Of a stretch of DNA of 60,795 bases, positions 1-60,795 are shown one piece after another. Under the pieces are notes generated by a model, which was given only the letters and a program-made list of their open reading frames with translations, ran no database searches and was not told the DNA's origin. A program made the translations under genes and the position numbers. Each line of letters opens with the position of its first letter. Within the stretch, counting starts at the first letter, position 1. The stretch is taken from positions 1 through 60,795 of the forward strand of contig CALJMD010000121.1 of NCBI GenBank assembly GCA_937981915.1. Direction: 5' to 3'. This stretch comes from an uncultured Acidimicrobiales bacterium (GTDB taxonomy: Bacteria; Actinomycetota; Acidimicrobiia; Acidimicrobiales; SZUA-35).

Positions 1-624
1 TCTGGCCGAGGAGCCGTGTCGATCGGTGGTCATCTAGCCCCGATCGTTGGGCGAATCTCGATGGACCTAACGACCGTTGACGTGACCGACGTTCCAGCAG
101 AGCTCGTGCAGGCCGGAACCTTGGCCGAGGTGATAGGCGAACATCGAAGCGTCGATCAGGTGGCGTCCGACGCAGGCACCATCGGTTACGAAGTCCTCAC
201 CGACCTCGGGCGGCGGTACCACCGAACATATTCCGGCCGCCCGCTGTCGGTCCAGGACGTCTTTGAGCATGTCGGCGGCAAGCAGTATTTCGTCTCCCTC
301 GTCGACCGCTTTTACGAGGGCGTCGTATCAGATGAGCTGCTCAGCGCCATGTACCCGGACGACCTCGCCGAGGCCCGGCGAAACACTGCCGACTTTCTCG
401 TGCAGTATTGGGGCGGACCTGACGACTACAACCAGCGGAGAGGCCACCCGCGTCTACGGATGAGACATGCGCCGTTTCACATCGATCACGCGGCCAAAGA
501 AGCCTGGATGAAGCACATGGCCGAAGCGGTTGAGGAAACCGAAGGCGCTTCGGAGCAGGTCAAAGCAATGCTGATGCAGTACTTCTCCACTGCGGCTGAT
601 CACATGGTGAACCAACCGGGCTAG
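1..624 (+). CDS. Alanine racemase C-terminal domain fused in frame to a group II (O-type) truncated haemoglobin; the 5' end lies outside the window
   Basis: Frame 1 is open from nt 1. 'VGRISMDLTTVDVTD...GTIGYEVLTDLGRRYHRTY' matches the Alr C-terminal domain. After a ~10-aa linker comes 'FEHVGGKQYF..VDRFYEGV..QYWGGPDDYNQRRGHPRLRMRHAPFHI..EAWMKHM', the GlbO pattern with Tyr-B10, proximal His and Trp-G8 present. There is no stop and no ATG/GTG/TTG between the two parts. Confidence 0.85.
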   Translation, partial: SGRGAVSIGGHLAPIVGRISMDLTTVDVTDVPAELVQAGTLAEVIGEHRSVDQVASDAGTIGYEVLTDLGRRYHRTYSGRPLSVQDVFEHVGGKQYFVSLVDRFYEGVVSDELLSAMYPDDLAEARRNTADFLVQYWGGPDDYNQRRGHPRLRMRHAPFHIDHAAKEAWMKHMAEAVEETEGASEQVKAMLMQYFSTAADHMVNQPG

Positions 625-679
625 TCCCGAAAGAAACGGCTTCGCCCAATAGTGCCCGGCTGGACCAACGGCTTGCCCT

Positions 680-2278
680 GTGTCTACAGTCGCTACGTAT
701 CCAGAAGGGGAGGACAGGGTGCATCCAGGCGTTCACGCCCGCACAAATCCGGACAAGCCAGCGGCAATTCTGCATGGGTCGGGCGAAGTTCTAACGTTTC
801 GTCAGCTAGACGAACGATCGACCCAACTTGCGCGTCTATTGCAGGAACGGGGGCTGAAGCCGGGTGACCACATTTCCATTTTCATGGACAACCGGTTGGA
901 GTACTTTGAGTGCTTCTGGGCTGGCGCTCGTTCCGGAATCTACGTCACGGCCATCAACCGGTACCTAAAGCCGGAAGAAACCGCGTACATCCTCCGTGAC
1001 TCGACGAGCCGGGCGGTTATCACGTCGGCATCCATGAAAGGTCTGGCCGCGGAGTTGCCGTCGCTCGTGCCTGAGGTGGACCTGTGGCTGTCGGTCGACG
1101 GGGGAATCGACGGGTATGAGGATTACCGGTCTTTGGTGGATCAACTGTCGACGGAGCCGCTCGAGCAACAGCCACGGGGCGACACGATGTTGTACAGCTC
1201 GGGAACGACCGGGCGCCCCAAGGGAATCAAGCGACCTCTATCGGGGCTTGATATAGATGATCCCGAAGCGACGCCTCGCCTAGTGCCATTGCTGCAGTTG
1301 GTTTTCGGCGTTGACGACTCCACGACCTATCTGTCTCCCGCCCCCCTCTATCATTCGGCACCTCTCGGGTTCACCACGACGGCGCAGGCTCTTGGAGCGA
1401 CAGTGGTCGTCATGGAGAAATTCGATGCGTTGGAGGCTCTGCGGGCCCTCGATGAGCACCACATCACCCACTCACAATGGGTTCCCACCATGTTCACCCG
1501 AATGCTGAAGTTGCCGGAGGAGCAGCGGCAAGGATTCGACTGGTCGAGCCACAAGGTGGCGATTCACGCCGCTGCACCGTGCCCGGTCGAGGTGAAGAAG
1601 CAAATGTTCGACTTGTGGGGTCCGATCATCAATGAGTACTACGCCGGTACAGAGGTGAACGGCTTCGTCTTTTGCTCGCCCGATGACTGGCTGGCCCATC
1701 CCGGCACCGTTGGACGATCGATTCTCGGCACGATTCGCATCTGCGACGATGAAGGTATCGAGGTGCCTGCCGGTCAACCGGGGACGATCTACTTCGAACG
1801 AGAAGAGGTCACGTTCGAATATCACAATGACCCGGCCAAAACTCGCGGCTCGCAACATCCGGATCATGTGACGTGGTCAACGCTTGGAGACGTCGGCTAC
1901 GTCGACGAAGAGGGCTTCCTCTTCCTGACCGATCGCAAAGCGTTCATGATCATCTCGGGCGGCGTCAACATCTATCCGCAGGAAATCGAAGACTGTTTGA
2001 TCATGCACCCGATGGTGGCCGACGTGGCCGTTATCGGCGTTCCAAACGCGGATATGGGTGAAGAGGTAAAGGCAGTTGTCCAGGTGGAGCAAGGTGTCGA
2101 CGACGATGACGAATTGGCGACCGAGCTGATTGCCTACGCAGCCCAACACCTTGCTCGGTATAAGGTTCCGGCCAGCGTCGACTTTCGACCAGAGCTGCCA
2201 CGGCTGCCCACCGGCAAGCTCTACAAGCGGCTCCTCCGCGACGAGTATTGGGGGAGCGGAGGTGGGGCCATTGTCTGA
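680..2278 (+). CDS. AMP-dependent acyl-CoA synthetase/ligase (FadD-like)
   Basis: AMP-binding motif 'MLYSSGTTGRPKGI', 'GDVGYVDEEGFLFLTDRK' and C-terminal 'LPTGKLYKR'. The true start is more likely GTG 719, which is preceded by GGGGAGGA. Confidence 0.9.
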   Translation: MSTVATYPEGEDRVHPGVHARTNPDKPAAILHGSGEVLTFRQLDERSTQLARLLQERGLKPGDHISIFMDNRLEYFECFWAGARSGIYVTAINRYLKPEETAYILRDSTSRAVITSASMKGLAAELPSLVPEVDLWLSVDGGIDGYEDYRSLVDQLSTEPLEQQPRGDTMLYSSGTTGRPKGIKRPLSGLDIDDPEATPRLVPLLQLVFGVDDSTTYLSPAPLYHSAPLGFTTTAQALGATVVVMEKFDALEALRALDEHHITHSQWVPTMFTRMLKLPEEQRQGFDWSSHKVAIHAAAPCPVEVKKQMFDLWGPIINEYYAGTEVNGFVFCSPDDWLAHPGTVGRSILGTIRICDDEGIEVPAGQPGTIYFEREEVTFEYHNDPAKTRGSQHPDHVTWSTLGDVGYVDEEGFLFLTDRKAFMIISGGVNIYPQEIEDCLIMHPMVADVAVIGVPNADMGEEVKAVVQVEQGVDDDDELATELIAYAAQHLARYKVPASVDFRPELPRLPTGKLYKRLLRDEYWGSGGGAIV

Positions 2279-2314
2279 TAATCGAATCGAACAGACTCCC
2301 AATCAACAGGAGCG

Positions 2315-3121
2315 TTGCCGACCATGACCGACCTCGGAGAACTTGAGACCATCAACTACCGAGTTGAAGCCGGTGTTGCCCACATCAGGTTTGATCGACC
2401 CGAAGGAGCCAACGCCGTCAACCCGGTCTTCGCTCGTGAGCTGCGTGAGGTGGTTTTAGCCGTCGAGTTCGACGACGCGGTTAGAGCAGCTTCGGTGACG
2501 GCTGAAGGCAAGGTGTTTTGCGCCGGAGGAGATCTCAAGGAGTTCCACGCCGCTGGCTCCGAACTTCCGGCGTACGCCTCCGGCATGCTGGTCGACTTCC
2601 ATGCTGCGATCTACCGCATGAATCGCACCCCGAAGCCCTTTGTGGCCGGTGTGCGAGGCGCCGCCGGTGGTGCTGGATTTTCGCTGATGGCCGCTTTCGA
2701 TCTTGTCATCAGTGGGGAGTCCACCAAGTACACGATGGCGTACACCCGAGCGGGCGTCACCCCGGACGGAACCTCGAGCTACTTCGTAGCCCGCCACATC
2801 GGTCTACGCCGCATGTTGGATCTAACGTTGACGAACCGCGTGCTGTCGGCTGCTGAAGCTGAGTCATGGGGATTGGTCAATCGGGTCGTTGCCGACGACG
2901 ATGTCGACTCCGCAACCGCTGACTTAGCCACGGAGCTGGCAAATGGTGCGTGGGCCGTTGGGCCAGCTAAGCGGGTCGTCTACGAGGGCTACGAGATGGC
3001 ATTGGAAGCGGCTGGCGAAAACGAAGCCACCGCAATCGCCACGGCCATGGGAACGCACGACGGGCAGGAAGGCATTGCCGCATTCGTGGAAAAGCGGAGC
3101 CCGAACTTCGAGGCCCGATAG
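2315..3121 (+). CDS. Enoyl-CoA hydratase/isomerase (crotonase) family protein
   Basis: 'FCAGGDLKEF', 'GAAGGAGFSLMAAFDL' and C-terminal 'QEGIAAFVEKRSPNF' are crotonase-fold signatures. It lies 37 nt downstream of the ligase gene on the same strand. Confidence 0.9.
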   Translation: MPTMTDLGELETINYRVEAGVAHIRFDRPEGANAVNPVFARELREVVLAVEFDDAVRAASVTAEGKVFCAGGDLKEFHAAGSELPAYASGMLVDFHAAIYRMNRTPKPFVAGVRGAAGGAGFSLMAAFDLVISGESTKYTMAYTRAGVTPDGTSSYFVARHIGLRRMLDLTLTNRVLSAAEAESWGLVNRVVADDDVDSATADLATELANGAWAVGPAKRVVYEGYEMALEAAGENEATAIATAMGTHDGQEGIAAFVEKRSPNFEAR

Positions 3122-3171
3122 CTTCCGGCGACACTGCACCGGCAGTCATCGACTGTCGGCCCAGAGCCGTC

Positions 3172-3738
3172 CTACATCATGAGAACGTGGCCTCGGTTGG
3201 TGGCCTGGGCTTGTTGTAACGCGCCGAGAACTCGATCGTTGACAGTGTCGGCCGGTTCATTGGGTTGTCGGATGGCGCCCCCCATGTAAACGGGAACCCG
3301 GATGGCCCCGGACCAGATGGCATGGGGCTCGGCCAAGAATTCTGAGATTTGCTTCAGCCGAGCGTTGAGGATTGGGGCGTCAGCCAACGTCCGTACCACC
3401 AACAAGAACGAGGCGCCTTCGACCTGGGTGACCGTGTCATACTTTCGGCGTTGGATCTCAAGTCGCTCGTAGATCGAATCGGTGACGATGGTCTCCGCCT
3501 CAGGAAAGCTGGGGCGAGGCTCGACCACACCGTGAACCCGAGCCCGACGAACGTCGGCGAAGACGGCGACGGCACACATCGGCTGGTTCTCATCGACTGC
3601 GTCGCGTATTGCTGATCGAAAGTCGACCGTCACGGCGAGCGTTTGCGAGTCGACGGAATACGGTTTGGGCTCTGCCATACCAAACCCGTCGGTTGGGACG
3701 GCAGCGAAGTAAGCCGTTGGTGGCCTGCCCTGGCACAA
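3172..3738 (-). CDS. Hypothetical protein with a degenerate GGDEF-like fold (GGDEF position reads VEGASF)
   Basis: The layout resembles a diguanylate cyclase domain: 'VAVFADV..', '..VTQVEGASFLLVV', 'VYMGGAI', 'LGALQQAQATNRGHV'. The signature residues are substituted. The start is more likely ATG 3678 (MAEPKPY). Confidence 0.45.
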   Translation of the reverse strand: MCQGRPPTAYFAAVPTDGFGMAEPKPYSVDSQTLAVTVDFRSAIRDAVDENQPMCAVAVFADVRRARVHGVVEPRPSFPEAETIVTDSIYERLEIQRRKYDTVTQVEGASFLLVVRTLADAPILNARLKQISEFLAEPHAIWSGAIRVPVYMGGAIRQPNEPADTVNDRVLGALQQAQATNRGHVLMM

Positions 3739-3807
3739 AAGTTGCTGTCCAAAGCGTCGGTGCCGACTGCGGGATACCCAGCCGACAGATGATGGCGGCT
3801 TGGCTCG

Positions 3808-4338
3808 CTAGCCGCCCACCCCGAACGTAGCAGCGAGCAGCTCCACGACCTGGTCAACGTCCGAAGGATGAACCGTGGCCAAGACGTGGCTGTTGGCCGG
3901 TGGTTCCCACTTTGCGTCAGCGGCCTCAGGTCGGTGCACGACAATGCACGGAAGTCCGGCGGAGCGGAACCCTTCAACCAAGATGATGTCGACCCGTCGC
4001 TCCATCAGGGGCAGTAGCTCGCCGAGGTCCGGAGCGGATGACTCAGCGCTCATCCATGCGACCTGATTTGCGCCCACCAACAGTGTCTCGGAAGCCCCGG
4101 CCTGGCGCAGGCGCCAAGAATCCTTGCCCTCGGTGTCGAGCTCAATTCGATGAGCGTCATGTTTGATTGCGCCAACTCGAACGCCCAGGGAGGTGAGCTT
4201 GTCGACGACATTGGTTAGAAGACTTGTTTTTCCGGTACCAGAAGGCGCCACGAACGAGACAACGGGAACCGAATAGGACGAATCCACAATCTTGTTGTCT
4301 AGTGCCGATCCCTCGTTGGGGCGATGCGAGCCCGCCAT
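3808..4338 (-). CDS. mobB: Molybdopterin-guanine dinucleotide biosynthesis adapter protein MobB
   Basis: P-loop 'APSGTGKTSL' followed by 'VGAIKHDAHRIELDTEGKDSWR', typical of MobB. Confidence 0.85.
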   Translation of the reverse strand: MAGSHRPNEGSALDNKIVDSSYSVPVVSFVAPSGTGKTSLLTNVVDKLTSLGVRVGAIKHDAHRIELDTEGKDSWRLRQAGASETLLVGANQVAWMSAESSAPDLGELLPLMERRVDIILVEGFRSAGLPCIVVHRPEAADAKWEPPANSHVLATVHPSDVDQVVELLAATFGVGG

Positions 4339-4457
4339 CGGCTACTCCTCTGGGTTGAACTGCTGCCTGGTCCGGTTGACTTCGTCGCCTTTGCCGGATT
4401 CGATTCCAGGGCACTGTTTCTGGCTCAGCGAAGCATATCGGCTAGCTTGGATCGACG

Positions 4458-5225
4458 ATGGAGTTGAACCTCGATGGCCGGAAGGCCTTGATCACCGGTG
4501 GATCCCGCGGCATAGGTTGGGCTTGTGCGCGTGCTCTAGCAGCTGAGGGTGTCAATTTGGCCATTGCCGCTCGAACCGTCGGTCCACTGAAAGAGGCGAC
4601 GCTCGAACTTCGTCGAGAGTTTGGCGTGGAGGTCTCAAGCCACTCGTGTGACTTGACCAAGCGGACCCATCGCGAAGCGCTAGTTGAGGTTGCCGGGCAG
4701 GTCGACATCTTGGTCAACAATGCTGGCGATATTCCCGCTGGATCTGTCCTCGAGGTCGATGATGAGGCTTTGCGTCGGTCGTGGGAGTTGAAGGTGTTCG
4801 GCTACATCGATCTGGTGCGGCGGTTCCTACCGTCGATGACGGCGAGAGGCTCCGGCGTCATCGTCAACGTGATAGGTGCGGCTGCCGATCACCCCCGTTC
4901 CAACTACGTCGCTGGGTCCGCCGCGAACGCCGCTTTGGCGGCGTTTACCAAAGCAGAAGGCGCCCAGTCATACCTCAACGGGGTGCGAATCGTCGGTATC
5001 AACCCGGGCCTGACCAGAACCGACCGCCTCGAAGAATTACTACGGCAACAAGCGGAGACGTCGTTGGGCGACGGAGAACGGTGGGAGGAACTCGTGCCGA
5101 AGGACCCGGAACCCGCTGACCCTGAGGACGTGGCCAACGTCGTGGTGTTCGCCTGCTCAGATCGTGCCCGCTTGCTGTCGGGGGCTACTGTGACTCTGGA
5201 CGGCGGTGCCGGCTTCTTGTCATAG
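4458..5225 (+). CDS. Short-chain dehydrogenase/reductase (SDR) family oxidoreductase
   Basis: 'ALITGGSRGIGWA' (TGxxxGxG) and 'LVNNAG' are present, and the length is about 255 aa. The Lys of the YxxxK motif is not obvious ('YVAGSAAN'). Confidence 0.85.
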   Translation: MELNLDGRKALITGGSRGIGWACARALAAEGVNLAIAARTVGPLKEATLELRREFGVEVSSHSCDLTKRTHREALVEVAGQVDILVNNAGDIPAGSVLEVDDEALRRSWELKVFGYIDLVRRFLPSMTARGSGVIVNVIGAAADHPRSNYVAGSAANAALAAFTKAEGAQSYLNGVRIVGINPGLTRTDRLEELLRQQAETSLGDGERWEELVPKDPEPADPEDVANVVVFACSDRARLLSGATVTLDGGAGFLS

Positions 5226-5243
5226 AGCCGGATCCGACGCCGC

Positions 5244-6065
5244 GTGGAGCGAGGAGTGGTCAAGATGGTGAGTTCAGATACGTCGCCCGAGGGCGTTATT
5301 GAGCAGTTGAACGAGTGTTACGCCAACATTGTTGCGCTGACACGGTCACTCGACGAACAGCAGTGGGCGACGCAGTCTCTTTGTCCCGACTGGGACACCC
5401 GAGGTGTCATCATGCATCTGGTCGCGGTCGAAAACATGCTCGACGGGTGGCGCCCCACTTCCGCCGATGAGCAGTTGCCATTCGCCCGCATCGGTGACTT
5501 CATCGAGCGGGCTGATTCGATGGACAACGCCGAGCTGGCGGAGAAGTGCAGCCAAGTCTTTGCCGGTCGAAGCACTGAGCTTGCAGGCTTGACCGACGAA
5601 CAATGGGCGCAACCGTGCCCGACCCCGGTGGGTCCCGGAACCTATCGAGAGTTCATGAACATTCGGGTCTTCGATTTCTGGGTACACGAGCGCGACATCG
5701 CCACGCCTCTGGGCCGACCAACCAATGACGACACTCAGGCGGCGGAAACGTCGCTTGACCAAGTGCATAGTTCGCTGGGCTACATCGTTGGGAAAAAGAT
5801 CGGGCTGACGGACGGCATGTCGATCTTGTTCGATATCACGGGCGGCGTTGGACGACAGATGAGTGTGGTCGTTGACGGTCGTGCCACGATCGTCGAGCAC
5901 CTCGACAATCCTGACATCACCGTGTCAGCCGACCTGGTGACGTTCATGCAGCTGGCGTGTGGCCGAATCGACCCTGCGGCCGCGATTGAAGCCGGTTCGA
6001 TCTCCTGGTCGGGTGATGATGAGTGGGGGCGGAAAGCCGCGTCGAGCCTTCGGTTTACGATGTAG
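5244..6065 (+). CDS. DinB/maleylpyruvate-isomerase-N family (mycothiol-dependent enzyme family) protein with an SCP2-like C-terminus
   Basis: The N-terminal DinB-like helix bundle ('LTRSLDEQQWATQSLCPDWDTRGVIMHL') plus the C-terminal 'GRIDPAAAIEAGSISWSGD' is typical of the actinobacterial TIGR03083-type family. The probable start is ATG 5265, after GAGGAG. Confidence 0.7.
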   Translation: MERGVVKMVSSDTSPEGVIEQLNECYANIVALTRSLDEQQWATQSLCPDWDTRGVIMHLVAVENMLDGWRPTSADEQLPFARIGDFIERADSMDNAELAEKCSQVFAGRSTELAGLTDEQWAQPCPTPVGPGTYREFMNIRVFDFWVHERDIATPLGRPTNDDTQAAETSLDQVHSSLGYIVGKKIGLTDGMSILFDITGGVGRQMSVVVDGRATIVEHLDNPDITVSADLVTFMQLACGRIDPAAAIEAGSISWSGDDEWGRKAASSLRFTM

Positions 6066-6129
6066 TTCCAAGCCTCTGGCTTGGTGTCTAGCGTCGGGCT
6101 TGGCTGTCTAGCGCCTGGGATCAATCTGA

Positions 6130-7908
6130 TCAGCGACGCGCTTGTACCCACTTCATGAACTTCTTCTCCGTCCAGCTGTTGACTACTAGCTCACGCGGAG
6201 CCCAACCTCGCTGGGCCGTACGCACGCCGTACTCCATTCGTCCGAGTTCCGACGTGTGGTGGCTGTCGGTGTTGATCACGAGCTTCACGCCTTTCTCAAC
6301 GGCGCGGCGAACGACATTCGATGCGGCATCCAAGCGTTGCAGCGCGCCGTTCACCTCCAAAGCAACGTCGTTGGCTACCAGGGCGGCGATCACTTCGTCA
6401 TAGTCGATCTCGATTCCCGGCCGCCGTCCGATGTAGCGACCGGTCAAGTGTCCGATCGAGTTCACTGTCGGATCCTCAATGGCATTTAACAGGCGCTGTG
6501 TCTGATCCTCTTTGGACAGATCGAAGTGGGAGTGGACTGACGCAACCGTGTACTCGAACTGGCGGCGAAAGTCAGGCTCGTAGTCCAGTCCGCCGTCGGG
6601 TCCGATGTTGAGTTCGCAGCCGAACAAGATGCGCATCTTCGGAAACTGTGGTTGAAGTTCTTGGATGCGCTGCCGGTGTTCTTCCATCTCCGCCTGAGAT
6701 GAACCGTTGATGGCGAGATCCTCGCCATGATCGGTGATGGCCAGATAGCGATAACCCTGATTGCTGGCGGAGGTGACCATCTCTTCCAGGCTTGATCGGC
6801 CATCCCCAGATCGATCAGTGTGGTAGTGCAGGTCGCCCTGGATGTGTTCGCGTTGAATGATGTCAGGCAGGGTTCCATCAGCGGCGGCCTGTACCTCGCC
6901 TGTGCCTTCTCGCATTGGTGGCGGAACAACGGCCATGTCGAGCGCTTGGTAGATCTCATCTTCGGTCTTTGCCGCCATCAGAGTCTGTTGGCCGTCGTCG
7001 TCGACTTCGAACAGGCCGTACTCGTTCAGGAGCAGCGAACGGTCTATCGACCGCTGCCGCAGAGCAATGTTGTGGGCTTTTGAGCCGGTGAAATAGAGGG
7101 TTGCCGCTCCAAACTGGTCTGGCTCGACGACCCGCACGTCGACCTGAAGGCCTGTGGTCGTCAGGAACGACGTCTTAGTCGAGCCGCTTAACAGAAGCTC
7201 GTCGACCTCAGGCAGCTTCCGTACCTCCGACATGACTTCCTCAGGCTGTTCCGAAGCAACGGTGATGTCGACGTCGCCAATGGTCTCGGCCATACGGCGA
7301 AGACTTCCGCAGTAGGTCACGTCGGCGACGTTCGGGTGGCCGCTCAAGCGGTCCACCAACCGCTCGGCGATCCCCATGACATCGGCGACCGGTGTCCGAT
7401 TGTCTTTTCCGCCCAGCCCCAGTCGCTCGATGGCTTGTTTGATTTTCGCTTCGCTTGCGGCGCCCATCCGGGGGAGTGTGCGTACTTCTTCTTCGTCCAG
7501 TGCGCGGCGAAGATCGTCGAGGTTCTGCACCCCGAGCTTGTCTCGCATTGCCTTCAGCGTCTTCGGCCCCACTCCGGGGATCTTTGCCAGTTCAGCGAAC
7601 TCTCGGGGATACTTTTCCCGCAGCTCGTCCAACTTGTCGACGGTGCCGGAGTCGAGGAACTGTCTGATTTTCGCCGCGGTGGACTTGCCAATGCCGTCGA
7701 GTTTGGCCAAGGCCGACGCCGACAGCGGTCGGATGTCGTCGGTAGTTGACTCGATGGCCAACCCTGCCTTCTCGTAGGCCCTGACCTTGAACGACTGTGG
7801 ACTTTCCTCCTCGAGCGTCGTCAGGCGGACAAGCTCGTGAAGCATCTCTTTGACCGCTCGGGCAGCGTCTTCGCTCGATGTGTATCTGCTGGGTTCGTCA
7901 ACGGCCAT
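6130..7908 (-). CDS. polX: DNA polymerase X family protein with C-terminal PHP phosphoesterase domain (PolX)
   Basis: Helix-hairpin-helix regions ('GIGKSTAAKI', 'IPGVGPKTLK'), a Pol-beta nucleotidyltransferase core ('GSLRRMAETIGDVDI') and PHP His motifs ('DLHYHTDRSGDG', 'ITDHG', 'SVHSH', 'NTDSHH'). Confidence 0.9.
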   Translation of the reverse strand: MAVDEPSRYTSSEDAARAVKEMLHELVRLTTLEEESPQSFKVRAYEKAGLAIESTTDDIRPLSASALAKLDGIGKSTAAKIRQFLDSGTVDKLDELREKYPREFAELAKIPGVGPKTLKAMRDKLGVQNLDDLRRALDEEEVRTLPRMGAASEAKIKQAIERLGLGGKDNRTPVADVMGIAERLVDRLSGHPNVADVTYCGSLRRMAETIGDVDITVASEQPEEVMSEVRKLPEVDELLLSGSTKTSFLTTTGLQVDVRVVEPDQFGAATLYFTGSKAHNIALRQRSIDRSLLLNEYGLFEVDDDGQQTLMAAKTEDEIYQALDMAVVPPPMREGTGEVQAAADGTLPDIIQREHIQGDLHYHTDRSGDGRSSLEEMVTSASNQGYRYLAITDHGEDLAINGSSQAEMEEHRQRIQELQPQFPKMRILFGCELNIGPDGGLDYEPDFRRQFEYTVASVHSHFDLSKEDQTQRLLNAIEDPTVNSIGHLTGRYIGRRPGIEIDYDEVIAALVANDVALEVNGALQRLDAASNVVRRAVEKGVKLVINTDSHHTSELGRMEYGVRTAQRGWAPRELVVNSWTEKKFMKWVQARR

Positions 7909-8078
7909 GTAGCCACAACTAGCAGTTGGGCACCGGAAATCCTCGGTGTCCAGTGGGGCTTACGGTCTGGGGTCGTCTTGAGCCCGATAGCCTCACGTGG
8001 CGTGAGGGACTCCGCTTTGGCATTGGATTGTTCGTACCCTAGGGTTGGGGGTTATTCGGCGACACGGACTGCAGGCTC

Positions 8079-8843
8079 ATGAAAATCGCAGCCAATCTGG
8101 GATATCTATGGACAGAGCTCGAGTTGTGCGATGCCATACGGCAGGCGCAGCGATACGGATTCGACGCCGTTGAGTTTCATTGGCCGTACATCACCCACGC
8201 TCTTGACGTTGCCCTAACCCTCGAAGAGCTTGATATTCCGCTGATTTGTCTGAACACGGTTGCCGGTGATCTTCCGGCTGGCGAGTTCGGGCTAGCGGCT
8301 CTTGCCGGTCGGGAACACCAGGCCCGTGCCGCCATCGACAAGGCGTTCGCCTACGCCGCCGATGCGTCGGCGTCCTCCATCCATGTACTGGCAGGAGTGG
8401 CGGACGGAAAGCAAGCGGCCGAAACCTACCTGGCAAACCTGCGTTACGCCGCTGAGCTAGGGGAGTCCTACGGCGTGGGCGTTTTGATCGAACCTATCTC
8501 TTCTCACGCCCGACCAGGGTACTTTTTGCGCACCGTGAATCAGGCTGCGGATGTCATCGACCAGTTGCCGACGGATAACGTTTCGATCCTGTTCGACTGC
8601 TTTCACGCCGTTCACGAGGGCTACGAGCTCCTCACCACGATTGAACGCTTTCTGCCCCGCATCGGCCACATCCAGTTCAGTTCGATTCCAGATCGCGCCG
8701 AACCCGACCACGGTGACGTCAACTACGGTGCACTGATTCCGGCCATTCTGGACCTTGGCTACAAAGGGTTTTTCGGAGCCGAGTACATGCCTGCAACCAC
8801 AACTATCGACGGATTGAGTTGGCTCACAGAGCTGAAGGGTTAG
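8079..8843 (+). CDS. hyi: Hydroxypyruvate isomerase-like TIM-barrel (xylose isomerase-like) protein
   Basis: 'KIAANLGYLWTE...GFDAVEFHWPY' and 'IGHIQFSSIPDRAEPDHGDVNY' match the Hyi family pattern. Confidence 0.75.
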   Translation: MKIAANLGYLWTELELCDAIRQAQRYGFDAVEFHWPYITHALDVALTLEELDIPLICLNTVAGDLPAGEFGLAALAGREHQARAAIDKAFAYAADASASSIHVLAGVADGKQAAETYLANLRYAAELGESYGVGVLIEPISSHARPGYFLRTVNQAADVIDQLPTDNVSILFDCFHAVHEGYELLTTIERFLPRIGHIQFSSIPDRAEPDHGDVNYGALIPAILDLGYKGFFGAEYMPATTTIDGLSWLTELKG

Positions 8844-9034
8844 TTGAACCGCGACATTTCGCACCCACAGTGCGTCTATAGAGAAGGTCGGTAACCGAAG
8901 CTGTGGGCTAGGTCCGACCGGTCACGAGGGGGTCAAGTCGGCCCGCAAAACATCGTGACTCCGTTGCTCCCGCGTTTTCCACCATTTGCTTTGGGGAAAC
9001 GCTAAACGGGAATCCGCATAAGGGAGATGCAATT

Positions 9035-9790
9035 GTGAATACAAGTAAGGAACTTGCAGCCGAGTTCTTCGGAACGCTTTGGCTCGTCCTCGGAGGGTGT
9101 GGGTCGGCAATCTTCGCCGCTCAGTTCTTGACCGGAGACGGTGAGTGGGATCTAGGTATTGGCCTGCTGGGTGTAAGCCTGGCATTCGGTTTGACGGTTG
9201 TCACCGGTGCCTATGCCTTCGGTCATATTTCCGGCGGCCACTTCAACCCGGCGGTAACGCTGGGACTGGTAGCCGGTGGAAAGTTTCCGGCAGCCAAGGT
9301 TGTCCAGTACATCGTTGCTCAGGTCCTCGGTGCGCTAGCCGCCGGTTTTGTCATCTACGCCATCGTAAGTGGCCAAGATGGCTGGGCTGGCATTGGCGAG
9401 GGCGCTGGGACATTTGCCACCAACGGCTATGGCGCCGACGGTTCACCGGGCGGCTACAACGCTGTATCGGTGTTCATCGCAGAAGCAGTGCTCACCGCGC
9501 TCTTCTTGATGGTCATTCTTGGAGCCACCGCGAAGCGGGCGGCCGCCGGCATGGGTGGCTTGGCCATCGGTCTGATGTTGACACTGATCCACCTGGTATC
9601 GATTCCGATCAGCAACACCAGCGTGAACCCGGCTCGATCAACGTCACAGGCCATCGTGGCCGCCATCTTCGGTGACGGCGTGTCGACACCGGTCGCCCAG
9701 CTCTGGATGTTCTGGGTAGCCCCGATCGTCGGCGCTGTAATCGGCGGAACCATCTACCGAGCGATGCTTGACACTGACGACGACGTGTAA
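9035..9790 (+). CDS. aqpZ: Aquaporin Z
   Basis: Two NPA boxes ('[11 protein letters not shown]', 'NTSVNPARS'), six hydrophobic segments and '[15 protein letters not shown]' at the N-terminus. GTG start preceded by AAGGGAG. Confidence 0.95.
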
Positions 9791-9844
9791 CTCTCACGTA
9801 GCATAACTTTGCGAACCGGACCCCTGAGGTTTGAGTCCGCTGAT

Positions 9845-9886
9845 GAAAGAGTCGGATAACAAGTCCGGCTCTTTCGTCGTTTTCGG
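9845..9886 (+). terminator. Rho-independent terminator downstream of aqpZ
   Basis: A 12-bp stem, GAAAGAGTCGGA (9845-9856) paired with TCCGGCTCTTTC (9864-9875) including one G-U pair, with a 7-nt loop. It is followed by GTCGTTTTCGG. Confidence 0.6.
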
Positions 9887-10147
9887 CAATCGTTCACACG
9901 AGACAGCTACCGCTGGTTCGCGCCCCGTCCTCGATTGTGGAGGATGTTGGCCATTGTGCCTAGCGTGAGGTAGCATTAACTCAGTGGCGCTGAGCGGGCG
10001 CCAACATCCGGGTCGTGCTGGCCCGGAGCGGCGAGTTTGCTGGTTTCGCCCAGCGTCCGTCGAAACAAGGCTTCCAGCACGTAGGTCTGGCGCACTCGTC
10101 ACCACGACGGGGCTGCGTCACAGGCAATTTGGAGAGACAACACCACT

Positions 10148-13100
10148 ATGAACGCGGCTGTATTGCCGGTTTCGCCCAGTGAATTCGTTGAGGTAGTTCA
10201 AGCACACCTCGACGACCGCGCCTCTGACGAGCAGATGGCGCTGCTGGAAGGTAATCGAAAGGCTTGGGCATCGGCTCTGCTTCGTCTTCTCGACGATGCG
10301 GTCATTGCCATTGATCGGGTTAACCAAACCCTCCAAGGGGCTGAACGAAGCCTTGTTGTTGCGGACTTTGAGCACGAGCGAAAGCGCATCGACGAGGTCC
10401 TGACTGGACTCATCGGCCCGGCAAAAGAGGTCGGGCAACGTCAATCCCCGCAGCCTCAGCCCGAACCGCCTGCAACGGCAGGCGAGGTGCAGTTGCAGTT
10501 GTCATGGACGCCGGGTCGAGTGGTGGCCTGGGCCGCGGGATATCGAGCTGATGCCGCTGACGAAGACGGTCTCAACAAGATGTTGGCGGACCTGGGGGCG
10601 GACTCGATCGGATGGGAAACCTATAACCCGGTCAAGATCCCGAACCAAGGTCGAGCAGCAGCGGTGTCGGCGCCGATCAGGGCATGTCTTGGTTGGCTGG
10701 TCGCCCAACGAGCAGCGGTCGACAACGACAACGCGGGCGCCAGTGTTGCCTGGATGGGGCACCTCACGGCACTAGCGGTTCGCCTAGCCACACAGGGGCG
10801 GGTAGTCCCGCAGTTGAAGAAGGCTCGTCGGACGGCGGCGACACCTAAGGGCGACGACGGCATGACCCCGTTCGAGGTCCGCTGGACGCCGGCGCTGCTC
10901 AGTTCGAAAGAGCATGCTGCGTTGGCCAAGTCCCTGCCTGGCGCCGTCGGCGTTATTGAGAGTCGGCCTGATGCAGCGGCCATGACCGATGCGATTCTTT
11001 CCGATCTTGTAAGCGCGATCTGTCACGAGGCAGCGGGACGGCTCGACGTACCGGCCCCACCCCCGGACCCGACGACCAAGGCGGACGTAGCGGAAAGCTT
11101 CCTCGCCCTCTTGGACGGGACGGCGTTCCTGGCGCCAAGTCGAATGGGATCGGAGCTTGCCCGCCGTATTGACCAATGGACCAAGCCGGTTGCCGCTGTC
11201 AAGCAGTTCCAGCTGGTGATCCAGCTCGACGCACCCGACGAGTCCAATGCCTGGTACCTATCGGTGTTGGCTCCCGGAACAGAGGGCCGTCTTCTTCCGG
11301 TGGAACAGGTGATCGTGAATTCGCCTGCCGCTCGGCGCAAAGAGGTTGAACAGGAGCTTTCGAGACTCGAACGTCTCTACCCCGAGTTGCTGCGCCCCGG
11401 CGCCAGGCGGCGCGGTGAGGTAGTGCTGAGTCAGGACGAAGCGTGGCAGCTGATGACGGTCGACGGTGCCGTACTAATCGCATCGGGATACGAAGTGCGA
11501 GCCCCGGCGCTGTCGAAGAAACGACCGAGCCCGGCGCTTCGTCTCACGTCTGAGGACGCACAAGAGAGCGTTGTCGGAGCTCAACAGTTGGCGAACGTCC
11601 GTTGGAGCGTGGTATTCGACGACGTCGAACTCTCCGCTGACGACATTGAAGATTTGGCCTCTCAGGCTCGACCCCTGGTCCACAGCGATGGACGTTGGGT
11701 TGAGCTCGACAAGGCCGATCTGGCCGAGGCTGCTGCGGCACTAGCCGAACGGGCCGACCAGTCCAGGATGAGCGGCGCCGACATGTTGCGCCACGTGCTG
11801 GGTCTCGACGGTTCGCCGTTCTCCGGTGGAATCTCACTGGCCGGCGATGGCTGGGCGGCCGATCTGCTGCAGAGCGCCGCTGATCTCCCGGCCGACCCGC
11901 CGACGACGATGGAAGGATTCAGCGGCGAGCTCCGGACGTATCAGGCCGAGGCTCGAACATGGCTGTCGTTCCTTGACGATGCCGGACTCGGCGGGTGCCT
12001 TGCCCTCGATATGGGACTGGGCAAGACACCGACGATGCTGGCCCACATGATGACAACGGCCGGCAATGGTCCGGGTCTTGTTATCGCTCCACCGGCCGTA
12101 GTCGGCAACTGGGCGTCCGAGGCGGCCAAGTTTGTCCCCGATCTAAGGGTCTTGGTTCATCATGGCCCCAGTCGTGCGTCGGCTGACAAAATCGCGGCCG
12201 CGGTGGATCGCCATGATTTGATAATCACCACCTACGGCACTGCGGTGCGCGACATGAACCACCTGGAGAAGATCCAGTGGGACAAGATCGTTCTCGACGA
12301 AGCGCAGGCCATCAAGAACCCGGCTTCAGATACCGCTCAGTCATTGCGGCGTTTGGAAGCAAGGACACGGGTTGCGTTGACCGGTACGCCTATCGAAAAC
12401 GGCTTGGGCGACCTGTGGGCCATTATCGACTTCACCAATCCGGGCCTGGTTGGGCCACGAGCTGCGTTTGTCGCCAACTTGTCCGCCAACGGAGAAGGCA
12501 GCGCAGAACGAGCACTGAGGGCACTGAACGGCATTCTGGTCTTCCGACGCACCAAGGCGGAGCCGAGCATTGCCGCCGAGTTGCCGGATCGAATCGACGA
12601 GCTTGACCATTGCGCCATGACGCCCGAGCAGATCGGGTTGTACCAGGCCGTGCTCGACAACTTGTTGGTCGAAACCACGAAGGACGACGGATCCCCTCGA
12701 CAGAAGGGAGCGGTCCTGGCGGCGATCACGGCGTTGAAGCAGATCTGCAACCACCCCGTTGCCTATCGGGCTGATGAGGAGCCGCTAGACGGTCGCTCCG
12801 GCAAGCTGGCTCGCCTCAATCAGATCGTCGACAACGTCTTCGCATCGGGCGAGCGGATGCTGATCTTCACCCACTTCGCCACATGGGGAGACAAGCTCTC
12901 CAACTATCTTTCCGACCGAACCGGCCTGCCGATTGGTTGCTACCACGGTGGACTAACCCGTACCGCACGAGATCGAATGGTTGAGGAGTTCCAGGCCGGT
13001 GAGGGTCCGGGAGCCATGGTGCTGTCATTGAAGGCCGGTGGAACAGGGCTCAACTTGACTGCAGCTAGCCATGTTGTGCTGTACGACCGCTGGTGGAACC

Positions 13101-13522
13101 CTGCCGTTGAGGACCAGGCCCGCGATCGTGTCTGGAGAATTGGCCAGAAAAACACAGTGATCTGCCACCGCCTGGTTTGCCCCGGCACTGTCGACGAACG
13201 AGTCGAAGAAGTGGTCGCCGGTAAACGACAGATTGCCGAAATGGTGCTGCCCAAGTCAAGTTCCGTAGATGACCTCGACGCTGAGCAGCTTCGGGTTGCT
13301 CTTGGTTTGAACCCCGACCTCCTGGTAGCCGACCTGGACACTGACGGTTACGAGGCCGATTCAAGTGACTTTGGCCCCGAGGGAGCCGATTCCGAGGTAG
13401 ACGGTGACCCTGAAGTGGGTTCCGCAGCTACTACGCCGACGGGTAGCGAAGGCGGAGACGAATCCGAACCGTCAAGCGGCGACGAGGCTGACGATGCGGT
13501 TCTCGCCGGGCGGCCGTCATGA
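10148..13522 (+). CDS. SNF2-family DEAD/DEAH-box helicase (HelZ/RapA-like) with a ~600-aa N-terminal region and an acidic tail
   Basis: Helicase motifs 'LALDMGLGKT', 'IVLDEAQAIKN', 'ALTGTPIENGLGDLW', 'LSLKAGGTGLNLTAASHVVLYDRWWNPAVEDQARDRVWRIGQ'. Confidence 0.92.
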   Translation: MNAAVLPVSPSEFVEVVQAHLDDRASDEQMALLEGNRKAWASALLRLLDDAVIAIDRVNQTLQGAERSLVVADFEHERKRIDEVLTGLIGPAKEVGQRQSPQPQPEPPATAGEVQLQLSWTPGRVVAWAAGYRADAADEDGLNKMLADLGADSIGWETYNPVKIPNQGRAAAVSAPIRACLGWLVAQRAAVDNDNAGASVAWMGHLTALAVRLATQGRVVPQLKKARRTAATPKGDDGMTPFEVRWTPALLSSKEHAALAKSLPGAVGVIESRPDAAAMTDAILSDLVSAICHEAAGRLDVPAPPPDPTTKADVAESFLALLDGTAFLAPSRMGSELARRIDQWTKPVAAVKQFQLVIQLDAPDESNAWYLSVLAPGTEGRLLPVEQVIVNSPAARRKEVEQELSRLERLYPELLRPGARRRGEVVLSQDEAWQLMTVDGAVLIASGYEVRAPALSKKRPSPALRLTSEDAQESVVGAQQLANVRWSVVFDDVELSADDIEDLASQARPLVHSDGRWVELDKADLAEAAAALAERADQSRMSGADMLRHVLGLDGSPFSGGISLAGDGWAADLLQSAADLPADPPTTMEGFSGELRTYQAEARTWLSFLDDAGLGGCLALDMGLGKTPTMLAHMMTTAGNGPGLVIAPPAVVGNWASEAAKFVPDLRVLVHHGPSRASADKIAAAVDRHDLIITTYGTAVRDMNHLEKIQWDKIVLDEAQAIKNPASDTAQSLRRLEARTRVALTGTPIENGLGDLWAIIDFTNPGLVGPRAAFVANLSANGEGSAERALRALNGILVFRRTKAEPSIAAELPDRIDELDHCAMTPEQIGLYQAVLDNLLVETTKDDGSPRQKGAVLAAITALKQICNHPVAYRADEEPLDGRSGKLARLNQIVDNVFASGERMLIFTHFATWGDKLSNYLSDRTGLPIGCYHGGLTRTARDRMVEEFQAGEGPGAMVLSLKAGGTGLNLTAASHVVLYDRWWNPAVEDQARDRVWRIGQKNTVICHRLVCPGTVDERVEEVVAGKRQIAEMVLPKSSSVDDLDAEQLRVALGLNPDLLVADLDTDGYEADSSDFGPEGADSEVDGDPEVGSAATTPTGSEGGDESEPSSGDEADDAVLAGRPS

Positions 13523-13564
13523 AACGAACGGCACCGATCAATAACTGGATGAGGATGTCGCCAC

Positions 13565-13897
13565 ATGGCCTCTAAGCGTTCACGGAAGTCATCTAATCAG
13601 AAGTCTTCGAGCAAGGGAAAGGGCGGGGCGCGCCGTAAGAAGAAGACCGGCAAGGTCAACGCGGTTAGTCCCACCCAATTCTGGGGTGCCAAAGAGGATC
13701 TTCCCGATGCGGACGTCGAAGCGCACGTTTCCACGTACCCGCAGGCAATCGTGAAGTCGCTCGGACGACCTCCGCTGTCAGGTCATCAGAATGCGTCGGA
13801 ACACTACTTTGCCGCCGTCTACGAGCGGACCGTGGTATTGGGTTCAGCGCTCGCCGCTGCTGGCGATTTGATCGAAGCGGACGAACTCACCAGGTAG
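13565..13897 (+). CDS. Hypothetical protein with a Lys/Ser-rich basic N-terminus
   Basis: A 110-aa ORF 42 nt downstream of the helicase gene on the same strand. I recognise no motif. The coding call rests on position and composition only. Confidence 0.45.
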   Translation: MASKRSRKSSNQKSSSKGKGGARRKKKTGKVNAVSPTQFWGAKEDLPDADVEAHVSTYPQAIVKSLGRPPLSGHQNASEHYFAAVYERTVVLGSALAAAGDLIEADELTR

Positions 13898-13912
13898 TTC
13901 GTCCGGTGTCGA

Positions 13913-15370
13913 TCACGGGGCGTCTGAGCCCGGTGTTCGCCTATCGGAGAACAGCTGGTCCAGTCGCCGCTCTGACTCCGTTATCGTTTCCGCCAATCTT
14001 GGTGCGGCAACAGCGTGAGAGAGATGGTCGCCTTGGACGTGATCCAACGAATAGGCTTGGGCGGCCACGAGCTGTTGCTTAGTTTCGACTCGACAGGCAG
14101 TCACCACTAGACCTCGCTGATCAGACAGCTCCACGACCGCCTCAGCCAGTCGGTTGACGGTCTTGTCGTGGCCTAAGAGTTTGGTGAATGAACCAGACAG
14201 GTTCACGCCGACAAGAGGCAGATGGCGCAGGCGTTCGATCGAGATCGACGTTGGATCGACGCCGTCCACGATGAATTGGGCGCCGGCAGCTGCTTCTGAT
14301 TCGAGTACCCGGCGCACAAGAGGAAGATCCAGCAGCCGAGAGTCGGGCAGCTCAAGCAGAAGATCCGTGGACGGGAAAAGCCGTTTAAGTTCGCGAATCG
14401 ACGATCGGAACGATCGATGGCAAATCTCAACCGGGGCGACGTTGCAGTAGAGCTCCCGATTCGACAACAGACCCTCGCTACACCAGTGTTCGGCTGCCTC
14501 GGCCGCGCTTAGACGAAGTCGGCGACCCAGAGCGGGGAGCTGTCCGGTTTGCTCCGCTACCGCCAGCAGGTCTTCGCTGGCGATTGGTCCCCGTTGCCAG
14601 TGGTACCACCGAGCCAGGGCCTCAACACCTACAGCCGGCCCTGCAAGGCTTCGGCGGACCTGATAGCCCAGTCGCAGGTCGTCGGCCTCGATGGCCTCCG
14701 CCAGGTCGGTAGCCAATGCATCGGCTTCAGCAGAGACCTTGGCAATAGCGCTGTCGTACACCACGATGGGTCGGTTATCGCTTGTCTGCCCCAAGGCCTG
14801 TTCGGCGCAGTCGATCGCCGCCAACCCGGCATGTGACAAGCGTTCGACCGTTGGCTTGTCTCCGAGGAAGGAAATGCCCACTCGAAAGTCGATCAAGGCT
14901 GTGTGGTCGTTTCGTAGTGCCATTTCGGCCATTTGGGCGAACGCTTCGGTGATCTGTGTGGCAGTACGGGCGCGATCGCCGATTCCGCTGACCAGACCGA
15001 CGTAGTTGCGGTTACCCATCGGCCAAAGCTTGAAGCGGTACCGCATCGTGTCGGCGACAGCGCGGGCGAGACGGGCGGGCGAGGCGCTTGGCGGCGAGGA
15101 GTTGCCGAGGGACCAACAGGATAGATCTTCCACCTGTTGTCGGACCCGAACCGCCGCTACTTCGACGACGCCCGGTTCCCACAGGGCGGTGGCATCATCC
15201 AAGCAGCGCTCGACGTCTTGCCACGGTCTGGGCAGATCAACCGACTCCGAACGAGAGACGACGCTTCCTGTCTGCTCCGGGCGACGATTGACGAGCGGTC
15301 GGGTTGGTACGGATCGCGAACGTAGAGAACGAAGTGTCGGTGGTCTGATGTCATCGTGGGGGAAGCTCAC
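13913..15370 (-). CDS. EAL-domain protein with an N-terminal degenerate GGDEF-like region (c-di-GMP signalling family; catalytic residues partly substituted)
   Basis: 'LRLGYQVRRSL..GVEALARW..IASEDLLAVAEQTGQLPALGRRL' is the EAL-domain N-terminal signature. The later motifs are altered (see findings). Confidence 0.75.
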   Translation of the reverse strand: MSFPHDDIRPPTLRSLRSRSVPTRPLVNRRPEQTGSVVSRSESVDLPRPWQDVERCLDDATALWEPGVVEVAAVRVRQQVEDLSCWSLGNSSPPSASPARLARAVADTMRYRFKLWPMGNRNYVGLVSGIGDRARTATQITEAFAQMAEMALRNDHTALIDFRVGISFLGDKPTVERLSHAGLAAIDCAEQALGQTSDNRPIVVYDSAIAKVSAEADALATDLAEAIEADDLRLGYQVRRSLAGPAVGVEALARWYHWQRGPIASEDLLAVAEQTGQLPALGRRLRLSAAEAAEHWCSEGLLSNRELYCNVAPVEICHRSFRSSIRELKRLFPSTDLLLELPDSRLLDLPLVRRVLESEAAAGAQFIVDGVDPTSISIERLRHLPLVGVNLSGSFTKLLGHDKTVNRLAEAVVELSDQRGLVVTACRVETKQQLVAAQAYSLDHVQGDHLSHAVAAPRLAETITESERRLDQLFSDRRTPGSDAP

Positions 15371-15583
15371 GGGGGGACTCCTTGTGACCGCCTCCGACGT
15401 TGCCGGATCGAGACAGTCTCGTTCTTTCCGTCGGCCGATGAGACCAAGGAATTACGAGATGCCTACGATCGGAATAGGGCGGGGGAGAAATCGGTTACGG
15501 TTGGGGTTGGAGAGCTGTCCGAACCGAACTGATCGGGTATCTGAGGCAGCGACAGCCGTAACCGGAGAGAGGAGACCGAGGTC

Positions 15584-15739
15584 ATGGCACAGAGAAAGCG
15601 CTCCCACATAGAGCAGCAGCGACATAACCGTTGGGCAAGTCTTCAGTGGACCGTTCTGGTCGTACTGGTGCTACTGGCAAGCGTTGCCGCATTCGTCCTG
15701 TTCGACGGTGCCGGCGTGACCGGTGGTCACTCCAACTAG
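15584..15739 (+). CDS. Putative 51-aa single-pass membrane protein (below the ORF-track size cutoff)
   Basis: ATG 15584 is preceded by GGAGAGAGGAGA. The translation is MAQRKRSHIEQQRHNRWASLQWTVLVVLVLLASVAAFVLFDGAGVTGGHSN*, a basic N-terminus followed by one hydrophobic helix. Confidence 0.4.
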   Translation: MAQRKRSHIEQQRHNRWASLQWTVLVVLVLLASVAAFVLFDGAGVTGGHSN

Positions 15740-15763
15740 CTCTCCGTCGCTGACCGCCCCTCG

Positions 15764-16573
15764 TTAGTGGCGCCAGCTCACCGAGTACCAGGCCTCCATG
15801 GTTGATTTCGGAGCGACGGTAGCGGGGGCGAGATTGAACTGGTTGGGCGGCCCCGTTTGCGGCTCGACGCAAAGTGCGTGCTCAGGCTCGGTGTAGATAA
15901 CCCAGTGCTGGCATGAAGAACGAAGCTCGATTGAGAGAAGATCACCCCACGCAATCTGTGGGTGTGAGGTCAACTCGGTGAAGCAGTCGTCCCACGGCCC
16001 GGGGGGCACATCGATCAGTTGTCCGGTTGGGATCCCCCTGCCGTCTCGTTCGAACATCTTGGCTTCGCCGAACTGAAGGTCGGCGCTGTGCCCTTCCAGC
16101 TCCCGCACGAACCATGGGTGCCAGCCAATCATCGCCGGCATTGCCTGCTCGGCCGCCACCGTCATATAGCAACGAAAGAAATTGGCGGTCAGTTCAAAGG
16201 TTTGGGACACCGTGCCACTGAAGGGCCATGGGGCTGCCAGGTCAAAGATTGCCGCATCGGAGCCAACCTGACGCCACGGCTGGGTAAAGCCGGTGCCGTG
16301 TAGTGAGTGGTCGCCCATGTTGAGTGGAAGCTGATGCTCCTGACCGTGGAATGAGAAGCGGCCGTCAGCTACTCGACCGGCCCACGGAACCATTGGGTAG
16401 GCGCCCCACCCAAACGGGTCGTCTGCTCGATGCTCGACCGCCTTAGTGACAAGCAACTCGTGGCCCGCGACGGTGAGCGACGCCAGCCGTCCTCCGTGAG
16501 TGAGGTCGACGATCGCAGTGGCCCCATCGGCGGTCAAGGTCAGCTCTTCGCATGCGTTGGACACAGACGACAC
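15764..16573 (-). CDS. Aldose 1-epimerase (galactose mutarotase-like) family protein
   Basis: 'LTHGGRLASLTVAGHELL', 'WGAYPMVPWAGRV', 'HGTGF...W' and 'IGWHPWF' fit the family. The ORF-track start at 16732 overlaps the upstream ligase gene, so GTG 16573 or 16564 is more plausible. Confidence 0.75.
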   Translation of the reverse strand: MSSVSNACEELTLTADGATAIVDLTHGGRLASLTVAGHELLVTKAVEHRADDPFGWGAYPMVPWAGRVADGRFSFHGQEHQLPLNMGDHSLHGTGFTQPWRQVGSDAAIFDLAAPWPFSGTVSQTFELTANFFRCYMTVAAEQAMPAMIGWHPWFVRELEGHSADLQFGEAKMFERDGRGIPTGQLIDVPPGPWDDCFTELTSHPQIAWGDLLSIELRSSCQHWVIYTEPEHALCVEPQTGPPNQFNLAPATVAPKSTMEAWYSVSWRH

Positions 16574-16631
16574 GGTAGCCGTGGCCGTTAGCTCGCTGGT
16601 GAATGGCCTTGGCGCGGCCCGGAGGTGATGT

Positions 16632-18236
16632 CTAGTCCTCAATCCCAGGGAGTTCGCCGGCGGCGTACTGGGCCCTAAGTACCTTTTTGTCGAACTTGCC
16701 GACGGACGTCTTGGGAATCTCCTCGACGGCACAAAACCGCTCGGGTAGCCACCATTTTGCTACATGGCCCTGGAGATGTTCTCGGAGGGCCTCCGGCGCC
16801 GGCGCAGCGCCAGACATCGGGACGATGCATGCCAACGGCCGTTCATCCCAGCGGTCGTCGGGAATGCCGATGACGGCCGCTTCTCGAACGCCTGGATGCG
16901 ACATGAGGAGATTCTCCAAATCGACGCTTGAGATCCACTCGCCGCCGGACTTGATGACATCTTTGGCCCGATCGGAGATCTGGATGAAACCATCTGCGGT
17001 GATTGTCCCGACGTCGCCTGTTCTCAGCCAGCCGTCGTGGAATTTCTCCTCTGCCGTGTCGTGCACGTAGCTACCAGTTACCCACGGTCCACGGATCTCA
17101 ATCTCGCCTTGGGCGGAGCCGTCGTTTGGTAGAACAGTTCCGGCGTCGTCACAAATGCGGATTTCTACGCCCGGCAGGGTGCGCCCGGTTTTCGATCGCC
17201 ACTTCAGCGCTTCATCGCCTTGGTTCTTGGGCGGTCTGGCGATAGCGGCCAGCGGGCTCGTTTCGGTCATTCCCCATGCCTGTGTGACAGTGACCCCGTA
17301 GGTGTCGTCGTAGGCTTGCATGAGGCTGGTGGGAACCGCTGATCCACCGCAGATGATCTCCCGAAGTGACGAGAGGTCCGCAGTCGGGCGGTTGTGAAGC
17401 AGGTCGTTCAAGACGGTCGGTACGGCGCCTGAGTAGGTTGGGCGCACGGTCTCGATAATGTCAGCCAGGGGAGCGGCTTGCAGGTGGGGTCCGGGGAGGA
17501 TCAGATCGGCTCCCACCATCCATCCGGCGTAGGGCATGCCCCATGCCATGGCATGAAACATGGGCACGATCAGCAAGATTCGGTCGGCCTCGGTGAACGC
17601 CATCGACTGTGCTCCCGTGACCCCGAGAGAGTGAATGAAGATTGACCGCTGGGAGTAGGCAACGCCCTTGGGATTGCCGGTTGTGCCGCTGGTATAACAA
17701 ACGGCGGCCGCTGAGCGTTCGGGAACCGTCGGGTAGCCGAACGTTGGGTCGTGAGATCGAATCAGTTGGTGATAATCGATGGTTTCTCCGAGGTCGTCGA
17801 AGTCTCCTTCACCAACGGTGAGAATGTGCTCGACAGTTGAGAGCTTTGAACGGACTTTTGCCAGCAATGGAGCCAACGATGCATCAACGATGAGGACGCG
17901 GTCCTCAGCGTGGTTGATGACGTAGGCCAGCTGTTCGGGAAACAGCCGGATGTTGAGTGTGTGAAGGACTGCTCCCATGCTGGGCACAGCGAGATACGCC
18001 TCGAGGTGATGCTGGTTGTTCCAGCAGAACGTGCCTACCCGGTCTCCTGGCACGACGCCCAACGAGGACAGTGCAGATGCCAGACGGTCGGCGTTTGCCC
18101 CAATGTCGGCATACGACGCCGTTACGGGCTTGTCGCCACTCCAGGTGGTGACCGTCGATCCGGCGTGTATCGATCGTCCGTGCTGAAACAGTTGAAGGAC
18201 GCTCAGTTCGACGTCCTGCATGGTGCTGGCAAACAT
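16632..18236 (-). CDS. AMP-dependent acyl-CoA synthetase (medium/long-chain fatty-acid-CoA ligase)
   Basis: 'VCYTSGTTGNPKGVAYSQRS', 'GWLRTGDVGTITADGFIQISDRAKDVIKSGGEWISS' and 'IPKTSVGKFDKK'. Confidence 0.92.
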   Translation of the reverse strand: MFASTMQDVELSVLQLFQHGRSIHAGSTVTTWSGDKPVTASYADIGANADRLASALSSLGVVPGDRVGTFCWNNQHHLEAYLAVPSMGAVLHTLNIRLFPEQLAYVINHAEDRVLIVDASLAPLLAKVRSKLSTVEHILTVGEGDFDDLGETIDYHQLIRSHDPTFGYPTVPERSAAAVCYTSGTTGNPKGVAYSQRSIFIHSLGVTGAQSMAFTEADRILLIVPMFHAMAWGMPYAGWMVGADLILPGPHLQAAPLADIIETVRPTYSGAVPTVLNDLLHNRPTADLSSLREIICGGSAVPTSLMQAYDDTYGVTVTQAWGMTETSPLAAIARPPKNQGDEALKWRSKTGRTLPGVEIRICDDAGTVLPNDGSAQGEIEIRGPWVTGSYVHDTAEEKFHDGWLRTGDVGTITADGFIQISDRAKDVIKSGGEWISSVDLENLLMSHPGVREAAVIGIPDDRWDERPLACIVPMSGAAPAPEALREHLQGHVAKWWLPERFCAVEEIPKTSVGKFDKKVLRAQYAAGELPGIED

Positions 18237-18299
18237 GACGTTAAGTGTCGCTCAGCGTCGGATGGAAAGCCAAGCCGATGGCGACGTGGCGGGAAGCGT

Positions 18300-19019
18300 T
18301 CAGCGCTTGAGTCTGGCTTGCTGAATGGCGTAGAAGGCTACAGCGGCGGCGGAGCCCACGTTGATCGAGTCCACATCCCCCGACATGGGGATTCGGACGC
18401 GCTCGTCGGCCGCTTCCAAGCTTTCTGCACTCAGACCGGGGCCCTCCGAGCCGAGCAGCAATCCCACGGCATCGTCTTCGGTGAACGCTAGATCGGCGAT
18501 ATCGGTTGCAGCCGGATCGGGGGTTAAAGCCAGCAAGCGAAATCCTCGGCTCTTCAGCAACTGCAGGTCTTGAGGGAACGGCCCCAGCCTGGCGTACGGC
18601 ATCGAATAGGCTTCGCCCATCGAGACCCTGCCACTGCGCCGGTACAGCGGGTCACAACAAGTCTTGTCCATCACGAATGCGTCGACCCCGAGTGCGGCTG
18701 CACAGCGAAGAATGACGCCAAGGTTCGTCGGGTTGTTGATGTTCTCGAGCACGACGGCCGTTCGAACTCCCGTCAGGGCTTCGTCGATCGAAAGCAGACT
18801 TCGACGTCGAAAACACGCCAGAACACCGCGGTGAAGGTGGTAGCCGGTGACCTTGATCAACACTTCCGGTCCGCAGGCGTAGAGGGGCACGTCATCGGGA
18901 ACTTCGCCGGGCAACGGCTTGGTTCTCTTACCGTCCACCAGCATTGATTCAAGTCGGTAGCCGGCTCTCAAGGCGCGCCCAACAACAATGTCGCCTTCGG
19001 CAATGAAGAATCCGGCCAC
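18300..19019 (-). CDS. TrmH/SpoU-family RNA 2'-O-methyltransferase (minimal ORF; homology continues upstream to ~19142 without a canonical start)
   Basis: SpoU motifs 'VVLENINNPTNLGVILRCAAALG', 'LLLGSEGPGLS' and 'IPMSGDVDSINVGSAAAVAFY'. Upstream in-frame codons encode 'ADIARIEINDPDDQRIEVFQGLRDHVLRRERE', which resembles the conserved N-terminus of actinobacterial homologues. Confidence 0.85.
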   Translation of the reverse strand: MAGFFIAEGDIVVGRALRAGYRLESMLVDGKRTKPLPGEVPDDVPLYACGPEVLIKVTGYHLHRGVLACFRRRSLLSIDEALTGVRTAVVLENINNPTNLGVILRCAAALGVDAFVMDKTCCDPLYRRSGRVSMGEAYSMPYARLGPFPQDLQLLKSRGFRLLALTPDPAATDIADLAFTEDDAVGLLLGSEGPGLSAESLEAADERVRIPMSGDVDSINVGSAAAVAFYAIQQARLKR

Positions 19020-19125
19020 GTCTCCACCGGGGAGCTCGCGCTCTCGGCGAAGGACGTGGTCCCGAAGCCCCTGAAAGACCTCTATGCGTTGGTCGTCCGG
19101 GTCGTTGATCTCGATGCGGGCGATG

Positions 19126-19392
19126 TCAGCGGGGGTACCGGGTCACATCGGGGCCGACGTGCTCGGTAAAGAGTTTGAGGACCTCGCCGGGCTCAGCGTG
19201 TCGACCGGTCTCACCTTTGCTGTAGATCATCTCGCCGTCGACGGTGACGTCAAATACGCCCTTGCCGCCGGTAATCAGCTTCAAGCTCTCGATGGTGTTC
19301 TGGTAGTTGTGGAGAAGATCATTCGTCACGCTCACGGCGTGCTCGGAATAGTCTCAAGGTACGCAGTATGTGATTTCAATCTGGTAGCTCAT
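19126..19392 (-). CDS. SelW-like (Rdx family) thiol-oxidoreductase; predicted selenoprotein with UGA (19356..19354) decoded as Sec in a CxxU motif
   Basis: Manual translation from ATG 19392 gives MSYQIEITYCVP-[TGA]-DYSEHAVSVTNDLL...LITGGKGVFDVTVDGEMIYSKGETGRHAEPGEVLKLF...*. The ORF track reports only the part after the TGA (19126..19335). Confidence 0.7.
19321..19349 (-). promoter_or_regulatory. Candidate bacterial SECIS hairpin downstream of the in-frame UGA
   Basis: In the mRNA, counting from the UGA, +8..+36 reads AUUCCGAG-CACGC-CGUGA-GCGUG-AC-GAAU. This gives a 5-bp GC-rich upper stem, a 5-nt apical loop containing GU, an internal loop and a 4-bp lower stem. Folded by eye. Confidence 0.4.
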
Positions 19393-19517
19393 TGTGTCGT
19401 CAATACTAGCGCTGGCGGCATAGGCGTCGCTCAGGCAGATCGGTTCTAGTTTCTGCCGCCAGCGAGATGGCCACCCGATGAACCGGTGCCCTGGTGGCAC
19501 CCGCTATATTCGGACCT

Positions 19518-19946
19518 ATGAAGGCGTTGGTGATCTACGAAAGCTTGACAGGCAACACAAGGACGGCCTCCTACGAGATAGCCGGACGGTTGACTGCGGC
19601 GGGTGTCCCGACCGAGGTTTCCTCCATCAACGCCATAGATCTGCAGGCGTTGTCCGAAGCTGATGTGGTGATAGTCGGCAGCTGGACTGACGGGATCTTT
19701 TTCTTCGGCCAACGCCCTGGTCGGGCCAGCCGAATCACCAAGAAACTGCCACGCATAGATGCTAAGAAGGCAGTCGTCTTTTGTACCTACGCGCTCGATT
19801 GTGGCTCGACGTTGGAGAAGCTCGAACGCCTGGTGGGAAATGCCGGTGGCGATGTCATCGGAGGTTATTCGATCCGTCGCGACGACCTGCCCGGTGGATC
19901 TCAGGAGCTTGTGGACAGGCTACTCGGCGTACTTCAGGCCTCGTAG
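19518..19946 (+). CDS. Flavodoxin-like fold protein
   Basis: 'MKALVIYESLTGNTRTASYEIAGRL' is the FMN phosphate-binding loop pattern, followed by 'VVIVGSWTDG'. ATG 19518 is preferred over the ORF-track start at 19494. Confidence 0.8.
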   Translation: MKALVIYESLTGNTRTASYEIAGRLTAAGVPTEVSSINAIDLQALSEADVVIVGSWTDGIFFFGQRPGRASRITKKLPRIDAKKAVVFCTYALDCGSTLEKLERLVGNAGGDVIGGYSIRRDDLPGGSQELVDRLLGVLQAS

Positions 19947-19959
19947 TAGCAGTCTCGGC

Positions 19960-20964
19960 TCAGTCGAGACTCAAGAAGCTCGTGGGAGCCTCCCGCTGCT
20001 TTGATCTGTCGGCGACACGAGGCTGTTCGTCACCAGCGGACAACGCCCGCCAGAGTGCCAAATAGGACGGATACTCGATTTCCGGAACCAACCATCCGGA
20101 GTCGACGAGTTCAGCGTGAAGCTTCGGTAGATTCCGCCACGGAACACCCATGTCGACATGGTGGGCCAGGTGCCATCCCGTGTTGTACGGGGCGAGCCAG
20201 AATCGCGCAATCGCCCGTTGCCGGATGACATGAGTTGTTTCCCGTCGGTCTTTCGACTGGATCATGCCGCCGTGTTCGGCAAGGGCCCGGAGGCGGTTAG
20301 AGACCTTCCAGCCGGTCGACCAGGCCGCCATCCAAATCAGATAAAGCAGCGGGCGACCTGTGATGACACAAACGCTGAAAAGGACGACTTGGACAGCGAC
20401 AATCTGCAGAGCTTCACTTCGGCCCCTTCGCACGGCCCGGCCTAGGACCTTCAAGTTCTTGTAGGCGCTGATCCCGATGGCGTCTCGTGTCAGCTTGCGA
20501 CGCATTGACGCACGGCTGATTGGGTACCCCTGGTAGAGGCTGAGGTCGGGCTCCCGAGCACCCATCTCGTCGCGGTGATGGGCAAAGTGCGCACGCCTGT
20601 ACGCCAGCATTGCCTGGAGCGACGGATAGGCCAACAGCCACCGCCCGGCCTGGTCATTGAGTCGCGGATTGCTGAAGAGCAGTCGGTGGGAGGCCTCATG
20701 GGCCAAGATATTCAACAGCGCATGGCCGCGAAACATCAAGATGAATCCAAGCAGGTACGCCCACCAGACGTGTAGATAGCCGACTACCGCCATCAAACCG
20801 AACGTCTGAGCCAGAGCGCCGACTAATGTCAGGGTGCTTCGTACCGTGTCCAATTGCCGCAGTTCGCTGCGGACGTCGGGCCGAGGCTTGGCTGAGGCGG
20901 TCAGTCGCTCAGTAGGCAAGACGTCGGGCAGTAGGCCGCCTTGTGGAACCATGGTTGAGGCCAT
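19960..20964 (-). CDS. Membrane fatty-acid desaturase family protein
   Basis: Three His boxes ('HEASHRLL', 'HFAHHRD', 'HLAHHVD') plus hydrophobic segments. Confidence 0.88.
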   Translation of the reverse strand: MASTMVPQGGLLPDVLPTERLTASAKPRPDVRSELRQLDTVRSTLTLVGALAQTFGLMAVVGYLHVWWAYLLGFILMFRGHALLNILAHEASHRLLFSNPRLNDQAGRWLLAYPSLQAMLAYRRAHFAHHRDEMGAREPDLSLYQGYPISRASMRRKLTRDAIGISAYKNLKVLGRAVRRGRSEALQIVAVQVVLFSVCVITGRPLLYLIWMAAWSTGWKVSNRLRALAEHGGMIQSKDRRETTHVIRQRAIARFWLAPYNTGWHLAHHVDMGVPWRNLPKLHAELVDSGWLVPEIEYPSYLALWRALSAGDEQPRVADRSKQREAPTSFLSLD

Positions 20965-21014
20965 TGGACCACTGTAGTTGGGGTAGCGGGGGGACCTGAA
21001 AGCGGGCGTTCAGG

Positions 21015-22502
21015 TCAGTCCAAGGGTGGGCGGGCAAAACCGCCAGTGGCTTGTTCGATCAGCTCGGCAACAGCAAGGCAGGTCAAGTCTTCCAAGTACG
21101 GGCCCACCACTTGAATTCCAATCGGCAGACCGGTTGAGTGCAATCCGACGGGTACGGCCGTGCTTGGGAGATACACCACACCAAACAACCCCATCCATTT
21201 GAGCTGATCGGTATACGGGCGCTGCTCACCGGCAACCTCGATCACCCGATCGCTCATCGGGTGGCCGTGGTCGTGAGGTATGGCGACAGTGGGTGAGACG
21301 GGTGCCAAAAGCACATCCCACTTCTCGAAGAAACGAAGCCAGCTTTGCCGCATCTGAAGTCGACGTTCATTGCGAGACAGCCATTGGCGGTGTCGAAGCG
21401 CAGCGCCCTTGACGCCGAGGCCGCCTGACACCGGGTCCCCTTTGGCCAACGCGTCGGCCATCTCCTCGAGCTCGGCCGGCGACCAACTCCCCGATAAGGC
21501 CGCGCCCAGTAGATCATCGAAGGTCGAGTCAGCTTTGGCGAAGTCGAAACCGTCGGGACGAGCTGTTGGGTCGACGTGGGCGCCGGTCCATTCCAACGCT
21601 TCTGCGGTGCTGAGCACGGCGCCTGATATCTCGGGATCTACGGGGCAATATTCGTCGTCGGCCCAGACTGCGATCCGGAGCGGACGATCGGAGCTGGGCC
21701 GCGGGTCCGGTAGACGAAGCGACCACGCCGGTGACTCCCAAGCATTCGGCCCGACCAATAGCTCAAGCGCCTGGCGACAGTCACGAACGGTTCTCGCCAT
21801 CGGGCCTACCACTGCGATGTCCCCTAGGGTCAGGGTGCCTGGCGGCCCCGGAATCTGGCCTCGGCCGGAGACGATTCCATGGCTCGGCTTGTGGCCGACG
21901 ACTCCACACATTGCCGCCGGGTTGCGGATCGATCCGGCGATGTCGCTTCCCATCTCCAATGGCGAGAAACCGGCCGCTAACGCCCCCGCCGACCCACCCG
22001 AGGAGCCGCCGACGCTCTTGGTGACATCCCATGGGTTGTTGGACGCCCCGTGGACCTCGTTGAAGGTCTGAACGTCTCCCGCATAGCGGGGGAGGTTTGT
22101 CTTGCCAAACACAATCGCGCCGGCCGCCTTGAGGCGGTTGACGACATCGGCGTCCCGGTCCGGCATGTAGTCGACCAGTTCAGAGGCGCCCGACGTTGTT
22201 GGCATGCCGGTCACCATGAACGAGTCCTTGACGGTCATCGACAGTCCTGCCAGCGGCATTTTGTCATCGTCCACGTGACCGCTTGCCCGGGCCTCGTCAA
22301 TCGCTTTGGCTTGCTGTCGGGCCGACTCAACGTCTTGGGCGACGACCAGGTTAAGACCCGGGTCTAACCTGTCGACTCGATCGACGGCTAGGTCCAAGAG
22401 CTCCCTGGCCGAAATCCGACCAGAGCGAAGTTCGCCCAGTTGCTGCTTGGCGGGAGCGTAGAGTAGGGACGTCTCATCCACGGGCTTGCTATTCCTCTCC
22501 AT
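21015..22502 (-). CDS. Amidase (amidase-signature family)
   Basis: The AS signature 'GGSSGGSAGALAAG' with 'SMTVKDSF' and 'GSDIAGSIRNPA' (Ser-cisSer-Lys context). Confidence 0.9.
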   Translation of the reverse strand: MERNSKPVDETSLLYAPAKQQLGELRSGRISARELLDLAVDRVDRLDPGLNLVVAQDVESARQQAKAIDEARASGHVDDDKMPLAGLSMTVKDSFMVTGMPTTSGASELVDYMPDRDADVVNRLKAAGAIVFGKTNLPRYAGDVQTFNEVHGASNNPWDVTKSVGGSSGGSAGALAAGFSPLEMGSDIAGSIRNPAAMCGVVGHKPSHGIVSGRGQIPGPPGTLTLGDIAVVGPMARTVRDCRQALELLVGPNAWESPAWSLRLPDPRPSSDRPLRIAVWADDEYCPVDPEISGAVLSTAEALEWTGAHVDPTARPDGFDFAKADSTFDDLLGAALSGSWSPAELEEMADALAKGDPVSGGLGVKGAALRHRQWLSRNERRLQMRQSWLRFFEKWDVLLAPVSPTVAIPHDHGHPMSDRVIEVAGEQRPYTDQLKWMGLFGVVYLPSTAVPVGLHSTGLPIGIQVVGPYLEDLTCLAVAELIEQATGGFARPPLD

Positions 22503-22739
22503 TCAGGACCGAACCTGAACAGTACCACCGGCCTTGGCTGACCTCGTGTGTCGGGAGACGCCCGACCGGATCGCCCCGCAAGTACCAGATTTGCCCAAAT
22601 TCGACATGAGGTCCGCGCTTGCAACCGGCCCCAAGCCTACGCTGGAAGGCAGCCTGAATTGGTGGCATTGAGGGCTACGGCACCTGTATCTCGCCGCCGG
22701 CGGGCCGTAGTGGCCGACCTGTCATCTTGGAGGAGACAA

Positions 22740-23057
22740 ATGTCCAGCGGAGTGCGGAGGAAAATGTCGGTCCTAGTCGGATCGGCCTTGGCGGTGGCGC
22801 TTCTGGCTGGTTGTGCCGATCGCCCATCGTCGGATGCGTTGACCGATTCGATTCTCCGGGCCAGCGCGTCGCAGGCCATCGACCTGACCAACGACCAAGC
22901 AGAGTGCATTGCTGACGCGTTGCTTGAGAGCGAACTGAACGACGTGACAGTGACTGGGCTGGCAGAGAATTTCGATCAGCCACAGGTCGCAGCCGCCGAC
23001 GCTGATGATGTCGAAGCGATCGTGGCCAACGCCGCGGTCAGCTGCTCCGGCAACTAG
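22740..23057 (+). CDS. Small putative lipoprotein
   Basis: ATG 22740 follows GGAGGAG. It has a signal peptide with the lipobox 'LLAGC'. The ORF-track N-terminal extension from 22548 has no support. Confidence 0.6.
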   Translation: MSSGVRRKMSVLVGSALAVALLAGCADRPSSDALTDSILRASASQAIDLTNDQAECIADALLESELNDVTVTGLAENFDQPQVAAADADDVEAIVANAAVSCSGN

Positions 23058-23075
23058 CTACGTAACGCTCCGGCT

Positions 23076-24026
23076 ATGGTCAACCGCCCTGTAGGTGAAT
23101 CAGTTGTGCGAGTCACCGGCGAGGTTTCATCTGCCCTCGAAGCTGACGGTGCGATCGTTGCTCTTGAGAGCACGATCTTTTCCAACCTGGGACTTCCGTC
23201 TCCGTTCAACACCCAAGCCCTCACCCGTGTGATGAAGGCAGTGCGGGCGGACGGTGCAGTCCCCGCTTTAACCGCCGTGTTGGACGGTGAGGTGTGGTGC
23301 GGGGTACCGGAATCGGTTCACACAACGATCTGTGGTCCGGCCGAGAAAGTCGCCTTTCGTGACATTGCTCCCGCTGTTGCCCGTTCCTCGGTCTACGGCG
23401 CAACCACCGTTTCAGCATCCGTTGCGGTGGCAGCCGCCGCCGGAGTCGAGGTTTTCGCCACCGGTGGAATTGGTGGCGTACACCGGCATTGGGCTCATTC
23501 GCTCGATGTAAGCGCCGACCTGACGGCACTAGCGAACCATCAAGTAATCACCGTGTCAGCTGGAGCCAAATCGTTTCTTGACCTGGCGGCCACCGTTGAG
23601 CAACTCGAAACGTTGAGTGTTCCCGTGGTCGGGTGGCGAACCGAGGAGTTTCCAGCGTTCTACGCTCGATCAAGTGGGCTGCCACTCGGGGTCGTTGCTC
23701 AATCGGCGGCCGAGGTAGCAGCGATGGCGAGAGTGCATTGGAGCCTTGGTGGGGGAGGGCTCCTGGTTGTAAACCCGGTTCCGGACGATCACGCGATTGA
23801 ACTTGCCGAGTTGGACCAGTGGACGGCCGAAGCCCTTCACATGGAGGGCTTGGAGCCCGGAGCCGAACCGAACCTGGAAACGGCCGGGCCGACTGTCACC
23901 CCGCGGGTTCTGGCCCGCCTGGTCGAACTGAGCGGGGGCCGAACCCTGCAGGCCAACCTTGCTCTGGCCGAATCGAATGCAACGGTCGCAGCTGAAATAG
24001 CAGTGGCTCTAGCGGCGACTCGTTAG
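23076..24026 (+). CDS. psuG: Pseudouridine-5'-phosphate glycosidase
   Basis: 'IVALESTIFSNLGLPSPFN', 'TVSASVAVAAAAGVEVFATGGIGGVHR' and 'DVSADLTALA' match PsuG/IndA family motifs. Confidence 0.85.
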   Translation: MVNRPVGESVVRVTGEVSSALEADGAIVALESTIFSNLGLPSPFNTQALTRVMKAVRADGAVPALTAVLDGEVWCGVPESVHTTICGPAEKVAFRDIAPAVARSSVYGATTVSASVAVAAAAGVEVFATGGIGGVHRHWAHSLDVSADLTALANHQVITVSAGAKSFLDLAATVEQLETLSVPVVGWRTEEFPAFYARSSGLPLGVVAQSAAEVAAMARVHWSLGGGGLLVVNPVPDDHAIELAELDQWTAEALHMEGLEPGAEPNLETAGPTVTPRVLARLVELSGGRTLQANLALAESNATVAAEIAVALAATR

Positions 24027-24035
24027 CGTCGCACG

Positions 24036-24839
24036 CTAGTTTTTGGCCTGACAGCTCGGGCACCACCAGATATTGCGATCGTCGATTTTGGCGGTGCGAA
24101 TAGTGTCGCTGCAGACTCGACAGGGTTCTCCGTGCCGCTTGTAGGCGTAGAGCCGCTCATCGCGGACTAGCCGTGACCGGCTGGTCTTGCCGACAACGGC
24201 CGGATCTACGGTCACAATACGTCCAGACCGCTCGTCGCTTCGAAGCTGACTGACTGACAGATCCCACAGTTTGGCGATGTCGTCGCTCGACACGACATTG
24301 GCGGGAACAAACGGGTCGAGACCGGCGAGGAACAGCAACTCTGAGCGGTAGATGTTGCCGAGCCCGGCGATGGCTCGCTGGTCGAGCAACGCACGGCCTA
24401 CCGGCACCGTTCGTCTGCCGAGGGCAGACGCCATCTGAGAAGCGCCGTCGACGGGGCGACATAGCGGATCTGGGCCGAGGCGGCGCAACACGTTGTCGAC
24501 ATCGTCGGGTTCGAGGAGACGACACGTAGTCGGTCCGGCAAGATGAACTCGGTCGGTGTCGGAACTGAGCAGCAGCCGAGCGTTAGCGGACGGTTCAGGG
24601 AACGGAAGTTGTTGATGTCGGAACTTGCCGAACAAACCTAGGTGGACATGTATGGTGAGGTCGTTTTCGAAGCGGTAGAAGAGATGTTTGCCTCTGGCTT
24701 CGATTGTGATGAGCCGTTGTCGGTCGACAGCCTCCGCTCCAGTGGTAAAGCGTCCCTGAGGAGACTCGGCTCGAAGCGGATGATCGACGAGCTTGGTTGA
24801 CTGGAGGCGGGCTTCGCGATGAAGAACGTGGCCTTCAGG
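24036..24839 (-). CDS. nei: Fpg/Nei-family DNA glycosylase/AP lyase (endonuclease VIII-like)
   Basis: N-terminal 'MPEGHVLHR', H2TH 'LDQRAIAGLGNIYRSELLF' and a C-terminal zinc finger 'CRVCSDTI...WWCPSCQ'. The start at ATG 24839 overlaps the MOSC gene stop. Confidence 0.88.
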   Translation of the reverse strand, partial: PEGHVLHREARLQSTKLVDHPLRAESPQGRFTTGAEAVDRQRLITIEARGKHLFYRFENDLTIHVHLGLFGKFRHQQLPFPEPSANARLLLSSDTDRVHLAGPTTCRLLEPDDVDNVLRRLGPDPLCRPVDGASQMASALGRRTVPVGRALLDQRAIAGLGNIYRSELLFLAGLDPFVPANVVSSDDIAKLWDLSVSQLRSDERSGRIVTVDPAVVGKTSRSRLVRDERLYAYKRHGEPCRVCSDTIRTAKIDDRNIWWCPSCQAKN

Positions 24840-25605
24840 CATCCTGACTACGTTCGTTGTCCTGACCAGGGCCGGCGACGGTGTCACCGCTTCGAATCGT
24901 GCCGCCGGTCTCGACCAACGCTCCGATTCCCAAGAAGCCGTCCCGTTCGTTGTTGATCGTTTTCAGCACATTGAGATCTCGCTCCAGGGGCGGTTCGTTG
25001 AGCACCCCCGGCTGAGGCCGCGTGACCATCACACAGCGGTCGATCTGTTTCTTCACCTGGAGTCGTACCGCCGAGCCCACGGTGATTTCGCTGCCAACCA
25101 AGGCGTCTTCACTGGTTCCGTCAGTGATGATGTTTATACGGAACCGTCTACGATCCCATGCCCCGAGGGTGTCCATCGACAGCAGCGAGACCTTCGTCCG
25201 CGCCGAATCGTGGAACGAGCCGGTGGGCCCGGTCCAAGTGAACCAGTCCCCGGTCTCCGTTAGGTCGGCTTGCGTTTCGAACGTCCCGGCTGTGTTAGGG
25301 GAGGCACGGCGCAATTCAACGTCGATGCCAAGCCAGCGAGACAGCGACTCGTCGTCGCCCACCTCGGTTCCGTCGGGCAGGGTTACCAGCACGGTGTCAC
25401 CGTCGATCATGGCGGCTTGCGCAGTCAGCAACTCCGGCCGCTTGCGAGCGGTGAGGCTACGTCCGGACGCGGTTTCGACCAGTGACCAGCGTCGGTCGCC
25501 CTCGATACCGTCTGCGCCTACGACGGCGCTATCGAGGCGCTCACCCAGCAGTGATTTGACCGGATATCGCCAGATCTCAACGACGTTGCCGTGGGTTTCC
25601 ATCAC
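24835..25605 (-). CDS. MOSC domain-containing protein
   Basis: The N-terminal beta-barrel 'IWRYPVKSLLGERL' and a C-terminal MOSC-like region ('RFRINIIT', 'CVMVT'). Confidence 0.8.
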   Translation of the reverse strand: MMETHGNVVEIWRYPVKSLLGERLDSAVVGADGIEGDRRWSLVETASGRSLTARKRPELLTAQAAMIDGDTVLVTLPDGTEVGDDESLSRWLGIDVELRRASPNTAGTFETQADLTETGDWFTWTGPTGSFHDSARTKVSLLSMDTLGAWDRRRFRINIITDGTSEDALVGSEITVGSAVRLQVKKQIDRCVMVTRPQPGVLNEPPLERDLNVLKTINNERDGFLGIGALVETGGTIRSGDTVAGPGQDNERSQDA

Positions 25606-25614
25606 CGGGAGGCC

Positions 25615-26553
25615 TTAGAGGTCGCCAACCGAGAAGGTGTCGCACTGTTCAGGATCACCGCCGTCGAAGCCAACCCGGAACCAGCGGATTCGTTGCTCGG
25701 ATGATCCATGGGTCCATGTGTGCGGATCGACGGTCATCCCTGCCTGGGCCTGGATGCGATCGTCGCCAACGGCGGCAGCGGCTTCCATGCCTTCGCTGAT
25801 ATCTCCGGGCTCGATGATCGGCTGGCCGGACTCTTCGGTGAGGCGCAGGTTGGCCGAGTAGGCCCATACACCGGCGAGACAGTCGGCTTGTAGCTCCTGG
25901 CGTACGGAGTACTCGTTCTTGTTGGCCGGATCCTGAGCTTGAGCTTGGCGGACCTGGTCGCTGATGCCGGTGATCGACTGAATGTGGTGGCCGACCTCGT
26001 GCGCAATAACATAAGCCTGGGCGAAGTCGCCAGGGGCGCCAAACCGACTGGATAACTCGGTGTAGAACGTGAAGTCGACGTATACCTTCTGATCGTTCGG
26101 CGCCGGGCAGTAGAACGGACCAACGGCGGATGTGGCCTGGCCGCACCCGGTGGATACGACGTCGTCGAAGATGACCAGCTTCGTCGGCTGATACGCAAGC
26201 CCGGCTTGGTCGAAGTAACCGTCCCAGGTGTCTTGGATGTCAAACATGAGGAACTTCATGAATTCCTTCGTGTCGGCGTCGGGGTCGACAATCTCGGAAC
26301 CACCGGTGGGTATTTGCCCGCTCGACTCGCCGAAACCGGCATCGACTGGTTGCCCCAGCCCGCCGCCGCCACCGGCGAGGTCCAGTCCGAAGATGGCACC
26401 GAGCAAGATAATCAGCAATCCGCCGATGCCGCCCACTGCGGCTCCGCCGCGTCGTTGGCCACCGCCGAGTCCGCCTCGACCACGCCTTCCGTCGCGACGG
26501 TCCTCAACGTATCGAGAACCCTTATCTGCAGTGCTTTTGTCGTATCGAACCAT
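25615..26553 (-). CDS. YpfJ-like neutral zinc metallopeptidase (membrane-anchored)
   Basis: 'RYVEDRR' near the N-terminus, a Gly-rich TM segment and 'YVIAHEVGHHIQ' (HExxH). ATG 26553 follows AGGAGG and is preferred to 26583. Confidence 0.85.
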   Translation of the reverse strand: MVRYDKSTADKGSRYVEDRRDGRRGRGGLGGGQRRGGAAVGGIGGLLIILLGAIFGLDLAGGGGGLGQPVDAGFGESSGQIPTGGSEIVDPDADTKEFMKFLMFDIQDTWDGYFDQAGLAYQPTKLVIFDDVVSTGCGQATSAVGPFYCPAPNDQKVYVDFTFYTELSSRFGAPGDFAQAYVIAHEVGHHIQSITGISDQVRQAQAQDPANKNEYSVRQELQADCLAGVWAYSANLRLTEESGQPIIEPGDISEGMEAAAAVGDDRIQAQAGMTVDPHTWTHGSSEQRIRWFRVGFDGGDPEQCDTFSVGDL

Positions 26554-26669
26554 GACACGCCTCCTGTCGCCCGACATGGCCACAACAGTCCTTCACCTAC
26601 GAAGGTTCGGTGGCCGTTATCTCGGATACAGCTTAACGGAAGAGAGCCCGCTACCCGGTGGTAACGGCG

Positions 26670-27554
26670 CTATCCGGCCAGCGGGCGGCCGAACGGAAGA
26701 GTCTCCTGCCAGGTGGCCAAGAATGCCTCAGCTTTGCGGCTTGCGGCCAAGAAAATCGGCTCATCGGCCGACGTCGCAGACGCCGCCGATTCGTCGAGTG
26801 CCGACGTCACCGTTTCTGACAGCTCAACACCGGATGGCGCATTGCTCAAGCCTGCTAGCAGCGGGCCGGAGGCGGCGACGAAGTCCGGGACGTACACGAT
26901 CCCATTCTTGATCATGACGGCTAGGGCTTTGGTTGTCACCGGGGTAGGGGCCCACGGGATCACCGCTTTGGCCTTCAACATCTCAGCGCCCTGGTGAGTC
27001 ATCGCCCCCGGCTTCGAGCCGACGACAACAGCGTCAGCATCGGCACCCCAGATGAGCCATGGCTTCTCTGCCACACCGTCTACGGTCAACAATTCGGCAC
27101 CCTCATCTGCCAGGCGCTGCAGCAGCGGCTCTGGGGCCACCGCCGGTCCGCCTTCGACTATGAGACGTCGGCCGTCAAGAGACCCGCCTAGCGCCCATTT
27201 GGCGGCGGTAGTGACTGTTGTCGCCAACGCCTGCTCATGGTTTTGGGCATCCGACGCACGGCGGACGCCTTTGCCGTCCAAGAGGGCCAGAGCCCCGCTT
27301 TCGACGTCGGATGAGAGCTCAGCGCGGAAGGACGCAATTGCCTCTTCGGCGCCTTCGTCAACGGCGTTTACGCCGGCCGAAGCGCCACCGCGTTCAATGC
27401 TGAATGCGGCGAAGGTGTAGGTGGCTGAGCGAGTCAGATCCCAGGTACTGCTCTGCAGAATCTTGCGTCCTCTACGCACATAGCCCGATGCCGGGACGTC
27501 AGCGAAGTCGGTGAGAACAAAAGCGTCTACCGTCTCCAGCTTGCGTACCGGCAT
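26670..27554 (-). CDS. Short, divergent Glu/Leu/Phe/Val dehydrogenase-like protein (catalytic Lys apparently absent)
   Basis: 'ERGGASAGVNA' aligns with the GG(A/G)KGG loop, and the C-terminal 'IPWAPTPVTTKALAVMIKNGIVYVPDFVAASG' resembles the 'ANGP.T..A...L...GI...PD...NAGG' region. Confidence 0.45.
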   Translation of the reverse strand: MPVRKLETVDAFVLTDFADVPASGYVRRGRKILQSSTWDLTRSATYTFAAFSIERGGASAGVNAVDEGAEEAIASFRAELSSDVESGALALLDGKGVRRASDAQNHEQALATTVTTAAKWALGGSLDGRRLIVEGGPAVAPEPLLQRLADEGAELLTVDGVAEKPWLIWGADADAVVVGSKPGAMTHQGAEMLKAKAVIPWAPTPVTTKALAVMIKNGIVYVPDFVAASGPLLAGLSNAPSGVELSETVTSALDESAASATSADEPIFLAASRKAEAFLATWQETLPFGRPLAG

Positions 27555-27580
27555 CGGACTAAGCGTAGATCAGAACTGGT

Positions 27581-29728
27581 TTAGGCGAAGGGTCCGTTGA
27601 CGAATGCCGAGGCGAAGACCAAGCTGACGATGGTCATGACCTGGATCAAGATGTTCATGGCCGGACCGGAGGTGTCCTTGAACGGATCGCCAACGGTGTC
27701 ACCGACCACGGCAGCCTTGTGAGGCTCAGAGCCTTTGCCGCCGTGATGGCCGGACTCGATGTACTTCTTCGCGTTGTCCCACGCACCACCGGCGTTGGCC
27801 ATGAAGATAGCCAGGGCGAAGCCGCTGACAAGGGCACCGGCAAGGAAACCGCCAAGTGCGTTGATGCCATTCGGGAGGAAGCCGATTGCCAGCGGAACAA
27901 TGATGGCCAAACCGCCGGGAATCACCATTTCGCGCAGTGAAGCCTGAGTGGAGATGGCAACGCATCGGGCCGAGTCGGGGACGACGCCCTCTTTGCCTTC
28001 GCGAAGTCCAGGGATTTCGCGGAATTGTCGACGTACTTCTTCGATCATTTCGTTGGCGGCTCGACCGACAGCGTCGATCGTGAGCGCAGCGAAGAGGAAG
28101 GGGAGCATGGCACCGGCGAACAGGCCGAGGAACACTTCGACCTGACCGATGTCAAGGTTCAAGGCAATCTCGCCGTCCGAAGCCGAGAAGACCGCGAATT
28201 CGAAGCTTTTGAACAGAGCCAAGGCGGTCAGGGCAGCAGAGCCAACAGCGAAGCCTTTGGCCACTGCAGCGGTGGTGTTGCCGAGAGAGTCGAGAGCGTC
28301 GGTGACTTCACGAACGCTTGGGTCCAACTCGGCCATTTCGGCGATTCCGCCGGCGTTATCAGCGATCGGACCGTAGGCGTCAACCGAGACGACGACGCCG
28401 GTGGTGGCCAACATGCCGATGGCGGCTACGGCAATGCCGTAAATGCCGCCGTCGAAGCCACGTCCGACGAGCTCATCGGCCAGAGCGATTTGACCGCCCC
28501 AGTAGGCGATGCCGATGCCGAACACGAGAAGAAGTACGGAAGCGGCAACAGAAATCATGCCGGAGGAGATGCCCTTGAGGATCGTGGTTGCCGGACCGGT
28601 CTCGCTCTGGGCGGCAATCTGCTTGACCGGCTTGAAGTGATCGGAGGTGTAGTACTCGGCGGTCTTGCCCAGCGCCCAGCCGACAATCAGGCCGCCGATT
28701 ACTGACATGGCCAGGCCAAGCGGGTTGTCGAAGTAGGCGCTGTCACCGAAGATCCAGAAGGCGCCGATCAGGGTTCCGACGACCGTGATGGCCATAGCAA
28801 CGTTGGTGCCCATGTGCAGAGCACGGCTGAGCGCGTGTGAATCGGTGGACGTGCCGCCCTTGACGAGGAATGAACCGATGATCGAAGCGATCATGCCGAT
28901 GAAGGCCACGTACATGGGGAAGATGAGCAGGGAGAGGACGCCGTCGCTGCCTGGTGCAGTATCTCCGGTGCCGTCGGCCAGAAGGCCGAGGCTGAAAGCG
29001 GTGAGTGCGACGGGGGCGATAATCGACCCGGCGTAGCTTTCGAACAGGTCAGCGCCCATGCCGGCCACATCGCCGACGTTGTCACCGACGTTGTCGGCGA
29101 TGGTTGCGGGGTTGCGAGGGTCGTCTTCGGGAATTCCGGCTTCTACCTTGCCGACCAGGTCGGCGCCGACGTCAGCGGCCTTGGTGTAGATGCCGCCACC
29201 CACACGAGAGAAAAGGGCAATCGATGAGGCGCCGAGACCAAATGCGGTCACGACTTCAAAGGCGTCGTCGACCTTCAGCCAGAGAACAAACACGATGTAG
29301 ACCAGCATCAAACCGGCCAAAGCGAGACCAGCGACCGAGAAGCCCATGACGGCACCGCCGCGGAATGCAATCGGTAGGGCCTTGCCGGGCCCTTCCTTAG
29401 CTGCTTCGGTGGTACGAGCGTTGGCCATTGTCGCCACGGTCATACCGGCATAGCCTGCCGTCGCCGACAGGACTGCGCCGATAATGTAGGTCGCAGCTGC
29501 AGGCAGGCTGATCAACGCAGCAATAAGGACAGCTAGAACAGCGACGAAGGCCGCCACCCAGGTGTACTCCTGGCGTAGAAAAGCCCGAGCACCGTTCTGG
29601 ATTTCCGTCATCAGGAAAACCATCCGCTCGTTGCCCGGGCTGGCCTTCTGTACATCTGTATAGAAGAAGCCAGCTAGGCCCAGGGCTGCGAGGGCGGAAA
29701 CAAAGGCAAGATAGGGAACGATTCCCAC
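27581..29728 (-). CDS. hppA: Membrane-bound ion-translocating pyrophosphatase (K+-dependent subfamily signature)
   Basis: 'DNVGDNVGDVAGMGADLFESY', 'GNTTAAVAKGFAVGSAAL' and 'DTVGDPFKDTSGPAMN', with about 15 TM segments. The motif reads GNTTAA rather than GNTTKA, which points to the K+-stimulated class. Confidence 0.95.
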   Translation of the reverse strand: MGIVPYLAFVSALAALGLAGFFYTDVQKASPGNERMVFLMTEIQNGARAFLRQEYTWVAAFVAVLAVLIAALISLPAAATYIIGAVLSATAGYAGMTVATMANARTTEAAKEGPGKALPIAFRGGAVMGFSVAGLALAGLMLVYIVFVLWLKVDDAFEVVTAFGLGASSIALFSRVGGGIYTKAADVGADLVGKVEAGIPEDDPRNPATIADNVGDNVGDVAGMGADLFESYAGSIIAPVALTAFSLGLLADGTGDTAPGSDGVLSLLIFPMYVAFIGMIASIIGSFLVKGGTSTDSHALSRALHMGTNVAMAITVVGTLIGAFWIFGDSAYFDNPLGLAMSVIGGLIVGWALGKTAEYYTSDHFKPVKQIAAQSETGPATTILKGISSGMISVAASVLLLVFGIGIAYWGGQIALADELVGRGFDGGIYGIAVAAIGMLATTGVVVSVDAYGPIADNAGGIAEMAELDPSVREVTDALDSLGNTTAAVAKGFAVGSAALTALALFKSFEFAVFSASDGEIALNLDIGQVEVFLGLFAGAMLPFLFAALTIDAVGRAANEMIEEVRRQFREIPGLREGKEGVVPDSARCVAISTQASLREMVIPGGLAIIVPLAIGFLPNGINALGGFLAGALVSGFALAIFMANAGGAWDNAKKYIESGHHGGKGSEPHKAAVVGDTVGDPFKDTSGPAMNILIQVMTIVSLVFASAFVNGPFA

Positions 29729-29865
29729 GACATTCCTCCAAGTAAGCGGACACAGGCCGCGATCAGTTGGCTGCGATGGCCAAGAGCGACTGCTGCAAGC
29801 TAGTTCCGTTAGGAAGCAACAACAACGGTCAGAACCGGATTTGGCCAGATAGCAACAGACAGAGC

Positions 29866-31365
29866 CTACTGGCTAGGGGCCGCGGAACGCGGTGAGATCG
29901 TCATCCAGCTTCCGAGGAGGGTGTCTCGAAGATGGATGGCGTCAAGGGTTCCCGTTGTTTCTCGGATGCTATGCATGGAGAGCTGGGGTGCTCCAAGGTC
30001 GACCGTGGGAATGCCGAGACGAGCCGCCGTGATTGGTCCGATGGTTGAACCGCAGGGAAGATCGTTGCGGTGATGGTAGAGCTGATGTGGAATGTCATGT
30101 TCCCGACAGACCCGCCGGATGAACGATTCGCTCAGTGCCTCGGTGGCATACCGCTGGTTGGCGTTTCGTTTAATGGCGACGCCGCCATTGATCTTGATGT
30201 TGTGGGTGGGATCGTGTCGGTCGGGGTAGTTCGGGTGAGTGGCGTGGGCCCCGTCGGCTGAGACGACGATTGACCGGTGACACGCGGCGAGAAATTCTGT
30301 GCGGTCCATTCCGGCAGTCGCTGCGATTCGCTCTAGTAGCGACCCAAGAAACGCTCCGGCAGCTCCAGTGGCGGACTGAGATCCGACTTCTTCATGGTCG
30401 TAGAGAACGAGAACCGGGATGGTGCCGGGCGCGGCGGAAGACTCTTGCGCAACGGTGGCCAGCGCATGTACGCCGGCGAAGGTCGACAGCAGATTGTCGA
30501 TGCGAGCCGATGCGATGAACTCTTCGTTGCCTCCGATGATGGCTGGTGGTTGAAGGTCAAATGCCATCAAGTCCCACGACAGGAGTTGGTCGGGGTGGGT
30601 ATTGGCAATGTCGGCCAGGAACCGCTTGAATCGTCCGGGTTTCTCCCCGTTGTCCCCGTTCTCCTGGTTGTGCTCGGTGTCGTCGTCGTTGTTGTGGTCG
30701 TGATCCGAGCCGTCAGCCAACGTCCAAATCGGCTTGAGATGTTTTTGGGGGTTCAGCGTGAGGCCGTTACGGGTCACGTCGCGGTCGAGGTGGATGGCCA
30801 ACTGTGGAACAGTTAGGACGGCTTCTTCGACTGACAGTAGGAGCTCTTGTAATTGGCCATCGGGAGACTCGTAGAGGACGCGACCTGCGATGCCCAAATC
30901 TCGGTTCAGCCAGGAGTTCGTGAGGACACCGCCGTATACCTCGACGTTCAACTGGTGATAGCCGGAGCCGTCGGTGTCGGCGTTTCCCTTTATCCGAAGA
31001 TTGGGAGAGTCGGTGTGTGCGCCCACGATGGTGAACGAAGTGTCCAACGAGACGTCGTCAGGGTGAATCCACGCCGTCAGCGATCCACCGCTCGCCGCGT
31101 AGTATGCGCCGGGTCGGTTCGGGAGCGGCCCGGCGAGGTCGACCTCGGTGAAGCCGCAGGCCGCTAGGTGTTCGATCGACCGCTGGACCGCGTGGTAAGG
31201 GGTCGGGCTGGTTTCCAGGTCCTGTAGGAGCTCAACGATGAAGGTGCGGTCACCTTCTGGCCGTGAATCGAGCACGGACGGCCCTAGTTGTGGTCTCGCA
31301 ATCACGATCTTCGCTGTTGAGTCGTCGCTCTGCGAGCTTCCCTTTGCTTCCATCGCGTCCACCAT
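29866..31365 (-). CDS. M18 family aminopeptidase (aspartyl aminopeptidase-like, ApeB/PepC type)
   Basis: 'SPTPYHAV', 'IVGAHTDSPNLRIK', 'VPQLAIHL', 'YDHEEVGS', 'ADGAHATHPNYPDRH' and 'DLPCGSTIGP'. The ORF is open to 31509. ATG 31365, 31353 or 31434 are candidate starts and the choice is uncertain. Confidence 0.88.
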   Translation of the reverse strand: MVDAMEAKGSSQSDDSTAKIVIARPQLGPSVLDSRPEGDRTFIVELLQDLETSPTPYHAVQRSIEHLAACGFTEVDLAGPLPNRPGAYYAASGGSLTAWIHPDDVSLDTSFTIVGAHTDSPNLRIKGNADTDGSGYHQLNVEVYGGVLTNSWLNRDLGIAGRVLYESPDGQLQELLLSVEEAVLTVPQLAIHLDRDVTRNGLTLNPQKHLKPIWTLADGSDHDHNNDDDTEHNQENGDNGEKPGRFKRFLADIANTHPDQLLSWDLMAFDLQPPAIIGGNEEFIASARIDNLLSTFAGVHALATVAQESSAAPGTIPVLVLYDHEEVGSQSATGAAGAFLGSLLERIAATAGMDRTEFLAACHRSIVVSADGAHATHPNYPDRHDPTHNIKINGGVAIKRNANQRYATEALSESFIRRVCREHDIPHQLYHHRNDLPCGSTIGPITAARLGIPTVDLGAPQLSMHSIRETTGTLDAIHLRDTLLGSWMTISPRSAAPSQ

Positions 31366-31636
31366 AACCGACCGCCCCAGACGCTCGATGGCCTCTAAAC
31401 AGCCGAGACAGTATTGTTGGCGCGTATTGGTCATCGCCAGTAGAGATATGGACTTGCTGGAGAACCTGTGAGTGCGATAACTTAGAAGTCGCGCGGCGTA
31501 CCGAGCCATGTCCGGATCGATGCATGATCTGGCGACTCTTGCCTTCGGTTCCCCTCAGCCCGGGCCAATGTCGTCCCCAAACCCCGACAGCGCTGTCGGA
31601 ACACGTATCTAAACGCCCTCGGACGAAATTGGAGGA

Positions 31637-34600
31637 GTGTTGCTTCAGCAACCCGGACCCCAAGGCCTTTACGACCCCCGCTACGAACACGACGCATGCG
31701 GAGTGGCCTTTGTCGCAGACCTTAACGGTCGCGCCAGCAATGCCATTGTCCGAAACGGACTCGATGCCCTGCTAAACCTGCAGCATCGCGGCGCAACCAA
31801 CGCAGAACCAAACACTGGTGATGGCGCCGGACTATTGATACAGGTACCCGATCTCTTCTTTCGCAGTCTGATCGATGAGCTACCGGCGGCCGGTCACTAT
31901 GCCACCGGAATCGCTTTCCTGCCGCCGACCACAGAGCTGTGCCAGCGGTCGATGGGACTGATCGACGCCATCATGGAAGAAGAGGGCCTTCGGGTAGTCG
32001 GGTGGCGAGAGGTTCCGGTCAACCCCGAGTCCCTGGGCTCACAAGCTCTCGGCGTCATGCCGTCGTTCCGGCAGATCTTCGTTAGCGACGCCGATGGTGA
32101 CGCCTCCGGTTTGGAACTCGACCGCAAAGTGTTCGTTGCCCGCAAGCGAGCCGAGCACGAACTGGCTCCCGAACTCGGAGTAGGAACCTACTTCGCCAGC
32201 CTGAGCTCGCGAACCTTTGTTTACAAAGGAATGCTCACCACGCCACAGTTGGAGTCGTTCTTTCCCGACCTGGGTGATGAACGCATTGAGAGTGGAGTCG
32301 CTCTGGTTCACTCTCGATTCTCGACCAACACCTTCCCGTCGTGGCCCCGAGCACATCCATACCGATTCGTGGCCCACAACGGCGAAATCAACACCGTTAT
32401 GGGAAACCGCAATTGGATGCGAGCCCGAGAATCGCTGCTGGCCGCCGATCACTGGGGCGAGCGGATCAATCGCCTGTTCCCCGTGTGCACTGACGGCGCC
32501 TCCGACACAGCGAGTTTGGACGAGGCGCTGGAGCTACTCCACCTCGGCGGCTATCCGATTCACCAAGCCGTGCTCATGATGATCCCCGAAGCGTGGGAAG
32601 GCAACCCGAACATTCCCGACGATCAGCGGGCGTTCTACGACTTCTATTCATCCGGCATGGAACCGTGGGACGGCCCGGCCTCAGTCACGTTCACCGACGG
32701 CAAGACGGTTGGGGCGATACTCGACCGAAACGGTCTGCGTCCAAGCCGGTATTGGGTGACTACTGATGGGAGGGTCATCATGGCCTCCGAAGTCGGTGTC
32801 CTTGATGTCGATCCATCCCAGATAGCCCGCAAGGGGCGTCTTGAGCCGGGCAAAATGTTTCTGGTCGACACCGAACAGGGTCGGATCGTTGATGACGACG
32901 AGATTATGTCGGAACTGGCTTCCCGAAACCCGTACTCCGAGTGGCTCAACGAGCGGGTGTACCTTGACGATTTGCCGCCAGCTGCAGAGAACACTTCGAC
33001 CGCCATCGAACGTGACCAGCTGCTGGCCGAACAATCGGCCAACGGCTACACACTCGAAGAACTCGACCTCCTGGTCGACCCGATGGCCTCGGAAGGCAAG
33101 GAAAACATCGGGTCGATGGGAACCGACACGCCTCCTGCGGTGCTGTCGAATCGACCACGGGTGCTGTTCGACTATTTCAGCCAACTCTTCGCCCAGGTTA
33201 CGAACCCCCCGCTGGACGCGATCCGCGAAGAACTGGTAACCAGCCACCGGGTACTCATCGGCCCATCAGCCAACGTGCTCGTGCCGGGTCCGCAATGGTG
33301 CAAGCAACTAGTGCTTGACCACCCGATTATGACGTCGGCGACGCTTGAACGAATCAAAGCGGCCGGTGGAGAGCCGAAGCTTGCCCACCTCACGGTCACC
33401 GAACTCGTCGGCCTTTACCCGGTCGAAGACGGAGCCGATGGTTTGCACAGCGTCCTCGACAGACTTCGGGATCAAGCATCCGAAGCGGTCCGGGCAGGGG
33501 CGACCGTGCTCGTCATCTCGAACCGAGGGGCCACTAGTGATCTAGCTCCGGTCCCTTCCCTGCTTCTGACCGGCGCCATCCACCACCACCTGACCCGTGA
33601 AAAGCTGCGTACGCAGGTTGGACTTGTCGTTGAAGCTGCTGACGCCAAGGAGGTCCACCATTTCGCGCTGTTGCTGGGCTGTGGGGCTAACGCCATCTGC
33701 CCCTCTCTGGTGTTCGAAACGATCTATGATCGCCTCTCCACTGGACGACTCTCCGGGTCGACGTCGTCGGCCGAAGCCCACTACATCAAGGCGGCTTCGA
33801 AAGGCATTATCAAGGTCATGTCCAAGATGGGCATCTCGACGGTGGCGTCGTACACAGGGGCGCAAATCTTTGAGGCCCTCGGCTTGGACCAAGATCTCGT
33901 CGATGAGTACTTCACCGGGGTCACTTCCAAGCTTGGCGGCATCGGACTGGCCGAGATTGCTCTCGAGTGTCAGATGCGACACCGCCGAGCGTTCCCCGAA
34001 CGTGGAGAATCGTTAGCCCACCGGGAGCTGGACGCCGGGGGAGAGTATCGCTGGCGACGTGAAGGCGAATACCACCTGTTTAATCCAGAGACGGTCTTCA
34101 AACTCCAGCACGCCACTCGAAGCGAACGCTTCGACGTCTTCAAAGAGTACACCGAACTGGTCGACGGCCAAGCCGAGCGTCTGGCCACCCTGCGTGGACT
34201 GTTCAAACTGCGATCCGACCGCGCCGCTATCCCTGTGGATCAAGTTGAGCCGGCAACCGAAATCTTCAAACGTTTCGCCACCGGCGCCATGAGCTACGGC
34301 TCGATTTCGGCTGAAGCGCACGAAACCCTAGCTATCGCCATGAACCGGCTAGGTGGAAAGTCGAACACCGGTGAAGGTGGTGAAGATCCGGAACGGTTCG
34401 TCACCATGGAAAATGGCGACTCGAAGCGCTCGGCGATCAAACAGGTGGCTTCGGGCCGCTTTGGTGTCACGGCCGAGTACCTGACCAACTCCGATGACAT
34501 CCAGATCAAAATGGCGCAGGGAGCCAAGCCGGGTGAAGGCGGGCAACTTCCGGGACCCAAGGTCTATCCCTGGATTGCCAAGACCCGGCACTCCACGCCC

Positions 34601-36190
34601 GGGGTTGGCCTCATCTCGCCGCCACCGCATCACGACATCTACTCCATTGAAGATCTCGCCCAGCTGATTCACGACCTGAAGAACGCCAACCCGACGGCCA
34701 GAGTCCACGTCAAGTTGGTGGCCGAGGTGGGCGTTGGAACGGTTGCCGCCGGTGTCTCCAAGGCTAAGTCGGACGTCGTCTTGATTTCGGGCCACGACGG
34801 AGGAACCGGAGCGTCGCCTCTCACCTCTTTGAAACATGCCGGAGGACCCTGGGAGCTCGGCTTGGCCGAGACCCAACAAACGTTGCTACTCAACGACCTT
34901 CGAGACCGGATAGTGGTACAGGTAGACGGTCAGTTGAAGACCGGGCGTGACGTGGTGATCGCCGCTCTACTTGGTGCCGAAGAGTTCGGCTTCGCCACCG
35001 CTCCTCTTGTGGTATCTGGGTGTGTGATGATGAGGGTTTGTCACCTCGATACCTGTCCGGTAGGGGTGGCCACTCAGAATCCGGAACTCCGGGCGAAATT
35101 CTCCGGTCAGCCGGAGTTCGTTGAAACGTTCTTCGAATACATCGCCGAAGAGGTTCGACAGTACTTGGCCGAGCTTGGGTTCCGATCGCTGGAAGAGGCG
35201 ATGGGGCATGTGGAGTGCCTGGACACCGAGGCTGCCATCGAACACTGGAAGGCCTCCGGGGTCGACCTGACTCCGATTCTCTATGTGCCTGAGTTGGAGG
35301 ACGGTGAGTCCCGTATCTCTCGACAGAAGCAAGATCATGGTTTGGATGCGGCCCTCGATAACACCTTGATTGCCGAGGCGCGCGAGGCGATCGAAACCGG
35401 CTTCCCGATCGCCATGTCGTATCCGATTTCAAACACAAATCGGACCGTGGGCACGATGCTCGGCCATGAGGTCACGAAGCGTCACGGAGGCGCCGGACTC
35501 CCGGCCGACACCATCACCATCAACTTCGCCGGCTCGGCCGGGCAGTCATTCGGGGCGTTCGTACCCAGTGGCATCACACTGCGACTGGAAGGCGACGCCA
35601 ACGACTACCTCGGTAAAGGTCTGTCCGGCGGACGTCTCGCTCTGCGAGCTCCCGCTACATCGACCTTCGAGCCCCGGGATAACGTCATCGCCGGCAACGT
35701 CATCCTGTACGGGGCCACTAGTGGTCAGGCGTTCATCGAAGGTCGCGTTGGTGAGCGGTTCTGCGTGCGCAACTCGGGCGCTGAAGCGGTAGTGGAAGGC
35801 GTAGGTGATCACGGTTGCGAGTACATGACCGGCGGTGTAGCCATCGTGCTTGGCGCTACGGGCCGAAACTTCGGCGCTGGCATGTCCGGGGGAGTGGCCT
35901 ATGTCTATGACCCCCACGGCGCCCTTCCATCGAACCTGAACGGAGAGATGGTCCAGTTGGAGAAGCTTGACAGTGAGGACTACGCCACGGTCCAGCGTCT
36001 GGTGACGACCCATGTGGCTGAAACTGCATCGACGCTGGGGAGCGAATTGCTCGAAGCATGGGATGAGCACCGGCGACACTTCGTCAAGGTGATGCCAACA
36101 GACTATCGACGGGTCTTAGAGGCCCGTGAACGAGCCGAGCAACTCGGTCTCGACCCGACCAGGGCAATGATGGAGGCCACAAATGGGTGA
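31637..36190 (+). CDS. gltB: Glutamate synthase large subunit
   Basis: N-terminal '[10 protein letters not shown]' (Ntn amidotransferase Cys), an FMN/3Fe-4S central domain ('[12 protein letters not shown]', '[15 protein letters not shown]') and a C-terminal GXGXG domain. Confidence 0.97.
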
Positions 36191-37658
36191 TCCGAAGGGT
36201 TTCTTGACGGTAGAGCGCAAGACACCGTCCTCTCGACCGGTTCCCGTCCGCCTCAGGGACTGGCGCGAAGTGTACGAGCCGATGTCCACCCAGGAATTAG
36301 CCGATCAAGCATCTCGTTGTATGGACTGTGGTATTCCGTTCTGCAATCACGGATGTCCATTGGGCAATCTCATTCCCGACTGGAACGACTTGGTGTACCG
36401 GGACGACTGGCAGCGAGCAATCGAAGCTCTTCACGCCACGAACAACTTCCCGGAATTTACTGGCCGACTGTGTCCTGCGCCCTGTGAGGCCGCCTGCGTT
36501 GCCGGGATAAATACCGACGCCGTCACCATCAAAAACATTGAGCTGAGCATCATCGAACGGGCTTGGGACGAGGGATGGGTGGTGCCGGTTATCGCTTCCA
36601 AGCGAACCGGCAAGAGCGTAGCGGTCGTGGGTTCGGGGCCGGCCGGTCTAGCAGCGGCCCAGCAACTGACGCGGGCTGGACACCAGGTGACAGTCTTTGA
36701 ACGGGCGGATCGAATTGGAGGCTTGCTTCGCTACGGGATTCCCGAGTTCAAAATGGAAAAGCGAATACTCGACCGTCGACTGGAACAGATGGAAGCGGAA
36801 GGAACCGTCTTTCGTACTAACGCCGATGTCGGAGGTCCGGCTGGCTCACCACAGTCGGTCGCCGTGGACGAACTGCGCCGAGAATTCGACGCCATCGTGG
36901 TAGCTGGTGGCGCAACCGATTGGCGGGATCTGCCGATCCCGGGCCGAGAGTTGGATGGCGTCCACCAGGCGATGGAATACCTGCCTCACGCCAATCGCGT
37001 TCAGGAAGGCGACCTTGACGAACCGCCGCTGTCGGCTACAGACAAGTCGGTGATCATCATCGGTGGCGGAGACACCGGTGCAGACTGCCTGGGCACGGCG
37101 AATCGGCAGGGAGCCAAATCGGTGCACCAGTTCGAGATCATGCCTCAACCCCCGGAATCTCGCGCCGACACCACACCATGGCCGACATGGCCGTTGATGC
37201 TCCGCACCTCGTCTGCCCACGAAGAGGGCGTGGTGCGGATGTATTCGGTCAGCACTACTGAGTTCGTCGGTCGAAATGGTCAGGTGACAGCGCTACGCGG
37301 TCACGAGGTTGAGGTGACTTTCGATGCTGGGCGGCCGAGCTTTGACAAAATCGACGGCACCGACTTCGAACTCGATGCCGATCTTGTGCTGCTGGCAATG
37401 GGCTTTACCGGCCCCGAGGCCACCGGAGCGGTAGCCGAGCTCGGCCTTGAGATGGCCGGACCGAATGTGAAGCGAGACGACAACTGGCGTTCGTCCGATG
37501 ATCAGGTGTTTGTGTGCGGTGACATGGGTCGAGGCCAGAGTTTGATTGTTTGGGCAATCGCCGAAGGACGTTCGTGTGCCGCCTCGGTGGATGAGGCGCT
37601 GATGGGTGACACCGATCTCCCCACACCGGTTCGCCCTGGCGATCGGCCGCTACGTTAA
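36183..37658 (+). CDS. gltD: Glutamate synthase small subunit (NADPH)
   Basis: Fe-S Cys clusters ('[10 protein letters not shown]', 'CPAPCEAAC'), '[14 protein letters not shown]' and '[13 protein letters not shown]'. It overlaps the gltB stop by 8 nt. Confidence 0.96.
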
Positions 37659-37692
37659 AGCCGCCCGACAACACCGTCTGATGAAGCGCTCA

Positions 37693-38421
37693 TCAGCGTT
37701 CGTCACCGGGCTCGATCAGTCCTTCCAACAGGAACCGGTAGAGCGTCGAACACACCTGAAAAGCCGAAGCATCAGTGGCCGATACAAGATCGGCCACTGT
37801 TCGGTTTCCGTCGACCAATGCCAGATACTCCCAGTCGTCGGCAAGAATCTCGGTACTTGCGGTGTCGTCCGGTAGGCGTCGGCAGAGTTTGTAAACAGCT
37901 GACGTAGAGGGCACATGTTCGGCTATTTCCCGCCAGATCTCCATACGTTGCTCAGCTCTAGCGACCAGGGCCTCTGTGTCGTGGCTGAGCTCAGCACCAA
38001 CGGCATGAGTCTCACCGGGCTGAAAGAAGAACCCGGCTTCGGACGGAATGAGTAGCTCAAACACGGCGTTCAAGTTGTACTCGTATAACATCCGTGCGAC
38101 CCGTCGAGCGAGCTGAGGCTCGGCGGTCAACAGCATGGCTAAAAGGGACGGCGAGGTCTCCGATCGTGCCATGGCCAACGACTCGATGTAGCCGACAGAC
38201 CCGATGCCGGCGCTGCTAAGTACGGTCGCCACCGAGGCGGCGTTTGGACTGGAGGCCAGATACAGGCGACCTTCGGACAGCCAGATCTCGTCTCCTCCTT
38301 CCAGCTGGAGCACTCCTGTGCGCTGTGCCCCCGCCAGGGTCCTAAGGAGGGTTGGAAGGGGAAAGTCCCGAAGTGAACCCTGTAATGCCTCGTCGACTGC
38401 TGCTAGTACCACACCGTCCAT
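37693..38421 (-). CDS. DUF4388 (PATAN-like) domain-containing protein
   Basis: N-terminal 'LQGSLRDFPLPTLLRTLAGAQRTGVLQLEGGDEIWLSEGRL' is the DUF4388 signature. It is transcribed divergently from the conservon operon. Confidence 0.7.
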   Translation of the reverse strand: MDGVVLAAVDEALQGSLRDFPLPTLLRTLAGAQRTGVLQLEGGDEIWLSEGRLYLASSPNAASVATVLSSAGIGSVGYIESLAMARSETSPSLLAMLLTAEPQLARRVARMLYEYNLNAVFELLIPSEAGFFFQPGETHAVGAELSHDTEALVARAEQRMEIWREIAEHVPSTSAVYKLCRRLPDDTASTEILADDWEYLALVDGNRTVADLVSATDASAFQVCSTLYRFLLEGLIEPGDER

Positions 38422-38534
38422 TCGGCCGTTGTCGTCAATCGTTTAAGTGATTCGCTCGGCTTAAGTCAGGAGTTTGACGGCCGATCCAATTAGCTGACGG
38501 TCATCAAGCAAATGACTTCGATTGGTCAGTCACA

Positions 38535-40190
38535 ATGGACATGGACGATGACATCAGCGGGGGCACTGGGCGACGGATAGCGGTTTTGAGCCTGTTCCCG
38601 CTCCTTTTCTTTATCGGGCTTGCCGCCTTGGCGCAAATAGAGCTGTCAGATCATCCACGACAGGCGGTCTTTCTTGCCGTTGCGGTACTCGGTGCACTTG
38701 TGACCGCTGCTACCGGCGCGCTGTCCGTGAAAACCGTCAAATCTGTTCTGACCGACGCCCGACAACGCTCGGAGATTCTTGCCCGCCGAGAACTAGCGCC
38801 AACCCGCTGGCAGCAGGCGTCGGCCCTGAATCCTCGGGTCGGTAGCCACAACACCGATCCGTTCGGCGAGCTCGACAACAACCCGTCACTCGATGTTGGA
38901 GCCAACCATCATCAGTACCCGCTGGACAACGCGTCTCAGCTTGACCAGCTCCCGACTCCCCCAAGAACAACGGCGAAAGATCGGCTCGAAGCCGAGGTCT
39001 CCATGTCCAACACCTCGCTTCAGCCGCAGCCGGACGTCTCGCCCCCCGGTCACGCAACCCACGCTGTTGCCCAACCGTCGCCCGCAGGCAACGAGGTGGA
39101 GCCGATCGACCAAGTGCCCGACGCGGTATCCGCGGTTGCTCAGGACCGAGCTGGCCCGGTGGTACGCAACCTTGTTAAACGGATTCAGGCCATGCTCGAT
39201 CGTCAAATCGACCTCGTCGACGAGTTGGAGTCCAAGGAGGAAGATCCGTTTTACCTGGAGAAGCTTTTCAAGATCGATCACTTGGCCAACCGAATGCGTC
39301 GTACCGCTGATGGGCTGCTCGTTCTAGCCGGGGCAGGTCTTGATCGTCGACTTGGCGGCCCGGTTCCGGTTCTTGATGTGCTCCGGGTGTCGATCGGTGA
39401 GGTTGAAGACCATCGTCGAGTTGCCGCGGTGAGAGCGGAGACCGCCTCGGTGTCCGCGGGCGCAGCTCTAGCGTTGGCCCACATGGCCGCTGAGCTGATC
39501 GAGAACGCCATCGAATTCTCGCCGCCAGAGGCAGGGGTCGATGTTGTCGGCCGACGATGCAGCGGCGACGGTCCGATGGCCTATGAGATCCTCATCAGCG
39601 ATCAAGGGATCGGCATGACGGACGCGCAACTGGTCGAGTTGAACAGTCTCCTCCTCGAGCCTCAGGACTTGAATACACTCTCAGGCCACGCGATGGGCCT
39701 GTCCGTTGTTGGTCATTTGGCCCGACGACTGGAGGCATCGGTGACCCTGTCCAGCGGGGGAGCTGGAGGCGTAATCGCCTCGATTCAGCTGCCGTTGGCG
39801 GTGCTCGATGGCACAGTGGTCGAGGTCGAGACCGAGGACGGCGATCGACCCACACCGCCACTGCCGGAGACAGACCGCCTGCAAGCACTACCTCAGCTTG
39901 CGCCGATAACTCCAAACGGCCGATCCAATCGTCCTGAGCCATCTGATCAGCCAAGCCGTCCTCCGGCTGTTTCCGGCCTCCCGGTACTCGATCGTGCCCG
40001 TGTCGCCTCCGACGTGACCCAACAGACTGACGGAGGCCAGCGGCGACGCAACGTCGACGGCCAACCCCAGAGTCCTTCGCGTCCCAGCCACCGAGACCCC
40101 GGCGAGATCGAAGACATGCTGCGGCGGTACCGGCAGGGTCAAAGCGGGGTCGAACCAACCAGCTCCGAGTGGACGGGGGGCGGCGGGTGA
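38535..40190 (+). CDS. cvnA: Conservon component A: membrane-anchored histidine-kinase-like ATPase (CvnA-type)
   Basis: An N-terminal TM pair, 'KIDHLANRMRRTADGLLVLAG' and a HATPase_c region ('ELIENAIEFSPP', 'ILISDQGIGM', 'GHAMGLSVV'), followed by a Pro-rich tail. It is followed by cvnB, cvnC and cvnD. Confidence 0.8.
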   Translation: MDMDDDISGGTGRRIAVLSLFPLLFFIGLAALAQIELSDHPRQAVFLAVAVLGALVTAATGALSVKTVKSVLTDARQRSEILARRELAPTRWQQASALNPRVGSHNTDPFGELDNNPSLDVGANHHQYPLDNASQLDQLPTPPRTTAKDRLEAEVSMSNTSLQPQPDVSPPGHATHAVAQPSPAGNEVEPIDQVPDAVSAVAQDRAGPVVRNLVKRIQAMLDRQIDLVDELESKEEDPFYLEKLFKIDHLANRMRRTADGLLVLAGAGLDRRLGGPVPVLDVLRVSIGEVEDHRRVAAVRAETASVSAGAALALAHMAAELIENAIEFSPPEAGVDVVGRRCSGDGPMAYEILISDQGIGMTDAQLVELNSLLLEPQDLNTLSGHAMGLSVVGHLARRLEASVTLSSGGAGGVIASIQLPLAVLDGTVVEVETEDGDRPTPPLPETDRLQALPQLAPITPNGRSNRPEPSDQPSRPPAVSGLPVLDRARVASDVTQQTDGGQRRRNVDGQPQSPSRPSHRDPGEIEDMLRRYRQGQSGVEPTSSEWTGGGG

Positions 40191-40600
40191 GCAGCGAGAC
40201 AGAACGACTCTCGTGGCTGCTCGACGGCTTCGTCGAGCGAACGTCCGGAGTTCATGAAGCCGTCGTAGTGTCGGTCGACGGCCTCGCTATGGCCTCGTCA
40301 TCACAGATGGATCGAGATTCCGCCGACCGGTTTGCTGCAGTTGCCTCCGGCCTGGTCGGCCTAAGCTACGGCGCGGCCGGGCGATTCGGTGGCGGTTCTG
40401 TACTCCAAGTGATCGTCGAGATGGAAAACGCGTTTCTACTGGTCACCGGCATCGGGGCCGGTTCTCTACTGGCGACCGTCGCCGACTCATCAGCTGATAT
40501 CGGCATGGTGGCCTACCAGATGGCAGTGATGGTTGACCGAGTCGGCGAAGTCTTAACGCCGGCTTCCCGGGCCGGTTCCACGGGCGTGTCGAGCCCGTGA
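40187..40600 (+). CDS. cvnB: Conservon component B: Roadblock/LC7 (MglB-like) domain protein
   Basis: 'LSWLLDGFVERTSGVHEAVVVSVDGLAMA' is a Roadblock/LC7 pattern. The GTG 40187 start forms a GTGA overlap with the cvnA stop. Confidence 0.8.
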   Translation: MSSETERLSWLLDGFVERTSGVHEAVVVSVDGLAMASSSQMDRDSADRFAAVASGLVGLSYGAAGRFGGGSVLQVIVEMENAFLLVTGIGAGSLLATVADSSADIGMVAYQMAVMVDRVGEVLTPASRAGSTGVSSP

Positions 40601-40962
40601 ACCCGCACAACGTTCCCTCGATCCGGGTTCCCCCGTACCTAATCACCGAAGGTCGGACAACACCCGACATCGTGTTGGCCCTTGAGTCGCGTGTGCAGCG
40701 ATTGGTCGGTGGCTCCCTCGGGGCCATGGCGGGTACCGCCATGCCAGAGAAGGCGGCGATTCTGGCAGCTTGTCGACTGCCAACGCCCGTAGCTGAGATC
40801 GCCGGAAGAACCAGACTTCCAATTCAGGTCACCAGAATCCTCATCAGCGATCTGATCGATGAGGGACTTATGGCGGTGGAGACCGGCGGGGCCAGTGCCA
40901 ACGACCGCCCCGACATTCAACTGCTTGAACGGGTGCTGAGCGGACTGCGAGAAAATCGATGA
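40597..40962 (+). CDS. cvnC: Conservon component C: DUF742 protein
   Basis: The 'VPPYLITEGRT' motif and a C-terminal wHTH-like 'VAEIAGRTRLPIQVTRILISDLIDEGL'. It has a 4-nt overlap with both neighbours. Confidence 0.8.
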   Translation: MNPHNVPSIRVPPYLITEGRTTPDIVLALESRVQRLVGGSLGAMAGTAMPEKAAILAACRLPTPVAEIAGRTRLPIQVTRILISDLIDEGLMAVETGGASANDRPDIQLLERVLSGLRENR

Positions 40963-41582
40963 ACCCGCAATCGGAACACCTGGCGGTCAAGGTGGTCGTA
41001 GCTGGGGGCTTTTCGGTGGGCAAGACCACCATGGTCGGCGCTATCTCCGATATCGAGCCGCTCTCAACCGAGGCCGACCTCACTATGGAGAGCGTCGGCA
41101 TAGACGAATTCGGGGCCTCTAAGCCGAAGACATCCACGACCGTTGCCCTCGACTTTGGACGCGTCAACCTCGACGCGGGCCTGACTCTGTATCTCTTCGG
41201 AGCACCCGGCCAGGAACGCTTCCGCTTCATGTGGGATGAGCTTGTTCGAGGCAGCGTCGGCGCCATTGTCTTAGTCGACACGCTGCGGCTCGTCGACTGC
41301 TTTGCCTCAATCACTTTCCTGGAACAGGCCGGGGTGCCGTTTGTCGTCGCCATCAACACATTCGACAACGTGCTACACCACCATCCCGACGACGTGCGCA
41401 GCGCATTGGGCCTAGACGACGAAATTCCGGTCTTGATCTCGGACGCCCGGGAACGGGAATCGGTCAGTGACTGCCTGGTGACGCTGGTCGAACACGCCAT
41501 CGTCTCGTCAAGAGGCGTTGGGCGTCAACCTCAGCGCTTCGGGCCGGCCAAGAGCCCTAGAACGTCGGAGCTGCTCCGATAA
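40959..41582 (+). CDS. cvnD: Conservon component D: small Ras/MglA-like GTPase
   Basis: 'KVVVAGGFSVGKTT' (G1), 'LFGAPGQERF' (G3) and 'VVAINTFD' (G4-like). Confidence 0.85.
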   Translation: MNPQSEHLAVKVVVAGGFSVGKTTMVGAISDIEPLSTEADLTMESVGIDEFGASKPKTSTTVALDFGRVNLDAGLTLYLFGAPGQERFRFMWDELVRGSVGAIVLVDTLRLVDCFASITFLEQAGVPFVVAINTFDNVLHHHPDDVRSALGLDDEIPVLISDARERESVSDCLVTLVEHAIVSSRGVGRQPQRFGPAKSPRTSELLR

Positions 41583-42282
41583 AGTCGAGAGCCTTCTCGA
41601 CAAAGTCAAAGGCCTTGGGCAACCCGAAATGGTCGACACCGCGGATGACCTGCAGCTGTCCGTCGGGCAAGCGCTCGGCCAACGGTTCCGCTGGACGGGC
41701 GAAGTCCTGCTCGCCGACCACTACCAGCGTCGGCAGTGAGATGCGGTCAATGTGTTCAGGTGTCAGCTGAGGTGACTCTCGGCTGGCGAACGAAGCCAGG
41801 GCCTTCGGATCGTTGCCATTGGAGCTTGCCATTGTCAAAAATCTCGTCTCGATCGGTGTCGCCGGCTCACGTTCACCTCTGAGCATCGGGGCCAAGTCGA
41901 AGCCGGAGCCTTCCCGCTCGACCAATCCCACCGCAGCCGCCCCAATTCCACCTAGAACCAGCCTGCGAAACCTCTCGGGATGTTCTGCGGCCAAGGCGAT
42001 CAGTACTCGAGCGCCGGCTGAATAACCGATGGCGTCGACGGGACCGTCGCTTGGCAATAGGCCTGCGACCTGCTCCTCAACGTGGCGGTAGGCATTGCTG
42101 TCGTGAGGCTTCTCGGCGTCACCGTGGCCAAGCAGATCGGGGGCGATCACCGGTCTGCCCGCCTCGGTTATGAGATCGACCCAGCCCGGCTCGTGCCATG
42201 TTCGCCGTGCTGAGGTGGTGAAGCCATGAACTAACAGAACCGGTAGGTGATCAGTCTCAGCTGGCAAGAGAAACCTCGTCAC
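41557..42282 (-). CDS. Alpha/beta-fold hydrolase
   Basis: 'PVLLVHGFTTS', the nucleophile elbow 'GYSAGA' and 'GVDHF' near the C-terminus. GTG 42282 is preferred to the ORF-track start at 42423. Confidence 0.8.
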   Translation of the reverse strand: MTRFLLPAETDHLPVLLVHGFTTSARRTWHEPGWVDLITEAGRPVIAPDLLGHGDAEKPHDSNAYRHVEEQVAGLLPSDGPVDAIGYSAGARVLIALAAEHPERFRRLVLGGIGAAAVGLVEREGSGFDLAPMLRGEREPATPIETRFLTMASSNGNDPKALASFASRESPQLTPEHIDRISLPTLVVVGEQDFARPAEPLAERLPDGQLQVIRGVDHFGLPKAFDFVEKALDFIGAAPTF

Positions 42283-42517
42283 AGGTTGCCGGTTGGCCAA
42301 CCGGGTCGAGGTCGGCCAGCACCGCTGGAGCACTCCGTCGGATCGCTGCGATATCGGCAGTTCGGTATGAGGCCAAGCGGACGCTCCACGAGTCGACGAT
42401 TTCACGTTGGTTGGTGAACGCAAAGAACGTCGTCAGCGGTCCTTCCTGCTGGTACGCATCTGCGTCTTCGACAAAGTCCGTGGTCTGGTCGTTCAGGGTT
42501 ACTGCATAGAAGGCCAC
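42257..42517 (-). CDS. Small hypothetical protein (86 aa from GTG 42517)
   Basis: GTG 42517 lies 7 nt after AAGGAG. The 3' end overlaps the proposed hydrolase start by 26 nt. I recognise no motif. Confidence 0.45.
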   Translation of the reverse strand: MAFYAVTLNDQTTDFVEDADAYQQEGPLTTFFAFTNQREIVDSWSVRLASYRTADIAAIRRSAPAVLADLDPVGQPATCDEVSLAS

Positions 42518-42637
42518 TGATTTTCTCCTTTCACTGGTCACGGGCCTTGGCGGATGGATTGATTGGGTGGAATGATTTGGCCCGGTACTTGTCTACGCTA
42601 CGTCAGGTGGCCTGTGTGGTGCTAGAGGGGTAAGTCT

Positions 42638-42946
42638 GTGGATTCTGAAAGTTATCCACAGAGGGCCCCCTCGAGTGGCCCTCCGCTACGGCCTGACGGC
42701 ATCACTCAGCCACGACCTGATCGGTTCGGCGAGAGTGAGGTCGGGTTCGCCGACGCGATGGATCGCCACCGTGAGGCGATAGATGCGGGTTCGCCCGGCT
42801 ACCTCGACCCAACGTCGGGGCTCTTTGTGATGACGGCGGCCTACCTTCGCGATCGCCGATACTGCTGCGACCGAGGATGTCGGCACTGTCCGTTCGAGCC
42901 GGGCCAGTCCAAACGAGGTAGCCGTTCAGAGCCCGACGGCGGCTGA
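42638..42946 (+). CDS. DUF5522-like cysteine-motif protein
   Basis: 'GLFVMTAAYLRDRRYCCDRGCRHCPF' matches the C-terminal CC..GC.HCP motif of that family. Confidence 0.6.
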   Translation: MDSESYPQRAPSSGPPLRPDGITQPRPDRFGESEVGFADAMDRHREAIDAGSPGYLDPTSGLFVMTAAYLRDRRYCCDRGCRHCPFEPGQSKRGSRSEPDGG

Positions 42947-44518
42947 CGATCCAGTCCGCGGCTCGGCCGCACCGTAGAGCGTCCCATTGGGGCCAACATC
43001 GATCAAGTGTGCGTGGCCGAACAGCGACTGACCCCACGGCCGCTCATCCACTTGATGTCCCAGGGAGCGAAGCCCGTCCGCCCAGCCAGAGCCTGCCTCT
43101 ACTGCGACTGACAGGGAATCAGCTTTTGCCCAGGTGTCGAAACCAACGGCATCGGGCACGGTCAGCGTAAAGCGCGGGCTGGATACCGCAGCGCCCGCAT
43201 CGCCGGAGCCGGCCAGCAACTGGGCCAACATCTGCAGGACGACCTGAGGTTGACCGTCACCCCCCATTGTTCCCAGCACTGAGCGGCGCTGGCCCTGACT
43301 GCCCGTCACCAGGGCGGGGCACAGGGTGCTCGGCGGTCGGCGACCGGGTCCAAGTTCGGCTGGATGGCCGGCTTCCAGAGAGAATCCGATGCCGCGGTTG
43401 TGGAGAAAAACCCCTACCTCGGGAACAGCCAGGTGTGATCCGAAGCCTGCGGCGTTCGAGTTCATCAGGGAGACGCTCATCGACTGATCCGCGGTGCACA
43501 AGTAGATGGTGCCGCCGCCAGCTGTTGGGGCTGAGAGCCGGCTTGCCCGGTCATGGCTCAAATTGTCGACCCGTTCCTGTAATGCCCGGCCGCCGAGGAG
43601 TCGCTGAAGGTCAGCACCTTCGTACAGCACCGATGTTCGATCGACGGCTGCCTGTTTGCTGGCTTCGATCAAGAGGTGGGCCCATCGTGGGTCCTCGACC
43701 TCGTAGGGGAGATCCGCTGCATCGGCAATAGCGGAGGCCAACAACGTGAGGTAACCCTGGGAGTTGGCCGGCACCGACCAGATGGTGTGATCCCACGCGT
43801 CAACTCTGAGCGGTTCGACCCAGTCAGCGCTCGATTGTTGCAGATCGGTGGGGGAGAAGAGTCCGTCACCGAGACGGATAAGGCCGTCGCCGAATTCGCC
43901 CTCGTACCATCCGGAGCGGCCCTCTGCCGCAATGGCTCGCAGGGATCGAGCCAGGCCCGGACGCCGGACGGTTTGACCCGGGATCAACGAGCGTCCGTCA
44001 CTGATGTAATCGGACGCACCGTCGACGTTGACGACCAGTTCGGATGCTGCTGCCAGGGAGTCCGTTGCCGGGAAGCCCTCGTCAGCCAGGTCGACCGCAG
44101 GGGCGAGAACCGTTTCCAGGTCCAATGATCCGTACCGGTCGTGGAGCGCCAACCAGCCATCCACACACCCGGGCACGGGAATGGAACGAACGTCGCCACG
44201 AAACGGCATGGCGGCCAAACCATCTGCTCGTAGTGATGATGCGTCGGCACCGGAGCCGCTGCGGCCGGATGCATTCAGTGCTGTAGGTGTGCTGTCACCG
44301 ACCTGCACAAGCGCCCAGAGATCGCCACCCATGCCGCACATGTGTTGCGTAGTAACAGCTAGTGCAGCCGAGGCGGCCACAGCGGCGTCGGCAGCGTTGC
44401 CGCCCAGGCTGAGTATTCGTAGACCAGCACCCGATGCCAGATGGTCGACCGTGCAGACCATGGCGCGTCTTGCACTTCGTGCCGGCTCAACTCTGTTCAC
44501 TGGCAAATCTGACATCAA
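42926..44518 (-). CDS. ggt: Gamma-glutamyltransferase family protein
   Basis: 'CGMGGDLWA', 'GGTIYLC' and the autoprocessing and nucleophile region 'VLGTMGGDGQPQ'. Confidence 0.88.
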   Translation of the reverse strand: MMSDLPVNRVEPARSARRAMVCTVDHLASGAGLRILSLGGNAADAAVAASAALAVTTQHMCGMGGDLWALVQVGDSTPTALNASGRSGSGADASSLRADGLAAMPFRGDVRSIPVPGCVDGWLALHDRYGSLDLETVLAPAVDLADEGFPATDSLAAASELVVNVDGASDYISDGRSLIPGQTVRRPGLARSLRAIAAEGRSGWYEGEFGDGLIRLGDGLFSPTDLQQSSADWVEPLRVDAWDHTIWSVPANSQGYLTLLASAIADAADLPYEVEDPRWAHLLIEASKQAAVDRTSVLYEGADLQRLLGGRALQERVDNLSHDRASRLSAPTAGGGTIYLCTADQSMSVSLMNSNAAGFGSHLAVPEVGVFLHNRGIGFSLEAGHPAELGPGRRPPSTLCPALVTGSQGQRRSVLGTMGGDGQPQVVLQMLAQLLAGSGDAGAAVSSPRFTLTVPDAVGFDTWAKADSLSVAVEAGSGWADGLRSLGHQVDERPWGQSLFGHAHLIDVGPNGTLYGAAEPRTGSSAAVGL

Positions 44519-44585
44519 GAATCCTCGCTAGGTGTAGCCGTGAGCGATACTCGGCCGGATCGCTGCCCCAAAGGGACGTTGCGCG

Positions 44586-45377
44586 TTAGCAGCCTGGCTG
44601 GGAGGACTGCCGCTCGCCGAGGACACTGCGAAGCGTCGCTGTCTCATCGGTGATAATGGCATCGGCACCGGCATCAAGCAAACGCTTCATCTCACTGCTG
44701 TCGTTCACGGTCCAGTAGTGGATTTGAAGACCTGCGTCGTGGAAACGAGAGATCAGCCACTCACCGTCTAATGGAACCCCTAAATGCGATGGTGGGATCT
44801 GTAGGCAGGCGTGATCGGTTTTGGGGACTCGCCCAGCCCGCGCCTGCATCAAAAGAGCAGCGAGTTCTTTAGGGCCCGGTGACGTGCAGAGCTGAGCGCC
44901 GAGGGCGTCTTTGGCGTGACGGATACGACGATCGGAGAACGAACCGATGCAGACACGATCCACGGCATCGGCTTCCTTTAGAAGGCGACAGAGAGGCTCC
45001 ACCGCGCCGTCGGTCTTCGGGTCGATGTTAAATCGGGTGTTGGGAAGCGCCCTCAGAAGTTCATCGAAGCGCGGGATGGTGTGGTCGCCGTCAAGCCTTA
45101 GCTCCGAGAGCTCATTCCACGTGTGATCAGCGATTGTGCTCGGAGAACCAGTCATTCGATTGAGACTCTGGTCGTGAAATGCTACGACAACCCCGTCGCT
45201 GGTGACGTGGACGTCAGTCTCCAGATGGCTGTAGCCGAGGTCGACTGCGTGTACGAAGGCTGCGGTGGTGTTTTCCGGCCCTCCGCCCCGGCCTCCCCGA
45301 TGGGCGATACCGAACGGCGTTTTAGACGGAAGAAACCCAACACCCATGTGAACGACATTAGCGTCAAGCATGACCAC
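44586..45377 (-). CDS. Glycerophosphodiester phosphodiesterase family protein
   Basis: 'IAHRGG...ENT..AF', 'LETDVHVTSDGVVVAFHD' and 'IHYWTVN' are GDPD signatures. Confidence 0.88.
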   Translation of the reverse strand: MVMLDANVVHMGVGFLPSKTPFGIAHRGGRGGGPENTTAAFVHAVDLGYSHLETDVHVTSDGVVVAFHDQSLNRMTGSPSTIADHTWNELSELRLDGDHTIPRFDELLRALPNTRFNIDPKTDGAVEPLCRLLKEADAVDRVCIGSFSDRRIRHAKDALGAQLCTSPGPKELAALLMQARAGRVPKTDHACLQIPPSHLGVPLDGEWLISRFHDAGLQIHYWTVNDSSEMKRLLDAGADAIITDETATLRSVLGERQSSQPGC

Positions 45378-45435
45378 CTACCGCCACGCGGTGTGATTTG
45401 TTGTGTGCTGCCGTTGACCGTGTAGCGTCAGAGCC

Positions 45436-46224
45436 GTGACAGGGGCTGTGCATCTAGAGCGTTCCGAAGCGGTAGCGACGCTCGTGTTCGACAATCGTCA
45501 ACGACACAACGCGATGACCGTGGCCATGTGGAAGCAAGTTGCCGAACACTGTCGAACGGTCGACGCCGACTCATCGATCCGCCTTGTCGTACTAACCGGC
45601 GCCGGGTCGGAGGCGTTCGTTGCAGGCGCAGATATCTCCGAATTCGGTGAGCATCGAACCCCGGAGTCAGCGCCCTCCTACGACGTATTGACAGCCGAGG
45701 CACAATCCGCCATCCGAGCGCTCGCCGTGCCCGTCGTCGCCAAGATCAAGGGTTTTTGTATTGGCGGCGGCCTGGCGTTGGCCTTAGCGGCCGACCTTCG
45801 CTTCTGCGACGACACGGCGGTCTTCGGACTTCCACCTGCCCGACTCGGTATTGGCTACTCCCCGAACGGGGTGGGTGGCCTGGTTGACGTCGTCGGGCCC
45901 GGGCCAGCGGCTGAACTGCTCTATGGAGCCTCATGGATCAAGGCACCTCGAGCCGAACGCTGGGGTTTGGTCAACGAAGTGGTTCCGGTTGATGACTTCG
46001 ATCAATTCACCGACAAGTGGGTGTCCACCGCAGTCAGCCGAGCCCCACTGTCACAGCAGGCGGCAAAGCTGGCCATCCGAGCACATTTGGCTCGTGGCAC
46101 CGAACAAGAAGGCTTGGACGAACGCGCTCAAGCGTTAGTACAGAGGTGTTACGGCTCTGAGGACTATATGGAAGGCATTGCCGCCTTCGGCGACAAGCGA
46201 AGCCCCATGTTCAAGGGCCGCTGA
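45436..46224 (+). CDS. Enoyl-CoA hydratase/isomerase family protein
   Basis: 'VLTGAGSEAFVAGADISEF', 'KGFCIGGGLALALAADLR' and 'DYMEGIAAFGDKRSPMF'. Confidence 0.9.
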   Translation: MTGAVHLERSEAVATLVFDNRQRHNAMTVAMWKQVAEHCRTVDADSSIRLVVLTGAGSEAFVAGADISEFGEHRTPESAPSYDVLTAEAQSAIRALAVPVVAKIKGFCIGGGLALALAADLRFCDDTAVFGLPPARLGIGYSPNGVGGLVDVVGPGPAAELLYGASWIKAPRAERWGLVNEVVPVDDFDQFTDKWVSTAVSRAPLSQQAAKLAIRAHLARGTEQEGLDERAQALVQRCYGSEDYMEGIAAFGDKRSPMFKGR

Positions 46225-46292
46225 GCGAAACCGACAAGTATTCGCAACGGCAGTCGCAGACGACAAACCACGATTCTTGGAGACGTGCAAGA

Positions 46293-46853
46293 GTGATCGA
46301 CCGACAAATCAAGAAGTGTCTCGGGCAGATGATCAAGGGAGTGCAAGTGGTGGCGGCCAGCCACGATGGTGTCACCCGCGCCTACACCTCGCACTGGGTC
46401 AGCCAGATCTCATTTGAGGAACCGATCGTAATGGCTTCGGTCAGCCCCAAACACGACACGTACCCCCTGATGATCGACTCCGGCCGATTCACCGTGTCGA
46501 TTCTGGCCTCTGACCAAATCATGGAGGGCCAGTACTTTTCCTACCCGGGCCGGAAGTTTAACTACGTCGCTCCTGAGTTCATCGAACACGACGAGAACAA
46601 CGATCCCTACGTCCCGAACGCCATTGCTTGGCTGACCTGTGAGACGTTCGAGCGCGTCGAACGATTCGACCACGACCTCTTCCTGGCCACTGTGACCGCC
46701 GTTCGTGAAGGACGGCTGGCCGAGCCACCGTTGCTCTACTCGGCACGTCACGGGTGGAGGGTCACCGGCGACAACGCCCGCGAGAAGGGCGTGTCGATCC
46801 GCGATCAGTTGCTGGAGCGAGTAGACGCCCAGCAGTCGGAGCCGGACAGCTGA
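46293..46853 (+). CDS. Flavin reductase-like (FMN-binding split-barrel) protein
   Basis: 'GVQVVAASHDGVTRAYTSHWVSQISFEEPIVMASV' fits the flavin reductase domain pattern. Confidence 0.75.
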   Translation: MIDRQIKKCLGQMIKGVQVVAASHDGVTRAYTSHWVSQISFEEPIVMASVSPKHDTYPLMIDSGRFTVSILASDQIMEGQYFSYPGRKFNYVAPEFIEHDENNDPYVPNAIAWLTCETFERVERFDHDLFLATVTAVREGRLAEPPLLYSARHGWRVTGDNAREKGVSIRDQLLERVDAQQSEPDS

Positions 46854-46939
46854 CGAGAAACGGCATCGACTGCGTCCGGTTTCGAGTGCGTCCGAGCGCT
46901 CTCCGGTCCGACTGAAGATCCGCCGGTAGTATCGGACGA

Positions 46940-48367
46940 GTGAACCGTCGAACCAAAATCATCGCCACAATTGGACCAGCCTGCTCTGATGAGGCGACCT
47001 TGAAGTCGATGATTGAGGCGGGCATGGACGTCGCCCGGTTAAACCTGTCGCACGGCGAACTAGATGAGCACATCACTCGCCTCAGACAGCTTCGAACCAT
47101 CGCAGACTCAATGGGTAGCACTCTTGGGATCATGGCCGATCTGCCGGGTCCCAAGGTTCGTATTGGTGAGTTCGCAGAACCCGTCCACCTCGACATCAAT
47201 GATGAGATGGAGCTGGTACCCGGCGGAGGGAACTCCGAAAAGGGTCGGTTGTCGGTTGGCTATGACGGCTTGCTCACCGATGTTCAGCTCGGCGATCGGT
47301 TGGCGATTGGGGATGGCACGATCGTCATGGAGGTTGTGGACCACAACGGTTCCAGCCTGCGAGCGCGCGTTCTCTACGGAGGAACCGTCCAAGGTCGACC
47401 GGGCCTGCACATCCCATCGGATCGTCTGAAGCTCAGCACACCGACCAGCGATGACCTTCGGCTCCTGGATGCCATGGTCGAAAACGATGTCGACATGATC
47501 GCGCTGTCGTTTGTTCGTTCCGCCCACGACGTACGTCGAACCGGGCTGGAGCCCGCTCCCCGGGGTCCACTGGTGGTGGCCAAGATCGAAACTCGGGCTG
47601 CGGTTGACAATCTGGACGGGATCATTACCGAGTCGGGCGCCATCATGGTGGCTCGGGGCGATCTTGGCACCGAATGCAGCATTCAGGATCTTCCTCATCT
47701 GCAGAAGGCCATCATCAGCAGGTGCATTGCACTTGGTCGCCCAGCGATCACGGCCACCCAGATGCTGGAGTCGATGATCACCGCACCGGCGCCAACTAGA
47801 GCTGAAGCCTCCGATGTGGCCAACGCCGTCTTCGACGGAACATCAGCGGTCATGTTGTCGGCGGAGACAGCCATTGGACATGATCCGGCACACGTGGTGG
47901 CAACGATGGCCAGCATCGCACAACGAGCCGATCAGGAGTTCAACTATGAAACGTGGGGCAAAGATCTCCGCCGCGAGCATTTGACAGAGCGGCAAGGTCT
48001 GGATGCTGCGGTGACCGACGTGATGACGATGGCCACCTGGCAGGCGGCCAAAGAGATCAATGCCAAAGCGATTCTGTGCATCTCCCGCTCCGGCTTCACC
48101 GTGCGGGCAATCGCTCGGTTCCGGCCGGAGGCCCCGATTCTTGGCATTACCCCCGAGGATCGCACCATTCGCCAGTTGAGCATGAGCTGGGGAGCGACCA
48201 CCATCAAGATGGACCGAATTGACGACAACGTGACCACCGTTCACAAAGCGCTCGAACTGGCCAAAGCCCAAGGACACATTCGAACAGGCGATGCAGTGGC
48301 CGTACTCGCTGGGAGCACGGCCACCATTGGCGCCACGGACACCTTGCGGATGGTACGCTGCCCGTAG
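46940..48367 (+). CDS. pyk: Pyruvate kinase
   Basis: 'RRTKIIATIGPA', 'MDVARLNLSHG', 'VVAKIETRAAV', 'IMVARGDLG' and 'TQMLESM'. Confidence 0.96.
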   Translation: MNRRTKIIATIGPACSDEATLKSMIEAGMDVARLNLSHGELDEHITRLRQLRTIADSMGSTLGIMADLPGPKVRIGEFAEPVHLDINDEMELVPGGGNSEKGRLSVGYDGLLTDVQLGDRLAIGDGTIVMEVVDHNGSSLRARVLYGGTVQGRPGLHIPSDRLKLSTPTSDDLRLLDAMVENDVDMIALSFVRSAHDVRRTGLEPAPRGPLVVAKIETRAAVDNLDGIITESGAIMVARGDLGTECSIQDLPHLQKAIISRCIALGRPAITATQMLESMITAPAPTRAEASDVANAVFDGTSAVMLSAETAIGHDPAHVVATMASIAQRADQEFNYETWGKDLRREHLTERQGLDAAVTDVMTMATWQAAKEINAKAILCISRSGFTVRAIARFRPEAPILGITPEDRTIRQLSMSWGATTIKMDRIDDNVTTVHKALELAKAQGHIRTGDAVAVLAGSTATIGATDTLRMVRCP

Positions 48368-48435
48368 TCGGCCACGACCGGTCGCAGAACCGCTTCCGAC
48401 CGGACCAGTAACCTTGGTCTACACCGACCCGCCCT

Positions 48436-49452
48436 GTGTTGTCCTCTGAACTCTTTGACTCCCGCTTGACCCCTCGAAGCCGGCTGGCTGGCATCGCCAG
48501 TCGTTTTCGCCCTCGTCGCACGGCGTTCGTGTTTTCCGGTGGCGGGAATCTTGGTGCCGTTCAAGTCGGGATGCTTAAAGCCCTGGTCGAAGCCGGGATA
48601 CGCCCCGACTTCATCCTGGGATGTTCGGTTGGCGCCATCAACGGTGCTGCGTTCGCGGCTGAACCCAACGAAGACGGCGTAGCCCGCCTTGGACGCATCT
48701 GGGGCCGGCTGAGCGACGGTGAGCCTGACCTGATGCCGTCACGCTTTGTTCACGTTGCCGCCCAAATGGCCCGGAAGGGCGAGGCGCTGCACGACCCTGA
48801 AGTGCTGGCCGAACTGCTTCGCGAGGAGTTGGCGGTCGACAGTTTCGAGGCCCTTGACATCCCGTTCTCCTGCGTCGCCACTGATGTGGCATCGGCCGAG
48901 GAGCACTGGTTCGAACACGGTCCGCTGGTCCCAGCCTTAATGGCTTCGGCCGCACTGCCGGCGGTCTACCCGGCCAAACGAATCGGGGAACGAGAATTCA
49001 TTGACGGGGGAGTGCTGCGGGAAATTCACGCTCACCGAGCCGTACTGTCCGGGGCCACCGATCTCTACGTTCTACACGTGGGTCATCTCAATGATCGCAA
49101 GGCGGAGGTAACCCGACCATTTGATGCCGCTACCAGGGCCTACTGGCTGGCTCGTCAGTATCGCATGGCCGACGATCTGAAACGGGTTCCCGACTGGTGT
49201 CGGGTCCATCATTTGGCGGCTGGTTGTTCTCCTCGTCTTCGTTTCGATGATTTCAGCCGAGGACGGGAGCTGGCGCAGTACGCCTATGAGGCCAGCGCAC
49301 AGCTTCTTCGCACTGGGGTCGCTCCGCTTCCGGTGGCCGGTCCGTTCTCGAAGGACAACGGAGATGATGACAACTTCGAGAGTGAAGCGGTCGCAGAAGG
49401 GCTTACGTCCAGGCTCGCGGAATCCAGGCGCATCTTCCGGCGAGCCCAGTAG
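48436..49452 (+). CDS. Patatin-like phospholipase family protein
   Basis: The oxyanion 'FSGGGNLGAVQVG', the nucleophile 'GCSVGA' and the Asp-Gly 'FIDGGV'. Confidence 0.88.
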   Translation: MLSSELFDSRLTPRSRLAGIASRFRPRRTAFVFSGGGNLGAVQVGMLKALVEAGIRPDFILGCSVGAINGAAFAAEPNEDGVARLGRIWGRLSDGEPDLMPSRFVHVAAQMARKGEALHDPEVLAELLREELAVDSFEALDIPFSCVATDVASAEEHWFEHGPLVPALMASAALPAVYPAKRIGEREFIDGGVLREIHAHRAVLSGATDLYVLHVGHLNDRKAEVTRPFDAATRAYWLARQYRMADDLKRVPDWCRVHHLAAGCSPRLRFDDFSRGRELAQYAYEASAQLLRTGVAPLPVAGPFSKDNGDDDNFESEAVAEGLTSRLAESRRIFRRAQ

Positions 49453-49505
49453 AACCCGTCGCAGCAGCGGTCAACCTCGCGTTGATGTACCGCTGCAACA
49501 GGTGT

Positions 49506-50288
49506 TCAGTTGGTGAGCTCACCACCGAGATAGGCGGCGATGACATCCGGGTGCTTCTGAACGTCCTCAGGTAGGCCTTCGGCGATCTTCTGCCCGAAGT
49601 CAAGAACCATGATTCGATCGGCGATGTCCATGACCAGACCCATGTCGTGCTCGACCAGGATCATGGCGATTCCAAGCTCACGTCGGATATCGAGGATGAA
49701 TCGAGCCATGTCCTCGGTTTCCTCCTGGTTCATGCCTGCCACCGGCTCGTCCAACAACAGCAGCTCCGGGTCCATGGAGAGCGCCCGGCCAAGCTCGACC
49801 CTCTTCTGAATGCCGTACGGGAGCATGGCTACCGGATGCTTGCGGAACTGTTCGATCTCGAGGAAGTCGACGATGTCTTCGACTTTGCGCCGGTTCTCCA
49901 TTTCCCGCTTCTTGGCGGGACCGAACCAGAGGGCGTCGGTCAACCAGGAGCCCTGCATGCGCACGTGACGACCGGTTAACAGGTTGTCGACCACCGTCAT
50001 ATTGGCGAACAGCTCGATGTTCTGGAATGTCCGAGCGATGCCCATTTCGGCCACGCGGTCAGGGCGCTCGCCCATGATGGACTTGCCCTTCCACACGATG
50101 TCGCCCTCTTGTGGGCGATACACCTGGGACAAGGTGTTGAAGATCGAGGTCTTGCCCGCACCGTTTGGTCCAATGATGGAGAACAGCTCTCCCTCGTTCA
50201 CGTGGAACGAAACATTGTTGATGGCGGTAACACCGCCGAATCGGAGCGTGATTTCGTTGACGTTCAGAATTTGGGTCATGACAGCCAC
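49506..50288 (-). CDS. ABC transporter ATP-binding protein (LivG type)
   Basis: Walker A 'GPNGAGKTS', the signature 'LPYGIQKRVEL' and Walker B 'LLLLDEP'. Confidence 0.92.
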   Translation of the reverse strand: MAVMTQILNVNEITLRFGGVTAINNVSFHVNEGELFSIIGPNGAGKTSIFNTLSQVYRPQEGDIVWKGKSIMGERPDRVAEMGIARTFQNIELFANMTVVDNLLTGRHVRMQGSWLTDALWFGPAKKREMENRRKVEDIVDFLEIEQFRKHPVAMLPYGIQKRVELGRALSMDPELLLLDEPVAGMNQEETEDMARFILDIRRELGIAMILVEHDMGLVMDIADRIMVLDFGQKIAEGLPEDVQKHPDVIAAYLGGELTN

Positions 50289-51073
50289 CGCTTGCGTCGC
50301 TTGTAGTGTTTTACGTCCTTGAAGCTTCGGCGCTCGCCGGACTCGTCGGTATGGAGACCAAGGTAGAACTCCTGGACGTCTTCGTCGGCCCGTAGTTTGG
50401 CCGCATCGCCGTCCATAACGATCTTGCCGTTCTCCATGATGTAGCCATAGTCGGCGATCGATAGCGCCATGGCGGCGTTCTGTTCGATCAGGAGAACGGA
50501 AACTCCCTGCTTGTTGATGTCGACGATGATGTCTCTGATTTGCTCGACCAGCAGGGGAGCGAGACCAAGCGACGGCTCATCCAAGATGAGAAGTTCAGGG
50601 TCGGACATCATTGCTCGGCCGATGGCCAACATTTGCTGTTCACCGCCGGAGAGGTACCCGGCAGTCGAGCTGCGGCGTTCCTTGAGAACGGGAAAGAGGT
50701 CCATCGCTCTCGCATAAGCGTCATCGCGGCTGGCCTTATCGGTATTGGTAAAGGCTCCGGTACGAAGGTTCTCGTCCACGGTTAGCTCGGCGAAGATCCG
50801 GCGTCCCTCCATCACCTGGGTGATGCCGCTCTTCACGATGTTGGACGCCTCGGAGGACTGGATCTCGGAACCCTTCCATGTCACCGTCCCCTTGGTCACC
50901 TCGCCCTCGTGAACGCCGAGCAGGCCACTGATGGCGCGCAACGTCGTTGTCTTGCCGGCGCCGTTGCTGCCGAGAAGAGCCACGATCTTTTCGTCGGGGA
51001 CTTCCAGGGAGAGACCCCGTAGCACCAGGATTACGTCGTTGTACACGACTTCCAAATTGGCGACATCCAGCAC
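50276..51073 (-). CDS. ABC transporter ATP-binding protein (LivF type) with a basic C-terminal tail
   Basis: Walker A 'GSNGAGKTT', 'LSGGEQQML' and 'LLILDEP'. It overlaps the downstream ATPase gene by 13 nt. Confidence 0.92.
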   Translation of the reverse strand: MLDVANLEVVYNDVILVLRGLSLEVPDEKIVALLGSNGAGKTTTLRAISGLLGVHEGEVTKGTVTWKGSEIQSSEASNIVKSGITQVMEGRRIFAELTVDENLRTGAFTNTDKASRDDAYARAMDLFPVLKERRSSTAGYLSGGEQQMLAIGRAMMSDPELLILDEPSLGLAPLLVEQIRDIIVDINKQGVSVLLIEQNAAMALSIADYGYIMENGKIVMDGDAAKLRADEDVQEFYLGLHTDESGERRSFKDVKHYKRRKRWLS

Positions 51074-51145
51074 GCCGTACCTCGTTTATTGTTGGTTCGG
51101 TTTCTTGGTTGGTTCGAAATGCGTTTAGCGGGACTTTGCCCGGAG

Positions 51146-51182
51146 TGGGGGTGTGAACGGTCGATTGCCGCTCACACCCCCA
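51146..51182 (-). promoter_or_regulatory. GC-rich intercistronic hairpin between the binding-protein gene and the ATPase genes
   Basis: TGGGGGTGTGA (51146-51156) is complementary to TCACACCCCCA (51172-51182), an 11-bp stem with a 15-nt loop. No U-tract follows on the transcribed (minus) strand. Confidence 0.4.
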
Positions 51183-51217
51183 ACCTCTCGGGTGTATGTC
51201 CCTTTAGCTATCTACGA

Positions 51218-52654
51218 TCAGCTGGCCTTGAAGCAGGCACTCTCGTAGGCGTAGTTTGCTGCGGTGTCGGACACGTACGGTCCGTCCAACAACGTAAAGC
51301 CGGTACCGGCACCCTCATCGGAAACCGTTCCCTCTGGGGTGAACGTGTCAAGCGTGACGTCGTACAGGTAGGACTCACGGACGACGTAGTCGTTCGGATC
51401 GCCAGACCAGGTCTGGTTAGGAGCCAGACCCTGAAGGTCGACGGTCACCTCGTTGGCGGCAGCTACGACGCCGGCTCGAGTCATGTCGCCATTAGCGGCG
51501 GCCTGCTCAAGGATGGCCTGAACGATGTAGCCACCGATCCAGCTCTGAATGTAGGTGTCAGAGACCGGGGCGTCGGGTCGCTTGGCTCGCATACCTTCGA
51601 CCATTGCGGTCATGCCCGGAGTGTCATCGGTGTTCCACAGGGCGGTGTAGGTCGAGTGAATGTAGTACTGATCAAGCGCCGGTCCGAGGTCGGTCCCAAG
51701 CAACTGGAAGTTGTAGGTCGGTGAGCTACCGGTCCACATACCGGTGTAGCCCTGGCCAACGGCCCCGCCCATGATCTCGGCCAAGGTCGACGGGTTCAGC
51801 GTGGCGAACACGAAGTCGGCTTCGGAGTTGACGAGTTCGGTGATGACCGGAGTCTGGTCGGAACCAGGCACAACAGCACCCTCGCCGTCGTACACGATCT
51901 CAAGGCCGAGTGCTTCAGCGGCAATCTTGGCGCCCTGGGCACCGTCTTGGCCGTACTCTCCGGGGAAGGAGATGATGGCGGCCGTCGAACCGTGGTTCTC
52001 CGACATGTAGGTAACGGCGTTGATGGCTTCGAGGCAATAGTTGGTCTGGACCTCAAAGACGTTCTGGCCGATGGCCGGATCGGCCCAACCGGAGTACCAG
52101 GACAGTGGGATGGCAATCAGATCATCCTTGACCAGGTCTTCGGCAGTTGCCGCAGTGTGAGGTGAACCGGTCGAGGTTCCGAAGATGACAACACCGTCGT
52201 TTCCTTCACCCGCGAACTTTTCATAGTTCTCCAGGTGCTTTGGAACGTCGTAGGCATTGTCAAGCACAACGGGCTCAACCATACGTCCGGCGATGCCGCC
52301 GTTTTCGTTGACGATCTCCCAGTACGCCTCGCTACCGTCGAGAATCTGGGTTGTCAGACCGGCGAAAATGCCGGAAAGGTCGGTGTTGTAGCCAACTTTG
52401 ATGACCTCATCGTCGACGCCGATGTCGGTGGCAATTTCGCCTCCGGCATCTTCTTCCATGGCCTCGTCGGAGTCTTCCTCCATGGCCTCGTCGTCTTCCA
52501 TAGCTTCGTCATCATCAGCTGTCTCTTCCGCAGCTTCAGTGTCGGAGCCGGAGTCCTCGGCCTCGTCGGATGAATCGTCACTGCCACCGCAAGCGGCGGC
52601 AATCATGGCCATTGCCATCAGCAATGCCATGATCCTCTTCCAATACTTCATCAC
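51218..52654 (-). CDS. ABC transporter substrate-binding lipoprotein (LivK/type-I periplasmic binding fold) with a long acidic tether
   Basis: A signal peptide with lipobox 'IAAACGG', then about 50 acidic residues, then a Leu/Ile/Val-binding-protein-like domain ('IKVGYNTDLSGIFAG'). Confidence 0.88.
   Translation of the reverse strand: MMKYWKRIMALLMAMAMIAAACGGSDDSSDEAEDSGSDTEAAEETADDDEAMEDDEAMEEDSDEAMEEDAGGEIATDIGVDDEVIKVGYNTDLSGIFAGLTTQILDGSEAYWEIVNENGGIAGRMVEPVVLDNAYDVPKHLENYEKFAGEGNDGVVIFGTSTGSPHTAATAEDLVKDDLIAIPLSWYSGWADPAIGQNVFEVQTNYCLEAINAVTYMSENHGSTAAIISFPGEYGQDGAQGAKIAAEALGLEIVYDGEGAVVPGSDQTPVITELVNSEADFVFATLNPSTLAEIMGGAVGQGYTGMWTGSSPTYNFQLLGTDLGPALDQYYIHSTYTALWNTDDTPGMTAMVEGMRAKRPDAPVSDTYIQSWIGGYIVQAILEQAAANGDMTRAGVVAAANEVTVDLQGLAPNQTWSGDPNDYVVRESYLYDVTLDTFTPEGTVSDEGAGTGFTLLDGPYVSDTAANYAYESACFKAS
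52448..52510 (-). repeat. Imperfect in-frame tandem repeat encoding DEAME(D/E)D units within the binding-protein tether
   Basis: The protein reads DDDEAMEDDEAMEEDSDEAMEED. On the plus strand the DNA shows recurring TCCATGGCCTCGTC units. Confidence 0.6.
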
Positions 52655-52765
52655 TCTCTCCTTAGGTTTGGATGGTTGTACGTTCGACGTCGGGAGTACA
52701 GGACGTCAGAAGCGGGACCCGACGCGTGCCCGACACTGACGAAACGAATAAGGCGTGGGCTGGAA

Positions 52766-54025
52766 TTAGTAGCTGAAGGGCCAGCCTTTCCAGTAGTTCC
52801 GGATCGAAATCCAGATGCCGTAGAGTCCCAGCGGCTCGAAGATCAAGAACACGATGATCAGCAGACCGTAGAGGGCAATGTTCCAGTCAAAGACATTGAG
52901 TGGCCAGCCCGGAGTCTGCGTGGCGATCGAGATCGGACCAAAATCGTCCGGGCCTTCAGTCAGCAGGAAGTTGGCTACCGGTGAGAAAAGGCCACCTTGA
53001 TCAATTTGCTCGGACAGCCAGATCGTTAGCTCTTCAATCATGAGCGGCAACAGAATCACGAACACGGTGCCCATCACGGTTCCGGCCACCGTTCCGGCGC
53101 CACCGATGAGAATGATGGCGACGAACTCGACGGACAAGAAGAGGTTCCATTGAATGGCAGGCAACTTGCCGGCCAGCGAAGCAAACATTGCCCCGGAAAC
53201 TCCGGCGAAGAACGACGAGACCGCAAAGGCGATCAGCTTGTACCGAAACTCGGAGACTCCCATGACCTCGGCTGCGATGTCACGGTCTCGGATGGCTTGC
53301 AGCGCTCGACCGGTCTTGGACCGGGCAAGGTTCTTGGCCACGAGCAAGGCAATGATGGCGATGACAAGCGTAAAGAAATACGTCTTCTGGCTGTCAGACA
53401 CTTCGAACCACAACCACTTGCTGTCGTCGTCCATGAGTAGAAGAGGTTCCTCTTCCTTCCAAAGCCTGATGTCGAACGTCGGGAAGCTTCGGCCCAAACC
53501 AGGGTCGCCAGCGAACTTCTTGCCCCAACTGGTGTTACCCATATGGATCCCGATGAATACCAGCCCCAATGTCACGATGGCGAGATAGAGGCCCCTGAGC
53601 TTCACTGCGACCGGAGCGATAATCATGCCGACGAGGGCTGCTCCGACACCGGCACCGGGGAGCCAGATCCAAATGGGGAGGCCCAGGCCGTACACCGCAT
53701 CGGTGCCTTCGCCGCCGAGAAATGCCGCGGTATAGGCTCCGGCGCCCATAAAGAAAGCATGGCCGAGAGATACCTGACCGGCAACACCGGCCAACAGGTT
53801 GAAGCCGAGAGCGCCGACCAGGATGATGAACATCGTCGCCACCGGCCGCAGCCAGTTGCTGTCACCCAAAAAGCGGACGATCGGTATCTGGCTGATGACC
53901 GGAACATCAAACGGCATCAAGAGCAAGATGATGATGGCAAGGGCGGCAAGGCCCCGCTGGGTCCAGGTCGGGAAGATCTGGTTTTCCGCCTCGTACGAGG
54001 TGTAGAGATTTGGTCTACGAAACAT
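52766..54025 (-). CDS. Branched-chain-type ABC transporter permease (LivM type)
   Basis: A multi-pass membrane protein. 'GQVSLGHAFFMGAGAY' is typical of LivM-family permeases. Confidence 0.9.
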   Translation of the reverse strand: MFRRPNLYTSYEAENQIFPTWTQRGLAALAIIILLLMPFDVPVISQIPIVRFLGDSNWLRPVATMFIILVGALGFNLLAGVAGQVSLGHAFFMGAGAYTAAFLGGEGTDAVYGLGLPIWIWLPGAGVGAALVGMIIAPVAVKLRGLYLAIVTLGLVFIGIHMGNTSWGKKFAGDPGLGRSFPTFDIRLWKEEEPLLLMDDDSKWLWFEVSDSQKTYFFTLVIAIIALLVAKNLARSKTGRALQAIRDRDIAAEVMGVSEFRYKLIAFAVSSFFAGVSGAMFASLAGKLPAIQWNLFLSVEFVAIILIGGAGTVAGTVMGTVFVILLPLMIEELTIWLSEQIDQGGLFSPVANFLLTEGPDDFGPISIATQTPGWPLNVFDWNIALYGLLIIVFLIFEPLGLYGIWISIRNYWKGWPFSY

Positions 54026-54035
54026 GTTCTACCCC

Positions 54036-55112
54036 CTAAACCCTTCGAATCTCAGGTGTACCGAACAGGCCGTAGGGCCTGATCAGTAGACCGATGATCA
54101 TGACAACGTAGGGCACGATGAGCGGATACCCCGCTCCGAGAATGTCAGTCTGCCCCGAGGCGTACTGACCGGCCATGATCTCAGCGAAGCCGATGATCAG
54201 ACCGCCGATTAATGCGCCCTGCACCGAGTCGAGACCACCCAGAATTACTGCCGGCAGCGTGCGGAAGGCGATCAACTGCGTTTCCACCTGAACGGCACCG
54301 GTTTGTGCCACTGGCGGTTGGGTAGCGAAGATTCCACCAATCGCAGCGAGGACCGCACCGGCCGCCCAGGCAATGGCGAACACCCGTCCGACGTTGATGC
54401 CTTGAGCCATGGCCGCTTCTTGATCGTAGGCCACCGCCCGCATGGCGATGCCCATCCGAGACCGATAGAAGAAGAACACGGCGACAAAGGCCACTGCGGC
54501 GGTGATCATCGCTGCAATGTAGCTCCACGAGACAAATGCCTCACCGATGTTGAACCCGTCAACACCCCACGGAACCTCAAGCGATCGAAACTCAATTTTG
54601 ACCGCATCGTTGTTGAACACACGGAGGAAGATCTCAAGGCCCAGGGTGAGAACTGCCACCGAGAACAACGGTTCTCCCACCATGGGTCTGATCGTCAAGC
54701 GCTCGATGATCAAGCCGAGAATGGCCGCCACCGCCAATGCGACAAGCACACTAAGAAACCAGCCCAACCATGATGGCGACATGTCAACCAGCGGGTTGCG
54801 GATGGTGGTGAACGGAATGTGACCGTCAGACACCATGAAAGAGACAAATAGGGCGCCGCTCATGGCCAACGCTCCTTGAGCGAAGTTGACCACCTGAGTC
54901 GCTTTGAAGATAAGCACGAAACCCAGGGCGATAAGGGCGTAGACCGCACCAAGTCCGAAGGACTTCATGAGGGCCTGGAGGAACGTGTACGGATCGTTGG
55001 CGGCTTGCAGTACCAGGAACACGGCTGCTGCCGCCACGATCGCCGCCAGGGCCATCAAGCTTGGGCTTTTGATGAGTCCGGCCAACGGAGAAGAAGACGA
55101 AGAATCTGCCAT
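54036..55112 (-). CDS. Branched-chain-type ABC transporter permease (LivH type)
   Basis: A multi-pass membrane protein. 'YALIALGFVLIFKATQVVNFAQG' is typical of LivH-family permeases. Confidence 0.9.
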   Translation of the reverse strand: MADSSSSSPLAGLIKSPSLMALAAIVAAAAVFLVLQAANDPYTFLQALMKSFGLGAVYALIALGFVLIFKATQVVNFAQGALAMSGALFVSFMVSDGHIPFTTIRNPLVDMSPSWLGWFLSVLVALAVAAILGLIIERLTIRPMVGEPLFSVAVLTLGLEIFLRVFNNDAVKIEFRSLEVPWGVDGFNIGEAFVSWSYIAAMITAAVAFVAVFFFYRSRMGIAMRAVAYDQEAAMAQGINVGRVFAIAWAAGAVLAAIGGIFATQPPVAQTGAVQVETQLIAFRTLPAVILGGLDSVQGALIGGLIIGFAEIMAGQYASGQTDILGAGYPLIVPYVVMIIGLLIRPYGLFGTPEIRRV

Positions 55113-56983
55113 TAGTACATTTCCTCGATGAGTTCATCGAACTGTGCGCTCATGGCTGATCGCTTGAGTTTCTGGGTTGCGGTCAATTCACCGTCCTCGT
55201 GATCCAGCTCCTTGGGGAGCATCCTGAACTTCTTAATCTGCTCGACGCGTGCGAACTTTTCGTTGGTTTCGTCGACGATCTTTTGAATCGCCTGCTCGAC
55301 CTCTGGCTTCTCGGTGAGATCGCGGTAGGTCGTGTACGGGATGTTTCGACGTAACGCCCAGTTGCCGACCGTGTCCAACTCGATGCCGATCAACGCGGTC
55401 AAATACTTGCGCTGGTCGCCGATAACCATGGCCTCTTTGATCATCGGTGATGCCTTGAGGCTGTTCTCGATCTCCGACGGCGAGATGTTCTTGCCACCGG
55501 ACGTGATGATGATGTCCTTCATCCGGTCCACGATCTTGACGTGGGTTCCGTCGACCCACTCACCAACGTCACCGGTACGCAACCAGCCATCGGCGGTAAA
55601 GGTCTCGGCCGTCTTTTCAGGCTTGTTCCAGTAGCCCTTGAACACACCGGCATGCTGTGACTGGATCTCGCCGGTCTCATCGTCGATGCGGAGACCGGTA
55701 CCGGGGTACGGCTCTCCGACGGTGCCGAGCTTGAGGCGGCCGGGATAGTTACAGGTCGCCACGGCGCTGTTCTCTGTCATGCCGTACAGCTCGTACACAT
55801 CCAAGCCGAGGCCCATGAAGAACTGCAGCACCTCCGGCGCAATCGGAGCGGCACCACTACTGGCACGTCGACAATGTCGAAGACCGATTCGTTCGAGCAT
55901 GGCCCGGAACAACAGCGGATAGAACACCGAGTGGAGCACGCGGCTGACAGCGGTGTGTTTGCCGCCATTGTCCACTTTGGCTTGGCCTATGTAGGTAGCG
56001 GCCTTCATGCCTGTGCTCAGGACAAACTTCTTGAACCGAGAGGCGTCACTTCCACGGATCAGCACCCCTGCGTGCAGGCGCTCCCAAATACGGGGGACGG
56101 CGAAGAACAACGTTGGCTGGACTTCGCGCAGGTTGACGGCGACGGTCTCAATCGACTCGGCGAAGTTCAGCGTCGGTCCGCCCGACAACATGGTCCAGGT
56201 GGAGAAGATTCGCTCGGCGACGTGGCACAGCGGCAAGTAGGTGAGGATTTGGTCGGACTTGTTTGGAGCCTTGCCGTCGGGGTAGGCGTCAGTTTCCTCA
56301 ATGATCCGGCCCATGGCGAAATCGGCGTTGGCATTGGTCAACATGGCGCCCTTGGGCGGGCCCGTTGTACCGGAGGTATACACCAACGTCATGACGTCGT
56401 CGGCCTCGGCTGCTGCCATTCGGGCTGCCACCGCCCCGGGATTGGCCTCTCGGTGTTTGCGGCCGACTTCCAAGAAGTCGTCCCAGTAGATCAGACGTGA
56501 ATCGTCGAATCCGGCGAAGCCGCGAGCCTCGCAGTAGATGATCTTGCGCACATCGGGAATCTGGGCCTGGTCCATTTCGAAGACCTTGTCGGCCTGCTCC
56601 TGATCCTCGGCCATGTGCACACATGCTCCGGAGTCATTCAGCAGATACTCAACCTCGGCCATGGGGTTGGTGGGGTAGAAGCCGACGGCGATCCCGCGAA
56701 CGGCGACTGCCGCCAGGTCCAAGATGACCCATTCAGGCCGATCTTCGGAATGGATCGAAACACGATCCCCGACCTCGACACCGAATTCAAGCAGGCCGTG
56801 GGCGGCCAGCTCGATGAGCTCCCACGACTCGGCCCAGGTGTACTCCTGCCAGATGCCGTAGTCCTTCTCCCGGAACGCGATATGCCCCGGATCGGTCTCG
56901 GCCCAAGCCTTGGCGCGGGCGGCAACCGTACGAAAGCCGGTGCCAGCTGTCCCAGCCGAAGGTGCCTCCTCGACGAGTGTCAT
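55112..56983 (-). CDS. Long-chain acyl-CoA synthetase (ACSL/FadD15-like, AMP-forming)
   Basis: 'LVYTSGTTGPPKGAML', 'YELYGMTE' and 'GWLRTGDVGEWVDGTHVKIVDRMKDIIITSGGKNISPSEIE'. The stop overlaps the LivH-type start (TAATG). Confidence 0.92.
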   Translation of the reverse strand: MTLVEEAPSAGTAGTGFRTVAARAKAWAETDPGHIAFREKDYGIWQEYTWAESWELIELAAHGLLEFGVEVGDRVSIHSEDRPEWVILDLAAVAVRGIAVGFYPTNPMAEVEYLLNDSGACVHMAEDQEQADKVFEMDQAQIPDVRKIIYCEARGFAGFDDSRLIYWDDFLEVGRKHREANPGAVAARMAAAEADDVMTLVYTSGTTGPPKGAMLTNANADFAMGRIIEETDAYPDGKAPNKSDQILTYLPLCHVAERIFSTWTMLSGGPTLNFAESIETVAVNLREVQPTLFFAVPRIWERLHAGVLIRGSDASRFKKFVLSTGMKAATYIGQAKVDNGGKHTAVSRVLHSVFYPLLFRAMLERIGLRHCRRASSGAAPIAPEVLQFFMGLGLDVYELYGMTENSAVATCNYPGRLKLGTVGEPYPGTGLRIDDETGEIQSQHAGVFKGYWNKPEKTAETFTADGWLRTGDVGEWVDGTHVKIVDRMKDIIITSGGKNISPSEIENSLKASPMIKEAMVIGDQRKYLTALIGIELDTVGNWALRRNIPYTTYRDLTEKPEVEQAIQKIVDETNEKFARVEQIKKFRMLPKELDHEDGELTATQKLKRSAMSAQFDELIEEMY

Positions 56984-57264
56984 GATCCTCCCCTTGTTGA
57001 ATCCTGGACAAGTCCAAAGTAACGCCTGACGTTACCACGTCCGTGATCCTTGTCTAGCTTATGAGTGCGATTGATACGACGATGCGACCGAATCGCGACA
57101 TAGCGTGACGCCCTGCCCCAATAAACCAAGCCACATTCGCCCCAACCGCGCTGTTGAGGAACCCAAGAGTAGCGACTGACGTTAGCCCGATGTCAAACCG
57201 TCGTGTCGACTTGCCCCCTTGCCCGGGCACAGCGAGCTGAACAGTGGCCCAAGGTGCCTAGGCT

Positions 57265-57699
57265 TTGGGCATGAGTAGCGTGAACATGTCAAGGGGACTG
57301 CCGGAAACGGTTCTGCCACCAGCGCCAGCGGACCTGGAGCAGCAACTACAGGTAGCGGTAGCACTCGAAGGGGACGAGCGACGCTCCGCGCTGGGGGACG
57401 TGATTCGGGCCGCTCCGACCTACCTGTTGGCTTGGGCGGAACTGGGCGACATGGGTCGGGACGACATCGAGCGATATGCGGCCTATCGGGTCGGTTACCA
57501 TCGTGGGCTTGATCAACTGCGTCAGAACGGTTGGCGTGGATCTGGGTTTGTGAAGTGGTCTGAACCTTCGAACCATGGTTTCCTTCGTTCGCTGGACGGA
57601 CTGCGTCGTACAGCCGCCGCCATTGGTGAAGAAGAAGAAGCCGCTCGCTGTCACACGTTCCTCGCTCAACTTGACCCCGGCTGGTCAAGCAACGCCTGA
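57265..57699 (+). CDS. DUF3151 domain-containing protein
   Basis: 'LLAWAELGD...AYRVGYHRGLDQLRQNGWRGSGFVKW' matches the DUF3151 core. Confidence 0.75.
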   Translation: MGMSSVNMSRGLPETVLPPAPADLEQQLQVAVALEGDERRSALGDVIRAAPTYLLAWAELGDMGRDDIERYAAYRVGYHRGLDQLRQNGWRGSGFVKWSEPSNHGFLRSLDGLRRTAAAIGEEEEAARCHTFLAQLDPGWSSNA

Positions 57700-57730
57700 C
57701 AACTACAACACCCGTCGAGATGGAACTTTC

Positions 57731-58369
57731 GTGACGCTCCTCTCCGGTGCCGTCCTTTGTGGCGGGGCGTCCTCTCGATTTGGGATGGATAAAGCCCTTG
57801 CCCCGGTCGCCGGCAAACCTATGGCCTTACGGGCCGTGCAGGCGATGAGGGATGTTGGAGTGGACCCCATTGTCGCCATAGCGGCCAACGAAGAACAGGG
57901 AGCTCGACTATCGCAGGTCCTATCTGTGCCGTCCATTGTCGATCGTTGGCCGGGAGAGGGGCCACTTGGGGGCCTGCTCACAGCGTTGCTTTGGTACAGG
58001 CGTGGCTCGGTTCTAACTCTGCCCTGCGATCTGCCGTTGGTGACCGGAGCCGATCTCGAGCCTCTGCGTGCACGCTTCGATGCCCAGGATGCGCCAGCGG
58101 TCGTTGCCGCTACGTCAGCTGGGCCAAACTGCACCATCGGCATCTGGCCGGCAGGCCTTGGGCCCGCTCTCAAAGCCAGGTTTGATGCCGGCGCTCGCCG
58201 GCTCGACACCGTCTTGGACGTTGCCGACTACGCAACGGTCACATTGCCCGAACGGTCGGTCGAGGATGCTGACACCGAACAGCAACTTCGGCGATTACTC
58301 GAACACGGGTCCTCGGGAACATCAGCCGAAAGGCCGCCGGATGGACCGTCGCCGTCGCCTTCTCAGTAG
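57731..58369 (+). CDS. mobA: Molybdenum cofactor guanylyltransferase MobA
   Basis: 'GAVLCGGASSRFGMDKAL', 'DRWPGEGPLGGLLTAL' and 'LPCDLPLV'. GTG 57731 is preferred, because the ORF-track extension from 57575 overlaps the DUF3151 gene. Confidence 0.85.
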   Translation: MTLLSGAVLCGGASSRFGMDKALAPVAGKPMALRAVQAMRDVGVDPIVAIAANEEQGARLSQVLSVPSIVDRWPGEGPLGGLLTALLWYRRGSVLTLPCDLPLVTGADLEPLRARFDAQDAPAVVAATSAGPNCTIGIWPAGLGPALKARFDAGARRLDTVLDVADYATVTLPERSVEDADTEQQLRRLLEHGSSGTSAERPPDGPSPSPSQ

Positions 58370-58488
58370 ATGGCTGTTGGCCATCGCTGCCGGGCAAAGT
58401 TGTAGAAATAAGGAGCTACCGGCCGATGGAGTCGAGAACCCGGCTCAGCTGATGCTATGTTCAACAGTGGCCAAACGGTCGTGATTGC

Positions 58489-59676
58489 ATGAACTCTCCC
58501 AACTACCAGCTGGTGACGACGGCCGACGACTTCGACTCCGTCATCGAGCAACTCGTCGATGCTGAGCGCTACGCCATCGACACCGAGTTCCACCGCGAGA
58601 GAACCTATTTCCCTCAGGTGGCTCTCGTACAGCTGACCGCAGGCGAAGATATCTGGCTCGTCGATCCGCTGGAAGTTGACCTAGCCCCACTGGCCAAGAT
58701 CCTCGACGGGGACGGACTGTGTCTCATACACGCCGGTAGCCAAGACCTCGAGGTCCTCGACCTTGTGTGTGGCACTGCACCCAAACGTATTCTTGACACC
58801 CAGATTGCGGCCGGATTTGTCGGCGTTTCCAGTGGTTCGCTGGCCTCGCTGGTCAACCAGTTCTTAGGTGTGCATCTGCCGAAGGGCGACCGTTTGACGG
58901 ACTGGCTTCGCCGCCCACTAACCGAGGACCAGCTGAGCTACGCGGCGTCGGACGTCGAACATTTGCACGCCTTGATCGCGACGCTGGAAGAGAAGTTGCA
59001 TGCACTTGATCGATTCCCATGGGTCGAAGAAGAGTGTCAGATACTTCTTGACCGTCCTAGGGGTCGCCGGGTTCCCGAAGATGCCATCCTCCGACTCAAA
59101 GAAGCCCGGAGTCTGTCCGGGGAGGCGTTCCAGGTCGGCGCATCAGTGGCTGCATGGCGAGAGCGCCGCGCCGCTGAGTCGAACGTTCCAGTCCGTCAGG
59201 TGCTGTCAGATCTTGGGGTCGTCGCCATCGCACAACGGGCGCCCACCTCACCCAAACAGCTTCGTAGCCTGCGAGGTGTCGAGCAGCGTCATCTGAAGAA
59301 CGGCGCCGACACGGAAATTCTCACTGCGGTACGTGCGGCCAAGACAATGGAGGTCGAGGTCGAGCCCGCCAGTAAGAACGCGCAGCTGTCGCGTCAGCTT
59401 CGACCAGTCGTCAGCCTCATAACGGCATGGGTCTCACAACTGGCACGAGATAACAAGCTCGATCCGGCCATTTTGGCCACTCGAGCCGATATCGAAGGCC
59501 TGCTTCGGAAGGATCCGGCGGGTCGGTTGAATTTCGGCTGGCGGCAAGAGTTAGTAGGCGGTCCGATTGACCGACTGGTCTCGGGAAGCGCAGCTGTCGC
59601 ATTCAACGGTGATGGACGGCTGTTGTTGGAAGAACGGAGCGGGCGAGAGCTCCCTCTTGGGGGCAGTGACGCGTGA
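58489..59676 (+). CDS. rnd: Ribonuclease D (DEDD 3'-5' exonuclease with HRDC domain)
   Basis: 'AIDTEFHRERTYFPQVALVQL', 'IHAGSQDLEVL', 'SYAASDVEHL' and an HRDC-like 'VAAWRERRAAESNVPVRQVLSD'. Confidence 0.88.
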   Translation: MNSPNYQLVTTADDFDSVIEQLVDAERYAIDTEFHRERTYFPQVALVQLTAGEDIWLVDPLEVDLAPLAKILDGDGLCLIHAGSQDLEVLDLVCGTAPKRILDTQIAAGFVGVSSGSLASLVNQFLGVHLPKGDRLTDWLRRPLTEDQLSYAASDVEHLHALIATLEEKLHALDRFPWVEEECQILLDRPRGRRVPEDAILRLKEARSLSGEAFQVGASVAAWRERRAAESNVPVRQVLSDLGVVAIAQRAPTSPKQLRSLRGVEQRHLKNGADTEILTAVRAAKTMEVEVEPASKNAQLSRQLRPVVSLITAWVSQLARDNKLDPAILATRADIEGLLRKDPAGRLNFGWRQELVGGPIDRLVSGSAAVAFNGDGRLLLEERSGRELPLGGSDA

Positions 59677-59817
59677 AGGCCGCTCTCAACTACTAGACTT
59701 GGGCTGAAGCGTAGGTAGTTACGGTTCGCTAGGCCCTTGATTCACCGTCTACAGTTAAGAAGCTTTAGATTCAATCTGGGCCGTCGCATTGACAGTCGAA
59801 ATTTGCAGGAGTGTCCC

Positions 59818-60003
59818 ATGAAAAAGGGGCGTCATCGCCGGTACGAAGAAGCACGAGCACTGAAGCGTTCCCGCGACGGAGACGACATTGAGTCGTTGAT
59901 GGATCGATTGAGCGAAGACCCGTTTGACCTACCAACGACAGCTGAGGCCGAGCAGGTAGCTGGCTACGACGAAGACGAGTACGACGACTTCGACGAGGAC
60001 TAA
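59818..60003 (+). CDS. Small basic-N/acidic-C protein (DUF3073-like by composition)
   Basis: ATG 59818 follows GCAGGAG. The translation is MKKGRHRRYEEARALKRSR...DEDEYDDFDED. The upstream part of the track ORF (from 59737) is unsupported. Confidence 0.5.
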   Translation: MKKGRHRRYEEARALKRSRDGDDIESLMDRLSEDPFDLPTTAEAEQVAGYDEDEYDDFDED

Positions 60004-60776
60004 CCCGCGGGTCGCTCTACGAAGTTCACGGGCGTAGCCCCGGTCGGCGTGGCAGGCGGGTGCAGTTGGATCAGTTCGGATACGAGCTGGTCGTAGATGT
60101 TGGCACCCACCATCTCCGTTAACTCGTCACGGCAGGTCACGTAGAGGCTCTTGTCGTGGTTGTAAGTCGACGCATCCTCGATGCACCACCAGTTGAAGTC
60201 GTCGCCCCCGGGACCCCAGTCTCGCCGCTGCCACGGTCTGACCATGACAGTCTCGTACCCGTAGTCATCGGTGTGAATCTCCGTTCTGATCGGGACCTGC
60301 CAGCAGACATCGGGTTTCCAATCCATTGGACGCTCGCCGCGACGTTCAGCTGCTGCGTGCAGCGCGCAGCCGGCGCCTCCTTCGAACCCATCGCGGTTCA
60401 AGAAGATGCAAGCGCCAGCTGCCTTCCGGCTGACCCATTCGCCCTTCTTGGTCTTGCGCAACGGACCGCCCTTCTTTGCCGCACGATCGGCGAACTGCCA
60501 TTCGTGGGCTTCCAGGAGTCGAACCTTCGACTCGACGTTCTTGCGGTCCGTCTTGTCCAGAAGATGGGCACCGTGCACACAACAGCCCAGGGTTTCCGAC
60601 CGATCGACCTCTGTGTCGATCGACTTGCATCCTGCGCCGTAGATACAACCAAAGCCCGACAACATGAAGTCGATGTCAAACATCCAGGTGGTCGTCGAGT
60701 CGGCGTCTTCGATAGCCAGCCAACGGATGGCCGATTCAGATGTAGGCACCAGCGCTAGGCTACCGCTGCCGGCCAC
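60000..60776 (-). CDS. Conserved cysteine-rich hypothetical protein (possible metal or Fe-S binding)
   Basis: A 258-aa ORF with recurring Cys motifs ('GCIYGAGC', 'GCCVHGA', 'GACIFLN', 'GCALH', 'DVCWQ'). I cannot name the family with confidence. Confidence 0.7.
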   Translation of the reverse strand: MAGSGSLALVPTSESAIRWLAIEDADSTTTWMFDIDFMLSGFGCIYGAGCKSIDTEVDRSETLGCCVHGAHLLDKTDRKNVESKVRLLEAHEWQFADRAAKKGGPLRKTKKGEWVSRKAAGACIFLNRDGFEGGAGCALHAAAERRGERPMDWKPDVCWQVPIRTEIHTDDYGYETVMVRPWQRRDWGPGGDDFNWWCIEDASTYNHDKSLYVTCRDELTEMVGANIYDQLVSELIQLHPPATPTGATPVNFVERPAG

Positions 60777-60795
60777 AGTCTGGCCGGTGTAGCCC

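Follow-up and report, generated by a model that had tools for sequence, protein, structure and literature searches.

Bacterial SelW-like selenoproteins, which were reportedly described by Kryukov and Gladyshev in 2004, are thioredoxin-like proteins of about 90 aa that carry a CxxU redox motif right after beta1, roughly 10 residues from the N-terminus. In their genes, the UGA is directly followed by a SECIS hairpin whose small apical loop contains a G. The family is abundant in metagenomes from marine and other aquatic sites, its Cys forms are far fewer than its Sec forms, and the genes are routinely mis-annotated. The family (PF10262, formerly PF05169; TIGR02174) was treated by Zhang, Gladyshev and co-workers in 2005-2008 (PMC1088965, PMC1794560, PMC2398784). 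It was the top family in GOS, with 427 SelW-like sequences versus 56 Cys homologues (PMC2398784), few Cys homologues are found in Sec-using organisms (PMC1794560), and selenoprotein genes were seen to be almost universally mis-annotated (PMC2398784, PMC1794560).

The SECIS hairpin of E. coli fdhF, which serves as the reference for bacterial SECIS elements, was measured here in the same way as that of our locus. It lies within the coding region directly behind the UGA (codon 140); its stem is longer and consists of two parts, U17 is bulged out, and a loop of 4 nt, GGUC, occupies nt 22-25 (G23/U24). In mammalian selenoprotein W, the SECIS is of the eukaryotic kind: it is found in the 3' UTR, where SBP2 and eEFSec recognise it. 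Mouse SelW (2npb) and MIEN1 (2ljk) belong to the same Rdx fold family and share the CxxU/CxxC motif, and the solved bacterial Rdx proteins (Atu0228, 2fa8; SAV_2001, 3dex; VC, 2p0g; PA, 2oka; Pfl, 2obk) carry Cys, not Sec.

Here we describe a SelW-like gene in a window of 60,795 nucleotides, the whole stretch of DNA analysed, from an uncultured Acidimicrobiales bacterium. Compared with the bacterial SelW-like family it shows no difference in kind, and each testable defining feature of that family is found in the gene. What sets its Acidimicrobiia clade apart is a conserved C-terminal motif of its own, TGRHAEPGEVL, together with a minimal hairpin (5-bp stem, 5-nt loop) and an apparently leaderless promoter arrangement. 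We estimate at about 90% the probability that positions 19392-19126 of the minus strand encode an 88-residue SelW-like thioredoxin-fold protein with the redox motif Cys10-Val-Pro-Sec13, Sec being predicted. The coding sequence comprises the following parts:

19126..19392, minus strand: predicted coding sequence of the SelW-like selenoprotein (Rdx family), 88 codons with Sec13 counted, followed by the TGA stop (translation, Pfam Rdx, TIGR02174, same gene model in 80 related loci)
19390..19392, minus strand: true start codon, ATG (ATG placement in related loci; Pfam domain from residue 4)
19363..19365, minus strand: Cys10 codon TGC, first residue of CxxU (Cys in 81/81 sequences; aligned with the first CxxC Cys of 3dex and 2fa8)
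19354..19356, minus strand: in-frame UGA, predicted selenocysteine codon U13 (TGA in 79/80 relatives, TGT in 1; aligned with the second CxxC Cys)
19126..19128, minus strand: terminating TGA stop codon (translation)

The minus-strand frame runs from the ATG at 19392-19390 to the TGA at 19128-19126 and, as its translation confirms, has 88 codons when the in-frame UGA is counted. This UGA (19356-19354) is the only in-frame TGA within the 88 codons; it is codon 13, preceded by the ATG and eleven sense codons, and it occupies the second redox position of a C-V-P-U motif (Cys10-Val-Pro-U13). The translation reads MSYQIEITYCVP, the in-frame UGA, then DYSEHAVSVTNDLL...GGKGVFDVTVDGEMIYSKGETGRHAEPGEV...RYPR and the stop, and the full product is MSYQIEITYCVP[UGA]DYSEHAVSVTNDLLHNYQNTIESLKLITGGKGVFDVTVDGEMIYSKGETGRHAEPGEVLKLFTEHVGPDVTRYPR. 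The first-pass annotation had extended the frame upstream to the ATG across this TGA, and all of its coordinates and residues are reproduced by the translation. It had also pointed out that the list of open reading frames contains, for this frame, only 19126..19335 on the minus strand (69 aa, with an internal GTG as start), which is indeed the case. The gene's own terminator is likewise a TGA, so the reading of UGA depends on its context and UGA is not reassigned in the source organism. The in-frame UGA most likely codes for selenocysteine, as judged from the sequence comparisons described below.

The assignment to the family was examined with profile searches, for which U was replaced by Cys in the 88-aa product. 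Pfam Rdx (PF10262) matches residues 4-74 on profile positions 1-71 with E = 3e-17 and 63 bits (cut-off 22.6), and NCBIfam TIGR02174 (CXXU_selWTH) matches with 50.4 bits versus a cut-off of 34.2, in agreement with the Rdx/SelW-like identity originally proposed. The equivalog NF041051 (SelTWH_Campy, Campylobacter-type SelT/W/H) scores 74 bits, below its cut-off of 88, and represents a related subfamily only. Since the Rdx match begins at residue 4, the 12 seemingly extra N-terminal codons are part of the domain. The best sequence matches in the PDB are SAV_2001 (3dex), Atu0228 (2fa8), 2p0g, 2oka, 2obk and 2ojl, followed by MIEN1 and mouse SelW. Identity to the solved Cys-containing Rdx proteins is only 22-29%, and similarity to mammalian SelW and MIEN1 is weaker still (E = 0.41 by sequence, TM 0.62). 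The stretch ITYCVP[U] lines up with IEYCTQC in 3dex and with IRYCTQC in 2fa8, which places the UGA exactly on the second redox Cys, where it had been put from the letters of the sequence in the beginning.

The fold was checked on a proxy, the AlphaFold model of P0003, a Cys-form homologue that is 62% identical to the window protein. This model (pLDDT 89) displays the order beta1, CxxC loop, alpha1, beta2, beta3, beta4, alpha2. Its top Foldseek matches are all bacterial SelW-related crystal structures (TM 0.8-0.88), with the motif at the same position of the same fold, while matches to MIEN1, mouse SelW and thioredoxins are weaker. The product is presumably a small thiol/selenol oxidoreductase, which would cycle via a Cys10-Sec13 selenenylsulfide.

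A greater level of detail about the in-frame UGA is offered by related species. A scan of one genome per species yielded 80 loci, which were aligned across the stop by tblastn; almost all are Acidimicrobiia/Acidimicrobiales MAGs, including Ilumatobacter, Ca. Microthrix and MedAcidi. The codon at the UGA position is TGA in 79 of the 80 and TGT (Cys) in the remaining one (L035). With the window included, position 13 is TGA in 80/81 sequences and TGT in 1/81, and Cys10 is invariant (81/81). A second Cys form (P0003/L085; 89 aa) reads CVPC, its DNA having TGC. The 90-aa database entry P0006 reads CVPW; its DNA has TGA, and the Trp is a code-table artefact of the gene caller. Two checks named in the first-pass annotation thus come out in favor of its reading: the column holds TGA or a Cys codon in homologues, and the 12 upstream codons are conserved.

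In codons -8 to -1 (I-x-I-T-Y-C-V-P), entropy amounts to ~0-0.8 bits at first and second positions and to 0.3-1.8 bits at third positions. Near-invariant first and second positions next to variable third positions indicate that the upstream codons are translated and kept as protein under purifying selection. A coding signature is thus present on both sides of the UGA in the related loci. It is the comparison with relatives that takes the feature beyond chance.

The start of the gene is likewise consistent across relatives. Where an ATG could be placed (77 loci), it precedes the TGA by 10-17 codons in 76; in the Cys form L035, its distance from the corresponding codon is 20 codons. Upstream of this ATG, 68/77 loci have a TANNNT hexamer whose end is 6-10 nt away, with a mode of 6-7 nt; every other offset in the preceding 60 nt has one match at most among the 77. 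Shine-Dalgarno-like cores are found upstream of the ATG in only 11/77 loci. The window carries a corresponding element:

19403..19408, minus strand: -10-like promoter hexamer TAGTAT, 10 nt upstream of the ATG (TANNNT placement in 68/77 related loci)

As the hexamer is placed relative to the upstream ATG, the promoter serves this ATG and not the internal GTG. Homologues thus start upstream of the UGA and not after it, as the extended gene model had assumed. The spacing of the hexamer is that expected of a leaderless or near-leaderless actinobacterial mRNA, and we infer that the SelW-like mRNA of the window may be of this kind.

Genes for the Sec machinery were sought in the same material. ARAGORN detected no tRNA-Sec in the window or in the first 60 of the 80 flanking loci, and no tRNA gene at all in the window. 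Tblastn with E. coli queries gave no match for SelA, SelB or SelD in the 60.8-kb window and the 81 fetched loci, and Pfam and NCBIfam scans revealed no sel genes among the ~40 window ORFs, which encode ordinary metabolism. The window represents 60 kb of a genome of several Mb, so that absence of the machinery is expected. Indirect evidence comes from relatives: Peng et al. (2016) tabulated SelD, SelA and SelB in the cultured Ilumatobacter coccineus, I. nonamiensis and Ca. Microthrix parvicella (PMC5029168, Tables S1, S2), with 15, 10 and 7 known selenoproteins, respectively, and none tabulated for Acidimicrobium ferrooxidans (PMC5029168). Ilumatobacter and Microthrix MAGs are among the 80 loci with the SelW-like gene. 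In the same class, selA, selB, selC and selD have been reported in all 84 complete Actinomarina genomes (bioRxiv 10.64898/2026.04.03.716425). A search of the window for TGA-interrupted frames with Cys-containing motifs returned 80 candidates; those inspected were off-frame within known genes, and the larger intergenic gaps inspected contained ordinary small genes, so no further selenoprotein gene was retained from them.

Downstream of the UGA, the RNA can adopt a stem-loop for which two extents are distinguished:

19327..19341, minus strand: conserved core of the predicted SECIS, stem CACGC/GCGUG and loop CGUGA (G22 and U23, counted from the U of the UGA) (pairing, covariation, invariant loop GU, synonymous constraint)
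19315..19355, minus strand: extended minimum-free-energy stem-loop including the lower stem (-12.3 kcal/mol; window-specific, not conserved)

The core begins 12 nt after the UGA; the arms of the upper stem are 19341-19337 and 19331-19327 (nt 16-20 and 26-30 from the U of the UGA), with the loop at 19336-19332. When the 50-61 nt that follow the UGA are folded, the minimum-free-energy structure combines the upper stem with a lower stem UAUUC/GAAUG, giving two lower helices, and coincides with the stem-loop of the first-pass annotation. The energy of this window hairpin corresponds to z ~ -1.5. Between 13 and 16 of 200 shuffled sequences fold equally well, so the window hairpin alone is not beyond chance.

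The hairpin was compared across relatives, using a gap-free alignment (A2) of n = 81 sequences. The upper helix (columns 21-26/32-37) is 89.7% paired, with two-sided changes in five of its six pairs; over the 81 sequences, pairing in columns 22-26/32-36 amounts to 89-100%. At pair 23/35, 65 sequences have G-C and 5 have A-U; the window is one of these 5, and in it His18 (CAC) and Val22 (GUG) take the place of the usual Arg (CGC) and Ala (GCG) with the A-U pair kept. C-G predominates at pair 24/34 (70 sequences, versus 5 with U-A) and G-C at pair 25/33 (75, versus 4 with A-U). These compensatory changes reach Fisher p values of 1e-3 to 6e-7 per pair. The compensated sequences are spread over several lineages not related to one another, and the common pair is found in their nearest neighbours. 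The doubles mix synonymous and non-synonymous changes, which means that selection on the protein alone offers no explanation. The G and the U of the loop are invariant in 81/81 sequences.

Of the stem-loop first drawn from the window, the upper stem and loop thus stand (~90% paired, covarying). The lower AUUC/GAAU stem does not: the lower helices are only ~60% paired across the 81 sequences, mostly broken, and particular to the window. An extension of the helix to columns 19-20/38-39 is not conserved either. The likeness to an fdhF-type SECIS holds in the position of the hairpin, within the coding region directly behind the UGA, and in the near-equal distance of the apical G-U (G22/U23 versus G23/U24 in fdhF). 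In contrast to fdhF, only 5-6 bp are conserved in the window clade, there is no bulge and the loop is the 5-nt CGUGA; binding of SelB to it is predicted.

The position of this hairpin also accounts for the way in which the gene is stored in databases. Two features of the window are relevant here:

19333..19335, minus strand: GTG within the SECIS loop (Val20 codon), a false start for ORF finders (list of open reading frames; shortened database homologues)
19084..19449, plus strand: antisense shadow ORF of 121 aa, not a gene, spanning the whole SelW gene (list of open reading frames; called in a 99.66%-identical ENA contig, without Pfam match)

A protein search returned 241 homologues, and lengths were taken from the best 120 of these, 118 of which are 63-74 aa long. 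The 18 shortened homologues that were retrieved or aligned begin at or just upstream of the start of the 69-aa ORF of the window. The GTG at 19335 is the GUG of the hairpin loop, which explains why the copies in databases are truncated at, or close to, a common point. The ENA contig L081, 99.66% identical to the window, has the same gene with its TGA; annotated instead is the 121-aa antisense shadow ORF. The suspicion that standard gene callers truncate or miss such a gene is therefore justified on both counts. The description of the gene as unreported is right as regards its annotation and wrong as regards its family, known since 2004-2008.

The surroundings of the gene add little. In the window, its neighbours are a divergent flavodoxin-like gene (19494-19946, plus strand) and, downstream, a SpoU/RlmB-type methyltransferase gene (18300-19019, minus strand). 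In relatives, a flavodoxin-like gene lies upstream in ~14 loci and a SpoU methylase gene downstream in 11/81; this neighbourhood is not conserved and gives no clue to function. A gene map based on GC3 was not discriminating in the window, which has a GC content of 60%.

Several readings other than a selenoprotein gene with its own SECIS hairpin have to be weighed against these data. The gene might encode a selenoprotein while its 15-nt hairpin arises as a by-product of a conserved peptide, R-A-V-S-A, and of a codon bias towards GC, with the real SelB-binding element located elsewhere or of a looser kind. Such a short stem is recognised by no Rfam model: a gathering-threshold scan of the whole window and a permissive scan of 19200-19450 found no SECIS or other RNA family, and bacterial SECIS elements are poorly represented in Rfam (bioRxiv 10.64898/2026.04.03.716425). 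Moreover, the identical hairpin is present in two Cys-form genes, L035 and L085, so part of its conservation could come from the peptide; their hairpins also fit a recent Sec-to-Cys conversion. Against a by-product stands the constraint on synonymous positions, as third-position entropy within the hairpin is only 0.10 bits at Ala+6 and 0.23 bits at Val+7, compared to 1.83 at Val-2 and 1.84 at Ala+10 of the same gene, where the full set of synonymous Val and Ala codons is in use. The pairing-preserving doubles (ACC...AGU, CGU...ACG, CAC...GUG), both synonymous and non-synonymous, recur in unrelated lineages. In the low-GC homologue L086, which has another peptide and an unrelated stem (CCAUC/GAUGG), the CGUG loop motif is kept, 4 nt further from the UGA. 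We consider a mere by-product improbable, and favor the hairpin as the predicted SECIS of the gene.

The UGA itself could be read as a standard amino acid (Trp, Cys or Arg) by a near-cognate tRNA or under a reassigned code, with the hairpin merely stimulating read-through. The failure to find Sec machinery in the window and loci and the Trp of P0006 would be in line with this; that W stems, however, from the caller's code table, and the order to which the window belongs includes relatives reported to have SelA, SelB, SelD and 7-15 selenoproteins (PMC5029168). The terminator of the gene speaks against reassignment, and the codon alternates solely with Cys codons (TGT/TGC) at the second position of a CxxC-type motif, the signature of a Sec/Cys pair. 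Taken together with the SECIS geometry and the invariant loop GU, this makes decoding as a standard amino acid very unlikely. Still harder to defend is the model given by ORF finders and adopted for most stored homologues, namely that the TGA is a real stop in a pseudogene or truncated gene, which yields nothing functional or only the 69-aa product from the internal GTG at 19335. Of the Rdx fold, such a product would lack beta1 and the beginning of alpha1, as well as the redox motif, and its presumed start codon is the conserved GUG of the hairpin loop. Retention of the TGA in nearly all species, purifying selection on the 8-12 codons before it and a -10-like box placed for the upstream ATG leave this reading next to no plausibility. 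The data are best accounted for by a selenoprotein gene in which the UGA is decoded as Sec13.

For such a gene, expression could proceed as follows. Transcription from the -10 box, 10 nt upstream of the AUG, would give an mRNA starting at or a few nt before the AUG. The 5-bp stem with its CGUGA loop, nt 16-30 after the UGA, would act as bacterial SECIS element, and SelB with GTP and Sec-tRNA(Sec) would bind to G22/U23 of the loop. The complex would then deliver selenocysteine once the ribosome reaches the UGA at codon 13. If no SelB complex is bound, translation would be expected to stop after 12 residues.

The finding is the re-annotation of a known kind of gene; it represents no new system and opens no new biological question. 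It appears mildly unusual only in its arrangement, which from the spacing of its elements seems to be leaderless and very compact, with a predicted SECIS that is minimal and bulge-less. In practical terms, the locus should be annotated as an 88-aa selenoprotein and not as a 69-aa fragment. The set of 81 sequences illustrates cleanly how a minimal SECIS hairpin can overlap with coding sequence, and could help to train bacterial selenoprotein finders.

For the organism, the SelW-like gene would mark the source, an Acidimicrobiales-like actinobacterium, as a probable selenium user. For the Acidimicrobiia as a whole, we tentatively suggest, at somewhat less than even odds, that the selenoprotein may be made from a leaderless mRNA. 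A -10 box, an AUG at the 5' end of the transcript, a run of 10-17 codons, the UGA and a 15-nt SECIS of minimal size and without bulge would then all be contained in ~70 nt. If true, this would be an unusually compact natural Sec-insertion unit, and the recognition of a SECIS with a 5-bp stem, a CGUGA loop and no bulged U by SelB would follow a mode unlike the E. coli fdhF paradigm.

The conserved GUG in the apical loop of the predicted SECIS, which encodes Val20, serves gene callers as a false start.

19333-19335 (-), GUG codon of Val20, false start in the SECIS loop
19084-19449 (+), antisense shadow ORF of 121 aa, spanning the entire SelW gene
8788-9153 in L081, a public ENA contig, same 121-aa shadow ORF, annotated as a gene, without a Pfam match

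As a consequence, 118 of the 120 best homologues (from 241 in the database) are stored as fragments of 63-74 aa. Eighteen truncated homologues, retrieved or aligned, have their N-terminus at Val20 or slightly upstream, among them an NCBI entry named 'Rdx family protein'. In L081 (99.66% identity), the shadow ORF is annotated and SelW is left uncalled. In about 20 related loci the TGA position is overlapped by an ORF 110 aa or more in length, usually on the opposite strand.

The surroundings of SelW and two further regions of the window contain the following genes.

19494-19946 (+), short flavodoxin-like gene, divergent from SelW
19960-20964 (-), fatty-acid-desaturase/hydroxylase-family gene, adjoining the flavodoxin-like gene
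38535-40190 (+), histidine-kinase-like ATPase
40169-40600 (+), Roadblock/LC7
40597-40962 (+), DUF742
40959-41582 (+), ATP_bind_1 protein, small GTPase-like
42638-42946 (+), small DUF5522 protein with Cys-rich C-terminal motif CCDRGCRHC

As the flavodoxin-SelW pairing is found in only about 14 of the 81 loci, a redox partnership between the two proteins is possible but unsupported. The four genes at 38535-41582 (+) form a conservon-like cluster, typical of Actinobacteria, with overlapping reading frames. The DUF5522 gene lies alone in a gap flanked by alpha/beta hydrolase and gamma-glutamyltranspeptidase genes.

Upstream of the SelW ATG lies a promoter-like element.

19403-19408 (-), -10-like hexamer of the TANNNT type

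In 68 of 77 related loci such a hexamer ends 6-10 nt ahead of the start ATG, and most of the 77 lack SD-like cores. This arrangement suggests that the SelW family may be expressed from leaderless mRNAs, which would place the Sec codon, 10-17 codons downstream of the start ATG, merely that far from the 5' end.

Three homologues extend the comparison.

L086 461-733 (Logan SRR776449 contig), low-GC, non-Acidimicrobiia SelW homologue with in-frame TGA
L035 3025-3090, Cys-form SelW gene, TGT replacing TGA
L085 289-400, Cys-form SelW gene, TGC replacing TGA

The database protein of L086 carries W at the residue where the DNA has the in-frame TGA, and the ribosome-binding site is a normal AAGGAG. Its hairpin 3' of the TGA has a stem (CCAUC/GAUGG) wholly unlike that of Acidimicrobiia; the CGUG loop motif is common to both, at a position shifted by 4 nt in L086. 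Within the clade, L035 and L085 are the sole Cys-form genes found. In both genes the SECIS-like hairpin is kept unchanged, as is the -10 arrangement, which suggests that they may be recent Sec-to-Cys conversions.
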